Below, piece after piece: positions 1 through 64,000 of a DNA stretch of 64,000 nucleotides. The position numbers were made by a program, and so were the translations under genes. The first letter of the stretch is position 1. The number at the start of each line of letters is the position of its first letter. Source of the DNA: a virus (Duplodnaviria; Caudoviricetes); the IMG/VR virus record IMGVR_UViG_3300037249_001368, positions 1 through 64,000 of that record; one strand, given 5' to 3'. A model generated the notes under the pieces. The model was not told where the DNA came from. It searched no databases and saw nothing but the letters and a program-made list of their open reading frames with translations.

Positions 1-133
1 GTTCATGGAATCTTCTGTGGTTAAAACCAACCTTACCATGGCTCTGCCGAATGAAACCTCCATCATTGTTTCCGAGCTTCGTGGTGACACTAATAAACCA
101 ATGCTCTTTGGTGAATTTGATGTTCTTTCATGA
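1..133 (+). CDS. 3' end of a gene entering from outside the window
   Basis: Open frame from nt 2 (FMESSVVKTN...EFDVLS*). TGA at 131-133 overlaps the next ATG (ATGA coupling). Confidence 0.6.
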   Translation, partial: FMESSVVKTNLTMALPNETSIIVSELRGDTNKPMLFGEFDVLS

Positions 134-960
134 AAGAGATAATTTCCGAATACGACCCTCGGACTGGGGAATATCAGAGAATCGTAAGAGATTATCTGAT
201 ACCTGACCATAAACCCATCGTGGGATATTGGAAGTCAGGTGACCCAAGTCATAACTGTAGTTATATCGAGAGTTGTCTTGAGGAAATCAACATAATCAGA
301 ACCAGAAATCTGTCGGATGAATTTAACCAAATGCTCGTCAGAAACAAGCATAGGGTCTTTTTACATCTACTTATTTCTGGTCTGAATAATACCATTGTAG
401 AACCTAACATACCACCCGTAAGGCATATCTTTAACAAGCTTATAGACCTGATAAATGCTGGTTTTCCTCAAAGACAAATACTTGTTGTGGTAGACCCAGT
501 GATTCAGAACGATAACGGGCTTAAGACATTAGAACTGATTTTACGGGCTTTCACCGAATACAAAAATATCAGATTACGCTTCATACGGTTCTGTCTGTTA
601 CGATATAAGGATGATAATGGTAAAACCATAATCGCTAATCCTCTGATAATGAACAGAACTGGTATTATGAAGGTTTTACCGTTCATCAAGAAAACCCCTG
701 ACTTTTATTCCAGATACAAGGCGATGCTTGCCAGATATCAGTCGATTATTTGTGTCGATGACGGTATGGAAGCAACGATTGGCACAAGGGAATTATCAGC
801 CTTAGGATATAAAAACGAATGGTTTGATAAAAAACATAATGTGGGAGGTCCAATAATCACCTACAAAAACAATCATAGGTGGGAACCTGATGTAAAGATT
901 ATTTCAGGTAGAACTTTCCGCTGCAGCAACAAATGTCTGCTTTGCCCTTATTACGGTTGA
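130..960 (+). CDS. Hypothetical protein, possibly DUF1848/SPL-like with a C-terminal Cys cluster
   Basis: 276 aa; VVVDPVI motif and C-terminal CSNKCLLCPY. Confidence 0.5.
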   Translation: MKEIISEYDPRTGEYQRIVRDYLIPDHKPIVGYWKSGDPSHNCSYIESCLEEINIIRTRNLSDEFNQMLVRNKHRVFLHLLISGLNNTIVEPNIPPVRHIFNKLIDLINAGFPQRQILVVVDPVIQNDNGLKTLELILRAFTEYKNIRLRFIRFCLLRYKDDNGKTIIANPLIMNRTGIMKVLPFIKKTPDFYSRYKAMLARYQSIICVDDGMEATIGTRELSALGYKNEWFDKKHNVGGPIITYKNNHRWEPDVKIISGRTFRCSNKCLLCPYYG

Positions 961-1055
961 GGCTTGATGAAAATTAACATACTGAATGAAACCTCGCTTA
1001 AGTTTAACTTTTCTTAGCATAAAAAAGATTGAAAATTTCAAGAAAAAATTCTAAA

Positions 1056-1088
1056 CAGCCTAAGTGAGGATTTATATTTGGTTATACA
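1056..1088 (+). promoter_or_regulatory. Phage bipartite promoter GMCTAA-N15-TGGTT
   Basis: CAGCCTAA-15 nt-TGGTTATAC; one of 15 copies with identical spacing. Confidence 0.75.
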
Positions 1089-1174
1089 TATTAGAAAATT
1101 CCAAAATGGTGTAAGGTAGGTCGGTCGGGGTGGACATCACGGTTCACCCCTAATCCGCAATCAGAACGAAGTAT

Positions 1175-1471
1175 ATGGGAACACCTGAGATAAAACCTGT
1201 CATTGAAGATGTTGTTATAGATTTATCAGAAACCCAATGGGATTTGATGACTCCTGAACAATATTTCCTTTTGGAGCAACGCATCCAAAAGTCAATCAAG
1301 CAACGCAGGAAAGAAATCAGAAAGGAAAAGAAAACAGGAAAATTCCAAAATGTTTCCATATACGGAAAACTCTACCAAATATCACAGAAGGATTACGAGG
1401 CACTGAAGAAGGACCCCGAAAAAGTGAAACCGGCAATCATTGCAATGTACAGACCGTTGGTTGAATGTTAG
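1175..1471 (+). CDS. Hypothetical protein sharing a C-terminal 'VSIxGxxYxI' module with 1555 and 15193
   Basis: QNVSIYGKLYQISQKDYEAL resembles EVSINGEVYTVNKKYMESI. Confidence 0.7.
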   Translation: MGTPEIKPVIEDVVIDLSETQWDLMTPEQYFLLEQRIQKSIKQRRKEIRKEKKTGKFQNVSIYGKLYQISQKDYEALKKDPEKVKPAIIAMYRPLVEC

Positions 1472-1554
1472 CTAGGTATCGAGGTTATAATACATAGAAA
1501 CTTATTGGGACACAATTCACATAATTATTAACAACTTTCTAAAACATCACAAAA

Positions 1555-2082
1555 ATGTCGAAAGAATTAGAAAACCTGGTCGAAGAGACCGCTGAGAACA
1601 AAGAAGAAAAGAAAAGATGGGAACGCAAACCCATGACCGCCGAAGAGATTGAACAAGTCAAGGCCGGCATCGAAACCCTGAAGGAAATGGGCGTGAGTGA
1701 GAACTACGCAAAACTGCTCGCCGCTGCTCCCAACTGGTACGCCGAAGACAAGACCGTGAAAGACGAGAACCGCAAGGCCCTGGTCGACAGCTTCGATGGC
1801 AAGCTGAAGGACTACTTGGAATCCGAAGAGTTCATCAACGAACACAACCGTTTCGCCGGCATCACCAAGCTGATGGCCATCGTTGGCAACATCGTCAGCT
1901 ACAACAGCCGTCGCACCTACATCCCGAAGGACAAGATGGTCGAGGTCAGCATCAACGGCGAGGTCTACACCGTCAACAAGAAGTACATGGAAAGCATCCG
2001 CGAACTTCCCAAGGACGAGCGCCGCAAGCTCTTGCTCGAGCACGCCGACACCAAGAAGGCCAACAGCATCGAGGAGTTCTAA
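1555..2082 (+). CDS. Probably highly expressed hypothetical protein, paralog of 15193-15762
   Basis: Strong C-ending codon bias, A-rich leader, own terminator, ends in IEEF. Confidence 0.85.
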   Translation: MSKELENLVEETAENKEEKKRWERKPMTAEEIEQVKAGIETLKEMGVSENYAKLLAAAPNWYAEDKTVKDENRKALVDSFDGKLKDYLESEEFINEHNRFAGITKLMAIVGNIVSYNSRRTYIPKDKMVEVSINGEVYTVNKKYMESIRELPKDERRKLLLEHADTKKANSIEEF

Positions 2083-2104
2083 ATCGAACTCAGGTCGTGA
2101 TTAT

Positions 2105-2146
2105 AGAAAACCCCGCCCCGAGAAATCGGAGTGGGGTTTTCTTTTT
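2105..2146 (+). terminator. Intrinsic terminator
   Basis: GAAAACCCCGCCCCGA-GAAA-TCGGAGTGGGGTTTTC followed by a T-tract. Confidence 0.85.
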
Positions 2147-2149
2147 CAT

Positions 2150-2184
2150 CAGCCTAAATTTTGAACCTTTATCAGTAATTATAA
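2150..2184 (+). promoter_or_regulatory. Phage bipartite promoter (variant) upstream of the sigma-like gene
   Basis: CAGCCTAA-15 nt-CAGTAATTATAA. Confidence 0.6.
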
Positions 2185-2433
2185 GTGTTTCAATCTAAAA
2201 TTACAAAAAACCAATTAAGAAAAAATCTGAGTAGTATGATAGCAATTAACATAAAAATTCAATTCCATATATAGTGTAAGTGTTTATCAGGGCGTCTCGT
2301 TTCAAGACGAGCAGCAGATAACACAGCTGTTGGTATTTCGTTTGCCTTACGCCCGCTAAAACCAATCAGTGCTTTTTGGTGCTGGTGGTCACATTTACCT
2401 TACAACACACTTACAAAATTAAACCTTACACTT

Positions 2434-4578
2434 ATGGAATTAAAAGATGCAGTAAAGCGTATGTTTGGGCTCAGAAAGCAGTACCCAAATTACGTAGTCG
2501 ACATTGACAGGTATCTGTCGACTGAATCCCTAAATGAGTCATCCAACCCTTACGAAGATGTACTATTCTTTGTGTCTCGCGAAACTGGTACTGACCCGCT
2601 CACGCTTCATACTTTGAATGAAGCACAAGTGATGAAAATCATTGATTTCGATGATGTAGTCAATGTAGGTCAGCAGTACGCAGAAGCCAAGAACGCTTAT
2701 CAAGCAGCAGTCCATCAGGAACTGAAAACCTTGGGCAAGTCAGGAACTCAGGAAAAAGAGGAAGATAAATTTGAGCTGACTAAGGGTAATGTAAAGTTCT
2801 TGAACGAACTCAGCAAAAAGACCCTTTTCAGATTGGTTGGTGACATTGACGCATACAAGACAGCCAAGGCTCAAATCAAGATTATCCGCGAACATAAGAG
2901 ATTTTATCCCAACAATCCGAAGTTTGATGAGGAACTTCAAAACCTCGAAGAGGTGATTAAAATCTTTGAAAACGCGTTGAAGAGCCCCGTCGTAGTTGGT
3001 AAGGAACTCAAAGCAAGTTCTGAATATAGGGAAAAGAGTCGTGAGATGTCAGAGACCATCAAGGCTCTGTCCGAGGAAATCACCGCTTACAAGCCTTCAT
3101 CACTGATGAAGCTCTATCACGAACTCAAGGGTTATATGCCCATCTACGATGAAACCTATGTCTCGGATTTCCCGAAGATGTACGGCAAATTCTATGATGT
3201 GTTTGACCCAAGCATCACAGACCCGATTGAGAAATTCACTAACATTCTGTATTATATCTCGTCATTGACGGGATTGGATGTTTTTGAAATCTACAATATG
3301 ACAGAGTACAAAATCAAAAAGGCTCTGATAGCCAATGATTACAAACTCATCGATAAGCGCGAAAGCCTTGAAAAGGAAAAGGAACTGACCATTTTAGAAA
3401 AGAAAGCAATGGCTTCCAGCGCTTACGGTACTACAGCATCAGATGTTGCAGTTACCCACTACGGCAACGACCCCAAGAAATCCGCTGCTTTGATTATGTC
3501 TTCTCAGGCACAAACGGTTATTGCGTTGGCAATCTCCATCGCGAACACCATGAACGCCAAAGATTATATCGACGATATAGTTCAACAAGGTATGTTATTC
3601 TGCAATCTTAAGGTGGAAGACTACCTTGAGTTCTGTAAGAAAAATCCCGATAGACACATTTCCTTCCCCGCCTACATTGGCAGTGGTTTAGGTTTATACC
3701 TTAAGAAGTACGCCGCAGGTCTTAAGAAGGGAGGCGTTATGGGAGATTCGACAGCAATGAACTTATCCACTTTGGAGAACCGCGAATATCAGAAATTCAG
3801 AAACAACACAATGGTTCTGAATCCTGAATCAGCAGTTTGGTCTGAAGAAGAATGGAAGACCGCTTTCGCAATGTTCAAGCTCAACAATGGAGAGACTCCG
3901 TTATTTGGCGGAAATGCTACGATTGTCAGGGCTGATGAAGAGGACGATGAGGGTAAGAAAGTGTTTGAACTCAGGTCTGACTACGACACGGAACAGGTGT
4001 ATGAAAACAACAGAGCCAAGAACGCTTTGGATGATGCCTGTCGTGACTATCTTGAGATTCTGAACACACAAACAGAAACTGGTCTGAGAATCTTCGCTGC
4101 TGCCGACGCCCTCGTCTTAGACAGATTGATGGGATTTGTTGAAAACAAACATAAACCACAGAGTAAGTGGTATTGGGAGCAGAAAGACATCGCTGTTGAC
4201 CTGAATGTTCCTCAATCAACAGTGAATGTGAAGTTCTCAGGCCCTGCCAACATCTTTAAGAAACTTGAGGAAGTTGGGAAGGTCAATCCAAAACTGAAAA
4301 AGAGCGTAAAAATCCTTTCAAATTATCTTAAATATCTCTACAGCAAAGAAAACAAACAGCTTCGTGGCATCTTCTATCTGTTAGAAAATCTGACACTGTT
4401 GATGGTCAAGGAAGTTAGAGATTTTGAATCTAACATTGTCAGGGCCGACAAAGCTGGTGGTGGTAGATATTATTTCGAGGACGAACTCCTTGAAAGACTC
4501 GAGCAAACTCGGAATTACGGTAAACCTTACACATACACAAACTTCATCACAAAAGAAACAAAGATTTTTGAACCGTAA
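2434..4578 (+). CDS. Divergent sigma70-family RNA polymerase sigma factor with a long N-terminal extension
   Basis: Region 2-like ALIMSSQAQTVIALAISIA...IDDIVQQGML...ISFPAYI, and region 4.2-like HTH WEQKDIAVDLNVPQSTVN. Confidence 0.6.
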   Translation: MELKDAVKRMFGLRKQYPNYVVDIDRYLSTESLNESSNPYEDVLFFVSRETGTDPLTLHTLNEAQVMKIIDFDDVVNVGQQYAEAKNAYQAAVHQELKTLGKSGTQEKEEDKFELTKGNVKFLNELSKKTLFRLVGDIDAYKTAKAQIKIIREHKRFYPNNPKFDEELQNLEEVIKIFENALKSPVVVGKELKASSEYREKSREMSETIKALSEEITAYKPSSLMKLYHELKGYMPIYDETYVSDFPKMYGKFYDVFDPSITDPIEKFTNILYYISSLTGLDVFEIYNMTEYKIKKALIANDYKLIDKRESLEKEKELTILEKKAMASSAYGTTASDVAVTHYGNDPKKSAALIMSSQAQTVIALAISIANTMNAKDYIDDIVQQGMLFCNLKVEDYLEFCKKNPDRHISFPAYIGSGLGLYLKKYAAGLKKGGVMGDSTAMNLSTLENREYQKFRNNTMVLNPESAVWSEEEWKTAFAMFKLNNGETPLFGGNATIVRADEEDDEGKKVFELRSDYDTEQVYENNRAKNALDDACRDYLEILNTQTETGLRIFAAADALVLDRLMGFVENKHKPQSKWYWEQKDIAVDLNVPQSTVNVKFSGPANIFKKLEEVGKVNPKLKKSVKILSNYLKYLYSKENKQLRGIFYLLENLTLLMVKEVRDFESNIVRADKAGGGRYYFEDELLERLEQTRNYGKPYTYTNFITKETKIFEP

Positions 4579-4590
4579 AATTTCATAGAC

Positions 4591-4923
4591 ATGGACATTT
4601 TGAACGAAAGCCAGAAACGAGGCATTGACATCAAATCGTTGGAGAGCATCTACAAACACAAATCCAATCAGTTTGTGTTAGACTGTGGAGTCATCATGGG
4701 TGCTTTAGGCCTAGGCCTTGATATGAAGTTATGCCTTGATTGGCATTACCGTAATACCCCGAACTTCGATTCATTCATCGACAGCATCAACGCTTTCCTG
4801 AAGAATCAGAAAGTTTCGTTATCCGCTGGCGACAAGTCAAGACTGAAATCTGCTTACGCCAGATATTTTAACTCACAGGCTGGTATGGTCAATAACGAAG
4901 CCAAGAAGGAAATCTTGTCATGA
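4591..4923 (+). CDS. Hypothetical protein with N-terminal ILNES (possible prohead-protease site)
   Basis: 110 aa, translationally coupled to the next gene. Confidence 0.7.
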   Translation: MDILNESQKRGIDIKSLESIYKHKSNQFVLDCGVIMGALGLGLDMKLCLDWHYRNTPNFDSFIDSINAFLKNQKVSLSAGDKSRLKSAYARYFNSQAGMVNNEAKKEILS

Positions 4924-5384
4924 GTCAACAAATCCACGTACCTGAATTTAACGAGGTGGATAAATTAAAATCCACCTTGTCCAATTTTCTTCTGTTGGAC
5001 GAAAACTGGAAAAATCTGAAACTTTTCCTTGATACATTCTTGGGAGACATCTCAAGTCTGCTTGATGATTCTATAATTCAGCAAATTATAGAATCTATCA
5101 TGGAGAGAATCCAGGAGTTCAAGATTAAACTGAATTTCGTCTATACCGTGGATATCGGTTATGAATCCATTCAAGGAAAATATGCCGTTACCAAGGAATC
5201 TGACAGAAGTCTTTTGGTGACTTATCCTGACAAACCTGAGTGGGATACTACTCCTCTGATTGTCCAAGTTTATGACAAATCTTCGGGAGAAATCATATAC
5301 CCAATCGTACGTAAGACCACTGGCAGAGTGACCATCGAATTTACGAATGAGTTCTACTCAGACCTGACCATTCTGATTATTTAA
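4920..5384 (+). CDS. Hypothetical, possibly virion, protein
   Basis: C-terminal IVQVYD...VTIEF module resembles the C-termini of 40966 and 43434. Confidence 0.65.
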   Translation: MSQQIHVPEFNEVDKLKSTLSNFLLLDENWKNLKLFLDTFLGDISSLLDDSIIQQIIESIMERIQEFKIKLNFVYTVDIGYESIQGKYAVTKESDRSLLVTYPDKPEWDTTPLIVQVYDKSSGEIIYPIVRKTTGRVTIEFTNEFYSDLTILII

Positions 5385-5439
5385 GTAAGACTGCTACTTT
5401 ATTCATTAATTCGTAGATAAAACAGTTTATTGGTTATGG

Positions 5440-5485
5440 AAAAATCCCCTGTTGTGCTCAGAAACATGGCAGGGGATTTTTATTT
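5440..5485 (+). terminator. Intrinsic terminator
   Basis: AAAAATCCCCTGTTGTG...CATGGCAGGGGATTTTT. Confidence 0.8.
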
Positions 5486-5487
5486 AA

Positions 5488-5521
5488 CAGCCTAATTTTA
5501 AGAATAAATCCAGTTTTTATA
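5488..5521 (+). promoter_or_regulatory. Phage bipartite promoter
   Basis: CAGCCTAA-15 nt-CAGTTTTTATA, directly after a terminator. Confidence 0.65.
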
Positions 5522-5556
5522 GACAAGTTCAAAACCTTTCAAACAACAATTACGCA

Positions 5557-6165
5557 ATGGAAAATCAAACAACACGCAAAAAACTGAGAGTCAGAATCAT
5601 CCACAAATCTAAGGATGGATTGATGCTTGACTTCAAAGGCGAAATCGGTGTAAAGAAGACAACTTGGGAAGAGTTTAATAAAATCTTTCAAGTCTGTGCT
5701 GACAACCCGATGTTTGCAGAACCTACCGACGAACATCAGAAAAAATTAGACCTCGTTGAAGAGCACATAAACAACGCTGTTGTGCACTTCGTTATGAGCG
5801 GTGGTTATGCTAAGATGCAGGGCACTGAAGCCAAGGTAACTGCTGACGAAGAACTCATGCACATGATGGGTTTGGGCACTGAACTTCAAGAACTGGAGAA
5901 ACTCACAGGAATGAATGTTGTCCAAATAGCACAAATCGTGAGACAAAGAGTCATTCAGCTCCATACAGGTCTGCAACTCGACGCCATGAAAGAACATCAG
6001 AGCGAGGAGCGCGAGGCACGCATCCAACGCAGAAGAGATTGGGAAAAAGAACGCCATACGCAAAATGTTGTTCTTACCTCTACTAATTCCCTCGGAGATA
6101 ATCCGTTACTGAAACAACTGAAAGAACAAATGGATTCCGAAAACCTTAAAAACACAGAAAAATGA
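5557..6165 (+). CDS. Hypothetical protein
   Basis: 202-aa ORF with A-rich leader; coupled to the next gene. Confidence 0.8.
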   Translation: MENQTTRKKLRVRIIHKSKDGLMLDFKGEIGVKKTTWEEFNKIFQVCADNPMFAEPTDEHQKKLDLVEEHINNAVVHFVMSGGYAKMQGTEAKVTADEELMHMMGLGTELQELEKLTGMNVVQIAQIVRQRVIQLHTGLQLDAMKEHQSEEREARIQRRRDWEKERHTQNVVLTSTNSLGDNPLLKQLKEQMDSENLKNTEK

Positions 6166-6857
6166 TTACTTACTCAGGTGAAATCTTCGATAAAGTTCTG
6201 TACAGGAACAATGACGGTGAACTTTGGAATGTGTCATTCTACGGTGGTTGTATGACTGTCAAGGATGCTGATGACAAACCTTCGCTTATGCAGTTTGTTG
6301 TCAGTGAAAACCAACACGTAAAACAGATAATTCCTTACAATGAATCAACTGCTTGTTTGTTGTTGACTCAAAATTCAGCACCAGACAAATATCTCATCAG
6401 AGAAAAGTTACAGAATCAGAGTGTTGAAGAAACTGAACTTTCCTTTGAAATGATATACACTGTCTTGGAAGCATCCATCCGACACAATAACATGTATAAT
6501 GTTACGTACGCTGGCTCTGATTTACTGATTGAAGAAGCAAACAAATCGGTGCTTAACAGAGATGTGTATGACAGAGCGATGTATGTACTTCATAACGGTG
6601 GTTCAGTTCAACTGCACAGAATAGAGGTACCCAAATCGTTCAATAAACCAACTTTCTGTGATTTCGACAGAGAAGTTATCTACAAGGTTGTCAATTACCT
6701 GTACGAAGCAGACCCAGAATTTCAGGAATGTTTCACTGACATACTCACTGAAACCGAAGAATTGGTGACACCTGTTTCTTCATATAATTACATAATTGAC
6801 ACCATCGTAACAGAGGAAATCACTCACGTTGGTGCTAAAGATTACCGTGATTGCTAA
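6162..6857 (+). CDS. Hypothetical protein
   Basis: 231-aa ORF with ATGA overlap. Confidence 0.8.
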   Translation: MITYSGEIFDKVLYRNNDGELWNVSFYGGCMTVKDADDKPSLMQFVVSENQHVKQIIPYNESTACLLLTQNSAPDKYLIREKLQNQSVEETELSFEMIYTVLEASIRHNNMYNVTYAGSDLLIEEANKSVLNRDVYDRAMYVLHNGGSVQLHRIEVPKSFNKPTFCDFDREVIYKVVNYLYEADPEFQECFTDILTETEELVTPVSSYNYIIDTIVTEEITHVGAKDYRDC

Positions 6858-6870
6858 AAAACCGAATACT

Positions 6871-7152
6871 ATGGACCAGAAAGAATTTGATGTCACAATC
6901 ATTGAAAAGCCATCCTGTTACCGTAAGAACAAAAGTGGCTGGTATCTTAACTTCGGTGATAACAAACCAGCAGAAGCAGGTTACGTTGAAAGACAAGAAT
7001 ATCGCTGTCATGGTGATGCTCTGATTGCTGCTGGTATAGCTATTAACATGCTTGAAAAGCAGAAAAACGAGGCCCATCCGAGGGTTGAAGTCAGCGAATT
7101 TGACTTCTTGGTGAGAGCCACGCTGCGTTTGACTGATTCACCCAACAAATGA
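6871..7152 (+). CDS. Hypothetical protein
   Basis: ATG 6871 (MDQKEF) preferred over the track start at 6829. Confidence 0.7.
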   Translation: MDQKEFDVTIIEKPSCYRKNKSGWYLNFGDNKPAEAGYVERQEYRCHGDALIAAGIAINMLEKQKNEAHPRVEVSEFDFLVRATLRLTDSPNK

Positions 7153-7155
7153 GTC

Positions 7156-7380
7156 ATGAACGAAGGCCTCAAAAAATATCAGAACAAGGAAAGAATCAAG
7201 AAGTTCAATCAGAACTCTCCCAACTGCGGACATCAGTATTTCAAAACCGTGCAGAGCGACCCGAAATCGAAGATAACACATCAACAGGTAATGTGTCGCA
7301 AAACCGAGGATAGCTGCAAATACTCGAAATGTCCGATAGTTAGTTCGGTACTTTACGGGCATAATAAAAAGAAATCATGA
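7156..7380 (+). CDS. Small Cys-rich hypothetical protein
   Basis: Four Cys; operon-like spacing. Confidence 0.65.
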   Translation: MNEGLKKYQNKERIKKFNQNSPNCGHQYFKTVQSDPKSKITHQQVMCRKTEDSCKYSKCPIVSSVLYGHNKKKS

Positions 7381-7598
7381 TACAACTATCAGAATACGAG
7401 CAACAGACCCTTGATAAAATGAAAGAGGGTCATACACCTGAAGAACAGAAAAAGATAGAAAACAGATTTAGAGTAGCAATAAATATGATAAGAAATTCTT
7501 TTTGGGGCGGCCAACCAGTGTACGCGACAACTCATTTCTGTAACACTGTTTTAGGGTTGTCAGAGCATAAAATAATTCCAAACCAACCTAATCCATAA
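7377..7598 (+). CDS. Hypothetical protein
   Basis: ATGA overlap with the previous gene. Confidence 0.65.
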   Translation: MIQLSEYEQQTLDKMKEGHTPEEQKKIENRFRVAINMIRNSFWGGQPVYATTHFCNTVLGLSEHKIIPNQPNP

Positions 7599-7616
7599 CA
7601 TTTGTTTGGTTATGAT
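7584..7616 (+). promoter_or_regulatory. Phage bipartite promoter (variant)
   Basis: CAACCTAA-15 nt-TGGTTATGAT. Confidence 0.6.
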
Positions 7617-7656
7617 GTATATAAAATCAGAAGAATAATCCTTAAAACTCAGAAAC

Positions 7657-7782
7657 ATGGATACTTATATGGTTGTGTGCCCAGAGAAAGGTGGCGAAGT
7701 CGTCTACACAGGCTCATGGAGTGAGTGTCTTAGAGTAAGTAACAATTATCCGTTGCCTACGAACATCATCAAAAGTTTCTAA
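7657..7782 (+). CDS. 41-aa hypothetical protein (not in the ORF track)
   Basis: MDTYMVVCPEKGGEVVYTGSWSECL...; follows the promoter at 7584 and an A-rich leader. Confidence 0.55.
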   Translation: MDTYMVVCPEKGGEVVYTGSWSECLRVSNNYPLPTNIIKSF

Positions 7783-7793
7783 TCATTATTGAT

Positions 7794-7910
7794 ATGAAAT
7801 TCTGTCCTGAACTTACATGTAAACGCAATCGCGGTGGTTGTTGTATTTCATTCAACAAATCCGATTGCTTGTTGTGTAAAGGAAACACCAACAAATCACT
7901 GAAAAATTAA
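7794..7910 (+). CDS. 38-aa Cys-rich peptide (not in the ORF track)
   Basis: MKFCPELTCKRNRGGCCISFNKSDCLLCKG... Confidence 0.45.
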   Translation: MKFCPELTCKRNRGGCCISFNKSDCLLCKGNTNKSLKN

Positions 7911-7919
7911 ATAATAATT

Positions 7920-8357
7920 ATGACCAAGGAAGAACTGATTGCCATAGAATCTTCTATGTCTCCCGAAGAAATTATCGAAGTTGCCAAGCGTATGTGTCCT
8001 GTAATGAGACGTCCTAAGGGAACTCTTTGGTGGATTCGTCGATTGAAAATTCATAACCAAAGTTGCAGATTCAGCCCATCATACATCTGTAAGGCTGAGG
8101 GTCTTACACCAGTAGCAACAGTCACCACTTACCATAAAACTGGTGGTTATCATGGATTCATAAAACCATCAGTGGATGAAGCGATTTATCAGTGTCCTAA
8201 AGACATTATAGATAAGGTTGTTGCGTTTGAGTTCGTGGTACCTGAGTGTGCGACACTTGGAGAAGTTTATGATTCCAAATTGGATAGACATGTTTTACAG
8301 ACAACTTATTATACTGGGACTCTGAGCCCAAAAGTCAGTAAAAAAGTTGAATGGTAA
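7920..8357 (+). CDS. Hypothetical protein
   Basis: 145-aa ORF. Confidence 0.8.
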   Translation: MTKEELIAIESSMSPEEIIEVAKRMCPVMRRPKGTLWWIRRLKIHNQSCRFSPSYICKAEGLTPVATVTTYHKTGGYHGFIKPSVDEAIYQCPKDIIDKVVAFEFVVPECATLGEVYDSKLDRHVLQTTYYTGTLSPKVSKKVEW

Positions 8358-8368
8358 ATATAAACGGC

Positions 8369-8441
8369 GGAACTTTGGCAGAGATGGTCTATGCGCCGGA
8401 CTGAAAATCCGGTAAAGGTGGTTCGAGTCCACTAGGTTCCA
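8369..8441 (+). tRNA. tRNA-Phe(GAA)
   Basis: Acceptor GGAACTT/AGGTTCC; anticodon arm CCGGA-CTGAAAA-TCCGG; T-loop TTCGAGT; no encoded CCA. Confidence 0.9.
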
Positions 8442-8469
8442 CAGAACTTAACCTCTAAAATCTTACACC

Positions 8470-8649
8470 ATGGAAGAAAATTCAATAGTGCTTTTCGGAC
8501 TGAAGCTCAAAAAAGTCCAAGACGACGGGAACACTGATTCCTGCTCTGAATGTGTGTTCAATCACAAGTGTCCGATTTTCAACGGCAAGTCCATCTGCCA
8601 GAACGAGGCAGGTGAGTTTAACTCTCATTTCGTGGAGGTTACCGAGTAA
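8470..8649 (+). CDS. 59-aa Cys-rich hypothetical protein (not in the ORF track)
   Basis: MEENSIV...SCSECVF...C...C...FVEVTE; A-rich leader. Confidence 0.6.
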   Translation: MEENSIVLFGLKLKKVQDDGNTDSCSECVFNHKCPIFNGKSICQNEAGEFNSHFVEVTE

Positions 8650-8660
8650 ATCTTGAAGTC

Positions 8661-8879
8661 ATGAAAACTATCAGAAACATTATGATTTTGATTGCAATGT
8701 CACTGTTCATGGCTTGCATCACAGGACAAAAGACCCCCCCCCAACAAAATCTGACTTGCAATGAAAAGTATAAGAAACATCTTAATTCTGTTTATGGTTG
8801 CAGCCTCACTTCTTGTAAGTTGCAACACAGTGCAAAGAAGTACAACAACCCATCAAATCTCAGAAGTTATGGAGACTAA
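8661..8879 (+). CDS. Possible short lipoprotein or duplicated signal-peptide remnant
   Basis: MKTIRNIMILIAMSLFMAC resembles the N-terminus of 8761; contains a C9 tract; overlaps 8761. Confidence 0.3.
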   Translation: MKTIRNIMILIAMSLFMACITGQKTPPQQNLTCNEKYKKHLNSVYGCSLTSCKLQHSAKKYNNPSNLRSYGD

Positions 8880-9246
8880 GCACAAATACTCTGTCTCCGA
8901 TAATCTCAGAGAAATCGGGGAAGAAATATTCAGATATGATTTATCTTTCGCTCACGAAATCGTGAATGGGAAAATACGTGAATTAACTCCTACGGAGTGC
9001 ACAACCATCAAGAATCACCTGAAAGCAGGTTCGGCGATGAAGGTTCTTTCTTATCCTGTAGAACATAGCTTCGTTTCTGACGAAAGATTCGATATCTGCG
9101 AGTATTTCATCGAGGTTCAGATGGTTTCCACGGGAACAAAGTTATTTGTCATCAACAGCAAGTACAGCACTTTCCGTACTCACGAGGAAATGCTTGCTGA
9201 CTTGGAGAGGTGTAAATATTCTAACAGAAGATTACGTAATGACTAG
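8761..9246 (+). CDS. Putative lipoprotein
   Basis: Signal with lipobox-like LLVSC; domain paralogous to 9239. Confidence 0.75.
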   Translation: MKSIRNILILFMVAASLLVSCNTVQRSTTTHQISEVMETKHKYSVSDNLREIGEEIFRYDLSFAHEIVNGKIRELTPTECTTIKNHLKAGSAMKVLSYPVEHSFVSDERFDICEYFIEVQMVSTGTKLFVINSKYSTFRTHEEMLADLERCKYSNRRLRND

Positions 9247-9586
9247 AGAACCTCATTTTTCAGTACCTGACACTATCAAAGAAATCGGTGATACGGTTTG
9301 GTGTTACGATACATCCTTCGCTCACGATTTGAACGGCAATGAACTGCCTCCGTTGGATGAAGCCTATGTCAAGAAAACTCTGAAACAAGGTTCTCCAATG
9401 ACTGTTCATACGTATCCAGTGCTTCGGGAGTTCAAAGACCCGTTTTCTGATGATACCATGACCGAGTACTTTATAGCGGTTACGATACCAGGGTTAACTT
9501 ATCAGTTTTACGTCATTAACTGCAAAAGTGGATTACTTAATTCGTATGCAGAAATGATTGAATGGTTAGGACCAGACGAGTTATGA
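9239..9586 (+). CDS. Paralog of the 8761 domain, without a signal peptide
   Basis: SVPDTIKEIGDTVWCYDTSFAH vs SVSDNLREIGEEIFRYDLSFAH. Confidence 0.8.
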   Translation: MTREPHFSVPDTIKEIGDTVWCYDTSFAHDLNGNELPPLDEAYVKKTLKQGSPMTVHTYPVLREFKDPFSDDTMTEYFIAVTIPGLTYQFYVINCKSGLLNSYAEMIEWLGPDEL

Positions 9587-9647
9587 TTTTTCAACCAACT
9601 CCATATACAGCCAATCAAGCATGGTTGGATAATATGATATATAATCC

Positions 9648-9869
9648 ATGTTGTCACTTTTCTGTAAACACGAAGACGACGTTACCTGTCAAACCATTCT
9701 TCAGGAACACTACGTCAGAGTAAAGCATCATGGTTGGGCACTGCGTTATAACATTATAGCTGTTTGGCGTTGTGCCAAATGTAACAAAATAACATCGAAA
9801 AATGTATTATACAGAAATCTTCATCCCGATGATTACCATGTGAGACATTTTTCAGAAACGGGGTTTTAG
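9648..9869 (+). CDS. Small phage Cys/His protein (LFCKH...CxKC); its stop codon lies inside tRNA-Ala
   Basis: 73 aa; TAG at 9867-9869 overlaps the tRNA. Confidence 0.6.
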   Translation: MLSLFCKHEDDVTCQTILQEHYVRVKHHGWALRYNIIAVWRCAKCNKITSKNVLYRNLHPDDYHVRHFSETGF

Positions 9870-9932
9870 CTCAGTTGGTAGAGCGGCGGCTTTGCAAGCC
9901 GTAGGTCGTGGGTTCGAGTCCCACACTCTCCA
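9860..9932 (+). tRNA. tRNA-Ala(TGC)
   Basis: G3.U70 pair; anticodon arm GCGGC-TTTGCAA-GCCGT; T-arm GTGGG-TTCGAGT-CCCAC; two acceptor-stem mismatches. Confidence 0.88.
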
Positions 9933-9938
9933 CAGTAC

Positions 9939-10170
9939 AGAGTCAATGACTCGATGAATGAGTCTGTTTGGACGAGGGTTCGATTCCCTCCACCTCCACT
10001 CACTGATTAAGCCACAGTGAAGCGTAGTTGTACAGGCGGCTTCGGCCGCCGAATCGGGGGTGACTGGTTTTGACAGCAGATGAGTTGTTCGACGAGACGA
10101 AGTACCGCCATAACTGGCAACAACTATGAAATGAGAGCTGCCGCCTAAGATAGGTGCCAGTCTCAAGCCA
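9939..10170 (+). ncRNA. ssrA: Circularly permuted (two-piece) tmRNA, tag (A)GNNYEMRAAA
   Basis: The 3' acceptor piece GGACGAGGGTTCGATTCCCTCCACCTCCA (ends 9998) precedes the 5' piece GGGGGTGACTGGTTTTGACAGC (starts 10056). Acceptor stem GGGGGTG/CACCTCC with G3.U. Resume context ATAACT|GGC; tag ORF 10116-10148. Outer ends approximate. Confidence 0.88.
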
Positions 10171-10171
10171 C

Positions 10172-10201
10172 AGCCGAGGGCGTAGTTCTCGGCTATTTTT
10201 A
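10172..10201 (+). terminator. Intrinsic terminator after the tmRNA
   Basis: AGCCGAGGGC-GTA-GTTCTCGGCT followed by ATTTTT. Confidence 0.8.
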
Positions 10202-10232
10202 TGCTTTCATCTGAAATAAAAATCGGATTCAC

Positions 10233-10265
10233 CAGCCTAAAACAAAGACCTCACTTGGTTATAAT
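10233..10265 (+). promoter_or_regulatory. Phage bipartite promoter
   Basis: CAGCCTAA-15 nt-TGGTTATAAT. Confidence 0.8.
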
Positions 10266-10295
10266 TACTGAGTTTAACAACTAAATCTTATAGCA

Positions 10296-10496
10296 ATGAA
10301 AACCAAGCAAGACATCATTGATTACCTGGTTCGTGAAAGTGACGGCCAGTTCAAAGAAGAAGAACTTCAGAAAAAAGACTGTTTCGGTCTCGTTGATGCT
10401 TACCTGGAATGGGAAGGCATCATAGGATACACCACCGACATCATTAATGTAGTCAGAGCCTCAAATGTTCTGAACGAAATACCAGAGGAGGTCTGA
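10296..10496 (+). CDS. Hypothetical protein
   Basis: 66 aa, downstream of a promoter. Confidence 0.75.
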   Translation: MKTKQDIIDYLVRESDGQFKEEELQKKDCFGLVDAYLEWEGIIGYTTDIINVVRASNVLNEIPEEV

Positions 10497-10498
10497 AT

Positions 10499-10723
10499 AT
10501 GTGTCAAAGATTTTTGGAACTGTTACCAAAATTTCAATGGTTCATTGAAAGATGGTTTGGTCAGAAAACCGTTGATTATCTTAAGCAACTGGCCAACGAT
10601 AGCAAAGAAGTCGAGTTATCGAACAAACTCAACGATATATGGTTTGAACTCCCCGATGACATTTTCAACATACGGGAAAATCCCGAAGGTTGGAACGAGT
10701 TTCTGAGTTTGATTGAGGAATAG
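10499..10723 (+). CDS. Hypothetical protein
   Basis: 74 aa; operon-like spacing. Confidence 0.75.
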   Translation: MCQRFLELLPKFQWFIERWFGQKTVDYLKQLANDSKEVELSNKLNDIWFELPDDIFNIRENPEGWNEFLSLIEE

Positions 10724-10748
10724 ATACCCAAAATAAAAATACTGATAT

Positions 10749-11282
10749 ATGTCAAAAGAAATGCACGAATTATACCGGTATATGACTGGTGAAGAGTTGG
10801 AATACGACAATCTGAACGAGATGTCTTTCAACAGAGATTTTGTCAAATTGGTTTGGTATCAGAACAGTTTTGAAATAATAAGAAACTGGTGCTTAATAGC
10901 ATACGCTGCTTTTTACAGAGAGGGCATAGACAAGATAAACATAAATCATTGGAAATCAGAGTTGAAAGAACACATCAGAAAATCTATGGAGGCTGATATA
11001 AAAAACAACAACAGTAGAAAGTCCCGTAAAAAACTCGCTGATGAGTTATGGATAAGTGATTTAGGATACAATAAGTCCTCGAAAATATCAAAAATTCTGA
11101 AAATAATAAGGAAAAAATTCAGTTCGGAGTATCCTAATTTCAAAGAAAGTGATTTGGTGTATGTTATATCTGTGTTTCAGAAAGACTTGGATAATCTGAT
11201 TAATGTTGTCGTAGAAAGTGATGATGACATTTTGGATAATTTCGTTGATAACTTGGAAGACAGGGTACGAGAACATTTCTGA
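10749..11282 (+). CDS. Helical protein, possibly DUF29-like; paralog of 18495-18986
   Basis: LNEM...NWCL...NHWKSEL shared with 18495. Confidence 0.75.
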   Translation: MSKEMHELYRYMTGEELEYDNLNEMSFNRDFVKLVWYQNSFEIIRNWCLIAYAAFYREGIDKININHWKSELKEHIRKSMEADIKNNNSRKSRKKLADELWISDLGYNKSSKISKILKIIRKKFSSEYPNFKESDLVYVISVFQKDLDNLINVVVESDDDILDNFVDNLEDRVREHF

Positions 11283-11292
11283 TTTTGCCAAT

Positions 11293-11325
11293 CTACCTAA
11301 ACCAAAACTCCGCATTGGTTTATGT
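11293..11325 (+). promoter_or_regulatory. Phage bipartite promoter (variant)
   Basis: CTACCTAA-15 nt-TGGTTTATGT. Confidence 0.65.
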
Positions 11326-11354
11326 ACATACAAACCTTATAAAAATACTGAACT

Positions 11355-11615
11355 ATGAATAGCAAATCAGAAAACAACAGCCCACGATTAATCCGCACAA
11401 TCGCGGCTGAGATTCAGAAAACTTGGAGCAAAGTTTCTCCGTACGCAGAGCCTTACTTAGAGGCTATGCTGACACTCGACACCATCGAGGATAATTACTT
11501 CTTCGATGATGGTAAGTCCATTGTCCTGTACTTCTTAGCCAACGCATCAGGTTGGAAAGGTGAGGATGCCCGTAGAATCAAGAAAGAACTGAAAGATATT
11601 TGCGGTCTTAAATAA
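11355..11615 (+). CDS. Phage hypothetical protein
   Basis: 86 aa; PYLEAM...VLYFLANASGWKGEDARRIK. Confidence 0.8.
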   Translation: MNSKSENNSPRLIRTIAAEIQKTWSKVSPYAEPYLEAMLTLDTIEDNYFFDDGKSIVLYFLANASGWKGEDARRIKKELKDICGLK

Positions 11616-11623
11616 GTAGAATC

Positions 11624-13147
11624 ATGACAAGAGAATGGAGCAAATATCAGAAGGCGGTATTCGACTTCGTCAAAAACAGCAGAGAATCTGCGGTTATCAA
11701 TGCCGTGGCAGGCAGCGGAAAGTCGACAACAATAGTCGAAGCCTCTAAGATAGCAGTGGAATACGGCTCGGTCTTATTTCTTGCTTTTAACAAAAGCATA
11801 GCCCAAGAGTTAGCCGCCAAGATGCAGGGAACGGGTGTTGAGTGTAAGACATTACATTCCCACGGTTTCAGAGCCATTCAGAAAAAACTTGGTTATAAGT
11901 GCAGGCTTGATGACAGAAAGTGGGAGAATTATATCACCGACAAGGCTCAGTTATACTTCAGCAGTGATGATTTCGATTCTGATGCTGAGATGAACTCATA
12001 TATCAGAGAATGTGTTCAGTTGCTGAATCTCGCGAGGATTAATTTCATCAGAAGGGATGACACAGGCATGATGACTCAATTATCAGAACTTGCTGAGCAC
12101 CACAATTTTGATGTTGATGAGACACAACTGAGAATCGTGAATGATACTCTCGGTTTGGTTTATACTCTAACAGATGTAATTGACTTCACGGATATGATTA
12201 CTCTTCCGCTGAAAAAATCTTTACAGAAGTATCTACCGAAATACGACACGGTTTTTGTAGATGAGGCTCAAGACCTTTCCAAAGCACAAAGGGAACTGAT
12301 GCTTGCATCTATAAAACCAGGAGGCAGATTCATTGCGGTTGGTGATAAAATGCAGTGCATAAACGGGTTTGCAGGCTCTGACATTGAGAGTTTTAATAAT
12401 CTGATTAAGATTGCTGGTCACGAATTTCCGCTGTCAGTCTGCTACCGTTGTGGAAAAGAAATTATCAAACATGCTCAGGAAATTGTGCCTTACATCGAGG
12501 CCTTTGAGGGTCAGGTAGATGGCTGTGTGCATCAAGACGTCAGAGACCTAAAAATGGTGCAACCAGGAGACATGCTTCTTTGCAGAAAATCAGCACCTTT
12601 GGTTTCTGTTTGCTTGCGACTGATTGCCAACGGTTTATCAGCACAAGTGAAAGGTACAGATATCGCTGAAGGTCTTAAAGCAATGGTAAACAGAACAAAG
12701 ACCAAAAAAGTAGAAACCATGCTTGGGAAGCTTCAGAAGGAATTGGATAAAGTCGTGAAAAAGCTGAAAAAGCAAGGAGTCAAAGATGCAGATATTGAGT
12801 ACAACAGCCTGTATGTTACCGTCCAAGACAAAATAGCATGTATAGAAGCAGTTTCCGAAAATTGTACAAAAGTTGAAGAGGTCATAAATAGACTGAACAC
12901 ATTATTCTCAGATACTCGCAATGGCAACGCCATAACACTTTCAACAGTTCACAAGGCCAAAGGTCTAGAAGCAGATAATGTTTTTATACTGCTTCCTGAC
13001 TGTTTACCACTGCTCAGAAAAGACCAGAAACAGTGGGAAATTGACCAAGAATATAATTTGAAATATGTGGCGATAACCAGAGCCAAGAAAAATCTGTATT
13101 ATCTGAATCTTAGTCAGAAAGAATTGAAAACAGTAGAAGTCCGATAA
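11624..13147 (+). CDS. UvrD/Rep-like superfamily 1 DNA helicase
   Basis: Walker A AVAGSGKST; DEAQD; VGDxxQ; STVHKAKGLE; YVAITRA. Confidence 0.92.
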   Translation: MTREWSKYQKAVFDFVKNSRESAVINAVAGSGKSTTIVEASKIAVEYGSVLFLAFNKSIAQELAAKMQGTGVECKTLHSHGFRAIQKKLGYKCRLDDRKWENYITDKAQLYFSSDDFDSDAEMNSYIRECVQLLNLARINFIRRDDTGMMTQLSELAEHHNFDVDETQLRIVNDTLGLVYTLTDVIDFTDMITLPLKKSLQKYLPKYDTVFVDEAQDLSKAQRELMLASIKPGGRFIAVGDKMQCINGFAGSDIESFNNLIKIAGHEFPLSVCYRCGKEIIKHAQEIVPYIEAFEGQVDGCVHQDVRDLKMVQPGDMLLCRKSAPLVSVCLRLIANGLSAQVKGTDIAEGLKAMVNRTKTKKVETMLGKLQKELDKVVKKLKKQGVKDADIEYNSLYVTVQDKIACIEAVSENCTKVEEVINRLNTLFSDTRNGNAITLSTVHKAKGLEADNVFILLPDCLPLLRKDQKQWEIDQEYNLKYVAITRAKKNLYYLNLSQKELKTVEVR

Positions 13148-13152
13148 TCGGC

Positions 13153-13225
13153 GGCTCCGTAGCTCAGTTGGTAGAGCATCGCACTTTTAATGCGGGGGTC
13201 CTGGGTTCGAGTCCCAGCGGAGTCA
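13153..13225 (+). tRNA. tRNA-Lys(TTT)
   Basis: Acceptor GGCTCCG/CGGAGTC; anticodon loop CTTTTAA; T-arm CTGGG-TTCGAGT-CCCAG. Confidence 0.92.
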
Positions 13226-13272
13226 CAAGTTCAGAAACTTAATTTTTGCTATCATAATCAGTATTTTTTCGT

Positions 13273-13310
13273 CAGGCAGTCAGAGTGCGGATTTTGGCTG
13301 CCTGTTTTTT
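13273..13310 (+). terminator. Intrinsic terminator
   Basis: CAGGCAGTCAGAGT-GCGG-ATTTTGGCTGCCTG followed by TTTTTT. Confidence 0.75.
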
Positions 13311-13324
13311 GTTGCCATGCACAT

Positions 13325-13695
13325 AACACACCGGCAAAATACCTTGAAAAATGCCCATATAAGCCCTATATCAAGGCATCAGTCCATATACAAAGAAATC
13401 ACACTTATTTGCCGGTGTGTCACAATGCCTCACATAAAATACCGGTGTGTTTGCTTGAAATTTCACATAAAACCTTGAGAATCAACCATTTACAGCCATT
13501 TCAGCACTTATCACACCGGTAAATTTCTTTGAAAAAGCCTCATATAAGACATATACCTTGGTATATCACTTAAATCAATGATTTTTGAGTTTTTCACCGG
13601 TGTGTAAAGTTGTGTATAACACAAAAACCGGTGGGTTTGCTTGTTTCGGAGCTAAATCGTTGAAAATCAAGGTTTTATGATTTTGCCGGTGTGTT
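13325..13695. repeat. CCGGTGKG repeat cluster 1 (7 sites; degenerate ~185-bp tandem unit)
   Basis: CCGG cores at 13331, 13412, 13442, 13516, 13597, 13628, 13686. Confidence 0.9.
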
Positions 13696-13712
13696 GATTT
13701 TCGGCGAAAGCA

Positions 13713-13741
13713 TAAAAAAACAGGTCCGAGGACCTGTTTTT
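13713..13741 (-). terminator. Bidirectional intrinsic terminator
   Basis: AAAAAAACAGGTCC-GA-GGACCTGTTTTT. Confidence 0.75.
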
Positions 13742-13755
13742 AGGCTATTTTCCGA

Positions 13756-14379
13756 TTAGTCGATTTTTCGTACCCTGCAATTAGGTCCGAAACGCCATTT
13801 AATTCTGTTAGGCAGATGATAACAGACAAAATTCTTCCTCATTAAGTAAGATTTTTCGAAGCGTCTGCCATTACATTCAAAATGTGCTCCAACAGGCAGA
13901 GATGCAACAGTCACCAATCCATCATCAAAAACACGGTTTTCGGTCTTTCTGTCAGGAAAATCGTATTTATCCAAAACAGCTTGCACCTCGATACCCGAAG
14001 CAGAAATATGACTCATCATAAACTCATCGAAAATTTTGTCACCGATTTCTTTCGGGAAAAAGTCCAGCCATTCATCTATGATTTTTTGGAAGCAGTTTTG
14101 CCATTCCTCATCGTGCCCGTGATTTATTTTGGTTTTTTGCCAGACAAAATGGTGAGCAAGTTCGTGGACAAAAGTAAACAGATGATTCCACTTTCCTCCG
14201 AGGTCACAGATTTTGATGACGGGAACGGAAAACTCATCTCGCTTGCACTCGTAGCGGCCAACGAATGACTTTTTTGCGGGAAGGAATTTGATTTTGATTC
14301 CCTCCCTTTGGATTGTGTTGAGTATCTTCGGAACAGCAGCCGCCGGAAAATACTTCTCCAGTGTTTCAGTAGGACTCAT
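13756..14379 (-). CDS. SprT-like zinc metalloprotease-domain protein
   Basis: HELAH (HExxH) plus GHDEEW; C-terminal LPVGAHF...GRRFEK module. Confidence 0.8.
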   Translation of the reverse strand: MSPTETLEKYFPAAAVPKILNTIQREGIKIKFLPAKKSFVGRYECKRDEFSVPVIKICDLGGKWNHLFTFVHELAHHFVWQKTKINHGHDEEWQNCFQKIIDEWLDFFPKEIGDKIFDEFMMSHISASGIEVQAVLDKYDFPDRKTENRVFDDGLVTVASLPVGAHFECNGRRFEKSYLMRKNFVCYHLPNRIKWRFGPNCRVRKID

Positions 14380-14380
14380 T

Positions 14381-14518
14381 TTATTTACAGATTAAGACTA
14401 CCTCCGAAAGGATTCCTCTTGACACATTAGAGACAACGGTAACCCTGTCGAAGAGTTGTTTTTGTGCCTCGAGGTATGCCTGTAAATCCTCGGTCGGTAA
14501 TAGGTTATTGATTCTCAT
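14381..14518 (-). CDS. 45-aa hypothetical protein (not in the ORF track)
   Basis: MRINNLLPTEDLQAYLEAQ...; lies between the promoter at 14575 and the SprT-like gene. Confidence 0.55.
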   Translation of the reverse strand: MRINNLLPTEDLQAYLEAQKQLFDRVTVVSNVSRGILSEVVLICK

Positions 14519-14540
14519 TGCACTTCGTTTTTAAGTTCAA

Positions 14541-14575
14541 TTATAATAACCACAAAAACGGACATTCTTAGGCTA
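14541..14575 (-). promoter_or_regulatory. Phage bipartite promoter
   Basis: Reverse strand TAGCCTAA-15 nt-TGGTTATTATAA. Confidence 0.75.
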
Positions 14576-14587
14576 AATTTTAAGATT

Positions 14588-14980
14588 ACCCACCGGAACA
14601 CCACCCCTAATAACATGACTCACCGGTGCATTTTGTATGAACTCAACACACCGGTGAAAAACAATCATGAGCACAATATTTGAAAATTAACAAGGTATTT
14701 GTCAAGGAGGTTTTGATATATTTGGATTTTTGCCGGTGTGTGATTTGATATAAAAACAAACCGGTGGGTCAACATGGCAAAAATCTGAAAGATGAAGAAA
14801 AGCAAAGGACTTAAACAATGAAGCACACCGGCAAATTAATCAACTAAAACACGACCCACCGGTAAAAATACAACAATTAACCAAATCAAAAGTATTAACC
14901 AAATGAACTAGCTTCGATATTTGAATTATGATTATATATTGCCGGTGGGTAAGCTATATAAATTTTTACTTCCGGTGGGT
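14588..14980. repeat. CCGGTGKG repeat cluster 2 (9 sites)
   Basis: Cores at 14593, 14623, 14651, 14733, 14761, 14828, 14859, 14942, 14972. Confidence 0.9.
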
Positions 14981-14994
14981 AAAGATGTGAAGTT

Positions 14995-15128
14995 TTGCCT
15001 AAGTTTGGAGGTCTTCTTGGTTTATATAAATACAATTCAAGTAAATAACTTGAGCAAAGGTACTTGAAAAAATAAAATAAAAATTTCAAGTTTAGCCTAA
15101 CTTCAAATAAAAACTTGGTTTTAATAAT
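14995..15128 (+). promoter_or_regulatory. Two tandem phage bipartite promoters
   Basis: TTGCCTAA-15-TGGTT (14995-15022) and TAGCCTAA-15-TGGTT (15093-15120). Confidence 0.75.
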
Positions 15129-15192
15129 CGAAAGTGAAACAAAAATCCTTTCAATAAACATTATTCAATAACCTTTCAAATCTTTAAGCATT

Positions 15193-15762
15193 ATGGCAAA
15201 GAAAAATGAAAAGCAGGCCCAAGGCCTCGAAGCTGAGAACAGCAACAACGCAGTGACCATCGAAGAAATCGTCAAGCGTGAATTGGTCATCAAGGAGAAG
15301 AACACTTACTCCAATTACGACCCCGAGAAGGAACCCGAGATTCAAAAGGGACTTCAAACCCTCCTTGAGTTGGGCGTCAATCCGCTGATTATTGCAATCG
15401 GCAAGTTTTGGAACGACCGCGAAACTTGGAAGCAAGTCCGCGCGATGATTGCGGAGGAAGCAACCAAGGCAGGCAAGACCCAAGCGGACTACGAGCAAAA
15501 CGTCCTTCGTCCCGAGTACGACAAGTTTGCAGCAATCCAAGCCGCAGTTTCCCGACTCAACTACGCTTTCAACTACATGAAGCCCCGCGAGTCAGTCGCT
15601 GGCAAGGAGGTCACGCAGCAGATTCGCATCGACGGTCAAATCCGAGTCATCAGTGTCAAGAAGTTCGTCGAACTCAAGCAGACCATCACGGACCGCAACG
15701 AACTCAAGGCCGCCCTGTTGGAAAACTCGACCGAGTCGAAGAACGTCATCGAGGAGTTTTAA
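15193..15762 (+). CDS. Probably highly expressed hypothetical protein inside the repeat region; paralog of 1555
   Basis: Biased codons, dual promoter, own terminator, ends in IEEF. Confidence 0.85.
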   Translation: MAKKNEKQAQGLEAENSNNAVTIEEIVKRELVIKEKNTYSNYDPEKEPEIQKGLQTLLELGVNPLIIAIGKFWNDRETWKQVRAMIAEEATKAGKTQADYEQNVLRPEYDKFAAIQAAVSRLNYAFNYMKPRESVAGKEVTQQIRIDGQIRVISVKKFVELKQTITDRNELKAALLENSTESKNVIEEF

Positions 15763-15779
15763 CTCCTCCGACTTCTCGG

Positions 15780-15812
15780 AAAAACAGTCCCGCAAGGGAC
15801 TGTTTTTCTTTT
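15780..15812 (+). terminator. Intrinsic terminator
   Basis: AAAAACAGTCCC-GCAA-GGGACTGTTTTT. Confidence 0.85.
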
Positions 15813-15825
15813 GCCATTTTTTAGA

Positions 15826-16070
15826 GTTTACCGGTGTGTAAGAAATTGGGATTACAGAACACTACCCACCGGCTACCCAATCCCAGTCCTACAGCACTAT
15901 ACAGGAGAACATACAACATAACACACCGGTACTATGAATAGCAACAACCAATCCCACCGGTGAAAAACTCAAATTTCCTCAAATTCAATACTGTGCCTTG
16001 AGTATTGTCTTGATACTACAACCACAACAAGGAATTAACCGGTGGGTTTTCGCATATATGGCCGGTGGGT
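15826..16070. repeat. CCGGTGKG repeat cluster 3 (6 sites)
   Basis: Cores at 15831, 15869, 15926, 15957, 16039, 16062. Confidence 0.9.
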
Positions 16071-16082
16071 AATCTTTTGGTA

Positions 16083-16116
16083 CAGCCTAAAAACTGGTGC
16101 TTTCTTGGTTTATACT
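16083..16116 (+). promoter_or_regulatory. Phage bipartite promoter
   Basis: CAGCCTAA-15 nt-TGGTTTATAC. Confidence 0.8.
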
Positions 16117-16140
16117 AATAGAAAATCAAACTTAAGTACT

Positions 16141-16548
16141 ATGATTATTACCAAAGCTAACTTGGAGGCCATCCGTGCGGTGTACGGGTACCTCAATTCA
16201 TCCGAGGAATCATTCTCGAATTATGTTATAGTTTGTATGTCTGCGGCTTACTATGAGTCACATTTCAAACCCGAAGGGGAGGAATTTTCTCAGCCATTAA
16301 AAGACGCTTTATGCCTGCTTATTTCAAGGACCGAAAAAATCGACTTCGAGCCGGTGTATGCCAACTTTGACGATGAGTCCTTTATGATTAATTTCGTGGA
16401 ATACTGCCTCAAAAAGGACTACAAAACTGCCCTTCAGAATCTGCTTTTCTACTGCCAGCGCCGCATAGAAAATTTTGAGTATCTTTTTCAACAACACATT
16501 TTGGAAACTTTTGGCAAAGCGCCTAAGGAACCAAATGTCCTTGGTTGA
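16141..16548 (+). CDS. Hypothetical protein
   Basis: ATG 16141 (MIITKANL) preferred; the track start at 16042 runs through repeats and the promoter. Confidence 0.75.
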   Translation: MIITKANLEAIRAVYGYLNSSEESFSNYVIVCMSAAYYESHFKPEGEEFSQPLKDALCLLISRTEKIDFEPVYANFDDESFMINFVEYCLKKDYKTALQNLLFYCQRRIENFEYLFQQHILETFGKAPKEPNVLG

Positions 16549-16571
16549 CCATGTTTTGCATTTCATATTCT

Positions 16572-16607
16572 GAGAACCTGTGCCCTTCGGGGTACAGGTT
16601 TCTTTTT
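16572..16607 (+). terminator. Intrinsic terminator
   Basis: GAGAACCTGTGCCC-TTCG-GGGTACAGGTTTC followed by a T-tract. Confidence 0.85.
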
Positions 16608-16625
16608 GTCCAAATCCCACATAAA

Positions 16626-16972
16626 ACCCACCGGCAGGGCACATATTGGAACTGGTTGATGTCCAAGCACTTACGGAACATAACACACCGGTGCATATAA
16701 GTACTACAACCAAACACACCGGCAAAAAACTTTCATAAATCCCAATATAACATAATCCTTCACAATAGGCTTAATGAGCCAATACAGAGCGGAAATTTGC
16801 CGGTGTGTTAAGTTTCATATAAGGCATAAACCGGTGTGTTTGATGTATATAAGTGGAGGTACCGCATCAGAACCCGACACACCGGCATTTTTGCTTCTGA
16901 AACTTAAAACCAACACTACCCCCTTGCATTAGGTCTAATGGCTCAGGTAAACACATAAATTTGCCGGTGTGT
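16626..16972. repeat. CCGGTGKG repeat cluster 4 (7 sites)
   Basis: Cores at 16631, 16688, 16719, 16800, 16831, 16882, 16964. Confidence 0.9.
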
Positions 16973-16988
16973 AATTTATCTGATACAT

Positions 16989-17037
16989 AAAAATCACCCG
17001 TTTTCAGCCAAAAAGTACTGAAAACGGGCGATTTTTT
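16989..17037 (-). terminator. Bidirectional terminator ending the minus-strand block
   Basis: AAAAATCACCCGTTTTCAG...CTGAAAACGGGCGATTTTTT. Confidence 0.7.
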
Positions 17038-17090
17038 GTTTTCGGCGATTTTTCCGAGTTCTGAATCGAAGATTTTGAGCGATTTTGAAC

Positions 17091-17483
17091 TTAATCCTTA
17101 AACAAAGAATTTTCGTTATAATACTTCAGAAGTTCCATGACGACTTTTTCTAAGTTCACAAACATCTGAATAAGTTCGCAATAACTGTAGTCGCAAATTT
17201 CCTCCGAAAGTCTCTGAAAAACATAACTTCCAGTTGAAAGCGGGAAAATATCGGAAATGTTGGCGACCTCAAGTGTGTGGTAAGTGTAACATTCAAGGAA
17301 AATCCTTGCAATCCAATGATTGAGACTTTCTCCGCCGCTGTAGACTTCGGTCATAAGTCTTATTTTTGCGTTTTCCAAAGATTTATTGATTCTGTCGTGA
17401 TTCAGAACCCTTGGACATTCTTTGGTAGTCTCCAAAACACTTACTTTGCTGTCGGAGACTTGCTGTTCTGTGAATCCTTCCAT
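17091..17483 (-). CDS. Hypothetical protein
   Basis: 130-aa ORF in the minus-strand operon. Confidence 0.65.
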   Translation of the reverse strand: MEGFTEQQVSDSKVSVLETTKECPRVLNHDRINKSLENAKIRLMTEVYSGGESLNHWIARIFLECYTYHTLEVANISDIFPLSTGSYVFQRLSEEICDYSYCELIQMFVNLEKVVMELLKYYNENSLFKD

Positions 17484-17938
17484 TTTTCGTAAATTTGATA
17501 AGTGTATGTGACCATTTCATTGTTGAAAAAACTCGTAGCCTTGCTGTCATGGCATATTTTGAGAAACTTCTCAAAACTTTGGTCAATGATGGCACAGAAG
17601 TCTGTGTACACGATTTCAACATTCAAGATTTTCTGAATCATGTCCTTAATCATCGGCCATAAGTAACTGTTGTTTTCAGTGGACTCATCACAAATGTTCT
17701 CAAATCCATCTTCTGAGTCATTGTAATAATTCTCAGCGAGAAATTCAAGAACAGAATCTACGACGTATTGACAAATAACCCTACGGCGGAAATAATCCTG
17801 AATCGACTTGGTTTCCTCCAAGAATGGGTCAGTGATTGAATCTAAATCATTCATCAAGCAGGAAGGAATACCAGAACCTGCTGTCTCCTGTAAAACATCT
17901 TGGATGCTTTTTGCTAATAATTTGTTGTTGATTTTCAT
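17441..17938 (-). CDS. Hypothetical protein
   Basis: 165 aa; leader AAAAATACTCATT shared with 18404. Confidence 0.75.
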   Translation of the reverse strand: MKINNKLLAKSIQDVLQETAGSGIPSCLMNDLDSITDPFLEETKSIQDYFRRRVICQYVVDSVLEFLAENYYNDSEDGFENICDESTENNSYLWPMIKDMIQKILNVEIVYTDFCAIIDQSFEKFLKICHDSKATSFFNNEMVTYTYQIYEKWKDSQNSKSPTAK

Positions 17939-17963
17939 AATGAGTATTTTTTAAGGTTTATTT

Positions 17964-18404
17964 CTAAAAACTAGGGTCAATGTAATGTGTCCGATAACCT
18001 AAAACAAGATACACAGAGCCATTTTTGTCAGGTTGTCCGATTTCAACCCAATTACCTGATTTCCTACGCGAGAATGTTATTTCGGGCATATCAGACAACT
18101 CATCGAGAATCTTGTAAGAACCTTTGAAATAGTCAATACATTCTGTACAGTTTTCTCTCACAACTATTTTGTTAGGTGTTATCACCTCAGATACTGTTTT
18201 GGCCCGACGGTCGGAAAAGTAAATCGCAGTAGCAGGCATCCCTACTTCCGGCATCAAACGTTTGTACATTTCATGGAGCTTCTTTCGCATTTCATCTCGT
18301 TCCGCGATAGTCTTCCATTCTTGTTTAGAAGGGTCATCGTTGAATATTTTTTCTCTGTAGAGATTATATTCTTCTAAACTCAGATACTGTTTTGTTTCTT
18401 TCAT
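17964..18404 (-). CDS. Phage hypothetical protein
   Basis: 146 aa, ending LGYRTHYIDPSF. Confidence 0.8.
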   Translation of the reverse strand: MKETKQYLSLEEYNLYREKIFNDDPSKQEWKTIAERDEMRKKLHEMYKRLMPEVGMPATAIYFSDRRAKTVSEVITPNKIVVRENCTECIDYFKGSYKILDELSDMPEITFSRRKSGNWVEIGQPDKNGSVYLVLGYRTHYIDPSF

Positions 18405-18431
18405 AATGAGTATTTTTCAAGGTTTGATAAC

Positions 18432-18465
18432 ATAACAAACCAGCCCAAATCAAAGATTTAGGCTG
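18432..18465 (-). promoter_or_regulatory. Phage bipartite promoter
   Basis: Reverse CAGCCTAA-15 nt-TGGTTTGTTAT. Confidence 0.7.
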
Positions 18466-18494
18466 GTTTGAAAGTTTGGGGAGGTATGATAGGG

Positions 18495-18986
18495 TTATTC
18501 GTTCTCCGTCAGATACAAATCTTCTACGTATTTTTCTATTTCCTTTGCATCACCTGTTGCTATCAAAACAATAAGGTTCGGTATTTCTTGTGAAAAAGAA
18601 GATATACAATTTCTATACAGTTTGCCTGATGTCTTGATTTTTTCTTTTATGAATTTTTCACTGATAGTAGAATTTATCACATCATGCCTGTTAAGGTCCA
18701 TGCCATCATAAAGAAGTGAATCTCGTAAAAGTTTGATTCTGCTTGACATAGAATTGGCTTTTTTGATTCTCTTTTTGTTGGCACTTTTTAGATGTCCACT
18801 CAATTCTGATTTCCAGTGATTTTCCAGTCTTTGGTATTTTTGGTTGTTCTGTGCTATGTAAACAAGACACCAGTTTATTGTAATCTGTTCAAAATCGGCT
18901 CTCCATTTATCTTTGAGGTCTCCTCTTTCGTAGGCCATTTCATTCAACGGGACCATGCCATAATATTTTAATTGTTCTTTGTTCAT
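18495..18986 (-). CDS. Helical protein, possibly DUF29-like; paralog of 10749
   Basis: LNEM...NWCL...NHWKSEL. Confidence 0.75.
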   Translation of the reverse strand: MNKEQLKYYGMVPLNEMAYERGDLKDKWRADFEQITINWCLVYIAQNNQKYQRLENHWKSELSGHLKSANKKRIKKANSMSSRIKLLRDSLLYDGMDLNRHDVINSTISEKFIKEKIKTSGKLYRNCISSFSQEIPNLIVLIATGDAKEIEKYVEDLYLTENE

Positions 18987-19009
18987 AATAAATCTGTCTT
19001 TTGTCCTTA

Positions 19010-19050
19010 TTTATAACCATAAGAAAACCTAGCCTTAGGCAGACTAGGTT
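19010..19050 (-). promoter_or_regulatory. Phage bipartite promoter overlapping an intrinsic terminator
   Basis: Reverse CTGCCTAA-15 nt-TGGTTATAA. The upstream box sits in the loop of AACCTAGTCT/AGGCTAGGTT-TTCTT. Confidence 0.7.
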
Positions 19051-19106
19051 CCCTCACAACAAATTGTTTCAACTAAATCTCAATCATGAAAGCAAAAATC
19101 TCTCCC

Positions 19107-19574
19107 TTATTTATTAAGATGCTCATTACAAAAATCCATAGCCTCCTTCAGCATACGGATTAAAGCAGTTTCAGGTGTCTTTCGTACTTTGTCACGGATT
19201 TCCTCATTAGTCATAAGACCGTTGGTTCCGTATTGGGTGTTTAATGCAACTCTGATGGCTTCCCTGATTTTTTCTAGTTCCCATTTTTCGATAACAACTG
19301 AATCATCCCTATTTACTTTCGATAAATCAATGATTTGTGTTATTGCGAAGTTCTTGCCATATCTTTTATAGAAGTCCTTAAGCACAGATGACTTGTTTTG
19401 TTCGTGAGAAACAAAACTTCCGGCACCACCATTATTAGCAGCATAACATACAAGAAAACCAGCCTCAAGATTCTCGAACGAAAACTGGTTGTAATCACTG
19501 CGTTTAATCCCTAAATTCTCGCTCTGAAAATTGGGACAGTTATGGCAGCACATTAAATCCCCGGCATGGGACAA
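19107..19574 (-). CDS. Hypothetical protein
   Basis: 155 aa; C-terminus paralogous to 19596; start uncertain. Confidence 0.65.
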   Translation of the reverse strand: MSHAGDLMCCHNCPNFQSENLGIKRSDYNQFSFENLEAGFLVCYAANNGGAGSFVSHEQNKSSVLKDFYKRYGKNFAITQIIDLSKVNRDDSVVIEKWELEKIREAIRVALNTQYGTNGLMTNEEIRDKVRKTPETALIRMLKEAMDFCNEHLNK

Positions 19575-19595
19575 TTATCACAGGTGTAAACAGTA

Positions 19596-19826
19596 TCAGG
19601 CATGGCTAAATCCTTTCAATGAATTTTCGCAATGTTTCAGGCAGCCCTCGATGTTTTCAATTAGAACTGACTTCGGCGTGGTTTTAACTTTTTCATTAAT
19701 CTGTTCCTGAGTCATGGTTTTATCCACACCGTAAAGATGGAACCATAAATCATTTAATGTATCCCTCAGATGCTCAACATTTTTGAGAGGCATCTTACAG
19801 ATAGTGTCTTGTGGTGAATCAGTCAT
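19596..19826 (-). CDS. Hypothetical protein
   Basis: YGxxxxMTxExIxxKVxxTP shared with 19107. Confidence 0.7.
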   Translation of the reverse strand: MTDSPQDTICKMPLKNVEHLRDTLNDLWFHLYGVDKTMTQEQINEKVKTTPKSVLIENIEGCLKHCENSLKGFSHA

Positions 19827-19831
19827 GGTTT

Positions 19832-20026
19832 TTATGTTCTTTTATGATTATGTCCGAATTTGCAAACAGCACACTTTTTCAGATTTCTGTGGTTCTCGCC
19901 AATGAAGCAAAACTCCTTGTTCTTCTCTTTACGATACCATTTACAATCCTTTTCAGGAGTATAAATCTTAATATCATAAGGTCTGAGAAGTTTATTCTTC
20001 GGGGTTATTTTCTTCCAGATTATCAT
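19832..20026 (-). CDS. Small basic Cys-rich protein
   Basis: C...C...CxxC; coupled to the previous gene. Confidence 0.55.
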   Translation of the reverse strand: MIIWKKITPKNKLLRPYDIKIYTPEKDCKWYRKEKNKEFCFIGENHRNLKKCAVCKFGHNHKRT

Positions 20027-20235
20027 GTAAAATCTTTTCTACCTGTTTTTGAATAAAACTGGTTATTCTTTTTCCTTGAATTACCACCATTTTTGCTTTT
20101 TTTGGAATCAGAAAACAGAAAATACTGACTACCAGTAGCAGGGTACACTGCGTTGATAAGGTGTTTTTGTAGAGTTAAATCGACACCATCATGCTCAGTA
20201 ATCCCGAGATTCGGTAATGTTTCTAATTTATTCAT
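20023..20235 (-). CDS. Hypothetical protein
   Basis: ATGA overlaps on both sides. Confidence 0.6.
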   Translation of the reverse strand: MNKLETLPNLGITEHDGVDLTLQKHLINAVYPATGSQYFLFSDSKKSKNGGNSRKKNNQFYSKTGRKDFT

Positions 20236-20591
20236 ACAACTATAGTTCCTTCTTTGATAGCTTTGAAAATTTCCAACACTAATTCATAGAATGTGACAGA
20301 GCATTTATTTTTAGTGGTTGGGTGAATCGAAAAACTTCTACATAGTTCTTTAGATATGTTTGAAGCAACTGCTTCGGCAGAAAGCTTTTTCATATTTTCT
20401 ATATCAATTCTGCTTAGTTCCAGATGTGCTTCTTTTGGAGAACTCAGTGACTTATGGTATACTGATATTCTCAGAACACCAATACCGTCACGGTCAGATT
20501 TATCTGCTATGAAAATAAAATTATATCCCAGATAATCATCGAAAAACTGGTTCTCGCAAATCACATCAGTCTTCATCAGTATTTTCTCCAA
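20232..20591 (-). CDS. Hypothetical protein
   Basis: ~115-120 aa, directly after the topoisomerase gene. Confidence 0.65.
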   Translation of the reverse strand: MEKILMKTDVICENQFFDDYLGYNFIFIADKSDRDGIGVLRISVYHKSLSSPKEAHLELSRIDIENMKKLSAEAVASNISKELCRSFSIHPTTKNKCSVTFYELVLEIFKAIKEGTIVV

Positions 20592-22476
20592 TCAAGATTT
20601 CCTTCCTCAGTTCTGTGGATTTATCGAACCAAACGGAAAGCGACTCCGTATCAGTTTTATCATCCAAACGGAAATTCAGAAGTTTTTTGTTATTCAGCAA
20701 CTCATAATAATCGTTGTCACTGAGACCACCAAGTCCCTTCGTATAGGTTATGTCGTAACCCTTCAAGAGTGGTTCTGCGATTTCGTAATCAGAAATCTTG
20801 TAATAGTACTTGGTATCTTTACCCTTTTTCGCTATCACGATTGGGCTTAATGCTCTGTAGATTTTTCCTGCCTTGAAAAGTTCGGGAAAATGCTTCGCGA
20901 AAAATGCTATCAACAAACCACAAATATGATGCCCGTCAAAATCCATATCGGTGCAGAAAATGATTTTATCCACCGTGATATTTTTAAGATTTGATTTGGG
21001 GTCACCAAAGTTCAACTTCAATATAGCTAAGAGTTCCCTGAGTTCCTGATTCTCTAAGATTTGTTCTCCCTTAAGATTCATGGTGTTTTTGATTTTACCA
21101 CGAAGCAGGTACGCCATTTGATAAACATTCCTGTGTTTGCGGAAACCACCAGAAGCAGAATTTCCTTCAAAGATGAACAACTCATTTTTACTGGAATCAG
21201 TGATACCAGGAGCGATTAATTTTTTGATTTTCGTTGCTTTGATGGTGGAGTTCAGTTTACGAAGTTCCTTTTTCTTTGCTTCCTTGTACTTGACCTCGTA
21301 ATAATCTTTCAGAATCAAGAACAAAGTGGAATCTTTCAGAGAACTAAGAAACTTAGTATCAAAACTCAATTTACCATTGTCAATCTTAGACGTCAACCGA
21401 GTTTTTGCTTGGCTGTCGTATTGGGGGTTAATGATGGTGCAATTCACAAAAACACTGAAACGAGCCAAAATGTCTTTTTCAGTGATAAGTTCCATTTCAT
21501 TCTTTTGACAGATATTCAACATTGTTTGAACAATCTGTTTTTGGACATGTCTGATATGTGAGCCCTCTGAACACAGAGCACCATTGACAAAACCCATATC
21601 GGGAAGACCTGTTCCGTACAATAGGAATATGGTGTCTTTGCCTTTCTTGTATTCTGTGAATTGTTCCTCACTGAAATTATCGAGATACAGTCCAAGATAT
21701 TCTTTGAAGGAATCAAATTTCCATTTTGAGTTAAGAACTCCTTCAGAAACATCAGAAACAAACTCAATAACTAGTCCTGGATTTGATGCAGCCGTATCAA
21801 TACAGCGTTTTTGGAAAAGTCTGATAGAACCAACGGGAATCGATTCTTGGTCAAACCTTTCCAAATCAATCATAAAAGTGATTCTGGTATAATGGTCTTT
21901 TGTTTTCGTGATTGGGGAAATTTCGTAATCATGCATGTTATTTTTCCACACACATTTGAACCAATTTTTCCCATCGCAAGTTTCAACAGTAAATTCTTTA
22001 CTGAAGACATTTGCGATTTTTGCACCGAGGCCATTAGTACCAACTACCTCACGGTCCTTGGTATCATCGTAGTTGGATGAAGTCCTTAACATGCCAAAAA
22101 TCATGTACGGGATATATTGACCAACGGTTGGATGTTTCTGAACTGGGATACCACCATCATCATAAATTTCAACAAAACCATCCTGATTGATGTGGACTTT
22201 GATGGTGGTTATATCGAACAAACTGTCTTTATTTGCTTGTTTGGAACGACGATATTCATCAACAGAATTGCTGAAAACCTCGTCAACAAGTTTATGTAAC
22301 GCTTGGTTAAAAGGAATGTTATCAACAATTTTAAGTTTGTTCTGTGATGGATAGTATATCGGTGCGGTGATTAAATCGTTGGTTATTGAACCAACCCAAG
22401 TCCCAGGTCTATCCAAAATGTGTTGTATTTCGGATTTAATCTGATACTTGTTTGCTAAGTCTTGTGCTTGTGACAT
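20566..22476 (-). CDS. Type IIA DNA topoisomerase, ATPase + TOPRIM (B) subunit (T4 gp39/60-like)
   Basis: HILDRPGTWVGS; EVFSNSVDE; DDGGIP; GTNGLGAK; EGNSA; LRGK; TDMDFDGHHI; KGLG. Confidence 0.95.
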   Translation of the reverse strand: MSQAQDLANKYQIKSEIQHILDRPGTWVGSITNDLITAPIYYPSQNKLKIVDNIPFNQALHKLVDEVFSNSVDEYRRSKQANKDSLFDITTIKVHINQDGFVEIYDDGGIPVQKHPTVGQYIPYMIFGMLRTSSNYDDTKDREVVGTNGLGAKIANVFSKEFTVETCDGKNWFKCVWKNNMHDYEISPITKTKDHYTRITFMIDLERFDQESIPVGSIRLFQKRCIDTAASNPGLVIEFVSDVSEGVLNSKWKFDSFKEYLGLYLDNFSEEQFTEYKKGKDTIFLLYGTGLPDMGFVNGALCSEGSHIRHVQKQIVQTMLNICQKNEMELITEKDILARFSVFVNCTIINPQYDSQAKTRLTSKIDNGKLSFDTKFLSSLKDSTLFLILKDYYEVKYKEAKKKELRKLNSTIKATKIKKLIAPGITDSSKNELFIFEGNSASGGFRKHRNVYQMAYLLRGKIKNTMNLKGEQILENQELRELLAILKLNFGDPKSNLKNITVDKIIFCTDMDFDGHHICGLLIAFFAKHFPELFKAGKIYRALSPIVIAKKGKDTKYYYKISDYEIAEPLLKGYDITYTKGLGGLSDNDYYELLNNKKLLNFRLDDKTDTESLSVWFDKSTELRKEILIGENTDED

Positions 22477-22481
22477 ACTGC

Positions 22482-22808
22482 TTAATTTATCAAAAGGGGA
22501 TTATCGAAGATTTTTAATTTCTTCCCATATACGTAATCAATGAAACAGAATCTGTTTTGCATGACATTCTGTTTCAGTTGAGGATGAAAATCTTGAGTTG
22601 CTTTGGCAAACTCGGGGGAATAGTCTGAAAGGACACAAAAATGCCCTGTTCTGCACGGACGGTTCTCTTCAGCCGATTTTTGATTATCGACTCCGACAAA
22701 AATAACGGCATACTCCATCAGACCTAAGCATCTGTCGCAGACGTTATTATTGCTCTCGAAAACCTCCCCGCAGACAGGGCACTCCTTTCGATTATCTTTA
22801 TACGGCAT
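22482..22808 (-). CDS. Zn-ribbon protein, paralog of 23388
   Basis: CPVC...CDRC...VIFVG...RTG.F.V...CFIDY. Confidence 0.75.
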   Translation of the reverse strand: MPYKDNRKECPVCGEVFESNNNVCDRCLGLMEYAVIFVGVDNQKSAEENRPCRTGHFCVLSDYSPEFAKATQDFHPQLKQNVMQNRFCFIDYVYGKKLKIFDNPLLIN

Positions 22809-22838
22809 TTCTTTTACATAATGATTCCGCTTTATTTA

Positions 22839-23294
22839 TTAGGAAAGCAGGAAATAGAAGACGTCGCAGACCATATCCACATAGGTGGTCAGTTCCTCCT
22901 TCCATTCGGGGTCTGCCTCGTCGCAGTTCGGGTCGAAGGATAGAATCGGCTCAATGTCATCGGCGTTGCGGGTCTTGGCATACTTACCAATCATAGAATC
23001 CCAGTCGTCCTTGTAGTCGGAGGGTTTCTCAGCGGTTCTGATGAAAGTATCCAACTGACAAACACTGCCATAATTGGAATCATCATTAATCCAGTCGAGG
23101 ACTTCCAGACAGATGTCCATTTCGTCATTGAACAGGATTGCTACGGCGTTCTGACCGTCTTCAGTTTTCTGCATTTCCATCTCATACTCGAGCAGAAATT
23201 CGAGGTTATGCTTTTCAGCGTTTGCTACGATTTTTTGCTTGAACTCTTCTACAGAGGTGCAATCGCAGACAATTAAGATTTTTTCTGTTTTCAT
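22839..23294 (-). CDS. Acidic hypothetical protein
   Basis: 151 aa, downstream of the promoter at 23360. Confidence 0.8.
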   Translation of the reverse strand: MKTEKILIVCDCTSVEEFKQKIVANAEKHNLEFLLEYEMEMQKTEDGQNAVAILFNDEMDICLEVLDWINDDSNYGSVCQLDTFIRTAEKPSDYKDDWDSMIGKYAKTRNADDIEPILSFDPNCDEADPEWKEELTTYVDMVCDVFYFLLS

Positions 23295-23325
23295 TGCGTA
23301 TAATGATTTGAAGTTAAGTTTCTAA

Positions 23326-23360
23326 TAATACAAACCAAGCGCAAACAACGCTTTAGTCTG
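23326..23360 (-). promoter_or_regulatory. Phage bipartite promoter
   Basis: Reverse CAGACTAA-15 nt-TGGTTTGTAT. Confidence 0.7.
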
Positions 23361-23387
23361 ATTTTCAAGTTTTTATAAAGAAGCAAA

Positions 23388-23816
23388 TTAATCCTCAGCA
23401 TCAGGGTTTGTCGGCTCCTGCATTTCTTCAGGATGTCTGAAAACTCCCAACTTGTAACCAGTTCTGTAATCAATGAAACATACACGTTTTTCAAGAATTG
23501 CAGAGCGTTGAGGTTCATTGATTACATCGAAAACTCTCGAAGTGTCCTTAATGACACTGAAATCACCAGTTCTCCAAGGATTGTTTTTATCTTCGGTTTT
23601 GTCAGGGTCAGTACCCACGAAGATAACACCTTGCTTCATCCATTCCTGACACTGGTCACAGGGCTTGTCGAGGTAACCTATAACTTGACCATTCATTTTG
23701 CTTAGGTCGGTTTGAAGATTCTTTGCAATCAGGATTTCTCCATCGAATGTTTTTGCGCAAACTGGGCAAGCGCGCTTCGCGACTACCACAGGTTTCTTTT
23801 CTGTATTTGTGCTCAT
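23388..23816 (-). CDS. Zn-ribbon protein, paralog of 22482
   Basis: CPVC...CDQC...VIFVG...RTGDFSV...CFIDY. Confidence 0.8.
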   Translation of the reverse strand: MSTNTEKKPVVVAKRACPVCAKTFDGEILIAKNLQTDLSKMNGQVIGYLDKPCDQCQEWMKQGVIFVGTDPDKTEDKNNPWRTGDFSVIKDTSRVFDVINEPQRSAILEKRVCFIDYRTGYKLGVFRHPEEMQEPTNPDAED

Positions 23817-23830
23817 AATTAGAATTTTTG

Positions 23831-23863
23831 ATATAAACCAGGTTGAATAATGAATTTAGTCTG
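23831..23863 (-). promoter_or_regulatory. Phage bipartite promoter
   Basis: Reverse CAGACTAA-15 nt-TGGTTTATAT. Confidence 0.75.
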
Positions 23864-23870
23864 ATTGTCT

Positions 23871-25760
23871 TTATATTAAAATCACGGCATCAGGATTTCC
23901 TCTCTTATTCCATTCTTTCTCATGGTCCCTGATGGTAAGATTTCTGGTGTCGTACACGGCAAATTTGATTTCATTTTTACGAGCCTCCTTTTCCTTCTGA
24001 ATTTTGAAGTTCTTTTGTGCTTCAGAAAGGTCGTCCTTGAGGTTACGTAACTCCATTTCACAGACCCTGAGGAAGTGTTTGATGTACGGGTCGTTGTTTT
24101 TGATGAAGTATGAAACCGTGACATCAGACATAACCAAGTCATCATGACCATAGTTAGCAGAATAGGTTTCGTTTTTCTGACGACCGAAGTTGAGGTATTC
24201 CTCGATTGTCTGAGAATGAGTACTAACAAGCACACCGGCATTAACCAAGTTCGTGAACAGTTTGACAGCGATTTTCTTGTTATCCTCGTTCCAACGCAAC
24301 CCATACTCGTAATCTTCCTTGCTATTTCTGATGAATTTAGCGAATATGGTTTGTGATAGGTGTTTATACTTAGGCTCGTAATTGATAAGATTCTTGATTT
24401 TTTGGAAGAACTCACCACCAAATGTGTTATTTTCAACCACATACTTGATTTTCGACGGATTGAATAATAACAGAAAGTCTGCACACAGTTGGGCAAAGTC
24501 TTCAACAGAAATATCACAAGATTCAAACACAGCAACCTCGATATACTCAAGACGCTTGGTCTTGGTATTCCAATCCACCTTTTTGCACTTAATCGTGCTG
24601 TAGTCTTGTTCCAGACCTTCTGCGATATCAGAAGAAATAAGGAAATAATCATTCCTGAAATTATACTTAATGACATCCTGAGAAAGGAATTGAAATTCTT
24701 GATGAAGATACCCAGCAAAATTGTTGGAATTTGACCAGTTTCCTTCGTTGGTGACTTGTCGCTGTCGCAGCTCTCGTTGCATGAGTGTAGAGAACACGGA
24801 ACGAAGTCCGACATCGAAGGAACACTCGTAACCCATGAGCCAAGCATCCAAACCAGCATTTTCGATAGTTTCTTTCTTAAACTGTTCGTTGCTGACTTTT
24901 CTCGGAACATCAGTCCAATAGATTCTCGAAGGATAGAACGAGTTCTTATGATTGATGGCGTTAGTCCAAAGTTCATAGAATTTATTTCTACCGCGGGGAG
25001 TAGAAGTGATGATACAACGGGAATTGGGGTTGTTGGATAATGAAGGATAGATGTTTGCCCAGAACTTATCAACCAGATTATTACTGATATAAGCGAACTC
25101 GTCAATGTACAACAAGTCAAGTGAGAAACCCTGAACTACTGATTCAGATGCAATACCAATCTTAAGACGACACCCGTTATCAAGTACGATTTTATCAGCA
25201 GTAAATGAAACGAAACCTGGCTGCAGGAAGTAAGGCATTGATTGGAAGGCCTCCTTGATTTTACGCAGAATTTCTTCGATTACCGTGTCTGATTGGGCGA
25301 TAACCACACAGTCCTTTTCAACATTAAAAGTCAGGAAGTGACAAATCTCAATAATGGTTGTGGTTGTTTTACCTGACTGACGTGGGAAAAGAACGATATT
25401 CCAACGGTTATTTGTGTAACTGTCAATCAGTTTTTCCTGATAATCTCTGAGTTTAATTCGTTGCCAACCTTCGTCTGCGTCTTTCAAAGATATGAAATTA
25501 TTACCAAAGAACTTTTTATCAGACATACATTTTTTGGTAATAACGCGTTCTTCATCAGACATCTTAAACCCGATATTTCCCTTACGAAGTTTAGCATCCT
25601 TGATTCTTGTGTTGTAAGGATTTTCGATAAGTTTGTAACCGTTCTTCAGACCATTGTCAGCAAGCATAACTGACTCAGAAGTCCAAACTCTCTGATTACC
25701 CTTTTCGATTATTCGTGGGTCAAATATTTTCCCATTATTTTGCTGCTTAGTTGTAGCCAT
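23871..25760 (-). CDS. terL: Terminase large subunit (T4 gp17-like)
   Basis: LRDYQ; Walker A PRQSGKTT; Walker B YIDEFA; STPRG coupling motif; nuclease DIAEG...DYS and HDDLVM. Confidence 0.95.
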   Translation of the reverse strand: MATTKQQNNGKIFDPRIIEKGNQRVWTSESVMLADNGLKNGYKLIENPYNTRIKDAKLRKGNIGFKMSDEERVITKKCMSDKKFFGNNFISLKDADEGWQRIKLRDYQEKLIDSYTNNRWNIVLFPRQSGKTTTTIIEICHFLTFNVEKDCVVIAQSDTVIEEILRKIKEAFQSMPYFLQPGFVSFTADKIVLDNGCRLKIGIASESVVQGFSLDLLYIDEFAYISNNLVDKFWANIYPSLSNNPNSRCIITSTPRGRNKFYELWTNAINHKNSFYPSRIYWTDVPRKVSNEQFKKETIENAGLDAWLMGYECSFDVGLRSVFSTLMQRELRQRQVTNEGNWSNSNNFAGYLHQEFQFLSQDVIKYNFRNDYFLISSDIAEGLEQDYSTIKCKKVDWNTKTKRLEYIEVAVFESCDISVEDFAQLCADFLLLFNPSKIKYVVENNTFGGEFFQKIKNLINYEPKYKHLSQTIFAKFIRNSKEDYEYGLRWNEDNKKIAVKLFTNLVNAGVLVSTHSQTIEEYLNFGRQKNETYSANYGHDDLVMSDVTVSYFIKNNDPYIKHFLRVCEMELRNLKDDLSEAQKNFKIQKEKEARKNEIKFAVYDTRNLTIRDHEKEWNKRGNPDAVILI

Positions 25761-25807
25761 TATATTTTAAGTGAGTGCTTATAATTTAATGTGTTGATAT
25801 ATATTTT

Positions 25808-25837
25808 ATAGCACGAGCGTTTTAATGCAAGTGCTGT
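25808..25837 (+). promoter_or_regulatory. Conserved internal-loop hairpin (variant copy)
   Basis: ATAGCAC-GAG-CGTT-TT-AATG-CAA-GTGCTGT. Confidence 0.55.
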
Positions 25838-25857
25838 GTTAGCAAACATACAGTAAA

Positions 25858-27537
25858 ATGTTACAACCGATAACTAAACAATCCGCACACAATTTACCGT
25901 TGGCAGACCCCGAAGGATTTGTGCTACCGAGCGTCCAAGATTGGAGATACTCGGATGGTGCGAATGGTCTTTATGATGGGTACGCTGCTCCTGAATTACG
26001 TCAGGCATTTCTGAGATTCGTGGACCCACTTACATTGAATTTCAAACTGATAATCAACACTAACGCCACGACAGGTTTATTTGCTGGTGCTGATAAAATC
26101 TTGATTGGTGGAAACACATCATTGGATAGACCGTGGTCTTACATCACCCAAAACATGATTAATACAGACCCAAACAACTATCCAGAAAATTCAGCGTTGG
26201 GTTATTTGTTTAGAATAGGTGAAACAGAACGGGGCATTTTACTGGCTAATTGGATTTTCAGGTTTATGGATTTGGTCAAGAACTACGATTTCTTGATTCA
26301 GGAAGTTGAAGGATTAGATTCAGTGGTAAATCCTAAACCTTGGGAAGCTTTTACTGATGAAACCATATCAGTAAAATTCAGAGAAACATCAGACCAAAGA
26401 GTACAATCGCTGATAATGCTTTACAGAGAAATTTGGTATGATGCTGATACCGGTTCTGTTGTGATTCCCACGAACTTAAACAGAATTGATGTATCTATTC
26501 TTGTTTATCAGGCTGGATATTTTCTGTCGGATTTGTTCGATGCTCCCGATGATGAGGACGCAACAAAGCAGTTATATCCTGAGCGGTTTATGTTCCCTAC
26601 CCGTAAAAAACTGAATCAGTTAGATTCTACAAGAGCACTCCCAGAAGGCAAATCATATCCTTTCATATATCACAATTTCAGATTTAAGAACGCTTTAATC
26701 AATGTTGAGAGTGGTGCTGATTTCTTCACCAACATAAACAATTCAGCAGGAAACTCTGATATGGTGATGACCACTCTGAAATGGAATTTCTGGGGTTGTG
26801 ATTATACTAATTGCTTCCACGGTGAATGGGGTGAATACCCGATGAAACAAATGTTTGTGTTTCTGTCTAAGATAAATGAAATAAATTATCTGATAGAAAT
26901 GAACGAAAGATTTGGATACGCGCTAAACGAAGATTATACATTTTTGGATGAATTGCTTGCTCGCCTACCTAAGAATTTCTTGGGCAACTTCAAAGATGCC
27001 ATGCAATCATCCATAAACAATTTACTGAACTCAGCCAAGGGTAAAGTAAATTCTTACATTGATTCAGCACTGAAAAAGATTAACGCAGGGTATAATAAAC
27101 TGAACAATTACTTGCCTGGTTTGATTGATAATTTCAGTCAGAGACTGTTTTCTGATTATGAACAGGAATGGACGAAACGGACTGAATCACTCATGAAAAA
27201 CCAATTAACGATGTTCCCTGAAAGAGAAGATATTCCCGAAACCGACCGTAAAAACAAAGCACGGCTGATTGATGACGGTTCAATGGAGAGGGAACCAAGT
27301 CCAAATCAGGCAACAATCATGGATGGTTCAGGTTACAGAAAAACAGGCAGCAGCGCTCCTGTTTTGGAAGAGAACGAAGAATATGAACCAGTGCCAAATT
27401 CAGCAACATACGGAGACCCAGTGGGTGTCAATGAAATATCAAAAAGAAACTCAGCAAGGAATTTCGATAAAAGACCTGAAACCGAAATTCCTGAAGAGGT
27501 CATAGTTACTAAAAGAAACGCAGCAAAAGGATTTTAA
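25858..27537 (+). CDS. Putative virion structural protein
   Basis: 559 aa, first gene of the structural block; no specific motif recognised. Confidence 0.6.
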   Translation: MLQPITKQSAHNLPLADPEGFVLPSVQDWRYSDGANGLYDGYAAPELRQAFLRFVDPLTLNFKLIINTNATTGLFAGADKILIGGNTSLDRPWSYITQNMINTDPNNYPENSALGYLFRIGETERGILLANWIFRFMDLVKNYDFLIQEVEGLDSVVNPKPWEAFTDETISVKFRETSDQRVQSLIMLYREIWYDADTGSVVIPTNLNRIDVSILVYQAGYFLSDLFDAPDDEDATKQLYPERFMFPTRKKLNQLDSTRALPEGKSYPFIYHNFRFKNALINVESGADFFTNINNSAGNSDMVMTTLKWNFWGCDYTNCFHGEWGEYPMKQMFVFLSKINEINYLIEMNERFGYALNEDYTFLDELLARLPKNFLGNFKDAMQSSINNLLNSAKGKVNSYIDSALKKINAGYNKLNNYLPGLIDNFSQRLFSDYEQEWTKRTESLMKNQLTMFPEREDIPETDRKNKARLIDDGSMEREPSPNQATIMDGSGYRKTGSSAPVLEENEEYEPVPNSATYGDPVGVNEISKRNSARNFDKRPETEIPEEVIVTKRNAAKGF

Positions 27538-27540
27538 GCC

Positions 27541-28260
27541 ATGAGTATCGTAGACAAAATCGTAAAAAACTTCGCGAAGAATCTTGAATACAACCAAGAA
27601 GGAAAAGCAATGTATGCAAGATTGCTCAGTCATTTTAATCAAGAATACGCAAATTTCCAAGATGTGGTAGATATCACCAACTACTGGATTTTGTTATTCT
27701 TGTTGCACGTCGACAGCATTTTGGTTGTTGACTCAAGTAATAGAGCATCATTCAAACCGAATTTCAGAAATCAGATTTCTGATGTGTTTGCTTCTATGAT
27801 GCGAAAACACATAACTGTTTCTCAAACAATGTTGGGATACAGGATTTTTGGCAAGGAATACATGATTGACGAATCAATCATGAGTGATTTGGAAGTATAC
27901 ATCACCGCCAAGAATCTTGTCAGTGAGTGCAGTGACACCGAAGTGTTCACCGCTTATGTCAGAGCACTGATAAATGACTTCTCGACAAAAGAACCAAGAT
28001 TCTACAGAACAGAATTTCCGAGGTGGTGCGATAAGGTAAAGTATAATCATATAGACTCAGCTATCGAGACTGGGTTCTTGAATTACATTCGTAGGGGGGG
28101 GGTCTTCGCCGACGCCATGCTCAAAGGTTACAAGAAATTTCAGACAAACCCGAACGGATTCAACATCTTCATTTGGCACAATATGTGGCATGAGTTCAAG
28201 GAAACAGCCGAATACAAAATAATCTACAGAGAACTGGAAAAATTTGTCAATAATTACTGA
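27541..28260 (+). CDS. Hypothetical protein
   Basis: 239-aa ORF. Confidence 0.75.
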   Translation: MSIVDKIVKNFAKNLEYNQEGKAMYARLLSHFNQEYANFQDVVDITNYWILLFLLHVDSILVVDSSNRASFKPNFRNQISDVFASMMRKHITVSQTMLGYRIFGKEYMIDESIMSDLEVYITAKNLVSECSDTEVFTAYVRALINDFSTKEPRFYRTEFPRWCDKVKYNHIDSAIETGFLNYIRRGGVFADAMLKGYKKFQTNPNGFNIFIWHNMWHEFKETAEYKIIYRELEKFVNNY

Positions 28261-28262
28261 TA

Positions 28263-28997
28263 ATGGATTTTGGACTTGGAAAAGTAAACATTTTCTTTGG
28301 TGAGGTGACCAACATTGATGACGAAACCAAATTATCAAGGGTTCAGGTCAAAATCAATGGTTACACCGAAGACCTGCCTGAGGAAGATATTCCTTGGTAC
28401 TTCTCATGGGGAGGTGTCAATTATCTTCCACAGGTTGGTGACATTGTTCCTGTCTTGATTTTCGATGGAAACATCTTGGCGGGATTTTACGGTAAAACCA
28501 TAGCAAAGAGACTGAACAAGGATGATGACCTTGATTACGAAAATTACCTGGAGATTTTCAGACGTGAAGTTGACGGTGAACTTGTGTCACTGTCATACAC
28601 ACCAAGTAAGGGCATAGAATTTATCAATTCCGAATCAGGTTTACTGGTCGAAAATGAGATGATAACTCTGTTTTCATCCAGTAACAAAATCACCATGACC
28701 AAATCCGAGATAAAAATCGGAAACAACGCTGAGCAGTACGCCCTGAAAGGTGATGATGTGGTTAAAGTCTTAGAACAGATGTGTGGATACATGAAAGAAA
28801 TCACAAAACAATTTTTGATGACTTCTACGACATGGCCGACCGTCATTGGTGCTTGTGCCACCCCGTTTACAGCCGCTTTAGGTGTTGCTTTTGGTACACT
28901 TTCGGCACAAATGACACTGATTTTTACATCATTGGCAACTCTTCAAGCAGGTATCACCAGAAGTATGTTACAATCCAACAAAGTCAAAATCGAATGA
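28263..28997 (+). CDS. Baseplate hub/central spike (gp5/gpV-like OB-fold)
   Basis: GEVTNIDD...RVQVKI...PW...LPQVGDIVPV, followed by beta repeats. Confidence 0.8.
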   Translation: MDFGLGKVNIFFGEVTNIDDETKLSRVQVKINGYTEDLPEEDIPWYFSWGGVNYLPQVGDIVPVLIFDGNILAGFYGKTIAKRLNKDDDLDYENYLEIFRREVDGELVSLSYTPSKGIEFINSESGLLVENEMITLFSSSNKITMTKSEIKIGNNAEQYALKGDDVVKVLEQMCGYMKEITKQFLMTSTTWPTVIGACATPFTAALGVAFGTLSAQMTLIFTSLATLQAGITRSMLQSNKVKIE

Positions 28998-29003
28998 GCG
29001 AAT

Positions 29004-29031
29004 GAGCACGAACATTTTAATGTGAGTGCTC
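29004..29031 (+). promoter_or_regulatory. Conserved tandem-GA hairpin
   Basis: GAGCAC-GAA-CATT-TT-AATG-TGA-GTGCTC. Confidence 0.75.
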
Positions 29032-29048
29032 GGTATAAACAATAATGT

Positions 29049-29567
29049 ATGGAAACACCTCAGAACATAATCTCAAAATTAGAGCGACTTAATGACAAAT
29101 TGGCTTCGGTTGATTCTGAAAAATATGTCCAAATCAACCCTGACAATTTGGCAAGTACCGCTGCATCATTAGCACAGGTTTCTTCTTATGTGAACAAAGA
29201 ATTTAAGGAGAAAACTCAATCCCTGAATATGGACATGGACGCCTATGTGGCGGAAATAGATGCCCAAGTCAATGCTTTCATGGAAAAGCAAAAACAGGAA
29301 TTAAACGAATGGATGGCTCAGCAATTAGCAGGTCTGAAAGAAGTGGGTATCAACGCAGCTAAAGCGGTTTTAGATTTTCTTCCTAAAATATCTATACCAC
29401 CGACTGTTCAAAATGCCTTGGATATGATGGAGAAAATCAAAAACGAGGTAGAAGAAAAAATCTTGGTTGCCACGATAACATTGGACCTTGTTAAGGATAA
29501 TGCTATGGTAACCATGATTGAAAAAGCAGATAAAGTCGAAAATTCATTTCATAAAAACAACAATTAA
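29049..29567 (+). CDS. Coiled-coil hypothetical protein
   Basis: 172 aa, helical composition. Confidence 0.75.
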   Translation: METPQNIISKLERLNDKLASVDSEKYVQINPDNLASTAASLAQVSSYVNKEFKEKTQSLNMDMDAYVAEIDAQVNAFMEKQKQELNEWMAQQLAGLKEVGINAAKAVLDFLPKISIPPTVQNALDMMEKIKNEVEEKILVATITLDLVKDNAMVTMIEKADKVENSFHKNNN

Positions 29568-29579
29568 AATTTAACCATC

Positions 29580-32500
29580 ATGCCAACAGACAACACTGTT
29601 CACGAAATTAGTAAAGTTCTTATACCAGGAGTACAGGAACCTTACAACTTCGCTGACTTGGTGGCTCGTGCATCCGCTGGACATACACTACAGATTAGTG
29701 TGGTGACGTCCGCTTGGATTACACAACACACCCCACCTACCGACAGCGAACTAGGTATCTTATACATGGTGCCTCACGGTCAACATCACCCAGGTGTCAA
29801 CAACATCTACGACGAGTACGTGGCTGTTAAGGATGAGAGCACCACGCCCGCAACCTACTCATGGGAACTTATCGGAACCGTCGATATTGACCTAACGAAC
29901 TACTCACTGAAGACCCACACCCATACGGTGACGTTTGACATTGGTGTTGAGAATCACACATTTACCCCGACTGGTACTGTATCAATTCCGAATTTTACTG
30001 GAGAGCAAACCAACTTTCATGGAACTCCGGCAACCATTAATGCGTTCCTGAGAGGTATCACCAGAGCACTTAATATAAAGGTTGTGACTGACCATCCGGA
30101 CCCATACGCCAGTGGTTATTGGGAGCCTTATGGAAGTGGCTCAGGTGAAACATCATCTGCGGGAGCACACACCCACCCGATTGCTGCATCTGTTGCTTCC
30201 AAATCTGATTTGAAAGAAGAAACCCTGAATGTAGCCAAATCCACTCAGTTGGATATCTTCAAATCAACGAATATCGACGACACTAAGATTCTTGAAACTA
30301 CCGATATTCAGATGGTTGGTGGTGTTGTTTCAACTAACGATTTGTACCTGTTAGAAACCGCAGTTCCTGTTGAGGTTTGTTACGCTGCAGCAAACACAAC
30401 ACCTGTCCAAAACTTATCTGTCAGTTATGAAGAAGCTAGTGAAATCACGAACCTTTCAAATGGTTCAGTGCCTGTAACAGACAGAGCCGATGGAACCCTT
30501 GGTACTCAGTTTGATGTCACCGACGCAAACTTCAGCACCAAGCATAACACAGCAGTTATGACGGGTGCTGCAGTAGATTCAAACGGTGTTATGGACTTTA
30601 AGTTCAAACCAATCAACACTGATGATGCAGTTGCCTCGATTAGTCACACAGAACACGATGTCCCGATTGCTTATGAAGGAACACCAATCCAATTCAGAGA
30701 AGCAGTAGCTTATCCGTCAGGTCAAAACACCGTCAATGACTTTGAAATCGATGAACAGATTACCGCTGGTACGGTTGCAACAGCTGCTGCTGGTACGGTA
30801 ACAGTTGCTACTGGTAATGTGATTTCGGCTGATGACCCTCATGCTGGTAATGGTTCACCTGTTGTTCTGAAGAGCAGTGCTGCTTCAGGCAAAGCATTAT
30901 ACCAGACCGAAGAGAAAACTGCTTACAAGAGTTTGGTTACTCAAGGTCAGGGTGATGTCACGATTGTTACAGGTGTTTCAGGAAGCACTGGTAATCCGTC
31001 AGAAGCTCACAAACACGGAACCAATAACAACGGTCTTGAGAGCGTCAGAGTGGACTTCAAACCAATCGAAATCTCAGCTAAGTTGGAAAATGGTAAGATT
31101 AATTTATCGTCAGGCATTAACGGTTACACTCCTCACTCGATTTATAACAACGTCCAAGACAAGATTCAGATTGCCAACGTCGCGAACTTCAACGCAAACT
31201 TCAAGGGCACAACTGTTTCGGGTACAACCAATAACCCGTTACAGCATACCGTAAACAACTCAGTTCTCGAAACCTCCACTGCATTTGAAATGATTGATGA
31301 AATCACGGTTCAGGGTGTAGGTTCGGTGGATATGCCGTATGCGGTTCGCGGTGGTGTTAAGGAGGTTACTGTTTATGGGGCATGTCAACAGACAGGTACT
31401 CCTTCAACAGCCAATCCTGTTCCTATCGTTTGTAACAATGGAACTTTGACCAACAGTGATGGTGAAGTTACGGTTGTCGGTACTGCCCAAACTGTCGTAG
31501 ACAGTAATTCACCAGCAAACACCGCTACTGCTCCTATGTTGTTATCAGTTGGTGCTGATGCTACTCTAACAAGAGATGAATGTAATTTAATTACAGGTGA
31601 AATCACCAGAAGATGTGAGGCTTTCGTTTATGACGGAACCCAAACATTGAGAACACCTCGTATCAGTACCACTGGTGCAGATACCGTTGGTGCAATCATC
31701 GTTCAACCTTTGGCTGAGCCGGTGACCGAAACCATCGCCGCCCAAACATTGGACGCCGTGTCGAATGTTCACGCAAACACCTTAACCACGACTTCTAACA
31801 TCGAGAATCCTAGTATTCAGGCCACGTACGACTTTGACCCGATTTGTGACGAAAGCATCATTACTGAATCATCGGTGATGAATGTGGTGAAACACAACGC
31901 CACCAATCGTCTGTTCTATGTTGACCCTGAACTTTACGCAAATGTCACAATCGACACAACCATTTACACCCCGATGAACTACATTCTTTGGGGTATGACA
32001 GGTACCAAGAAACTTTACATGCACAAGAACGCATTGGCTTCAGGTATTTGGGCTGAGTTCAACAGATACAAACTGATTCCTGATACCACTCAAGCCGGTG
32101 CCTTCCACTGGAAGATAACCATCAGTGGTACAGTAAAAGAAGGTGATGTTTCTTGGGCTGCCGGTGATACTCTGGCAAGTATCGTTTCTCAAATGACTCC
32201 TCAGGGTGTAGCCACTTACTTAACATTTACTGTTGCTGACGGTTACATCCAAGTGAGGACCGGTGGTTATTCCTCCAGCACATTTACCCTCACCAACGCC
32301 AGTAATGTTGAGTTGAGAGACTTGTCCAAGTTCTGTAAAGTCAATGGTGAAGATGCCGCTCAGACCCACAGAACATGGCAAGCACAATCAGTTCACACCT
32401 TGTTCCCTGATTCAGGATACTTGGCAGCCAACACTAAACAATACGCTGTGAGTGGTTTGAACTTATCATACCGTTGCGGTGGTAACTTGGCACGATTCAA

Positions 32501-33092
32501 GTACTACTTCGAGGTCAGTGGTTCAGGTCATGGTGGTGTTGATTCATACTTAGCTGAATCAGACGTTTCGGCCCGTATGTCAAGAGTTGGTTTCGCCTCG
32601 TGTGAAACTGGTTCATCTGCCGCTCAGGCACTGTTCAACAAATACAACGGAAGTTGGGATGAATACATGGAAGCATCCATGATTAAACTATACGACACCC
32701 ACACCGATGGTATTGAGTATCAATCCAGAGATAACGGAGAATCTCAGAGTAAGTTCTTAGCCAGCGTTATGACGCTTGACTGGGACGAAACTACTTGGAT
32801 TCCTGCATACCCGAAAGCATACCAAGCCGCTCAGATTGAGTTCGCTCAAGTCGGCACCGGCAATCTTCCGACTGACCATGAAATCGGTAAGTTTATGGAA
32901 GATAGCAGAATGGCTCGTATGAATGTTGCTATAAACAACATTGGCGGTACCCGTATCACGAACTCATCTTACTATTGGTCGGTTGCGGAGTACATCGCCA
33001 TCAGCGCGTGGTGCTACTTCGGCAGCACCGGCTGTGTCGCCTACCTCAATAAGTACAGCAGCAACGGCGCGCGGGTGGTTCGGGCTTCATAG
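29580..33092 (+). CDS. Tail fibre/receptor-binding protein; DGR target with a C-terminal CLec-like variable domain
   Basis: HxH needle motifs shared with 45117; C-terminal YWSVAEY...AW...K...ARVV; 3' end matches the TR. Confidence 0.88.
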   Translation: MPTDNTVHEISKVLIPGVQEPYNFADLVARASAGHTLQISVVTSAWITQHTPPTDSELGILYMVPHGQHHPGVNNIYDEYVAVKDESTTPATYSWELIGTVDIDLTNYSLKTHTHTVTFDIGVENHTFTPTGTVSIPNFTGEQTNFHGTPATINAFLRGITRALNIKVVTDHPDPYASGYWEPYGSGSGETSSAGAHTHPIAASVASKSDLKEETLNVAKSTQLDIFKSTNIDDTKILETTDIQMVGGVVSTNDLYLLETAVPVEVCYAAANTTPVQNLSVSYEEASEITNLSNGSVPVTDRADGTLGTQFDVTDANFSTKHNTAVMTGAAVDSNGVMDFKFKPINTDDAVASISHTEHDVPIAYEGTPIQFREAVAYPSGQNTVNDFEIDEQITAGTVATAAAGTVTVATGNVISADDPHAGNGSPVVLKSSAASGKALYQTEEKTAYKSLVTQGQGDVTIVTGVSGSTGNPSEAHKHGTNNNGLESVRVDFKPIEISAKLENGKINLSSGINGYTPHSIYNNVQDKIQIANVANFNANFKGTTVSGTTNNPLQHTVNNSVLETSTAFEMIDEITVQGVGSVDMPYAVRGGVKEVTVYGACQQTGTPSTANPVPIVCNNGTLTNSDGEVTVVGTAQTVVDSNSPANTATAPMLLSVGADATLTRDECNLITGEITRRCEAFVYDGTQTLRTPRISTTGADTVGAIIVQPLAEPVTETIAAQTLDAVSNVHANTLTTTSNIENPSIQATYDFDPICDESIITESSVMNVVKHNATNRLFYVDPELYANVTIDTTIYTPMNYILWGMTGTKKLYMHKNALASGIWAEFNRYKLIPDTTQAGAFHWKITISGTVKEGDVSWAAGDTLASIVSQMTPQGVATYLTFTVADGYIQVRTGGYSSSTFTLTNASNVELRDLSKFCKVNGEDAAQTHRTWQAQSVHTLFPDSGYLAANTKQYAVSGLNLSYRCGGNLARFKYYFEVSGSGHGGVDSYLAESDVSARMSRVGFASCETGSSAAQALFNKYNGSWDEYMEASMIKLYDTHTDGIEYQSRDNGESQSKFLASVMTLDWDETTWIPAYPKAYQAAQIEFAQVGTGNLPTDHEIGKFMEDSRMARMNVAINNIGGTRITNSSYYWSVAEYIAISAWCYFGSTGCVAYLNKYSSNGARVVRAS
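32976..33088 (+). repeat. DGR variable repeat (VR)
   Basis: 113-bp ungapped match to 33965-34077; all 17 differences lie at TR adenines. Confidence 0.97.
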
Positions 33093-33127
33093 TGGAGTAA
33101 GTTTAACTTTTGTATTTTGTGAGGACC

Positions 33128-33151
33128 GCGGGCGTGCTTGCGCGCGCCCGC
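33128..33151 (+). promoter_or_regulatory. GC-rich DGR hairpin downstream of the VR
   Basis: GCGGGCGTGC-TTGC-GCGCGCCCGC, 40 nt after the VR. Confidence 0.75.
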
Positions 33152-33373
33152 CTTATCTCGATTTCAAAAGCACAGATTTGTGATTTGAAATTCCAAAATT
33201 CGGAAATTCGGAAAGAAATACTCAAAAAGCTGCAAATTCACTTTTAATAAATAAAAAAGGAAATAGGTGCGTTTGCGCGCACCTTTCCGACTTTCACCGA
33301 TAAAATCAAACTTGCGATTTTCGTAAAAACAACAAACCATATAATAATCATAAACCCTTAAAATATTCATAAT

Positions 33374-33862
33374 ATGACCGACGGTTTTCAGCGAAAGCCA
33401 AACAGGCCCACAGACACGCAACTCGCTCATACCATAGAGCAGTTTGAAATGAAGCTTCTTAGTTATATCGATAAAGTGATGCCGAGAAAGTTTCGGTTTA
33501 CACTTATCGAGCAGTTGATTAACACCGTCGGTTGTGCAAGGGAACATGCTATTGATGGTTTGTCACTGAACATAGAATATTTCCCACGTGAGAAATACTT
33601 TCACATAAACATCTGTGAAAGTAAGTTCTACAACGTGGAAATTTTACTGAATCATCTCAATGACAATGGGATGCTTTCAGATAAAGCCAAAGCGGAATTT
33701 GACGTGGAAATTAACAATATCCACACCAACGCAGCTCGTCTTCTAAACTCCCTAAGTGTCAGAATCGAAAAATTAAATACATCAGACACATCATTGGTGT
33801 GTCCCCACTATGGGAGGCAGAGTTCTGTAGGTACGCCGAATGAAGAGACCTCTCCTAAATAA
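33374..33862 (+). CDS. avd: DGR accessory variability determinant (four-helix bundle)
   Basis: Sits between target and TR/RT; MPRKFRFTLIEQL motif; helical, 162 aa. Confidence 0.8.
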   Translation: MTDGFQRKPNRPTDTQLAHTIEQFEMKLLSYIDKVMPRKFRFTLIEQLINTVGCAREHAIDGLSLNIEYFPREKYFHINICESKFYNVEILLNHLNDNGMLSDKAKAEFDVEINNIHTNAARLLNSLSVRIEKLNTSDTSLVCPHYGRQSSVGTPNEETSPK

Positions 33863-33964
33863 GGATTCCCAACTGGTTGAGATATGAATCTAGCTAGTCA
33901 GTCCGATATGGGAAAGCACTGTCCGTCGCGGTTGGTCGTCCCTTGGGCGCTGTTGTCTGGCTCG

Positions 33965-34077
33965 AGGTCGGTTGCGGAGTACAACGCCAACAACGCGTGG
34001 TACTACAACGGCAACAACGGCTGTGTCAACAACAACAATAAGTACAACAGCAACGGCGCGCGGGTGGTTCGGGATTA
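33965..34077 (+). ncRNA. DGR template repeat (TR)
   Basis: AAC-rich invariant copy of the VR, in frame with and upstream of the RT. Confidence 0.95.
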
Positions 34078-34111
34078 TTTAGTAGTCAAGGTGGAAGACG
34101 TCGAAAATTGT

Positions 34112-34978
34112 ATGATTCCGCTAAGCAGATGGTATTCGGTTTATTGGCTTTGCAGACAACGTAAAGCCAGTAAACCTTCCCATCTTGCGTTTTATTACGG
34201 GATGCCGATGAATTTGATTGACCTGACCATTTCAATCAAAAACATGGAGTACATTCCTGAGCAAGGCATCTGTTTCATAATCACTTATCCAAGAATCAGA
34301 GAAGTCATCGCTGCAGATTTCATAGACAGACTTGTACAAACTTGGTTCTGTAAAAATCTTATGCCTTATTTGGAGAGATTTTTCTTACACAAGGATTCTT
34401 ACGCCTGTCGTGAAGGAAAGGGCACACTTGCCGCGGTTAGACAAGTCCAAGAATACATTTTTGACCTGAGTTGGGGATTTACCAGAGACGTTTGGCTGGC
34501 GAAATTAGATATCCAAAGTTTCTTTACAAGCATTGATCTGACACAACACCCTGATAAAATCTATTTACAGCACTACTCCAAAGGAGTTGAGTTCTTAGGA
34601 ATGAAAATAAGGTTTGACCGCGTTTTGCCAAGTGACAGAATCGTTCATAATTTCAGATGGAAAGTTGAGATGCACATCCGTAAAGGTACCAACAGTAACA
34701 AATATCTTTACAGAGAAGCAGAGCACTTCAGTCAGATAATAAACTCATACATGGGCTTATTCAAATGGTGTAACGCATATCGTTTGAGAAAAGAAATCCT
34801 GACACAAATCGCTGAAAGCTGTTGGGGTAAAATCTATGTTGTTTCTGAAAATTACACCAAAGTAAATGTGATTTACGGAGCAACCAGACGAGGTCTTTTC
34901 ATGCGTAAAAACAAAGTTCGTAAGAAAGCCAGAACCGCCATGCTAAACGAGTTCTATTCAAAATTAGAAGCAGCCTAA
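34112..34978 (+). pseudogene. DGR reverse transcriptase with an in-frame deletion of the catalytic palm
   Basis: Has PRIREVIAADFIDRLVQ, DSYACREGKG, KLDIQSFFTSID, then directly LTQHPDK...GVEFLG. No G.P.G...SQ and no YxDD. The ORF could start as early as 33884. Confidence 0.8.
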
Positions 34979-35003
34979 AAATTCATAACTCGACGGTTTA
35001 TAC
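34971..35003 (+). promoter_or_regulatory. Phage bipartite promoter overlapping the RT stop codon
   Basis: CAGCCTAA-15 nt-CGGTTTATAC. Confidence 0.7.
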
Positions 35004-35026
35004 ATATCCATAAATATACCAGAATC

Positions 35027-37465
35027 ATGCTTAGAATTTTTGATAGCAATCATGACCAAATCAGTCGAAACACGATTATATCCAAAAATCGTTTCAACAT
35101 CTATGCTCATCAGAAATTCACGATTCAGATTCTGAAGTTCTCGAAGGATGCTGAAACCAACCCACCAAGGCTCTATGACTTGGAGCATAACTCGGTAGAC
35201 TACCTCGAAAACATCTATTTCTGTACTCTGTACATTCCTAAAAATGAGACAAAAGTTGTAATCAGGGTTTTCGAAGATTTTACCCATTCGGTGTTCGTTG
35301 ATTACATGGTGGAGTATAATGATGGGAATATCCTATCTGATGACCAGCAGCATTACAACGACATCATGACGAATAAGGGCATGCCTCCTTACGAGGACAT
35401 AGCCAAATCAGTCATTCCTGAATCAGATTATGACTCCCGAGAACTTATCAAAAAACTGCTTCTTGACCTGAACAAGATTTTCAAAAACAAAGGAACCAAA
35501 GAATCAGTAGAAAACTTTTTCAAGTTCCTCGGTTATGAAGATTATACAGATAACAGACTTATCATTTCTGACATTCTTGATGACAACCAAGAAAAAACAG
35601 GATATTATGAAGCACTGTATCATTATTATAAACAGATATACCGTCCTGAGTTTGATGAAAATAATCTACCTAATGTAGAAATCAACATACTGAATATAGA
35701 CGGTTTCAAGGAAGCACTTTTACACGCAATCAAGATTGCTAACAAATACTTCACAACCGAAGAACAACTGATTGATGTTGTAAACATTCAGTTTAGTGCA
35801 AACTCACCAAAGTTTGATTCTATTGTTTCGAGGAACCGTTTGCATTTCCAATACGATGCCCTGTATTTCCGTCATGACGTGAAAATTAATGTCCATACTT
35901 ATGATGAGTATGAGCGATTTAAGCAATGGCACGTCAAGGACACTGCTACGATAAACCTGAATCTCCCTAAGCATGAAATCAAGTATTTCATGACTGCCGA
36001 AGAAATCGCAGAAATCCAGAGCATAGAGTTCTTCAAAATCACTGATGAGATTTTCGAGGATACTGAGATTCTCCCAAGTCAAATGGCCGACATTAGAAGA
36101 GGTTTCGGTGCCATTCTTCATATTTCTGTCACAATTCCATCAACAACAATCACTACGAGAAGATGGGTTGAAACAGAGTTTTATAACATCGAGGACCCGT
36201 CTATCAAAATAACCACACCGAGGGTTGAGTTGGATACCGATGATGAAATCACCGAGCAGATAGCAGTTTTCAAGAATGGTGTATACAGATTTTTGGTTAA
36301 CATTTACGACACTTACGGAGCTAAGGAAACATACTTCTATGATTTTGTCCTTGCTCAGGAAAATGTCAGAATCGATACCGATGTTTTCACCTCCAAGAAC
36401 TTAACATCACTCAACAACCCTAATGAAATCTATCAAGACACCACTGTTCCGAATTTGTCATTGACGGAAGTCAGATTGGATATACCTGTCGGAAACAATG
36501 TATTTGTTCCGATAAACAGTTACCAACTTTCACAAGCAGATGTACCAACCAATCTAGCCACATATTATGATGTAGATTCACCAATGCACATAGACAGATG
36601 GCTGTCAAAGAAATATGTCAGACAGTTTGAGAAGTTCAACATGAACTATCGACTGAAAGATATCACAGAATCAATCCCGATTGCTTTGATAGATTCATTC
36701 TTAGACATAAATGTTCTGCCAAAATCAGAATCAGATGAAGACATTTATGTTGAAATCTACGACCCATTCAGCAAAACGCGGTTGGTGCCTTTATCAGAAC
36801 TCAATGAATCAATGAGTCCTCTCGATAACCTGTTTGTGTTCCATTCAGAAATTTTTGAGAGAAGATACCGTGTTTTGGATGATTACGTGGATGTGTCACT
36901 TGGTGACCATTGGGTGATAATCGGAATGTTGTCAGGATTCAATCTTGATAACTTCAATGAGAGAATATTCATCAAACGAGGTGCAGAATATATCAGAATA
37001 ACAGAAGTCGAGGGTTTCTATAAATCCAAACAACCTCTGTATTATGATATCCCGATGGCTATAACTCAAGACGAAGTCACTGAATACTATGCGTCAGATA
37101 CAGGGTTATATGCCTATGTAAAGCAGCAGGACGACACGGTTGAAACAATTCCGTGTATTAAGTCCCTGTTCCCACACCTGACCAAAATGAGAGATTATCA
37201 CGAGAGTTATGGTTTGAAACTGAACGATGTGGTTTACGCAGCCGTCTCACCAAAATATATAGATTATCCGTTTGAATGTGAATGGGACGTGCAAGACACA
37301 TTTACTCATGAATCTCTCAAATTCTCAAAATCGAAAACTTTATTATATAGATACAAACTGAAAAATATCATAGACATCTTGTTGAAGTTTTATCTTCAGG
37401 GTTTTGACCAAACCTACGAACACGTGAAACTTCTCCAATCTGTACAAAGTTATCAAGAATCATGA
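35027..37465 (+). CDS. Putative baseplate wedge protein (gp7-like N-terminal motif)
   Basis: LNKIFKNKGTKESVENFFKFLG. Confidence 0.6.
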   Translation: MLRIFDSNHDQISRNTIISKNRFNIYAHQKFTIQILKFSKDAETNPPRLYDLEHNSVDYLENIYFCTLYIPKNETKVVIRVFEDFTHSVFVDYMVEYNDGNILSDDQQHYNDIMTNKGMPPYEDIAKSVIPESDYDSRELIKKLLLDLNKIFKNKGTKESVENFFKFLGYEDYTDNRLIISDILDDNQEKTGYYEALYHYYKQIYRPEFDENNLPNVEINILNIDGFKEALLHAIKIANKYFTTEEQLIDVVNIQFSANSPKFDSIVSRNRLHFQYDALYFRHDVKINVHTYDEYERFKQWHVKDTATINLNLPKHEIKYFMTAEEIAEIQSIEFFKITDEIFEDTEILPSQMADIRRGFGAILHISVTIPSTTITTRRWVETEFYNIEDPSIKITTPRVELDTDDEITEQIAVFKNGVYRFLVNIYDTYGAKETYFYDFVLAQENVRIDTDVFTSKNLTSLNNPNEIYQDTTVPNLSLTEVRLDIPVGNNVFVPINSYQLSQADVPTNLATYYDVDSPMHIDRWLSKKYVRQFEKFNMNYRLKDITESIPIALIDSFLDINVLPKSESDEDIYVEIYDPFSKTRLVPLSELNESMSPLDNLFVFHSEIFERRYRVLDDYVDVSLGDHWVIIGMLSGFNLDNFNERIFIKRGAEYIRITEVEGFYKSKQPLYYDIPMAITQDEVTEYYASDTGLYAYVKQQDDTVETIPCIKSLFPHLTKMRDYHESYGLKLNDVVYAAVSPKYIDYPFECEWDVQDTFTHESLKFSKSKTLLYRYKLKNIIDILLKFYLQGFDQTYEHVKLLQSVQSYQES

Positions 37466-37986
37466 ATAAGATAGACAATCTGCTGTTTGCCAAATACAAA
37501 AAAGAATTTGTCAAGCACCCTGACAAGTATCTGAATGTCGAAAATCTTCTGAAAGAGATTAAGAAATACACCAATCACAATGATTTGGAAGAGTATGTCC
37601 TTGCGGAGATGTGCAGAGGTTTGTTCAAGCTTAAACTCGAAACAATCCTTAAAGAAGCAGGCTTTGCTTTTTATGACTTCATCGACGAGAGCAAATTCCG
37701 TAAATACTGTATCGAGTGGGATATGTCTCAGGAAGATAACGTTAAAGCAATGTTCATGGACGCTAAAGTTATGAAGACTGTTTTCAAACAGGTCAACGCT
37801 GCTTTATCGAGAACAAGAATTGTGTTGGTGCCGACATTCCCTGAGCACCAATTATGGACCGACAGAATTAATTTCGTCGATAGTCTTGATTACGACGGGT
37901 ACGAGTTCTTAGATTTCTGTGATGATGCAGATTCTGATACTCTCCACGACGTGTCAAAATATATCGACTTCATCATTGTAAAATAA
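37462..37986 (+). CDS. Hypothetical protein
   Basis: 174 aa; ATGA overlap. Confidence 0.75.
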   Translation: MNKIDNLLFAKYKKEFVKHPDKYLNVENLLKEIKKYTNHNDLEEYVLAEMCRGLFKLKLETILKEAGFAFYDFIDESKFRKYCIEWDMSQEDNVKAMFMDAKVMKTVFKQVNAALSRTRIVLVPTFPEHQLWTDRINFVDSLDYDGYEFLDFCDDADSDTLHDVSKYIDFIIVK

Positions 37987-37991
37987 TTGCC

Positions 37992-39056
37992 ATGAATCTC
38001 CCCTATTTTGACCCAATCCAAACCAATCCCGAAAGAAGCACTTATTATGCTTTCAGTAAGGCTATGAAGGATTTGGATAAGGCTATAACCGAGAACAAGT
38101 TGTGGTATTTCACCAAGATGATTGCTTTAGACCTGCCCCTGTGGAACATGGCTGATATGTTTTTCAGGTTCAGAAAGAGCACTTCGTCTCCCGCTGGTGA
38201 CATAACCAATTATTACGAAGACCTCGAAACTGGGCCTTTCCCTGAACTTGAAACAGACAGTTACATCAATCCAAATGTTGTCATTCCGAAGATGTTTCAG
38301 TACTATTTGGAAAACATCATTCGTCAGACGAATGTGACTAACAATGGTATTAATGACGGTTCAGAGGAACACATCGCCGAACTGGCATTTTGGAAAACCC
38401 TGAATAAGATGGGAATCAGTAATGACAAGATTTATGGACTCAATGGGGAGAAGTCTATTGTAACTTACGCAAATTCCATCTTTACTTCTTCGTTTACTGA
38501 TGTCAGCAACAATCATGGTTGGTGTGAGATTTTGGGTGGTATTCCTAACAAGTGTCCGTTGCTCAAAGTTGACGGAACATCTTGGAATGTTTTGACCAAT
38601 ATTGACAGTGTCATTAGTGCTGACGAAAACCGTGACCATGCGATTTACGACGATGGAGACGGAAGTTTCTCGTTTGACATGGCGAACAACAAACGCGTAT
38701 TCGATTTTGAGCACGCGGTTTACGACGAGGATGATGTTCAAGAATTTGACTTCAATACTCTGCTTCTATTTTACACTGATTGGACTGGTGTTCAGAAACT
38801 ACACGGCGTTGATTTCATCTTCCCATTCAAAGAAACTATGGATGGTTGGGGACAAGAAAAAATCAAGCACTGGAGCAACAATCTGCAATCATTCGGTTAC
38901 AGCTTTAAGTTTAACATGAAGAGTTGTAACAATCAGGTCAGCAAATCAGAAGTGTATGAAATCAACGAGGAGACATTCTATGATGTTTTCGAGGAATCCA
39001 TGAGCAACTTCAATTCGTTCTTAGAACTTCAAAAACAAAGAGGTGAGATAATCTGA
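37992..39056 (+). CDS. Putative structural protein
   Basis: 354 aa within the baseplate cluster. Confidence 0.65.
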   Translation: MNLPYFDPIQTNPERSTYYAFSKAMKDLDKAITENKLWYFTKMIALDLPLWNMADMFFRFRKSTSSPAGDITNYYEDLETGPFPELETDSYINPNVVIPKMFQYYLENIIRQTNVTNNGINDGSEEHIAELAFWKTLNKMGISNDKIYGLNGEKSIVTYANSIFTSSFTDVSNNHGWCEILGGIPNKCPLLKVDGTSWNVLTNIDSVISADENRDHAIYDDGDGSFSFDMANNKRVFDFEHAVYDEDDVQEFDFNTLLLFYTDWTGVQKLHGVDFIFPFKETMDGWGQEKIKHWSNNLQSFGYSFKFNMKSCNNQVSKSEVYEINEETFYDVFEESMSNFNSFLELQKQRGEII

Positions 39057-39067
39057 ATATCTGAGTT

Positions 39068-39433
39068 ATGATTGATTTGGCTTTGAATACTGACGGAAGT
39101 CTTGAGAAGAATTTCACGGACGACCCATTCCATCTTTTCATCCAAGAACTGGCTGTGATTTTTTCTTTGGATGAAACAGATTTTTATGGTTTTCCGAGAG
39201 TTCTAAATCTTAAGAAATACGTTTTTTCAAAGAACTTGTCAAACACTCAGATATCTAATGAAATCAGGAAATTTGTGATTGACAACTGCGAACATTCAAC
39301 ATACATGAAATGGGACGTTGTCACCAATTTTATCAAGACTCCTGAGAACCGTGATGTTGTTTACATAATTTTTAATATATACAAAAACAACGGGGAAGTT
39401 TATACTGACCAATTCGTAATCGGAAATGCCTAA
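39068..39433 (+). CDS. Baseplate wedge protein, gp25-like
   Basis: 121 aa, MIDLAL N-terminus, immediately before the gp6-like gene. Confidence 0.6.
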   Translation: MIDLALNTDGSLEKNFTDDPFHLFIQELAVIFSLDETDFYGFPRVLNLKKYVFSKNLSNTQISNEIRKFVIDNCEHSTYMKWDVVTNFIKTPENRDVVYIIFNIYKNNGEVYTDQFVIGNA

Positions 39434-40931
39434 CAAAACCAAAGATATAACACAATCCGTTAAAGGAGTTTTCAGCGATTTCATATCAACGAGAGTTCCT
39501 CAGAAGATTTCTAATGTGCTTTGGGGTCTTTTCAATGGTGTCACTGCTGCTATGGAACATCTTGAGTGGAAGATAGACACCATGATTCGGGAACGAAACA
39601 TCCTGACAGCAACACATAAATCTTCATTGAGGTCCTTGGCTGCTGAAAATGGTTTTGAACCGAAACTCAGAACTCCATCACAAGGTTTAATTAAACTTAC
39701 AATCAACCAAGCTCTGTACAACAGGGTCGGTTATCCTCTTTTCATACCGCCCTACGCCGAATTTAAGTGCAAGGAAAACGGTATGACTTATTACTATGAT
39801 TCCGATACAGCATTAAGGTTGGTTGGTTCCAGTTATAAGATTCCTGTTGTTGAGGGAGAAATCAAAAACATGTTTGTAACGGCTACCGGTGAATCAATAC
39901 AGAGAATTTATCTGTCTGATGATACTATTGCCAATAACAGTATTTCTGTTTACGTTGGTGATGACAGGTTTGTTGAGGTGAAATCATTCTTTGATAACAT
40001 GAATCTCAACGACAACAAGCAGTTCATTGTCAAGTTTTCACACAATCCTCAAACACCGATAATCATATACCTCAAAGGTGCTAACAATGGTGATTCATTA
40101 AAGATTGAGTATCGGACGACTTATGGGGAATATGGCAACATCACTGAGTACTCCACTTTTGAGACAAATGACATCATCAATAAGAACGGGGACGAGATTT
40201 CTGTTTCTGACGATGAGATGCTCATAGATTCGTCATTTGGTTTTAATTTGGGTTCCAATGGCACTGACATCAATGCAATGAAAGCAGCCATTGGTTATAA
40301 TCACGGCAGTTCACTGTTGTTTGATACCATAACTTACAAAAACTTCATAAACGGTTTCAGCACACTTCTCCTCCAAAACATATTTGTTGACCCCAACAAA
40401 CGAAGTGTGAACAGGATTTTTGTTTCTAAGAAGCAGTGCTTGAATTTGGTGAATGCTTCGATAGAATCTGAATACCGAAAAGTGGTAGAAAACAACTTAT
40501 ATGTCCTGTCAGAAGCCAACAAAAAAGAGTTATCAAACATTTTATCAGAACATGAGCACTGCTTAAGTTCTCATGAGATTTACGATGCACTGGTTTGTAA
40601 GTACGCGTTTCAGATAATGTTTGATACCGTTCAGGAAAAGGATTATCACCAAAGTAGGATTGCTTCTTTGATTTACAAAGAGTTCGCGCAATTCCTTTAT
40701 GACAAGAGTCATGTTTTTTACATTGACGACTTCATCCATGATTACGAAGTAAATAACAATATAAATCTGGATTACTATGTTTTCAAATCTGTTGATGATG
40801 GTGATTCAGAGAAGCGTCAGATAAAACACGCCGATTACCTACCCGTACTTCAGGGCAATTTCGACATTACGACTGACGACGGCAACATGGTTCAGCTGTT
40901 CGCAGATATAAACTTTGTTGTACGCAATTAG
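39426..40931 (+). CDS. Baseplate wedge protein, gp6/baseplate J-like
   Basis: RERNILTATHKSSLRSLAAENGFEP; IEYRTTYGEYGN. Confidence 0.8.
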   Translation: MPNKTKDITQSVKGVFSDFISTRVPQKISNVLWGLFNGVTAAMEHLEWKIDTMIRERNILTATHKSSLRSLAAENGFEPKLRTPSQGLIKLTINQALYNRVGYPLFIPPYAEFKCKENGMTYYYDSDTALRLVGSSYKIPVVEGEIKNMFVTATGESIQRIYLSDDTIANNSISVYVGDDRFVEVKSFFDNMNLNDNKQFIVKFSHNPQTPIIIYLKGANNGDSLKIEYRTTYGEYGNITEYSTFETNDIINKNGDEISVSDDEMLIDSSFGFNLGSNGTDINAMKAAIGYNHGSSLLFDTITYKNFINGFSTLLLQNIFVDPNKRSVNRIFVSKKQCLNLVNASIESEYRKVVENNLYVLSEANKKELSNILSEHEHCLSSHEIYDALVCKYAFQIMFDTVQEKDYHQSRIASLIYKEFAQFLYDKSHVFYIDDFIHDYEVNNNINLDYYVFKSVDDGDSEKRQIKHADYLPVLQGNFDITTDDGNMVQLFADINFVVRN

Positions 40932-40965
40932 TGTGAGTGCTCGGTATAATCAAAATTTATCAATT

Positions 40966-42183
40966 ATGACAAAACTCGTAAGTTCTCTGGAAGATTTGTG
41001 TTTGGATGCACATCTGTCATTTACGGTGGAAAAGAGTGTTGGAACTAACACCTTCGTCATCACACCTGACTCTGCATCCCAAGCCATTTTCGACAGAATG
41101 AAAAACGGTTCTTATATCAAATTCTGGAACGCTGGTGAGTCCAAGAAAGGTATCGCCATTGTCGGAAAATTTGAAACAGGACCAAACGCAGGTTTGATAT
41201 ACATGAAAGTCATCGCTCAGATACAGAACGCTGTGGATGAGGGTGATTCTCTGTATACTTACTCCTACTTCAACAAGAATTACAAGTTCTTAAATGAATA
41301 CCAAACGCTGCAGGATATTTTGGAATATTTCCAAGCACCCGCAGACGTCAACAACGCAGTAGATTTCATACTTGACAACGGTGGGTTGAGTCAGGAAAAT
41401 GGAGTGCTGATGGTTGAGCCCTACAACTCCCGCCACATTCTAATGTCACCAACCCAAGAATCAAAACTTGGGAAATTACCGTATGTCATCAGTCTGTATC
41501 AACCAATTTACGTCAACACAAGAACTTCAATGTTCTATATCAAAAAAGTCACCTCGGAAAAATCGAGACTTTTTAGAGTTCATGGTTCTTGTACCAACGG
41601 CAGACAATTTGATTTTGACATAGACATCAGTTCACCGAGCGGAACAGATGTTGTGACCGTCTACAACAGGCCTCGAGGATTTTATATGAATCTCTTCATC
41701 TGCCTAAGAAAAGCCTCTAATGATGATTTATATTATCAAGTGTGCTTCGAGCGTGATGAGAAAAATCCTGAAATGTATAAGGATTTCACGGTAGACGTTA
41801 TGTCAATAGAAACACCGTTCCCTGACCACATCAAATACGACATCAATCCTTATCCAAATTATCAGACATTTTTGAATTGGGCACAGGATGACATTGAACT
41901 TACGCCTAGATTCATAATGGCTGACACAACAGGTGCTTATGTTGAGATTGGTGGTTCTGGCACTTCTTACTATAAGACGGTTGCCAACGAAGGAACATCA
42001 AAAGTGATTCCTGCTTCTACTCATAATCGGGGCTTAATGCCAAGCGTTGAGTGTTACGGTATTGAGCAAAATGTCAACAGAAGTTTGCAGACCGAGGTTC
42101 TGATAAACCAATATGGAGACGTCGAGGTGACATGGAATGGCGGCGTTTCCTTGGCAGACCCTGTCCTAATTGTAATCAAATAA
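40966..42183 (+). CDS. Putative tail/baseplate-associated structural protein
   Basis: ATG 40966 preferred; C-terminal IPASTHNRG...VEC module shared with 43434. Confidence 0.7.
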   Translation: MTKLVSSLEDLCLDAHLSFTVEKSVGTNTFVITPDSASQAIFDRMKNGSYIKFWNAGESKKGIAIVGKFETGPNAGLIYMKVIAQIQNAVDEGDSLYTYSYFNKNYKFLNEYQTLQDILEYFQAPADVNNAVDFILDNGGLSQENGVLMVEPYNSRHILMSPTQESKLGKLPYVISLYQPIYVNTRTSMFYIKKVTSEKSRLFRVHGSCTNGRQFDFDIDISSPSGTDVVTVYNRPRGFYMNLFICLRKASNDDLYYQVCFERDEKNPEMYKDFTVDVMSIETPFPDHIKYDINPYPNYQTFLNWAQDDIELTPRFIMADTTGAYVEIGGSGTSYYKTVANEGTSKVIPASTHNRGLMPSVECYGIEQNVNRSLQTEVLINQYGDVEVTWNGGVSLADPVLIVIK

Positions 42184-42255
42184 TCAAAATAACCAAAAAC
42201 ATGAGGCCTTCAAAATCAGGTTACTTATGTCAAACCATTTAATAATTTACCAAAA

Positions 42256-43326
42256 ATGAGAAAAATTCTGTTTACCGCGATTTTCGCGATGATGGCGATT
42301 TTTGGTTTCAGCCAAAACGCAAAGTACAACAGTGACTACAAGTACTCGTTCTGGTCCAACCTGACTTTAGGTGGTTCGGTTCAGTACCAAAGAGCGGTCT
42401 TCACCAACAACACACAAAACTTCGGTGTCGACCTGCGAATGACTAAACAAATCGGAGACAACTGGCGTCTGCGTGCACTGCTCGACGTCAACGGCTTTTT
42501 AGCCAACGGCTTCGATAGATACGGAAAAGGAATGATTGGTGCTCAGTTAGAGTTCCGTCCCTTCTACATTTTTACCGATTACGGAGCGAATTTCAACCCT
42601 TCAGGAACTACGAAAGTTGGCTTGGCCGGCGATGGAGGCATAGGCTTCTTGTTTGATATTGGACGAGGAATGTATATGCACACTGAAGTAGGCGTTGACT
42701 TAGCGAATAATGGAAACTTGTGGAATCATAACGGCTTTATAAAACTCGGATATGACTTCAAATTGGGTGTTACAGAATTAGATAGACAAGGCGAACAGAT
42801 ACAAAGAAACCAACCTCAATTAGTAAGCGAATTACAGACTGAGAACCGATTGCTAAAGACAGAAGCGCAAAAACAAGCCAAAGCGACAGAGGAACTAACA
42901 CAGACTATCGAAGGGTTTACCAAGCAGTTCGCTGATATGCAAACAGCTCTGCAAGCATGCCAAGCGCAGATGGAAGCGTTGAAAACTAGTCCAATGAAAG
43001 CAGCCAACTACGGTGATGGAGTCATAGCAGTAATTTTGTTTGACTTTGCATCTTCGGATTTGGTGCCGACTGAGGAAGACCGAGTGGCAACGGCGGCTGA
43101 AATTATACTACAAGATGATTACGTGTATATGGTTGAGGGCTGGTGCAGTAACAACGGAAATCCTTACAACAACCAACTTTTATCTCATGCGAGAGCAAGT
43201 ACCGTCAGACGAGCATTGATTGATTATGGCGTCCCTGAGACGCGACTGGTTCCTGTTGGCAATGGTCAGTCAGATGTCGACGACAGCAGAGAACAGAAGG
43301 TAATCATCAAGCGAGAAATTCGATAA
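42256..43326 (+). CDS. OmpA-family outer-membrane protein (signal, beta-barrel, coiled coil, OmpA_C-like)
   Basis: Sec signal; amphipathic beta strands; LFDFASSDL...VEGWCS...NQLLSHARASTV...GVPETRL. Confidence 0.85.
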   Translation: MRKILFTAIFAMMAIFGFSQNAKYNSDYKYSFWSNLTLGGSVQYQRAVFTNNTQNFGVDLRMTKQIGDNWRLRALLDVNGFLANGFDRYGKGMIGAQLEFRPFYIFTDYGANFNPSGTTKVGLAGDGGIGFLFDIGRGMYMHTEVGVDLANNGNLWNHNGFIKLGYDFKLGVTELDRQGEQIQRNQPQLVSELQTENRLLKTEAQKQAKATEELTQTIEGFTKQFADMQTALQACQAQMEALKTSPMKAANYGDGVIAVILFDFASSDLVPTEEDRVATAAEIILQDDYVYMVEGWCSNNGNPYNNQLLSHARASTVRRALIDYGVPETRLVPVGNGQSDVDDSREQKVIIKREIR

Positions 43327-43353
43327 CAACTTTCTGCACGATTTTCAATAGCG

Positions 43354-43382
43354 GCGGGCACGCGAGTGTCCGCTTTTATTTT
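43354..43382 (+). terminator. Intrinsic terminator
   Basis: GCGGGCAC-GCGA-GTGTCCGC followed by TTTTATTTT. Confidence 0.75.
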
Positions 43383-43433
43383 GCTTATTTTCGGAATTTA
43401 ATTCTGAAATACATAAGTACATAATATACAAGA

Positions 43434-44639
43434 ATGGCTCCAAGAAAATCATATCCGTTTTTGTCCGATGTAGACATGAGAAATAATGCTTTAGCTAATG
43501 TGCTGAAGATTATTTTCAACTCTCTACACGTTGCTCCTGAAGACCCAGTCGATGGCACAATGTATTTTGATGCCACAGGCAAACTGAAAGTTTGGGACTC
43601 GAAGGTACAATCATGGAATGACTTCTTGCAGTTATCACCTGCGAACAGCATACTTCATTATAACGAAGACCACTCAGGTCTTTTGGCTGAACTCGTACTT
43701 GAGAAAAACAGTTCAGGAACTCTATACGAGTTGAAAGACGGATTCGGAAATCTTGTATCATCAGCAGCCATCACTCAGTATACAATGACTTATGACTCAC
43801 CCAATCACCGCATAAACCTTTTGGCTGATGGGGTTGTGGTTTCGTATATTGATACAACAGACTTCATTATAGAAGGTATGTTGGATAATGTGTTGCTGGT
43901 GGTTATAGATGACAAACTCGAGAATGTGCCGTTGATTAGAGTTGCGAGTAATGGTCTGATTTCAAGAGCAGACCCGTTGTACTTCAGAAATTCTGAATAC
44001 GATGTAACACAGCAAGGAAGCGGAAGAACTGAGGAGGAACAGAGTGAAGAAGAGTCCTCGGATGACCCCTCTGAGGAAGAACCCGAAGAACCGATTATCA
44101 GCAGATACGCTTGGCAACAGATGAACAGCACTGGTCGTACAGTGGTCGTTTATACTGAAACCTTGACTCCTGAAATCGGTGAAGATGTGCTTGGTGACCC
44201 ATCATCACAGATAGTCGTTGGTACTGTCGGTGATTACCAATCAGGAAAAGAGAGAGGAATTTACCTCGTCATGATTTTCAACACAAACAGTGGCAAGGTA
44301 GATACGTGGGTAAAGATTCCTATTCCTGACCCGTACAGCGCTGGTGACGGTATTCAAGTAAGAAACAATGCCATCAATATATACCAAAACGCGTACTGGA
44401 AAGTTATTTCAGTACAGGCGGGTGTCACAAGAACCACATCAATACCAGCATCCGAACATCTTATGGGAACTGAACCGATAGTTGAGTGTTTCGACAATGC
44501 GATGAGGGTTTGTGAACCCGAAGTCATAATCAGCAGAACACCTCCAAACGCTGGAAATGTTACTGTTGTTTGTCGTTCTCACACAGCCGATACAGTTTAT
44601 GTTAGAATTAACGGTCTGTATTCAGACCAAGAAGTGTAG
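43434..44639 (+). CDS. Putative tail fibre-associated structural protein
   Basis: N-terminus similar to 44645; acidic linker; C-terminus similar to 40966. Confidence 0.7.
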   Translation: MAPRKSYPFLSDVDMRNNALANVLKIIFNSLHVAPEDPVDGTMYFDATGKLKVWDSKVQSWNDFLQLSPANSILHYNEDHSGLLAELVLEKNSSGTLYELKDGFGNLVSSAAITQYTMTYDSPNHRINLLADGVVVSYIDTTDFIIEGMLDNVLLVVIDDKLENVPLIRVASNGLISRADPLYFRNSEYDVTQQGSGRTEEEQSEEESSDDPSEEEPEEPIISRYAWQQMNSTGRTVVVYTETLTPEIGEDVLGDPSSQIVVGTVGDYQSGKERGIYLVMIFNTNSGKVDTWVKIPIPDPYSAGDGIQVRNNAINIYQNAYWKVISVQAGVTRTTSIPASEHLMGTEPIVECFDNAMRVCEPEVIISRTPPNAGNVTVVCRSHTADTVYVRINGLYSDQEV

Positions 44640-44644
44640 TAAAA

Positions 44645-45073
44645 ATGGCAAGGAAGCTTTTCACAGAACTTGATTTGCAAAGAAATCAGATTCTGAATAT
44701 TGTTATCGAAAACTTGGCGTCGGACCCAACTTCGGTCTACGACAAGGTGGAAGGTGCATTCTATTATAATACGACACGAAAAGTTTTGAGGATATTCAGG
44801 AACGGTGCGTGGGAAGATTTGCTGTCAATGTCAACTGGCATGAGAATCATGGCAGTCGACAGCTTACCTCAACAGGGAGAAGAACGAGTTTTGTATTTGG
44901 TGAGGAAAGCAGTAGGTACCAACCGTTATTCATCATATGTCTGGGTTACAGACCATTACGGTCAGGTTTCAGGTTACAATGTTGATTGGACGGAGATTGA
45001 GAACAAACCGAATATCCTTGATTGTGAGTATTTAAGCGAAAACGAGATACTTAATTTGAAATACATAGAATAG
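44645..45073 (+). CDS. Putative tail fibre-associated protein
   Basis: LDLQRNQILN...LASDP...EGAFYYNT; VDSLP...VLYLV; VDWTEIENKP. Confidence 0.75.
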   Translation: MARKLFTELDLQRNQILNIVIENLASDPTSVYDKVEGAFYYNTTRKVLRIFRNGAWEDLLSMSTGMRIMAVDSLPQQGEERVLYLVRKAVGTNRYSSYVWVTDHYGQVSGYNVDWTEIENKPNILDCEYLSENEILNLKYIE

Positions 45074-45116
45074 AAAAGTTCAAATCGAATCTATAAAAAA
45101 CTAAAAATTTTTCAAA

Positions 45117-46589
45117 ATGGCCGATATTAGTAAAATAAAACTTCCGGATGGCATAACCTATAACATCAAGGACACGGTCGCTCGTGATATGTTGGCCCAC
45201 TCTCTGGAGTTAGTAATCTGCCAAGATGGTTTGCCTGGTCCAGCTGGTCCCACATACCAGGGCAAAATCTATCTGGTACCCCATCAGCACGAAACCCAAG
45301 ACATTTACGATGAATATGTTGTCGTGCAAGACGTGAACACTCAGGCGTGGTCATGGGAGAAAATCGGTAACACCGATATCGACATGTCTAACTACTCGCT
45401 GAAGACTCACAAACACACAGTCACCACGAATATTCAGGTATCACCTCACACATACACACCAGCAGGCACCGTTGGTCCTGCAACTTTTGTAGGTCAAGCC
45501 GCCACTATCAACTTAACTGGTGACATCGAAGGTGATATTAGAATCATCGTTGATGCATCCCCGGCAACCGGTGATGAGAACTATGTCCCGACAGGTAGAG
45601 TGAATCTGACTTTGGGGAACTCACCAAACCATACTCACACCGTCGGTGGCACAACGAAGTATTTACGTAAGATAAGTGTGCCAAAAACATTCAGTACCGA
45701 AACTGCTGTAACCGCAATCAGTACTTCAAGACTGGTCAAAACTCAGGTGAAGGCTGTGACTGGTACTTCAACCGTTTCAAGACTGACTGGTTCCACTACC
45801 AAGGATGTGGCAAAGGTTGGTACTGATGTAACCATTCCTAAATTCGCTCTTGATTCACAAAATACGACCGTTCACAACATAGGTGGTAGTGGGGCAATCG
45901 CGACTGGAAACAGAGCCACAGGTGCTTTGACAAGTCCCGATTCAGGAACCAATAACATGATGTGGAACGCCAAGATTGACCCGAACGACCAAGACGGAGA
46001 AACTCTGATGTTCGAGTTCAAGAAAATGGCTGTTGATACTACCGTGACAGGTGTTACACCTACGCCAGTCCAATTCAAGAACATCACAGCCGATGGTAGC
46101 GAGACTCTGACTCCCGCTGTTTCCAATGGCACAGTACACGAATACACAAAAATCGACATCACCGTCGCGACCACCGATAACACACCTATTGATGTTGCTA
46201 CTGGTGCTGTTGCTTCTAATGGTGGTGGTGCTACTGGTGCTACTATCGCAACTGGTGCGACTACCGGAACAGTCCTGAAAGACATTGCATCTTCGGTGAA
46301 TGTGTTCAACTCCATCAACACTACACAACAGAGTGGAGACGAAGCAGTTATCACGGCAATCGACTCCAACACCGGTTCTGCTGGAGCTCATACTCACCGT
46401 GTCAGTGTGGAATTCGTTGGAGACCCTGTCGAAATCCAAGGAAGTCTTTCGACAGACGACATCCAGGCACAAGCATCTTACACTCCTGCTGGTACCGTCA
46501 ACGCCCCAGTCTTCACAGGCACCGAAGCTACCCTCGAACACACGGTCACTGGCAATGGTCCTTACACGACCTCGGCCGACAACTCGTAA
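45117..46589 (+). CDS. Tail fibre needle protein, paralog of the DGR target's N-terminal half
   Basis: IYDEYV...WEKIG...NYSLKTHKH; HTH motifs; Thr/Gly-rich. Confidence 0.8.
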   Translation: MADISKIKLPDGITYNIKDTVARDMLAHSLELVICQDGLPGPAGPTYQGKIYLVPHQHETQDIYDEYVVVQDVNTQAWSWEKIGNTDIDMSNYSLKTHKHTVTTNIQVSPHTYTPAGTVGPATFVGQAATINLTGDIEGDIRIIVDASPATGDENYVPTGRVNLTLGNSPNHTHTVGGTTKYLRKISVPKTFSTETAVTAISTSRLVKTQVKAVTGTSTVSRLTGSTTKDVAKVGTDVTIPKFALDSQNTTVHNIGGSGAIATGNRATGALTSPDSGTNNMMWNAKIDPNDQDGETLMFEFKKMAVDTTVTGVTPTPVQFKNITADGSETLTPAVSNGTVHEYTKIDITVATTDNTPIDVATGAVASNGGGATGATIATGATTGTVLKDIASSVNVFNSINTTQQSGDEAVITAIDSNTGSAGAHTHRVSVEFVGDPVEIQGSLSTDDIQAQASYTPAGTVNAPVFTGTEATLEHTVTGNGPYTTSADNS

Positions 46590-46616
46590 ATTTTCGGTTA
46601 TTTCCATACTTTCAGA

Positions 46617-46648
46617 AGAAACCCAGCCCTCGCGGTTGGGTTTCTTTG
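46617..46648 (+). terminator. Intrinsic terminator
   Basis: AAGAAACCCAGCC-CTCGC-GGTTGGGTTTCTTT. Confidence 0.8.
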
Positions 46649-46743
46649 TATGTCAGAAGGATGTGAGTGCCGATGTATATCTTGTTATTAATACATAACC
46701 AAGTAATACATAATCACCCAATCGGGTCTATAATTTTACCATA

Positions 46744-49700
46744 ATGCCAGACTACGTTAAAAAGATACGTACCACCGATGATTCCACCGAACATCGCTTA
46801 GTTGGTTCTGTGATTCCAGTTTCTCCGGAGAGTTTTGGGATGAAGGCCGGTGCTGCTCTGACCGAGGGCATGATAGTTTTCAAATCCACTGAAACCGGCT
46901 CTTCCTATGTAAACAAAATATATCCGATTACCAATACCAGTAAATACGTTGACTTGAACTGGGGCCTCGCCGTGGTCAAAAAGGCTTGTGCTTCAGGAAC
47001 TATCCTCAATGGTGATTACATCGCTCAGCAGGGCGTTTACACCTATTCTTCAGCAACCGCGGGCCGTGCCTACGGTATTATGTTGTCATACGACGGAACC
47101 GGTTACAAAATGGCTTCGTCGACGCTTTCCACCCTGATTGTAAACATGTCAACCGTCACCGACGGTTATTTTATTTACATAGGAATTGGACAGGTTTCGG
47201 GCACGAATAAAATCATTGCCTGCGACTTTTCCAATCACATGTTTTTCAGATTCAAAAATAACCGTGTAGTCGAAATCAACGGCAGGGACGTAGACACGCT
47301 TCATCCGTCGGTTCCCGTCTCGCCCGATTCCGTTGGCATCACCACTGGCGCTGCCATCACCGCCGGCGACATCATTTTCAGGTGTAAGACAGATAACAAG
47401 GTTTATCCAATCACCAACACCACCAACTACTTGGATTTGGATTGGGGGTTGGCGATAGCGAAGGAGGCATGTAACGCGAACTCGCTTCTGAGTGGTAATT
47501 CCATCCTACAACAAGGCCCAATCACATACGCTTCGGCTGTCCACGGTTCTGTGTATTACATCCGTCTGACAAAAGATTCTACCGGTTATAAGATATACTC
47601 CAACACTCCTGTCACTGTAACCGAAACATCAGGACATTACATTTACCTAGGTCATGGTATCGTTCATAACGGTGCGGGTAGCATCGCTTGTGATTTCTCA
47701 AATCACATGTTTCTGACATTGAATCACGGAAAGGTGACACACATCAATGGCAGAGAAATTGAAAGTAGTGGTGAAATAGTAATACCAGTAGCGGTAAATG
47801 CCACTCAACCATTTATAGGAGAAGATTTGAACGATAACCTTGTTTACAAATGTGTGACAGATGGTAAGTTGTATGAATTGAATGGTCAAAACATATCAAG
47901 CAAAGCGATTGATATGGATTGGGGTATAGCTTATTTCAAAGGAAGTATAGATTACGACCCAAATACAGACACTTCGCCTAATGCTAACACTCTTCTGCAT
48001 AAAGAAGAATTTTCAGGGTTAACTCCATATCTTCCAAGTGGTGCTAATTACGATGTTGGTGAAACATTATTCCTCATTTGCGCTTCACAAAACCCAACAC
48101 CTAGAGGTGTGACAGGAGTTTATCCTAAAGGAATAATATGTTCTTATGATGATGTAAAAAGTTATGCGACAAATTACTCGACTATAGTCCATTACATGTA
48201 TGTGGGGACATACACCGAAGACGGCTTTTTGGCACTTGATGTGACAAATCACGTTTTTTACGGAATGGAGTATCCTGACTTTAAGATAAAATCCATAAAC
48301 GGTATTGATATAACACAACCAACGATACCTCCAACAGATTATAGAAATCCTGTTGTTGGTGATTCTTTATTACCGTTAGCATACAACACAATCGCGGCAA
48401 ACTCACTTGTGTTTAAGGGAACTGATGGAAAACTAAGGGCTGTATCATTAACTAATCGGAGCGAAAAAGTTGACCCTGATTGGGGTTTAGCTATCTACAT
48501 AGGAAGTAGTGGGGTTGTTGCAGATACGCGTCCTGATAACAACAAGTTAATGCAACAATGCCAGTGGAATGGTGGTGGTGCTGATTTGACGTCATTTGCG
48601 GCAGGTGACCAAATTTATGCTGTTTTTGATGCATCAAACCATGACAGTGACGGCATAATGTATCCTTTGGTAAGTGAAACAGGTTTAATTCTAACAAACA
48701 GGGCTGGTTTAGTGACACTCGCTGATGGTGGCAGTTTGATTTATTGTTACATAGGCACTTTGATTGTAAACAATAACACCAAAACTATCGCTGTTGATTT
48801 ATCAGCGCACCAATTCATTACCGAAGATTTCTCTCAAAATAAGATTACGGACATAAACGGTGTAGCAGTTGGCAGTGATATAAAAGCATATAACTCTACA
48901 TCAGGTATCACTAATGGTAGATTCACTTACTACTTTCAGATAAAAAAGATAGCAGTACCAGGACCAGGAATTTACAGGTCATGGCTCAACATAAACCTGT
49001 ATAATTTCAAACCATATCCTATAGAGGTATATCTTTACAATTATGCTGTTTTTGTAGACCCAAATTCAAACACTGTAGGTAACAATCCTACTGAGAAAAA
49101 GATAATCAACATACCTCCATACACTTGTTACAACGCGTGTATGGAATCTATATTGAGAGTCAGTCCTGATATGATTGAGGATAATCCTACTTATGTTTTA
49201 GGATATGGATATAGGTATGAGGTAAGTGAGCAAAAACATGTTTATGTGATAGGTGAGTTACCTGAAAAACACATAACAGTTGATATTCCTTATTCGATAT
49301 CCATAGGAGCAAGCAACTATTACGTCAGGGATGAATTACAGGATATGGTTCTGAACTCCACTCAGTACTATGGTTGGACTAAATACAATAACAAAAACAA
49401 TCATGTATGGACTACCGTTTTACCTGCATTAACTGCTTCAGGAATAGGTACTGTCTATTATTACAGTAAGACTGGTAGTCAACTAGGTATGGTGGATATA
49501 GCCAGGTATGAAACGAAAAACATTTACGAGAGATATCAGGACGGAGACTATAAAATTGATAAGGAAGGTCAGGAAAAAATCTGGTATGCTTGGAAATGTT
49601 TATCAAGACCAACCTACTCCGATGATACTTACGGACTATACAACTTCCAGTACCTAATATATACCGAATCTGAGACACCATCATCGACAGAAAGTTCTTA

Positions 49701-49917
49701 CGTTTCAGGTCAACGTCGCTATACAGTATACCAAGGTGCTTACGATAATTACGGGAACTATCTATGTGGTAGGGTTTTGGATTATAAACAAGAACCAAAC
49801 GAAGCTCCGTTTAGTCAATATGGGATAATAAGAATCGGTGATTATGACGCCAATATTAATGCAGGTGGTGGAGGTGGTGGTTTTGATAGTGTCGTAGACG
49901 TTTGGGAAAACAACTAA
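46744..49917 (+). CDS. Large fibre/adhesin-like protein with four internal ~160-190-aa repeats
   Basis: Repeated DxxWGLA...QQ...Y.YIG...DxSNH.F...ING. Confidence 0.75.
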   Translation: MPDYVKKIRTTDDSTEHRLVGSVIPVSPESFGMKAGAALTEGMIVFKSTETGSSYVNKIYPITNTSKYVDLNWGLAVVKKACASGTILNGDYIAQQGVYTYSSATAGRAYGIMLSYDGTGYKMASSTLSTLIVNMSTVTDGYFIYIGIGQVSGTNKIIACDFSNHMFFRFKNNRVVEINGRDVDTLHPSVPVSPDSVGITTGAAITAGDIIFRCKTDNKVYPITNTTNYLDLDWGLAIAKEACNANSLLSGNSILQQGPITYASAVHGSVYYIRLTKDSTGYKIYSNTPVTVTETSGHYIYLGHGIVHNGAGSIACDFSNHMFLTLNHGKVTHINGREIESSGEIVIPVAVNATQPFIGEDLNDNLVYKCVTDGKLYELNGQNISSKAIDMDWGIAYFKGSIDYDPNTDTSPNANTLLHKEEFSGLTPYLPSGANYDVGETLFLICASQNPTPRGVTGVYPKGIICSYDDVKSYATNYSTIVHYMYVGTYTEDGFLALDVTNHVFYGMEYPDFKIKSINGIDITQPTIPPTDYRNPVVGDSLLPLAYNTIAANSLVFKGTDGKLRAVSLTNRSEKVDPDWGLAIYIGSSGVVADTRPDNNKLMQQCQWNGGGADLTSFAAGDQIYAVFDASNHDSDGIMYPLVSETGLILTNRAGLVTLADGGSLIYCYIGTLIVNNNTKTIAVDLSAHQFITEDFSQNKITDINGVAVGSDIKAYNSTSGITNGRFTYYFQIKKIAVPGPGIYRSWLNINLYNFKPYPIEVYLYNYAVFVDPNSNTVGNNPTEKKIINIPPYTCYNACMESILRVSPDMIEDNPTYVLGYGYRYEVSEQKHVYVIGELPEKHITVDIPYSISIGASNYYVRDELQDMVLNSTQYYGWTKYNNKNNHVWTTVLPALTASGIGTVYYYSKTGSQLGMVDIARYETKNIYERYQDGDYKIDKEGQEKIWYAWKCLSRPTYSDDTYGLYNFQYLIYTESETPSSTESSYVSGQRRYTVYQGAYDNYGNYLCGRVLDYKQEPNEAPFSQYGIIRIGDYDANINAGGGGGGFDSVVDVWENN

Positions 49918-50302
49918 AGAAATATTACACGAACCAAGTGATTTAGTTGTAGGTATAGGTGATATAAGACCTGGGAACAGAAAATTAAAAGAAGACTTTG
50001 GTTACTCATCCATTGATTTCAAATCATACGAATCATTATGGAACAGTTTGGTCGATTGCGCTGCTTCGACAGTATCAGGTTTGTCAGATGAAAACTCAAT
50101 AAAACGTTCGATTGAGAAAGTTCGCACCAAAGCCGGAACAAAAAAGACAGAAAAAGTATACAAGAATGGCGAAGCTCCGAAAAGAAGAAAACATACCGAA
50201 AAGCCAATTGATTACTATTTCGAACCAGATACCCGTACCTTAGAGGAATACATCGCCTCGATTTAATCACGAACAGCACAGCTTTTTTCATACTATTGGA
50301 TG

Positions 50303-50340
50303 AACCAAGCACCTCCCCAAGATGCTTGGTTTCTTTTTGT
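50303..50340 (+). terminator. Intrinsic terminator
   Basis: GAACCAAGCA...TGCTTGGTTTC followed by a T-tract. Confidence 0.7.
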
Positions 50341-50377
50341 AATAAATAACCGAATCCCAAAATAATCTTTCATAATC

Positions 50378-50830
50378 ATGCAACTCACCAAAGAACAGAG
50401 TTTCGAGATAATCGCTCATAATGAACAGCGCGGCTACTTCGGTCGTAGATTCAGATTCACTTCCAAGACCCGAGAAATTTGTTTGGGCTGTGCCAAGCCC
50501 ATCTACATCTCTTTCGGGAATATTTCCGTGAATAATGTTTTTTGCAACGACTGCAAACATCGGTTCAAGACGGCGCGTACCATCGTCCAATATCGGTACA
50601 TGAACTACGTCAAGAACCACCAAACAAGAATAATTCAACAGCTGTTGAACGCCGACAACCCTAATTTCACCAAGGAAGTCATCCGCCCAATTCTGTTGAA
50701 AGAAGACAACATAAACAAGCATCACGTCGAGCCCGTTACCAATTTCAACCGCATCAAAAAAGCCGACCAAGACTCGGACATCACCATCACCCCGTATTTG
50801 GAAACAGTGCTTGAAGATTTTGCTTTATAA
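50378..50830 (+). CDS. Hypothetical protein with two CxxC pairs
   Basis: CLGC...CNDC. Confidence 0.75.
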   Translation: MQLTKEQSFEIIAHNEQRGYFGRRFRFTSKTREICLGCAKPIYISFGNISVNNVFCNDCKHRFKTARTIVQYRYMNYVKNHQTRIIQQLLNADNPNFTKEVIRPILLKEDNINKHHVEPVTNFNRIKKADQDSDITITPYLETVLEDFAL

Positions 50831-50858
50831 GCAACCATAATCACATATTCACCAGACA

Positions 50859-51263
50859 ATGACACAACCCATCAACGACATAATCACCGTCGATTACCGG
50901 TCAAAGACCAAAAACATGTGTACCGAGATGAACCTCCCTGCTGAGGACATCAATTCACTGGTCATGTTCCTGAACTACTGCTTTACGATGAAAAACAATT
51001 TCTTCATCGAGAACTTTAACAAAGGCATGATTAAGAATGTTTACCATGTTTACAACAAAATGAAGACTAACATTTTCAGCGAAAGCGAGAATCTTTACAC
51101 CAGTCTTCTTCCATCCGACACCAAATTATTGAAGTTCATTCTGTCGAATTTTCTTTCCAACTATAAGAAGATTTCCGACAAACAAATAAAATCATACATC
51201 AATGAGACCCAACTGAAAAACATCATAGGAACATTGCATGGGAATAATCAAAACAATAGCTGA
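50859..51263 (+). CDS. Hypothetical protein
   Basis: 134-aa ORF. Confidence 0.7.
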   Translation: MTQPINDIITVDYRSKTKNMCTEMNLPAEDINSLVMFLNYCFTMKNNFFIENFNKGMIKNVYHVYNKMKTNIFSESENLYTSLLPSDTKLLKFILSNFLSNYKKISDKQIKSYINETQLKNIIGTLHGNNQNNS

Positions 51264-52314
51264 TTTCTTCAAAAACATATCCAAGAAGTCAACAAATAAT
51301 CGATATAATTCAGATAATCGCGAACGTTTTAATGTGAGTGATTCAAATAATCTCAAAAATTCAGAAACAATGCCAGCACAATTCGTAAGACTCGGTCATT
51401 ACAAAGCCAAATCAGGAGGAATGTCCGAGGATTCCATCAGAATGATTCGGGTCCTCGCCAATGACCCAAAGAATCCCGATATGTGGATTTTAGCCGATGG
51501 CTCCAAAAAATCCTCATACGAAATCCTCCAAAACTATGAATACATGAATACCTCCCACGAGGAGAACCCACAGCAACCAATGAATCCATTGGTGATTGGT
51601 GATTTAGGAGGTATTCCCGAAAACTTCGGAACAAATACAGCAGACCCCAATCCCAATGTCGTCAGACAAACAACTACAGCTCCGTCTCCAGACATTATTC
51701 CACCAACTTACCCACAGCAACCCCAACAACCAGTAGTTCAAGTTGTGGAGAAACGCGTGGAACTCGAGCAACAAATCATCGACAAGTGCGAGACTCTCGA
51801 AATCCATGAATACACTCTCAAAATCACCGTTACAACCAACCTTGATTTTGAGAAGCTGAAAACCAGCATAGACATCTTGGGTTTGGACAAAGAACTCGTC
51901 GCTCAACACGTCCTCCAAAAACTCCAACAAAATCCCAACAATGATATCAACAAGATGGTTTCCCAAGCCATCGTCGAAAATATCCTGAATCCTCCAACAC
52001 AGAAGGAACTTCTAGAAATGGCCGAAACGTTGAGGCCTGAAAAACCTGCCCCAATCGCGAACAAAACAAGTGAAGCAATTCTTCAGGCTGCTGGTTTTGA
52101 TTTGAATGATGAACTCCAATACCCCGAATCCCAACCAGCCGTCATTGAACCAATCCCCGAAGAATCAGTACCAATCCTCTACGGTCTGACAGGTCAAGTC
52201 ACCAGCGACGGTGAAAATGTCTTTGACCCCGAAAATCACGAGGAAAGCAACATGGACAGCATCGACGATTTCCTGAAACACTTGGAACAAAGATACGATA
52301 CCCTTAAAAGCTAA
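51238..52314 (+). CDS. Pro/Gln-rich hypothetical protein (start may be ATG 51370)
   Basis: A conserved hairpin at 51316-51343 lies before the in-frame ATG 51370. Confidence 0.75.
   Translation: MGIIKTIADFFKNISKKSTNNRYNSDNRERFNVSDSNNLKNSETMPAQFVRLGHYKAKSGGMSEDSIRMIRVLANDPKNPDMWILADGSKKSSYEILQNYEYMNTSHEENPQQPMNPLVIGDLGGIPENFGTNTADPNPNVVRQTTTAPSPDIIPPTYPQQPQQPVVQVVEKRVELEQQIIDKCETLEIHEYTLKITVTTNLDFEKLKTSIDILGLDKELVAQHVLQKLQQNPNNDINKMVSQAIVENILNPPTQKELLEMAETLRPEKPAPIANKTSEAILQAAGFDLNDELQYPESQPAVIEPIPEESVPILYGLTGQVTSDGENVFDPENHEESNMDSIDDFLKHLEQRYDTLKS
51316..51343 (+). promoter_or_regulatory. Conserved tandem-GA hairpin
   Basis: AATCGC-GAA-CGTT-TT-AATG-TGA-GTGATT. Confidence 0.7.
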
Positions 52315-52319
52315 TAATC

Positions 52320-52925
52320 ATGCCTAACACAAGTAGAGCTTCAAAACTCATCGGTTGGGATAAGGTTCCTGAAAGTTTTGGTATCGAAGGAAATGTCCTG
52401 ATGAATGAGTTCATAAATCTGTATTCGGAAGATAACCTAATTCTTGATGATGGAGATGAGTGCTTTTTTCTGTTAACAAACATGAATGATTATTTCATGC
52501 CTATCGTTTGTCAAGGAAAAATCATCCACTCGACATTCACCGAGGGTATGACCAAAACCCATTTGATTGAGTTTAGAAAGTTTCTTGATACAGAAGAACT
52601 TATCAAAGACACAATGTATGATAAGCCTTTCGAGATATACATCATGAAACACAATCAAATGTATAAGATGAAACGTGTCGTGGTTATTCCGAAAAAATTA
52701 TTCGCTGCTAACAGTGGTAACAATTACTTCAATAACAACGATAATTACTATCGGTTGTTTCCCGTAAATTCTTTCTTTGTTAGAGGTTTCAGGAGTGGTG
52801 ATGAAGCACATTATCAGAAACAACTCCAAAACATCAGAAGACTCAGGGCAGAATACGTCACATACCTCAAGGAAGATTTTACCAAGAACTACGAACGATT
52901 AATCACGTTTTCTGAATTAATGTAG
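52320..52925 (+). CDS. Hypothetical protein
   Basis: 201-aa ORF. Confidence 0.75.
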   Translation: MPNTSRASKLIGWDKVPESFGIEGNVLMNEFINLYSEDNLILDDGDECFFLLTNMNDYFMPIVCQGKIIHSTFTEGMTKTHLIEFRKFLDTEELIKDTMYDKPFEIYIMKHNQMYKMKRVVVIPKKLFAANSGNNYFNNNDNYYRLFPVNSFFVRGFRSGDEAHYQKQLQNIRRLRAEYVTYLKEDFTKNYERLITFSELM

Positions 52926-52929
52926 GGTT

Positions 52930-53631
52930 ATGAAACTTATCGTAGGTTTGGATTTGTCATTTAACTCAACGGGAATCTGCTTGAGCCATCTTTCAGAAGA
53001 TAACATCGCCGAAAAGATTTCATTCTATCGGATTGTTTTTGATGATGAATCCAGAAAAGGAGTTTATGTACCAAAATCAGTCAAAAACATCAACACAAGA
53101 ATTTACAGGTTACCTCACTACTTGACTCCTGAAGTTCTATGTATTGATGATTCTGATGAAAACAATAAAGACCAGATAGAAACAACCTTAAGAGCCATGT
53201 GTGCCTCGAAAGAGATTTTCGGTGCATTTCATGATTTCTATCAGAACCACCCATGTGATTTTATCATAGTAAGCATTGAAAACTACATCATGCCGTCCTT
53301 TGGTGGACAAAACAGTCTTAAGAATGTTTCAGGACTCATAGCGCTCCAAGCATTCATCAGGGAATTGTTCTTAAGGTTCTGTAACAAAAACCGCATCAGG
53401 ATTAAAATGCTGACTCCTTCCCCAACCACCCTTAAGAAGTTTTTCACCGACAACGGAAAAGCAGAAAAAGAGGACATGTTAAAATCGTTCCAAGAAAGAT
53501 TTGACGGTTACAAACTATTACCCAACAGTGGACCTGAAACATTAAAGATAATCAACGACGTAGTTGATGCTTTTGCATTGAACATTTACGCGTACGGAAA
53601 ATTGTTAAACTACACAACCGAAGAATTTTAA
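52930..53631 (+). CDS. RuvC-like Holliday junction resolvase
   Basis: IVGLDLSFNSTG; SIENY; PTTLKKFFTDNGKAEKEDM; DVVDAFAL. Confidence 0.85.
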   Translation: MKLIVGLDLSFNSTGICLSHLSEDNIAEKISFYRIVFDDESRKGVYVPKSVKNINTRIYRLPHYLTPEVLCIDDSDENNKDQIETTLRAMCASKEIFGAFHDFYQNHPCDFIIVSIENYIMPSFGGQNSLKNVSGLIALQAFIRELFLRFCNKNRIRIKMLTPSPTTLKKFFTDNGKAEKEDMLKSFQERFDGYKLLPNSGPETLKIINDVVDAFALNIYAYGKLLNYTTEEF

Positions 53632-53632
53632 C

Positions 53633-53663
53633 TGGCGCGAACGTCCGAAGGATGTGAGTGCCA
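53633..53663 (+). promoter_or_regulatory. Conserved tandem-GA hairpin
   Basis: TGGCGC-GAA-CGTCC-GAA-GGATG-TGA-GTGCCA. Confidence 0.8.
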
Positions 53664-53680
53664 ATGTATATACAACAATC

Positions 53681-54175
53681 ATGAAAAGCATATATCTCGA
53701 AAGAACAAAATCTCTCAAAGAAATCATAAACAACATCGGGGTTGGTTTATATTCAACCAAAATTGATGACGTCAACGATGTCTATATCACATCAGAAAAA
53801 TACCCCGATATAATCATAAAACCTGTCGAAGTAGATATCCCGAAACCTGTTCTCATTCCTATATTGAAAGTTGCTATCCCGATATTTCAGAAACTCAAAA
53901 TCAACCTAAAAAATATCGAGACGACTGGTTTAGATTATATAGTGTATAGCGCAGTAGACGAGACTCTTATGGCGGAGTCACTGCTAACAATGCTATGCGC
54001 CCCAGTAGATTCAGAAAAAGACAGCACTTACAACATGGAAAACCCCGTTTGGGACATGTTCATTTATGTCTCCGACGAGTACAAACCATTGGTTGAGGAC
54101 GCGGTTGAAGATATGGATTTGCCAATAGAATTGGATTCGGTTACTGACACTTTACAAATACCCCAAACAGAATGA
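53681..54175 (+). CDS. Hypothetical protein
   Basis: ATG 53681 preferred over the GTG inside the hairpin. Confidence 0.75.
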   Translation: MKSIYLERTKSLKEIINNIGVGLYSTKIDDVNDVYITSEKYPDIIIKPVEVDIPKPVLIPILKVAIPIFQKLKINLKNIETTGLDYIVYSAVDETLMAESLLTMLCAPVDSEKDSTYNMENPVWDMFIYVSDEYKPLVEDAVEDMDLPIELDSVTDTLQIPQTE

Positions 54176-54384
54176 ACCCACTTAGAGACATATTCCACCA
54201 AACATTCCAATCACTGAACCTAAAGCCAGGCATGGAAGAAGCGTTATTTGTGCTGTTGGCTGCTTTCATAGCAGTAATCATATCTGCTGTTGGATTGGCT
54301 GTTCTCGATAGTTTGGTGACCAAAATAGAAGATTATTTCAGAAATAGGAAAAGTAATGGCAGCAAACATCAAAACATTGTCTGA
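54172..54384 (+). CDS. Small membrane protein
   Basis: One long hydrophobic segment. Confidence 0.6.
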   Translation: MNPLRDIFHQTFQSLNLKPGMEEALFVLLAAFIAVIISAVGLAVLDSLVTKIEDYFRNRKSNGSKHQNIV

Positions 54385-54520
54385 TTATAAACTGGCAGAA
54401 GTTTTGTTAGGGCATTTAGAAATTGCTAACATATCAGGGAATTTTGCTGAAGCAGTTAGAGAAGCAGCCAATCGTCTACAAAAACCAAAAACAGGTTACG
54501 TCAATAATCCCGAATTTTGA
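54356..54520 (+). CDS. 54-aa hypothetical protein (not in the ORF track)
   Basis: MAANIKTLSDYKLAEVLLGHL...VREAANRL. Confidence 0.5.
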   Translation: MAANIKTLSDYKLAEVLLGHLEIANISGNFAEAVREAANRLQKPKTGYVNNPEF

Positions 54521-54538
54521 ACAACAAATCATAAAACA

Positions 54539-55147
54539 ATGAAACAGACCTTACCAATCAACAAAGAAAACAAAATCAAATGTTTTGAGGAAGAACTCGA
54601 ACAGTTCGAGAATCCTTACATTAGGACATTCACGAGAACCTGCATCGGCGAATTACCGGATTATTTCTTCCTGAAGCCATCGACTTCATCAGGAAAGTAT
54701 CATTCACCCGACGAGCGTGGTAATTACGGTTTGATTCTTCACACCAAGCGCGTGTTCCAAACCCTGCTGAAATTATTCCGCTTGGAGGAATTTGCTCAAA
54801 TCTCTGAAGTCAGAAAAGAATACCTGATGTCAGCAGCATTGCTTCACGATGGATTAAAATACGGCTCTGCTGAGAATCAATCAGAACACACAATGTTCGA
54901 ACACCCAATTTTCGCCGCACATTTTGTGAAAGCCATCGGTCAAAGAGAAGGCTATGGCCCTGGTTCAGAAATCATCGCCAATTTCATAATTTCGCACATG
55001 GGGCAATGGAATCAGAGCCCTTACAGTCAAGTCACACTTCCCAAGCCAACTTCCATTGAACAAAAAGCCCTTCACATGGCAGATTACATGGCTTCTAACA
55101 TTCCTACGGTAACGCTTGATGACATTTACCAGTTCATAGAAATCTGA
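54539..55147 (+). CDS. HD-domain phosphohydrolase
   Basis: SSGKYH...GLILHT...ALLHD...SHMG...HMADY. Confidence 0.85.
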   Translation: MKQTLPINKENKIKCFEEELEQFENPYIRTFTRTCIGELPDYFFLKPSTSSGKYHSPDERGNYGLILHTKRVFQTLLKLFRLEEFAQISEVRKEYLMSAALLHDGLKYGSAENQSEHTMFEHPIFAAHFVKAIGQREGYGPGSEIIANFIISHMGQWNQSPYSQVTLPKPTSIEQKALHMADYMASNIPTVTLDDIYQFIEI

Positions 55148-55150
55148 GCC

Positions 55151-55618
55151 ATGCCACCAGAAAGCAAATATTTTCTGACAGTGATTCGGTCAAGAGACCT
55201 CCTTCGTCAAGAAGCACTGCTTTTGGACCTGTTATCTTTGGTGGAACGGGTTTATGACTCAGAACACAAAGAAACATTCTTGGAAGAACTGAAAAACTCT
55301 CCTGACACACTGGTTGCTTTCATAACGAGTAATTTTTCAGTCATAGGTCTTGGTTGTATCTGTGAGTCGCATGCCTCATTTGGTCTTTATGAGCTGTTTT
55401 GGGGTATGGTTGATGAAGAACACCGAGGCAAAGGTTTGGGCAAAACCTTGGTTGAGAAGAGGATTCAGTTTGTCAGAGAAAGCTGCGTCGGTAAACACAA
55501 ACCAACCGATTTCATCGCCGTCACCGAAAAAACTTGGCACCTTTACAGATGTGGTTTCACGGTCATCAAGAAATTGAAGAGCGGCGAGGGAGGAGAATAC
55601 TTGATGTATAAGTTATGA
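55151..55618 (+). CDS. GNAT-family acetyltransferase
   Basis: Motif A VDEEHRGKGLGKTL; LYRCGF. Confidence 0.85.
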   Translation: MPPESKYFLTVIRSRDLLRQEALLLDLLSLVERVYDSEHKETFLEELKNSPDTLVAFITSNFSVIGLGCICESHASFGLYELFWGMVDEEHRGKGLGKTLVEKRIQFVRESCVGKHKPTDFIAVTEKTWHLYRCGFTVIKKLKSGEGGEYLMYKL

Positions 55619-55784
55619 AAGAATTTCCCAAAGAAACCTACAGACATATCAGGAAAGACTCAAACGGTAAGCGTCACGAAGAAATCCACCATTCGTATGA
55701 TTTCCGTGTCAGAAATGAAAACATAACCGAAGAAACTCCTGTTTAATAAATAAGCCAATTCATTTACATTAAATTCAGAAAATT

Positions 55785-56189
55785 ATGAAACAGGAATTAA
55801 ATCAAGAAATGAGAGATAAAGTCATCGAGTTCGTGAACTTTATCATGGGTGCCGTGGTCAAGAATCAGGAAATTCATTGGGTCACAAACAACTCTCGCAC
55901 TCACAACGAAACCGACAATCTGAAGTGGAATCTGCTGGACTTCGTCGATACCATTACTGAGCAATACATCGGTGCCGTCGGTCGTGGCATCATCGGCAGT
56001 GGTGACATCAACGCCACCGTCATCGCAGCAAGCACTTGGGACGAACTCACCGACGAAATCAAAGAGCGCACCGTGGCTTTCAAGGATTACCTCAATCAAC
56101 AAAAATCTATCTACGGCGGCATGGTGTCAAGAATCGACGACTTCATCGGTCGCGTCCTTGTTAACATTTACAGAGAGGAGATGGATTAA
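55785..56189 (+). CDS. Ferritin/Dps-like four-helix protein
   Basis: EIHW...HNETD...DTITEQYIG. Confidence 0.6.
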   Translation: MKQELNQEMRDKVIEFVNFIMGAVVKNQEIHWVTNNSRTHNETDNLKWNLLDFVDTITEQYIGAVGRGIIGSGDINATVIAASTWDELTDEIKERTVAFKDYLNQQKSIYGGMVSRIDDFIGRVLVNIYREEMD

Positions 56190-56220
56190 CACGAACGTTT
56201 TGTAAAAATGTGAGTGTTGG
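56186..56220 (+). promoter_or_regulatory. Conserved tandem-GA hairpin
   Basis: TTAACAC-GAA-CGTTTT-GT-AAAAATG-TGA-GTGTTGG. Confidence 0.75.
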
Positions 56221-56254
56221 TTACCACACAACGTAAAATCAAATTTTTACCGAC

Positions 56255-56536
56255 ATGGAAACTTGGAAAGATTTAATCAAGAAATTTGAGGAGAACTTTA
56301 TGAAAGTAAGCAAACTCCTGTACATGGTTATTTGCAACCTTCTAACGGTTTTCTTCTTCAGTGCGACAAAGTCTATGTTTTGGGGTGTGATGATAACATT
56401 CGGGTTACTCCTCCTCAAAGAACTTGTATACGACTATCTGATACGGAAAGGTGAGATGAGCACTGTTGACATCACCGCTGGAACCATCGGTGTCTTCATT
56501 GGATGGCTTTCAACGGTACTGGTCTTAGCCTTTTGA
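56255..56536 (+). CDS. Small multi-pass membrane protein
   Basis: Three hydrophobic segments; KELVYD...DITAG motif. Confidence 0.7.
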   Translation: METWKDLIKKFEENFMKVSKLLYMVICNLLTVFFFSATKSMFWGVMITFGLLLLKELVYDYLIRKGEMSTVDITAGTIGVFIGWLSTVLVLAF

Positions 56537-56542
56537 CCAATT

Positions 56543-56576
56543 CCAGCACGAACGTCCGAAAGGATGCGAGTGCTGG
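56543..56576 (+). promoter_or_regulatory. Conserved tandem-GA hairpin
   Basis: CCAGCAC-GAA-CGTCC-GAAA-GGATG-CGA-GTGCTGG. Confidence 0.8.
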
Positions 56577-56863
56577 TCTCTTTTTCGCCATTCTTCGGCA
56601 CTAAGTGCCAGTTGTTAGTAGTTTTTCATTTGTACGTTTTTATTTGTTTATCGTAGTTTTTATTCTGCATCATTAGAGTAGTTTGTTTCAGTTTCATTTT
56701 GTTGTAATTGTTTACCATTCGTTTTTATTGTTCTTTTTCATATCGCTGCTTAGCAGCAATCCTTTCATTTGCATTTGACCAGCCAATTACAGATTGGCTG
56801 ACGTAAGTATTAATTGTTATTTTTTGAGTTAGTACATTGTCAGTCAACAGATGTCACCTTTCC

Positions 56864-56901
56864 AAGAAAAAGCCGTTCCCACAAGGAGCGGCTTTTCTTT
56901 T
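56864..56901 (+). terminator. Bidirectional intrinsic terminator
   Basis: AAGAAAAAGCCGTTCC-CACAA-GGAGCGGCTTTTCTTTT. Confidence 0.85.
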
Positions 56902-56941
56902 GTCACACCATAATTAATAAATACACCAAAGATAATAAACC

Positions 56942-57766
56942 ATGATTTCCGTAGTTGATGATAATCTTGAATTAAGTCCTGAAGACAGTGAGTTCATTCA
57001 ATATGTTTTGGATGATGTTACGATTGACGGACAGTTACCGTACAAAGTTCCAAAGCGGTCCATTGTGCGTCAGATAGTTGATTCTGCCAAGTTCTTCTAT
57101 AAGAACTACTGGCGTGCCAACATTTCCGACATTTGGGGTCTTATCAAAAAAGAGGACATAAAGAAGTTTCTCACCAACAACGGTTCTACTCCATTCCGTG
57201 AGGTGATTTCATATCACGTCACGCTCCCACCTAAGGTCAGAGTCGTTAGCCGTGTTTTTGACCGTGGAGACCAAATCAACACCGCGAAATATAATGGTGG
57301 CGGCAGTCTCTCAGAATCATTGAGTTGGAATACATCATATTATTCAACCACGAACGGTGGTAATCTTTTGTTTGGCATCGACAGACAGTTATATGTTCAG
57401 CAATCTGTTTGTCAGATAACCAACAACAATGTGTATGAATCATGTTGCTCGACGATGGTGGATTTCCATTTCAACCCTGTGACGAAAGACATGTTCATCA
57501 ATAAAGAATTAAAAACAGACCTCATCATAAATTATAAAGCAGACATCGACCTCAAATATCTTTATCAGGACGACCTCTTCAGAAGATATGTTCTCGCCAA
57601 GACAAGAGCAGTTCTTCGTAGACTCATCGGTTCTCATACCATTGATTTACCTGGCGGAGGTACCCTGAATGTGGACGAGGTTTGCAACACCGACGACATC
57701 GAAAAAGTCGAGGAAATAATCAACGGAGGTAAAGGAATAGGTGACATCATAATTCAACGTCAGTAA
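56942..57766 (+). CDS. Neck protein (T4 gp13-like)
   Basis: LFRRYVLA...DLPGGGTLN near the C-terminus. Confidence 0.7.
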   Translation: MISVVDDNLELSPEDSEFIQYVLDDVTIDGQLPYKVPKRSIVRQIVDSAKFFYKNYWRANISDIWGLIKKEDIKKFLTNNGSTPFREVISYHVTLPPKVRVVSRVFDRGDQINTAKYNGGGSLSESLSWNTSYYSTTNGGNLLFGIDRQLYVQQSVCQITNNNVYESCCSTMVDFHFNPVTKDMFINKELKTDLIINYKADIDLKYLYQDDLFRRYVLAKTRAVLRRLIGSHTIDLPGGGTLNVDEVCNTDDIEKVEEIINGGKGIGDIIIQRQ

Positions 57767-57779
57767 CAGAAACACGGAT

Positions 57780-58127
57780 ATGAACATCATAAAATACCAA
57801 TACGCGACCATCCAAGATGGCTTCATAAAAGTCATCAACAATCCTAAGAAGGAGATTGTTGAATACAACGAACATGATTTTTCTTTGATTGAAACACACC
57901 TCGCAATCATCGGTTGTGATTTCAAGCGTTCTGAGTACCCACACACAGGTTTGTACTTTTTCTCAGTCTGTTGCTGGTTGAACAAGAACAGTGATTACTT
58001 CACCAACATCAGGAAAGATTATTTAGGTATGTTTCACGTCACACTTACTTACAAGGGTGCCGAGATACTTAAAGTCGAGGGCACAGAACTCGAAAAATTG
58101 ATTGGATACGTCATCATAAACATTTGA
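57780..58127 (+). CDS. Hypothetical protein
   Basis: 115-aa ORF. Confidence 0.7.
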   Translation: MNIIKYQYATIQDGFIKVINNPKKEIVEYNEHDFSLIETHLAIIGCDFKRSEYPHTGLYFFSVCCWLNKNSDYFTNIRKDYLGMFHVTLTYKGAEILKVEGTELEKLIGYVIINI

Positions 58128-58131
58128 AGAT

Positions 58132-61100
58132 ATGACCGCGAAAACATCAGCCAACGTCTTAATCGAAAACATGGAGATATTGTATGAGAACATCTACAAT
58201 CTCCTAAAAGCGTTTCAGGAAGCAGCGTCAAACACGCTCGTAAATCCTGTTGTGGTTCTCAAAAACATAGACGGAACCACGAGGGAAGTCACAGTGACAT
58301 CATTCAGACAATTACAACAGGAAATGAACCGTTTGTCTAACAACTTTAATGCTCTGACAAACAGCAACAACCTGTCGTATATTCTCAACCCTGATGGCAC
58401 CGTCTCTCAATACCTCAAAACAACATTCATCAATGCCCAGTATCTTGATTTAGGTAACATTGAAATTGGTGATACATGCAAGGCTGATTTCGCGTCAAAC
58501 ATCCCCGATTTCATGTATCCACTTGTCAAGATACCTGTAACCATTTCATCGGAATTGGTTCATACGGATATCTACTGCCGGTCATTCCAAATCCGTGATG
58601 GATATGACATGATTCCTGAACAGTGTTCGTGGTTGGAACTCCAACAACTCATGAGCAATGGGACCGTGGTAGCTGATGATGAGATTGACCGTGTGCTTTC
58701 ACCTTACAGAGAACAGGTCAGGTATTTTGGGAAGTTCAACATCGAACAAGTTGAGACTACCCAAAATTCTAATATTTGGAATGTTACGCTCAATGATGTT
58801 CATTACACAGGTTTGAATGTCAACGGCAACAACATAGAATTAAAGGTTAATGATGAGTTGGTTACCACATCAGGAAATACCAGATTCTTGATTACTGATA
58901 TATCCATTTTCAACAACTATGTTGTTCTCCGTCGTATCGCTGGTGATGAAGCACCAACAGTTGGTATCAACAAATTGTTATTCAATCAGGTGATTGATGC
59001 CGAAAACTTTGTTGTTGGTATTCCTGTAAAACCGCAGCAAGACTTGGTTGTATTCTTATCCACGCAATCAAAATCAGCGATATCTTACCCGTCAGTTGGT
59101 ATCAAGATTTCGACTACGGATTACGAAGTTGATTACAACGGTCAAACATACACCATTGATGAGTTCTTCTCCAATTATGTCACCAATTTGGGTGAGTACC
59201 TGATGGGAATCGTGGATGAGAGTTCCGTTCCTTATTCACTGGGCATCAAACCAGCTAAACCAGAACTTCTCGGAAGCAACTTTAAGGTGGTGCAAATCAA
59301 CAAGCATCTTCTCAACGCTAAGTCGGTCGCCAACATCAATGAACTCAATGCCGAGAAAGCAAAGATTCAAAACAATATAGATTCCAAGAACAAGAAGATT
59401 GCTGAAATCAAAGCAAACATTCAAAGCAACCACTACAGCACGGTAGCCGAGAAACAAAACAAACAGGAATCTATCGAAAACATCCAAGCAGAGATTGAAA
59501 CCCTGAACGCTAACCTGCTTACAATCACCCGTCGTATTGAGAACGAGTCCATACAGAATAATACCACAGCTGTTAAAGCTAAATATAAGATTGTTGGTTT
59601 CTGGCATTTACAAGATGACTTATATTCTCCGTCAACTGGTATGCAGCATATCGTCAAATATGAAGTCCAGTACAGATATTTGAGTCAGAACTCAGATAAC
59701 ATCGAAAACACAACACTTGATATGGTTGACAATGGTACTCCTGTGAGTGTTACTTTCAGTGCATGGAATGTAGCAGACACAGCAGTACTGAATAAAACCA
59801 AGGCGGTTGACGGTTCAATCATTTGGGAGAATCCTCAAATCAACAGCACTGATGATTTGAATATCAATCAGTGCATGATTACAATCAACGAAAATGAGTC
59901 GGTTGAAATCAGAGTAAGAGCCATCTCAGAAGCAGGTTACCCAATCGCTCCTCTGAAATCAGAATGGAGCGATATCATTAGAGTTAACTTCCCTGATGAG
60001 TTCAAACAAAACAATATCAATACCATTGTTGAGAGTAACCAACTGGATTTGCGCAAGGCTGAAATGAACCAAATCTTGAAAGAGTACGGTGTCATCGAAC
60101 ACGTCCAAGACGAAATCCTCGAAAACGACGCCAAGTATTTCCACAAGGCAGCGAGCATTGCTTCAGGTTTCTACACTCAAGAAATGAAGAACATTCCTCT
60201 TGACACATTCCTGAAGAACTTACGTTCTGACATAGATGCGTTGCAAAACTCTCATGCAAATCCATTGACGGTTTCGGTGATTGACCCAGACAACAACGAG
60301 TTTGAAATGAGTAATGACCAAACTCTGAATGTCTTCGTTGGTAATTTCTCCGAGCAGTATGATGCCAAAGACTACAACAACTTTGGTAAAATCATCACCA
60401 AGAAACTTTACATCAAACTAAAAAACAATAACCAAGTCCCGATTGACATCAAATCGTTGCAGCCGAACGGAATAACCGAACTTGACGATTTATACAAGTA
60501 TGTACCAGTCGTGACCAACACAGGCTTCCATCAAGAAACTGGTCAAATCATTTATTTCAGGAAACTGAATCTGACCATGAACAGTTACTTTGAACTATAC
60601 AAGCCTTACGAAGTTCCCGAGTTGACTTTACCGCTTTATGGCAACATCAGTCAAAGATTGAATGTAGCTTTCCTCCTGAATGACGTCATAACTCAAGGTT
60701 ACGTAGATGTGAATGTTGTGAGCTTCGCAACCGCAACAGCCATGAACTTGGCGGCTCCCGAAGGAAATATCACCTACGATAATCTGTACAGAATAATGCA
60801 GTATTCTGATTTCATCACAGGTGAAAAACAATTACTCCTGAATGATGATTTATCATACAGATTCAGCAGACTTGGTTTCAGTAAGAGCGACGAATATGGT
60901 GCAGGTATCTACACTTGTGGTTCAATGCTTTACCCAATCTTCGGTGACCTGACCCGCTTCAAAGTTCGTGGCGAATCATCCACATCAGTTATGGTTCTCG
61001 AAGCAGGAAAAGAAATCCTGTTACCAATCATATTTGAATACAGGATGCTTGACACCTTCGGTCGTCCGTCAGGAACCGTCAACCCAACCGACATTGAATA

Positions 61101-61179
61101 CCGCAAGACACTTGGTGTAGCCCTGAACATCGGAAACAAACCGTTTAACTTCGACCTAAGCGTCTATGTGAAGTATTAG
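58132..61179 (+). CDS. Large virion structural protein with a coiled coil and an FN3-like segment
   Basis: YEVQYRY...VEIRVRAISEAG...SEWS. Confidence 0.7.
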   Translation: MTAKTSANVLIENMEILYENIYNLLKAFQEAASNTLVNPVVVLKNIDGTTREVTVTSFRQLQQEMNRLSNNFNALTNSNNLSYILNPDGTVSQYLKTTFINAQYLDLGNIEIGDTCKADFASNIPDFMYPLVKIPVTISSELVHTDIYCRSFQIRDGYDMIPEQCSWLELQQLMSNGTVVADDEIDRVLSPYREQVRYFGKFNIEQVETTQNSNIWNVTLNDVHYTGLNVNGNNIELKVNDELVTTSGNTRFLITDISIFNNYVVLRRIAGDEAPTVGINKLLFNQVIDAENFVVGIPVKPQQDLVVFLSTQSKSAISYPSVGIKISTTDYEVDYNGQTYTIDEFFSNYVTNLGEYLMGIVDESSVPYSLGIKPAKPELLGSNFKVVQINKHLLNAKSVANINELNAEKAKIQNNIDSKNKKIAEIKANIQSNHYSTVAEKQNKQESIENIQAEIETLNANLLTITRRIENESIQNNTTAVKAKYKIVGFWHLQDDLYSPSTGMQHIVKYEVQYRYLSQNSDNIENTTLDMVDNGTPVSVTFSAWNVADTAVLNKTKAVDGSIIWENPQINSTDDLNINQCMITINENESVEIRVRAISEAGYPIAPLKSEWSDIIRVNFPDEFKQNNINTIVESNQLDLRKAEMNQILKEYGVIEHVQDEILENDAKYFHKAASIASGFYTQEMKNIPLDTFLKNLRSDIDALQNSHANPLTVSVIDPDNNEFEMSNDQTLNVFVGNFSEQYDAKDYNNFGKIITKKLYIKLKNNNQVPIDIKSLQPNGITELDDLYKYVPVVTNTGFHQETGQIIYFRKLNLTMNSYFELYKPYEVPELTLPLYGNISQRLNVAFLLNDVITQGYVDVNVVSFATATAMNLAAPEGNITYDNLYRIMQYSDFITGEKQLLLNDDLSYRFSRLGFSKSDEYGAGIYTCGSMLYPIFGDLTRFKVRGESSTSVMVLEAGKEILLPIIFEYRMLDTFGRPSGTVNPTDIEYRKTLGVALNIGNKPFNFDLSVYVKY

Positions 61180-61207
61180 CGCGAACGTCCGAAGGATGTG
61201 AGCGCTA
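61177..61207 (+). promoter_or_regulatory. Conserved tandem-GA hairpin
   Basis: TAGCGC-GAA-CGTCC-GAA-GGATG-TGA-GCGCTA. Confidence 0.8.
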
Positions 61208-61249
61208 TGCGTTAGCAGACTTAATACATAGGTTACAAATACGTAATCT

Positions 61250-64000
61250 ATGGAAGGAATACAAAAATTTTCCCAAGGCAATCAGATATTTTCTGAAATA
61301 TACGACTCGAAGACTGGTGTATTAAACAAGGCTATACACCAGCTTTCGGGGCGTTATAAGGTTATTGTGTCATCCCGTAGCAACGGTTATCAGTTATACT
61401 TGGCTGATTACACTGGTTATAAGGTTGAACTGGACGTTACCAAGGATTTCATGTCACAGGTTTCGGAATTTCTGAAAACACCTACAACCATCGACGAAAA
61501 GAAAACACTGTACGGAGGCTACTCCGACAACAAGGCGTATTCATGGCATATCCCCATGTATATTTCGTCAGCTGACACTAATCTCCCCGAATTTTTCCTG
61601 ATTTTCAAAACTGACAACAAACGCAGTTCTGACATATACCCCGAAAGCCTTCCAAAGATTTTCAATTATTCAACGCCAATCGACGTTATTGATTTGAATA
61701 AGGTTTTCGTCACCAACATTTTCAAGACGATTCAGGAACTCAAATCTTCCGAAATGTATCTCGATTGTCCATTACAACTGTATTGGAGTGGTGACGACAA
61801 ACTGACATCAATCATTTTACATGGTTTTGATTATGACAAAGGGTGTGTTACCAAGAAGGAAATCAACATCAAGGAATACGTCCAAAACCGTATCAATAAA
61901 ACAAGGGAACAGGCGGTTGATAGTGATGGTTTGCCTGATGACACGTTCAAAAGCATTGAGAAAATCATCCGCAAGTTCCAAAACACTGTAAACAACACTG
62001 ATAAAACCGACGGAAGGGTGAATCAAAACGGCGTGGTGACTGCTAACAGAAACGCTCAACCGAATTACTCACTCACACTTGCAAGTCACCAATCAGGCGG
62101 CATCGCTCCTTCATCAGAAACAACCGACGCCTTTGACATAGACGAGAGAGTTGAATCAGTGCCAGAAGAGAACATTTCAGAGTATGACGACTTTGCTTTT
62201 TTCAATAATCTAATCCTTGAATTATTCGAGGAGAACCACCTGATTTTCCCAAGATTTATCAACATCGAGTTTGAATTTGATTATGAACGTCCTGCTGATT
62301 ATGTTTGTGATTTTCAAAACTTTTTCGGTTACTTCGCCAACATCACCGAAGATAAATTAGAACTCAGCAAACAGCTTAAGATTTACCGTCACAAACCGAA
62401 TACCGTTCCGATTGAGTTCAATGAGATAGACCCATTGAACCCTGCATCATACACCATTTCTCAGCGAAAAGAATTGGTAAATGTTTTGCATGTTCAAGAC
62501 ATTAAGGAACAAGATTATTTGGCTATTGTGAAGCCAAGTAGAATCACCACCAACGACAAGATTCTGATAATTTCTGATGACGAGGAAATCATTGAGTTTT
62601 ATATCGAGACTCAGAACATCAAACCAACTCGTTACGAAACCATGATTAACATCGGAAACAGGATTCAGTACCTGACGAATGATTACATCACGGTGGAAAC
62701 GACTCAGGACCTCCAATGGAGATTTAAGTGCTGCTCAGAATTTCATTTGAAGTTCATGACTGGAACACACCCCAGCCGTAATTATACCATCATTCAGGAA
62801 GCAGAAAACATAAATCTTAATGACGTTCAGTTGATTGATACGGGTGACTTGGAAAACCTGCCAAGAGACCTAACAATCAATGATGAAGAATACACCATTG
62901 TTAAAAGATTCGTGTATGACGGTCATCAGATATTAAGACTAGACCTTAATCCCCAATTACGATATCTGACAGAAGCCAAGGTTTATGATTGGTTCAGTGA
63001 GGAGATGTATTTCTTCTATCCAATCCCGTTCCTGAATAAGTTCAATGACATTCAAACACGAGAGCTTTTTAACGCAGCACTTTACGCTGAAGAAATCAAA
63101 GACGTTGTGCCAGTTTATGTTTCCACGGTACCATCACCATATCAGTACCGCAAACCCGAACAGATTGTCATTGATAATAATTCAGAATGTGTGTTTGTTT
63201 CTGGAAGCACCAATTTTGTGAACATTCACACACTGAATTATGATGACATTTTTGGTCGCAAGAATGGTTGTTTGGAGAAGTACCCATCTTATTTCCTAAT
63301 TAAAGGTCAGTGCCCTGAATATTTGATGTATGACTTCCGCTCATACAGATATTTTGAGAAAGAACCACAACTTCGTTCCACCCTAAAACGCATCAACGCC
63401 AACACTTGTGAATGTGTTTTCTTGGGAACAAAGTTCTCAACAGACATCAAATACGAAGGTTATAAACTTTGTGCCTACGTGGACCTCAAAGCCGAAGCAG
63501 AGCACGAGGGAGAGTATTACTGCATCATTGACAATGCCAAAAAACACATAGACATAGTCATAAACAAGCCGTTGGAGTTTACTGGAATCAACGCTATAGA
63601 TTTGTCGATATTCAAGAACATCAACAGCAGTTTTGTTTTCAGTGAAGAGCATCACGAAGTTTTCTCACAAACAGGGTTTAAGTTCTGTGACGAAATCACG
63701 AACCAAGAACTTATGTTGTCAGGATACCAATCGCGAATCGTCAACAACAAATTCCTCGTCCTGAGAAATAGAATGTATCAGGATACTTTCATGACCATGT
63801 ATGAGGAAGGAGGTGACATTCTTGGTCATTACTACGCCATACTACCAAAATCAGAAGCAGATGATACCGTTGGTTTGGTGTTTACAATCAAGTTCATAAA
63901 CCCATCCCAAATCCAAGACAATTCGTTTTTGTGTGATGATATCGAACTAAGAATCATGTACACGGTTTTGGAAGATTGGGAACCGACGGAAATCTTCCAC
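61250..64000 (+). CDS. Very large putative structural protein running off the window end
   Basis: ATG 61250 (MEGIQKFSQ...); the same frame is open at the window end (...EDWEPTEIFH). Only the two ends were translated by hand; absence from the track fits a missing stop. Confidence 0.75.
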   Translation, partial: MEGIQKFSQGNQIFSEIYDSKTGVLNKAIHQLSGRYKVIVSSRSNGYQLYLADYTGYKVELDVTKDFMSQVSEFLKTPTTIDEKKTLYGGYSDNKAYSWHIPMYISSADTNLPEFFLIFKTDNKRSSDIYPESLPKIFNYSTPIDVIDLNKVFVTNIFKTIQELKSSEMYLDCPLQLYWSGDDKLTSIILHGFDYDKGCVTKKEINIKEYVQNRINKTREQAVDSDGLPDDTFKSIEKIIRKFQNTVNNTDKTDGRVNQNGVVTANRNAQPNYSLTLASHQSGGIAPSSETTDAFDIDERVESVPEENISEYDDFAFFNNLILELFEENHLIFPRFINIEFEFDYERPADYVCDFQNFFGYFANITEDKLELSKQLKIYRHKPNTVPIEFNEIDPLNPASYTISQRKELVNVLHVQDIKEQDYLAIVKPSRITTNDKILIISDDEEIIEFYIETQNIKPTRYETMINIGNRIQYLTNDYITVETTQDLQWRFKCCSEFHLKFMTGTHPSRNYTIIQEAENINLNDVQLIDTGDLENLPRDLTINDEEYTIVKRFVYDGHQILRLDLNPQLRYLTEAKVYDWFSEEMYFFYPIPFLNKFNDIQTRELFNAALYAEEIKDVVPVYVSTVPSPYQYRKPEQIVIDNNSECVFVSGSTNFVNIHTLNYDDIFGRKNGCLEKYPSYFLIKGQCPEYLMYDFRSYRYFEKEPQLRSTLKRINANTCECVFLGTKFSTDIKYEGYKLCAYVDLKAEAEHEGEYYCIIDNAKKHIDIVINKPLEFTGINAIDLSIFKNINSSFVFSEEHHEVFSQTGFKFCDEITNQELMLSGYQSRIVNNKFLVLRNRMYQDTFMTMYEEGGDILGHYYAILPKSEADDTVGLVFTIKFINPSQIQDNSFLCDDIELRIMYTVLEDWEPTEIFH

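Follow-up and report, generated by a model that had tools for sequence, protein, structure and literature searches.

A short two-piece tmRNA gene in a T4-like jumbo phage that probably infects Bacteroidota

A permuted tmRNA gene beside a tRNA-Ala gene

The DNA analysed here (the window, 64 kb in length) is the first part of a 178,153 bp IMG/VR virus record. Approximately 10 kb into it, a tRNA gene is directly followed by the two predicted pieces of a circularly permuted tmRNA gene, ordered such that the acceptor piece precedes the coding piece:

9860..9932, + strand: tRNA-Ala(UGC), identified by ARAGORN and by the Rfam tRNA model (65.5 bits); CCA not encoded
9933..9998, + strand: acceptor piece (3' piece), whose last base is the discriminator A9998
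9935..9968, + strand: acceptor arm, which supplies trans helix 2 with its 3' strand and has P2a' at 9962-9968, the P2b' region at 9947-9954 and P2c' formed by GTAC (9935-9938) and GTC (9942-9944)
9974..9990, + strand: T-arm (GAGGG, loop TTCGATT, CCCTC), 100% paired and with covariation in 20 relatives
9991..9997, + strand: 3' strand of the acceptor stem, CACCTCC, in which T9995 pairs with G10058 as the G3.U70 alanine identity pair
9999..10055, + strand: 57 nt intervening segment, presumably excised, with hairpins at 10000-10020 and 10035-10050 (UUCG loop)
10056..10201, + strand: coding piece (5' piece), starting at G1 of the acceptor stem and extending through the U-tract of the terminator
10056..10074, + strand: 5' tRNA-like half, consisting of acceptor strand GGGGGTG and D-loop analogue ACTGGTTTTGAC
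10075..10105, + strand: 5' strand of trans helix 2, with P2a at 10075-10081, the P2b region at 10089-10096 and P2c formed by GAC (10096-10098) and GTAC (10102-10105)
10106..10115, + strand: single-stranded linker CGCCATAACT before the resume codon, containing the family motif WTAAMY
10116..10148, + strand: tag reading frame, GGC AAC AAC TAT GAA ATG AGA GCT GCC GCC TAA, encoding GNNYEMRAAA*
10132..10165, + strand: helix-5-like hairpin, similar to helix 5 of standard tmRNA, with 14 bp and an apical part that contains the stop codon (UAA; -16.1 kcal/mol, z -4.0)
10172..10201, + strand: intrinsic terminator, a 10 bp stem followed by ATTTTTAT

A permuted tmRNA with the tag GNNYEMRAAA* was called by ARAGORN at 9908-10239, and the Rfam model RF04321 (tmRNA_permuted; gathering cut-off 47 bits) matched 9942-10148 along its full length (1-213) with 67.3 bits and an E value of 8.5e-11. 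Both results agree with a preliminary description of this locus, which had proposed a permuted tmRNA with this tag from the sequence alone and had named these types of search as checks. Direct reading likewise places the end of the 3' piece (A9998) upstream of the start of the 5' piece (G10056) exactly where they had been described. It also recovers both hairpins previously noted within the 57 nt spacer: the first consists of a 6 bp stem of TCACTG (10000-10005) and CAGTGA (10015-10020) around a 9 nt loop, and the second of a perfect stem of GGCGGC (10035-10040) and GCCGCC (10045-10050) capped by TTCG. The folding energy of the spacer is -20.1 kcal/mol (z -2.7).

The tRNA-like domain comprises a 7 bp acceptor stem and a T-arm, the loop of which is of the GGTTCGA type; an anticodon arm is absent. 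CCA is not encoded at the end of the acceptor piece, A9998 being directly followed by CTC. The tag frame begins without an AUG in the context ATAACT|GGC, and its end, GCT GCC GCC TAA, is Ala-rich. As the tRNA-Ala gene ends at 9932, one to three nucleotides ahead of the start of the acceptor arm (approximately 9933-9935), its own 3' processing would generate the 5' end of the acceptor piece. The mature pieces would measure ~66+3 nt and ~146 nt; the total of ~210 nt replaces the earlier estimate of ~170-175 nt, the acceptor arm beginning at ~9933-9935 and the coding piece extending to the terminator. The latter begins 24 nt past the stop codon, with ~53 nt in all following the stop.

An antisense ORF at 9852-10232 (126 aa) was considered as an alternative, protein-coding reading of the region and rejected, having no convincing Pfam or PHROG match and overlapping the tRNA-Ala gene. 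Neighbouring small ORFs also lacked a convincing match to Pfam or PHROG; one, at 10749-11282, has a weak PHROG match (E 8e-4).

The phage and its probable host

The record is linear, estimated to be 77% complete and has a G+C content of 40%. Its T4-like genes specify a topoisomerase II large subunit of the T4 type, a Dda-like helicase, a baseplate wedge protein and the large terminase; it also has five tRNAs and one tmRNA. The terminase is closest among isolates to those of Tenacibaculum phages PTm1/PTm5 (34%), phage PAU (32%), whose host is reported to have been re-identified as Sphingobacterium, and Tenacibaculum phage pT24; the nearest relatives of the topoisomerase II are from the Prevotella Lak megaphages (39%). 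These neighbours, together with a 22-mer at the 5' end of the tmRNA found exclusively in Bacteroidota (see below), suggest that the host is probably a member of the Bacteroidota, in line with the original assignment to a probable Bacteroidota phage. The helicase encoded near the tmRNA constitutes weak host evidence: its best cellular homologues in a set of species genomes are from Bacteroidota, at 31-32% identity, with others far weaker. One homologue is deposited under a Bacteroidales MAG, and the closest homologues (P0001-P0022, 60-87% identity) are in ENA/Logan assemblies.

No SmpB gene was found in the 77% complete record, such that any function of the tmRNA would depend on the SmpB of the host. 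Searching the nearest cultured relatives (Tenacibaculum phages PTm1 and pT24, and phage PAU) with RF04321 gave no match, and the tmRNA gene is therefore not a trait of that phage lineage. Close relatives of the locus itself were not matched by a helicase query of IMG/VR, by an exact gapped DNA pattern or by two metagenome scans.

A family of short two-piece tmRNAs

More distant relatives proved numerous. A search pattern constructed from three members, consisting of the 5' tRNA-like half, 30-42 nt and then WTAAMY GGM AA, matched 97 IMG/VR stretches. When 87 of the pattern loci were analysed with ARAGORN, 62 tmRNAs were called, every one of them permuted, representing 47 unique coding pieces. 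Loci of distant helicase relatives in IMG/VR supplied two further matches to RF04321 above the cut-off and two near-identical loci below it (28.9 bits), both of which ARAGORN called as permuted; in some related jumbo phages the tmRNA is of the ordinary one-piece type instead.

Comparison with isolate and curated phage genomes by BLAST revealed the same gene in crAss-like phages of the Suoliviridae, and also in a cultured phage of Chryseobacterium, MA9V-3 (PV245944). In the crAss-like phages cr60_1 (NC_055891), cr50_1 (MT774375), cr10_1 (MT774382), cr125_1 and cr114_1, all from human faeces, the gene is labelled "transfer-messenger RNA, SsrA" in GenBank; it is also present, unannotated, in cr53_1, which with L087 is one of the family members missed by ARAGORN. 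These crAss-like tmRNAs resemble that of the window in being permuted, with a Gly resume codon ~60 nt from the 5' end, a tag starting with GN, a helix 2 formed in trans and no pseudoknots. They differ in their tRNA-like sequences (GGGGCTG..., AGGAC junction), in frequently having a tRNA in place of the terminator, in an extra covarying 5' hairpin and in tags of 13-14 aa, and are carried by podovirus-like genomes of ~100 kb as opposed to a T4-like jumbo phage. The tmRNA of MA9V-3, the host of which is a cultured member of the Bacteroidota, is likewise permuted and encodes the tag GNVIDINKYVAKLEVAA; its spacer measures 59 nt, its Gly resume codon is reached after 62 nt and its T-arm region is 97% identical. 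This phage is nevertheless a separate one of 103 kb, and its tmRNA uses GGA as the resume codon and has two stop codons.

The family can accordingly be defined as permuted tmRNAs with a Gly resume codon following WTAAMY and situated 57-66 nt from the 5' end, in which helix 2 forms in trans with 16-26 bp and no more than ~40 nt separate the stop codon from a terminator or a tRNA. The gene in the window falls within this definition, with values of 60 nt and 23 bp, GGC following ATAACT and a terminator 24 nt past the stop. Most family records are 50-100 kb long, the range of crAss-like genomes, which makes a T4-like jumbo phage an unusual carrier. The family is common in Bacteroidota phages, above all crAss-like ones, and had already been labelled in public records; the new observation is that it also occurs in a T4-like jumbo phage, where it lies beside a tRNA-Ala gene. 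The extreme streamlining initially attributed to this phage is real as regards the shortening of the RNA, yet is shared by a large family, annotated in GenBank and with crAss-like phages at its centre, and is not special to this genome.

Conservation is strongest in the tRNA-like domain. In a reference-based alignment of 20 diverse relatives, every cell of the acceptor stem and T-arm is paired (100%): all seven acceptor pairs are kept throughout, G3.U70 is present in 20/20 and pair 5:69 occurs in four types. The covariation score was 0.265, compared with 0.102 in shuffles, and was reached by none of 500 shuffles. The 7 bp helix next to the tRNA-like domain, P2a, also covaries, appearing as TCTG/CAGA, AATG/CATT, CTTG/CAAG and TACG/CGTA in different members; the pairing of AGCAGA (10075-10080) with TCTGTT (9963-9968), from which formation of helix 2 in trans had originally been proposed, exists and belongs to this helix.

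MAFFT misplaces helix 2, shifting half of the sequences by one column and so reducing its pair count, and RNAalifold applied to the joined alignment recovered nothing beyond the acceptor stem and T-arm; P2b and P2c were consequently assessed by duplex folding and by comparing each arm's own partner with foreign ones. Across the family, the whole acceptor arm of 26-40 nt pairs with nt 20-52 of the coding piece in three helices separated by purine-rich internal loops, giving 16-26 bp in total by duplex folding. Clean pair swaps are seen between near-identical members, for example CAC/GUG in L100 against AGU/ACU in L106, and GAGCUUACA/UGUGAGUUC against GUACUUAC/GUAAGUAC in L087. With the proximal helix left out, distal arms pair with their own partners at a mean of -11.3 kcal/mol and with foreign partners at -8.4 kcal/mol (permutation p<1e-4), the own partner ranking first or second in 12/25 comparisons.

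Among the 47 unique members, the resume codon is always Gly, in most cases GGC, and the WTAAMY motif upstream of it and mostly Ala-rich tag ends are retained while tag sequences diverge. The distance of 57-66 nt from the 5' end leaves no room for a canonical pseudoknot 1, with the linker between helix 2 and the resume codon being 6-18 nt long, and the terminator or tRNA found within ~40 nt of the stop (many crAss-like members have a tRNA 29-42 nt past the stop codon) indicates that pseudoknots 2-4 are absent from the family. The spacer between the two pieces in relatives ranges from 14 to 233 nt and is unrelated in sequence, harbouring a tRNA-Glu in two loci. The stop codon lies within a small hairpin in 20/36 family members.

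Origin of the permuted gene

Two-piece tmRNAs in bacteria are said to have been described by Keiler in 2000 and by Sharkady and Williams in 2004. Those of the alpha, beta and cyanobacterial groups (RF01849, RF01850 and RF01851, merged as RF04321) are like the present gene in having the acceptor piece upstream, in the joining of the pieces through the acceptor stem and helix 2, and in maturation by tRNA-processing enzymes. They keep at least pseudoknot 1, however, and are longer, as in Caulobacter (~210 + 82 nt). The gene in the window is further distinguished from them by a Bacteroidota-type 5' half, a Gly resume codon and a score against the beta model below its cut-off.

Two-piece tmRNAs are established in phages, 53 unique ones having been found in one study, whose Table S1 marks those of CrAssphage cr115_1, cr114_1, cr10_1, cr50_1 and cr273_1 and of Cellulophaga phage phi4:1 as "Permuted" (Buchholz et al. 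2022, PMC9004378). The same study describes permuted tmRNAs near tRNA genes in marine T4-like phages, namely OM43 phage Melnitz, pelagimyophages and cyanophage S-CAM1, the last of which shares a short distance of 63 nt to the resume codon; these differ in having an Ala resume codon, and Melnitz has a glutamine riboswitch. In the published tree, such marine phage tmRNAs group with the alpha, gamma or cyano lineages of their hosts, Melnitz falling with alpha (PMC9004378), and the hosts or the inferred donor lineage (SAR11 for Melnitz) use a two-piece tmRNA. A supplementary table of the tmRNA database lists, without discussion, 48 permuted genes in Bacteroidota assemblies (18 alpha, 23 beta and 7 cyano), some of which may belong to the phage family. 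The literature search retrieved no paper on a Bacteroidota-type origin or pseudoknot loss of these phage tmRNAs.

The exact 22-mer at 10056-10077 (one position being Y), at the 5' end of the phage gene, was present in 18 of the 185,579 species genomes, in each case within a Bacteroidota tmRNA gene, and its carriers are spread over Bacteroidales, Flavobacteriales, Cytophagales and Chitinophagales. ARAGORN identified a standard one-piece gene of 370-402 nt at 17/18 of these loci and made no call at the other (L110). The limitation of the 22-mer to Bacteroidota supports either an origin from, or an adaptation to, the Bacteroidota type of gene. Besides this identical 5' end, the Bacteroidota one-piece tmRNAs (RF00023) share with the phage gene the GTTTGGAC junction, a CCA that is mostly not encoded and, in most cases, a GGC or GGT resume codon after ATAACT/TTAAAC. 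Their tags include GNENNYALAA, GENNNYALAA and GESTYAMAA, and the phage tag, GN-NY..., can be read as GNENNYALAA, the tag of Bacteroidales, minus two residues. They differ in forming one piece of 370-402 nt, in which the resume codon comes at ~nt 97 and pseudoknots have space to form, as against ~210 nt in two pieces and a resume codon at nt 61; the preliminary statement that Bacteroidota tmRNAs are more than twice as long thus has the direction right, the phage RNA being about half their length, but the ratio is roughly 55% and not under half.

The Bacteroidota-type 5' half, the GGC resume codon, the GN..NY start of the tag and the unencoded CCA favour, without proving, a permutation separate from those of the alpha, beta and cyano lineages, as had been suggested at the outset. 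The 3' tRNA-like half is undiagnostic in this respect: it was tried as a lineage marker and rejected, because the exact 30-mer also occurs in standard tmRNAs of Clostridia, Aerophobetes and Saccharibacteria. Tentatively, and at slightly less than even odds, the family may represent a further two-piece origin, arising independently from a Bacteroidota-type one-piece gene inside phages, in which all four pseudoknots were lost and an extended trans helix 2 took the place of pseudoknot 1.

Alternatively, no independent permutation may have occurred, if an already permuted and shortened gene circulates among phages of many hosts, or was derived from the alpha, beta or cyano lineages, with only the tRNA-like end and tag start having been adapted to Bacteroidota. 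Such a history would fit with the recognition of the phage gene by RF04321, which was built from alpha, beta and cyano sequences, with the permuted gene of cyanophage S-CAM1, which combines its 63 nt to the resume codon with a 4 nt spacer, with permuted genes in Stenotrophomonas, Streptomyces and Bordetella phages, whose hosts lie outside the three known two-piece lineages, and with the non-Bacteroidota matches of the 30 nt 3' half. It is nonetheless unlikely, given that the 22 nt 5' half is confined to Bacteroidota, in at least four orders, that the GGC resume codon and its ATAACT/TTAAAC context are shared with that phylum, that the tag start resembles GNENNYALAA, and that CCA is not encoded, as in most of the Bacteroidota tmRNA genes retrieved. 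In addition, beta_tmRNA (RF01850) matches only the tRNA-like part, at 43 bits against a cut-off of 84, and the alpha (RF01849) and cyano (RF01851) models did not appear in an Rfam table that lists the best-scoring model alone among overlapping matches of the same clan.

Folding of helix 2 and the tag region

In the tmRNA of the window, the duplex between 10075-10105 and 9935-9968 comprises 23 bp, with an energy of -20.5 kcal/mol (z -3.6) by duplex folding. A fold of the two pieces in which the tRNA-like domain and P2a were imposed yielded the full trans helix 2, the 10132-10165 hairpin and the terminator with no additional constraint (-76.4 kcal/mol); the unconstrained fold, at -79.0 kcal/mol, leaves out P2a. 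The helix-5-like hairpin is also present in the minimum-energy fold of the coding piece. A pairing of CGAG (10093-10096) with CTCG (9950-9953), noted previously, does exist where the family forms its second trans helix, although its register is uncertain, TCGA/TCGA being favoured in the minimum-energy fold.

A gap of 10 nt is left between helix 2 and the resume codon, the latter at nt 61, 60 nt from the 5' end; in this model canonical pseudoknot 1 is absent, though a very small non-canonical knot may exist there. Past the stop codon there is nothing other than the helix-5-like hairpin and the terminator, confirming the predicted absence of pseudoknots 2-4; with helix 2 in the usual place of pseudoknot 1, which the preliminary description had not listed as missing, the RNA would be devoid of pseudoknots.

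A competing structure would loop the tag frame in cis through pairing of GAGAC with GTCTC and of GTACC with GGTGC, so that the distal part of helix 2 did not form in trans. These pairings, first pointed out as enclosing the tag, exist and are stronger than in shuffled versions of this sequence (-15.4 kcal/mol, z -3.5), with a comparable value in L100 (z -2.9); furthermore, the distal trans pairing of this particular phage is unexceptional, its own arm ranking 12 of 25 among own and foreign arms. However, the cis helix is not conserved, only 15% of members having z below -1, and a family-wide helix closing the tag frame was rejected on this basis. It also overlaps P2b, including the CGAG segment, and P2c, the 3' half of the tag is itself a better partner for the 3' strands of the cis helix (z -4.0), and a fold constrained to contain it reaches -70.5 kcal/mol, 5.9 kcal/mol worse than that with trans helix 2 and the helix-5-like hairpin (-76.4 kcal/mol). 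The cis fold is thus quite improbable as the structure of the tag region.

Predicted maturation and function

The locus is best explained as a working two-piece tmRNA gene of a T4-like jumbo phage most likely infecting Bacteroidota, a reading to which we assign a probability of about 0.8. It draws on the agreement of two independent detectors, ARAGORN and RF04321, on the conserved pairing of the tRNA-like domain, the covariation of P2a, the fixed spacing of the resume codon and the terminator, and on the presence of a family member in MA9V-3, a cultured Bacteroidota phage; function as such is inferred from conservation.

A single transcript would run from upstream of tRNA-Ala to the terminator at ~10201. 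RNase P would cut 5' of G10056, as in a tRNA, and tRNA 3' processing would cut after A9932 and A9998, the 57 nt spacer being discarded and the 3' end completed by the CCA-adding enzyme of the host. The two resulting RNAs (~69 and ~146 nt) would be held together by the 7 bp acceptor stem and the irregular helix 2 of ~23 bp. Following charging by the host alanyl-tRNA synthetase through G3.U70, host SmpB and EF-Tu would deliver the RNA to ribosomes stalled on broken messages, where translation would resume at GGC 10116, adding A-GNNYEMRAAA. The Ala-rich end is similar to known degradation tags, so that the product would probably be directed to host proteases. The phage would likely benefit because ribosomes stay free while host messages are degraded during infection.

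Whether tmRNA structurally requires its pseudoknots, especially pseudoknot 1, has long been debated. As pseudoknot 1 is regarded as the most important of them, its absence might impair tagging. Should the ~210 nt RNAs really tag proteins, they would be among the smallest natural tag-encoding tmRNAs, and trans-translation in vivo would need no pseudoknot. Phages of dominant gut and rumen bacteria would then routinely carry their own ribosome-rescue RNA and tags, with crAss-like and jumbo Bacteroidota phages supplying both rescue and degradation tags during infection. With its tRNA-like domain, helix 2, resume context and tag retained but no pseudoknots, this widespread natural family also offers a ready minimal system for structural and mechanistic work.

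The extremely reduced, permuted tmRNA of jakobid mitochondria (RF02544) is similar to the phage gene in both these respects, yet apparently has no tag reading frame (PMC11915505), whereas the gene in the window keeps a conserved one. As a rival explanation, the phage RNA might be a decoy, its tRNA-like domain titrating host SmpB or AlaRS and so blocking host trans-translation, with the tag frame irrelevant. The absence of an identified SmpB gene from the phage record and the lack of pseudoknots are compatible with such a role, which has a proposed precedent in the tRNA-like-domain-only RNA of mycobacteriophage DS6A (PMC4131195, PMC11915505). A decoy would, however, have no need of the tag frame, Gly resume codon, WTAAMY motif, fixed spacing and mostly Ala-rich tag ends that are kept across the 47 unique members, making this a very improbable explanation. 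That the locus is a decaying or accidental tmRNA-like remnant, or that its gene order is an assembly artefact, as was initially raised as a concern and as might be feared of an uncultured metagenomic assembly, is hardly credible when the helices and frame are intact, the terminator is present, and the same gene order and design recur in 62 independently assembled loci as well as in cultured and curated phage genomes.

Variation in tmRNA gene organisation

The form of the tmRNA varies among relatives, as in a related jumbo phage (L088, IMG/VR record G045, ~99.2 kb) four tandem tRNA-Thr genes (UGU, GGU, AGU and CGU) precede a tmRNA of the standard one-piece type, the tag of which is ANDNAFAPLALAA. 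At two further IMG/VR loci, L102:307-773 (3300045988_100348) and L105:3814-4281 (3300045988_112290), the presumably excised spacer of a permuted tmRNA contains a complete tRNA-Glu(UUC) gene, located 63 nt downstream of the acceptor piece; three stable RNAs would be expected from a single precursor. Synechococcus phage S-CAM1 (L233, HQ634177) harbours an unannotated permuted tmRNA in which only 4 nt separate the acceptor 3' end from the coding 5' end, and the distance to the resume codon is a short 63 nt.

Within the family of short two-piece tmRNAs, ARAGORN made no call on L087 (L087:1490-1830, IMG/VR 3300014203_000025) or on L125, from the crAss-like phage cr53_1 (NC_055889), the tmRNA of which is also unannotated in RefSeq. 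L087 scores 62 bits on the Rfam permuted tmRNA model RF04321, and its CCA is encoded, unlike that of the tmRNA gene in the window.

Local structures and flanking elements

When the coding piece of the window's gene is modelled on its own, its resume codon GGC can be masked by a small hairpin (10107-10118, GCCA-UAAC-UGGC). In one crAss-like subgroup, comprising L134, L137, L133, L161, L172 and related loci, a hairpin lies ~20-45 nt 5' of the acceptor arm, consisting of a fixed 9 nt loop, UAAGAACUG, on a 6 bp stem exhibiting strong covariation (AUAUCA/UGAUAU, ACGAUA/UAUCGU, ACAGUA/UAUUGU and AUAGUA/UACUAU); this hairpin could represent a processing or promoter-proximal element. Directly 3' of the coding piece in L134, L137, L151 and other crAss-like loci, 29-42 nt past the tag stop codon, ARAGORN places tRNA-like genes whose anticodon loops are abnormal ('tRNA-???' in its output); a conserved ACGUGCUAACUACGAAAG segment precedes these genes.

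Helicase homologues

The Dda-like helicase encoded near the tmRNA (window 11624-13147) is 507 aa long, whereas several close homologues (P0002, P0010, P0011, P0013 and P0017) are ~840 aa in length and contain Hom_end or intein-type Pfam domains (PF05203, PF05204, PF14528 and PF14890). This suggests that the longer proteins have intein insertions absent from the window's copy.
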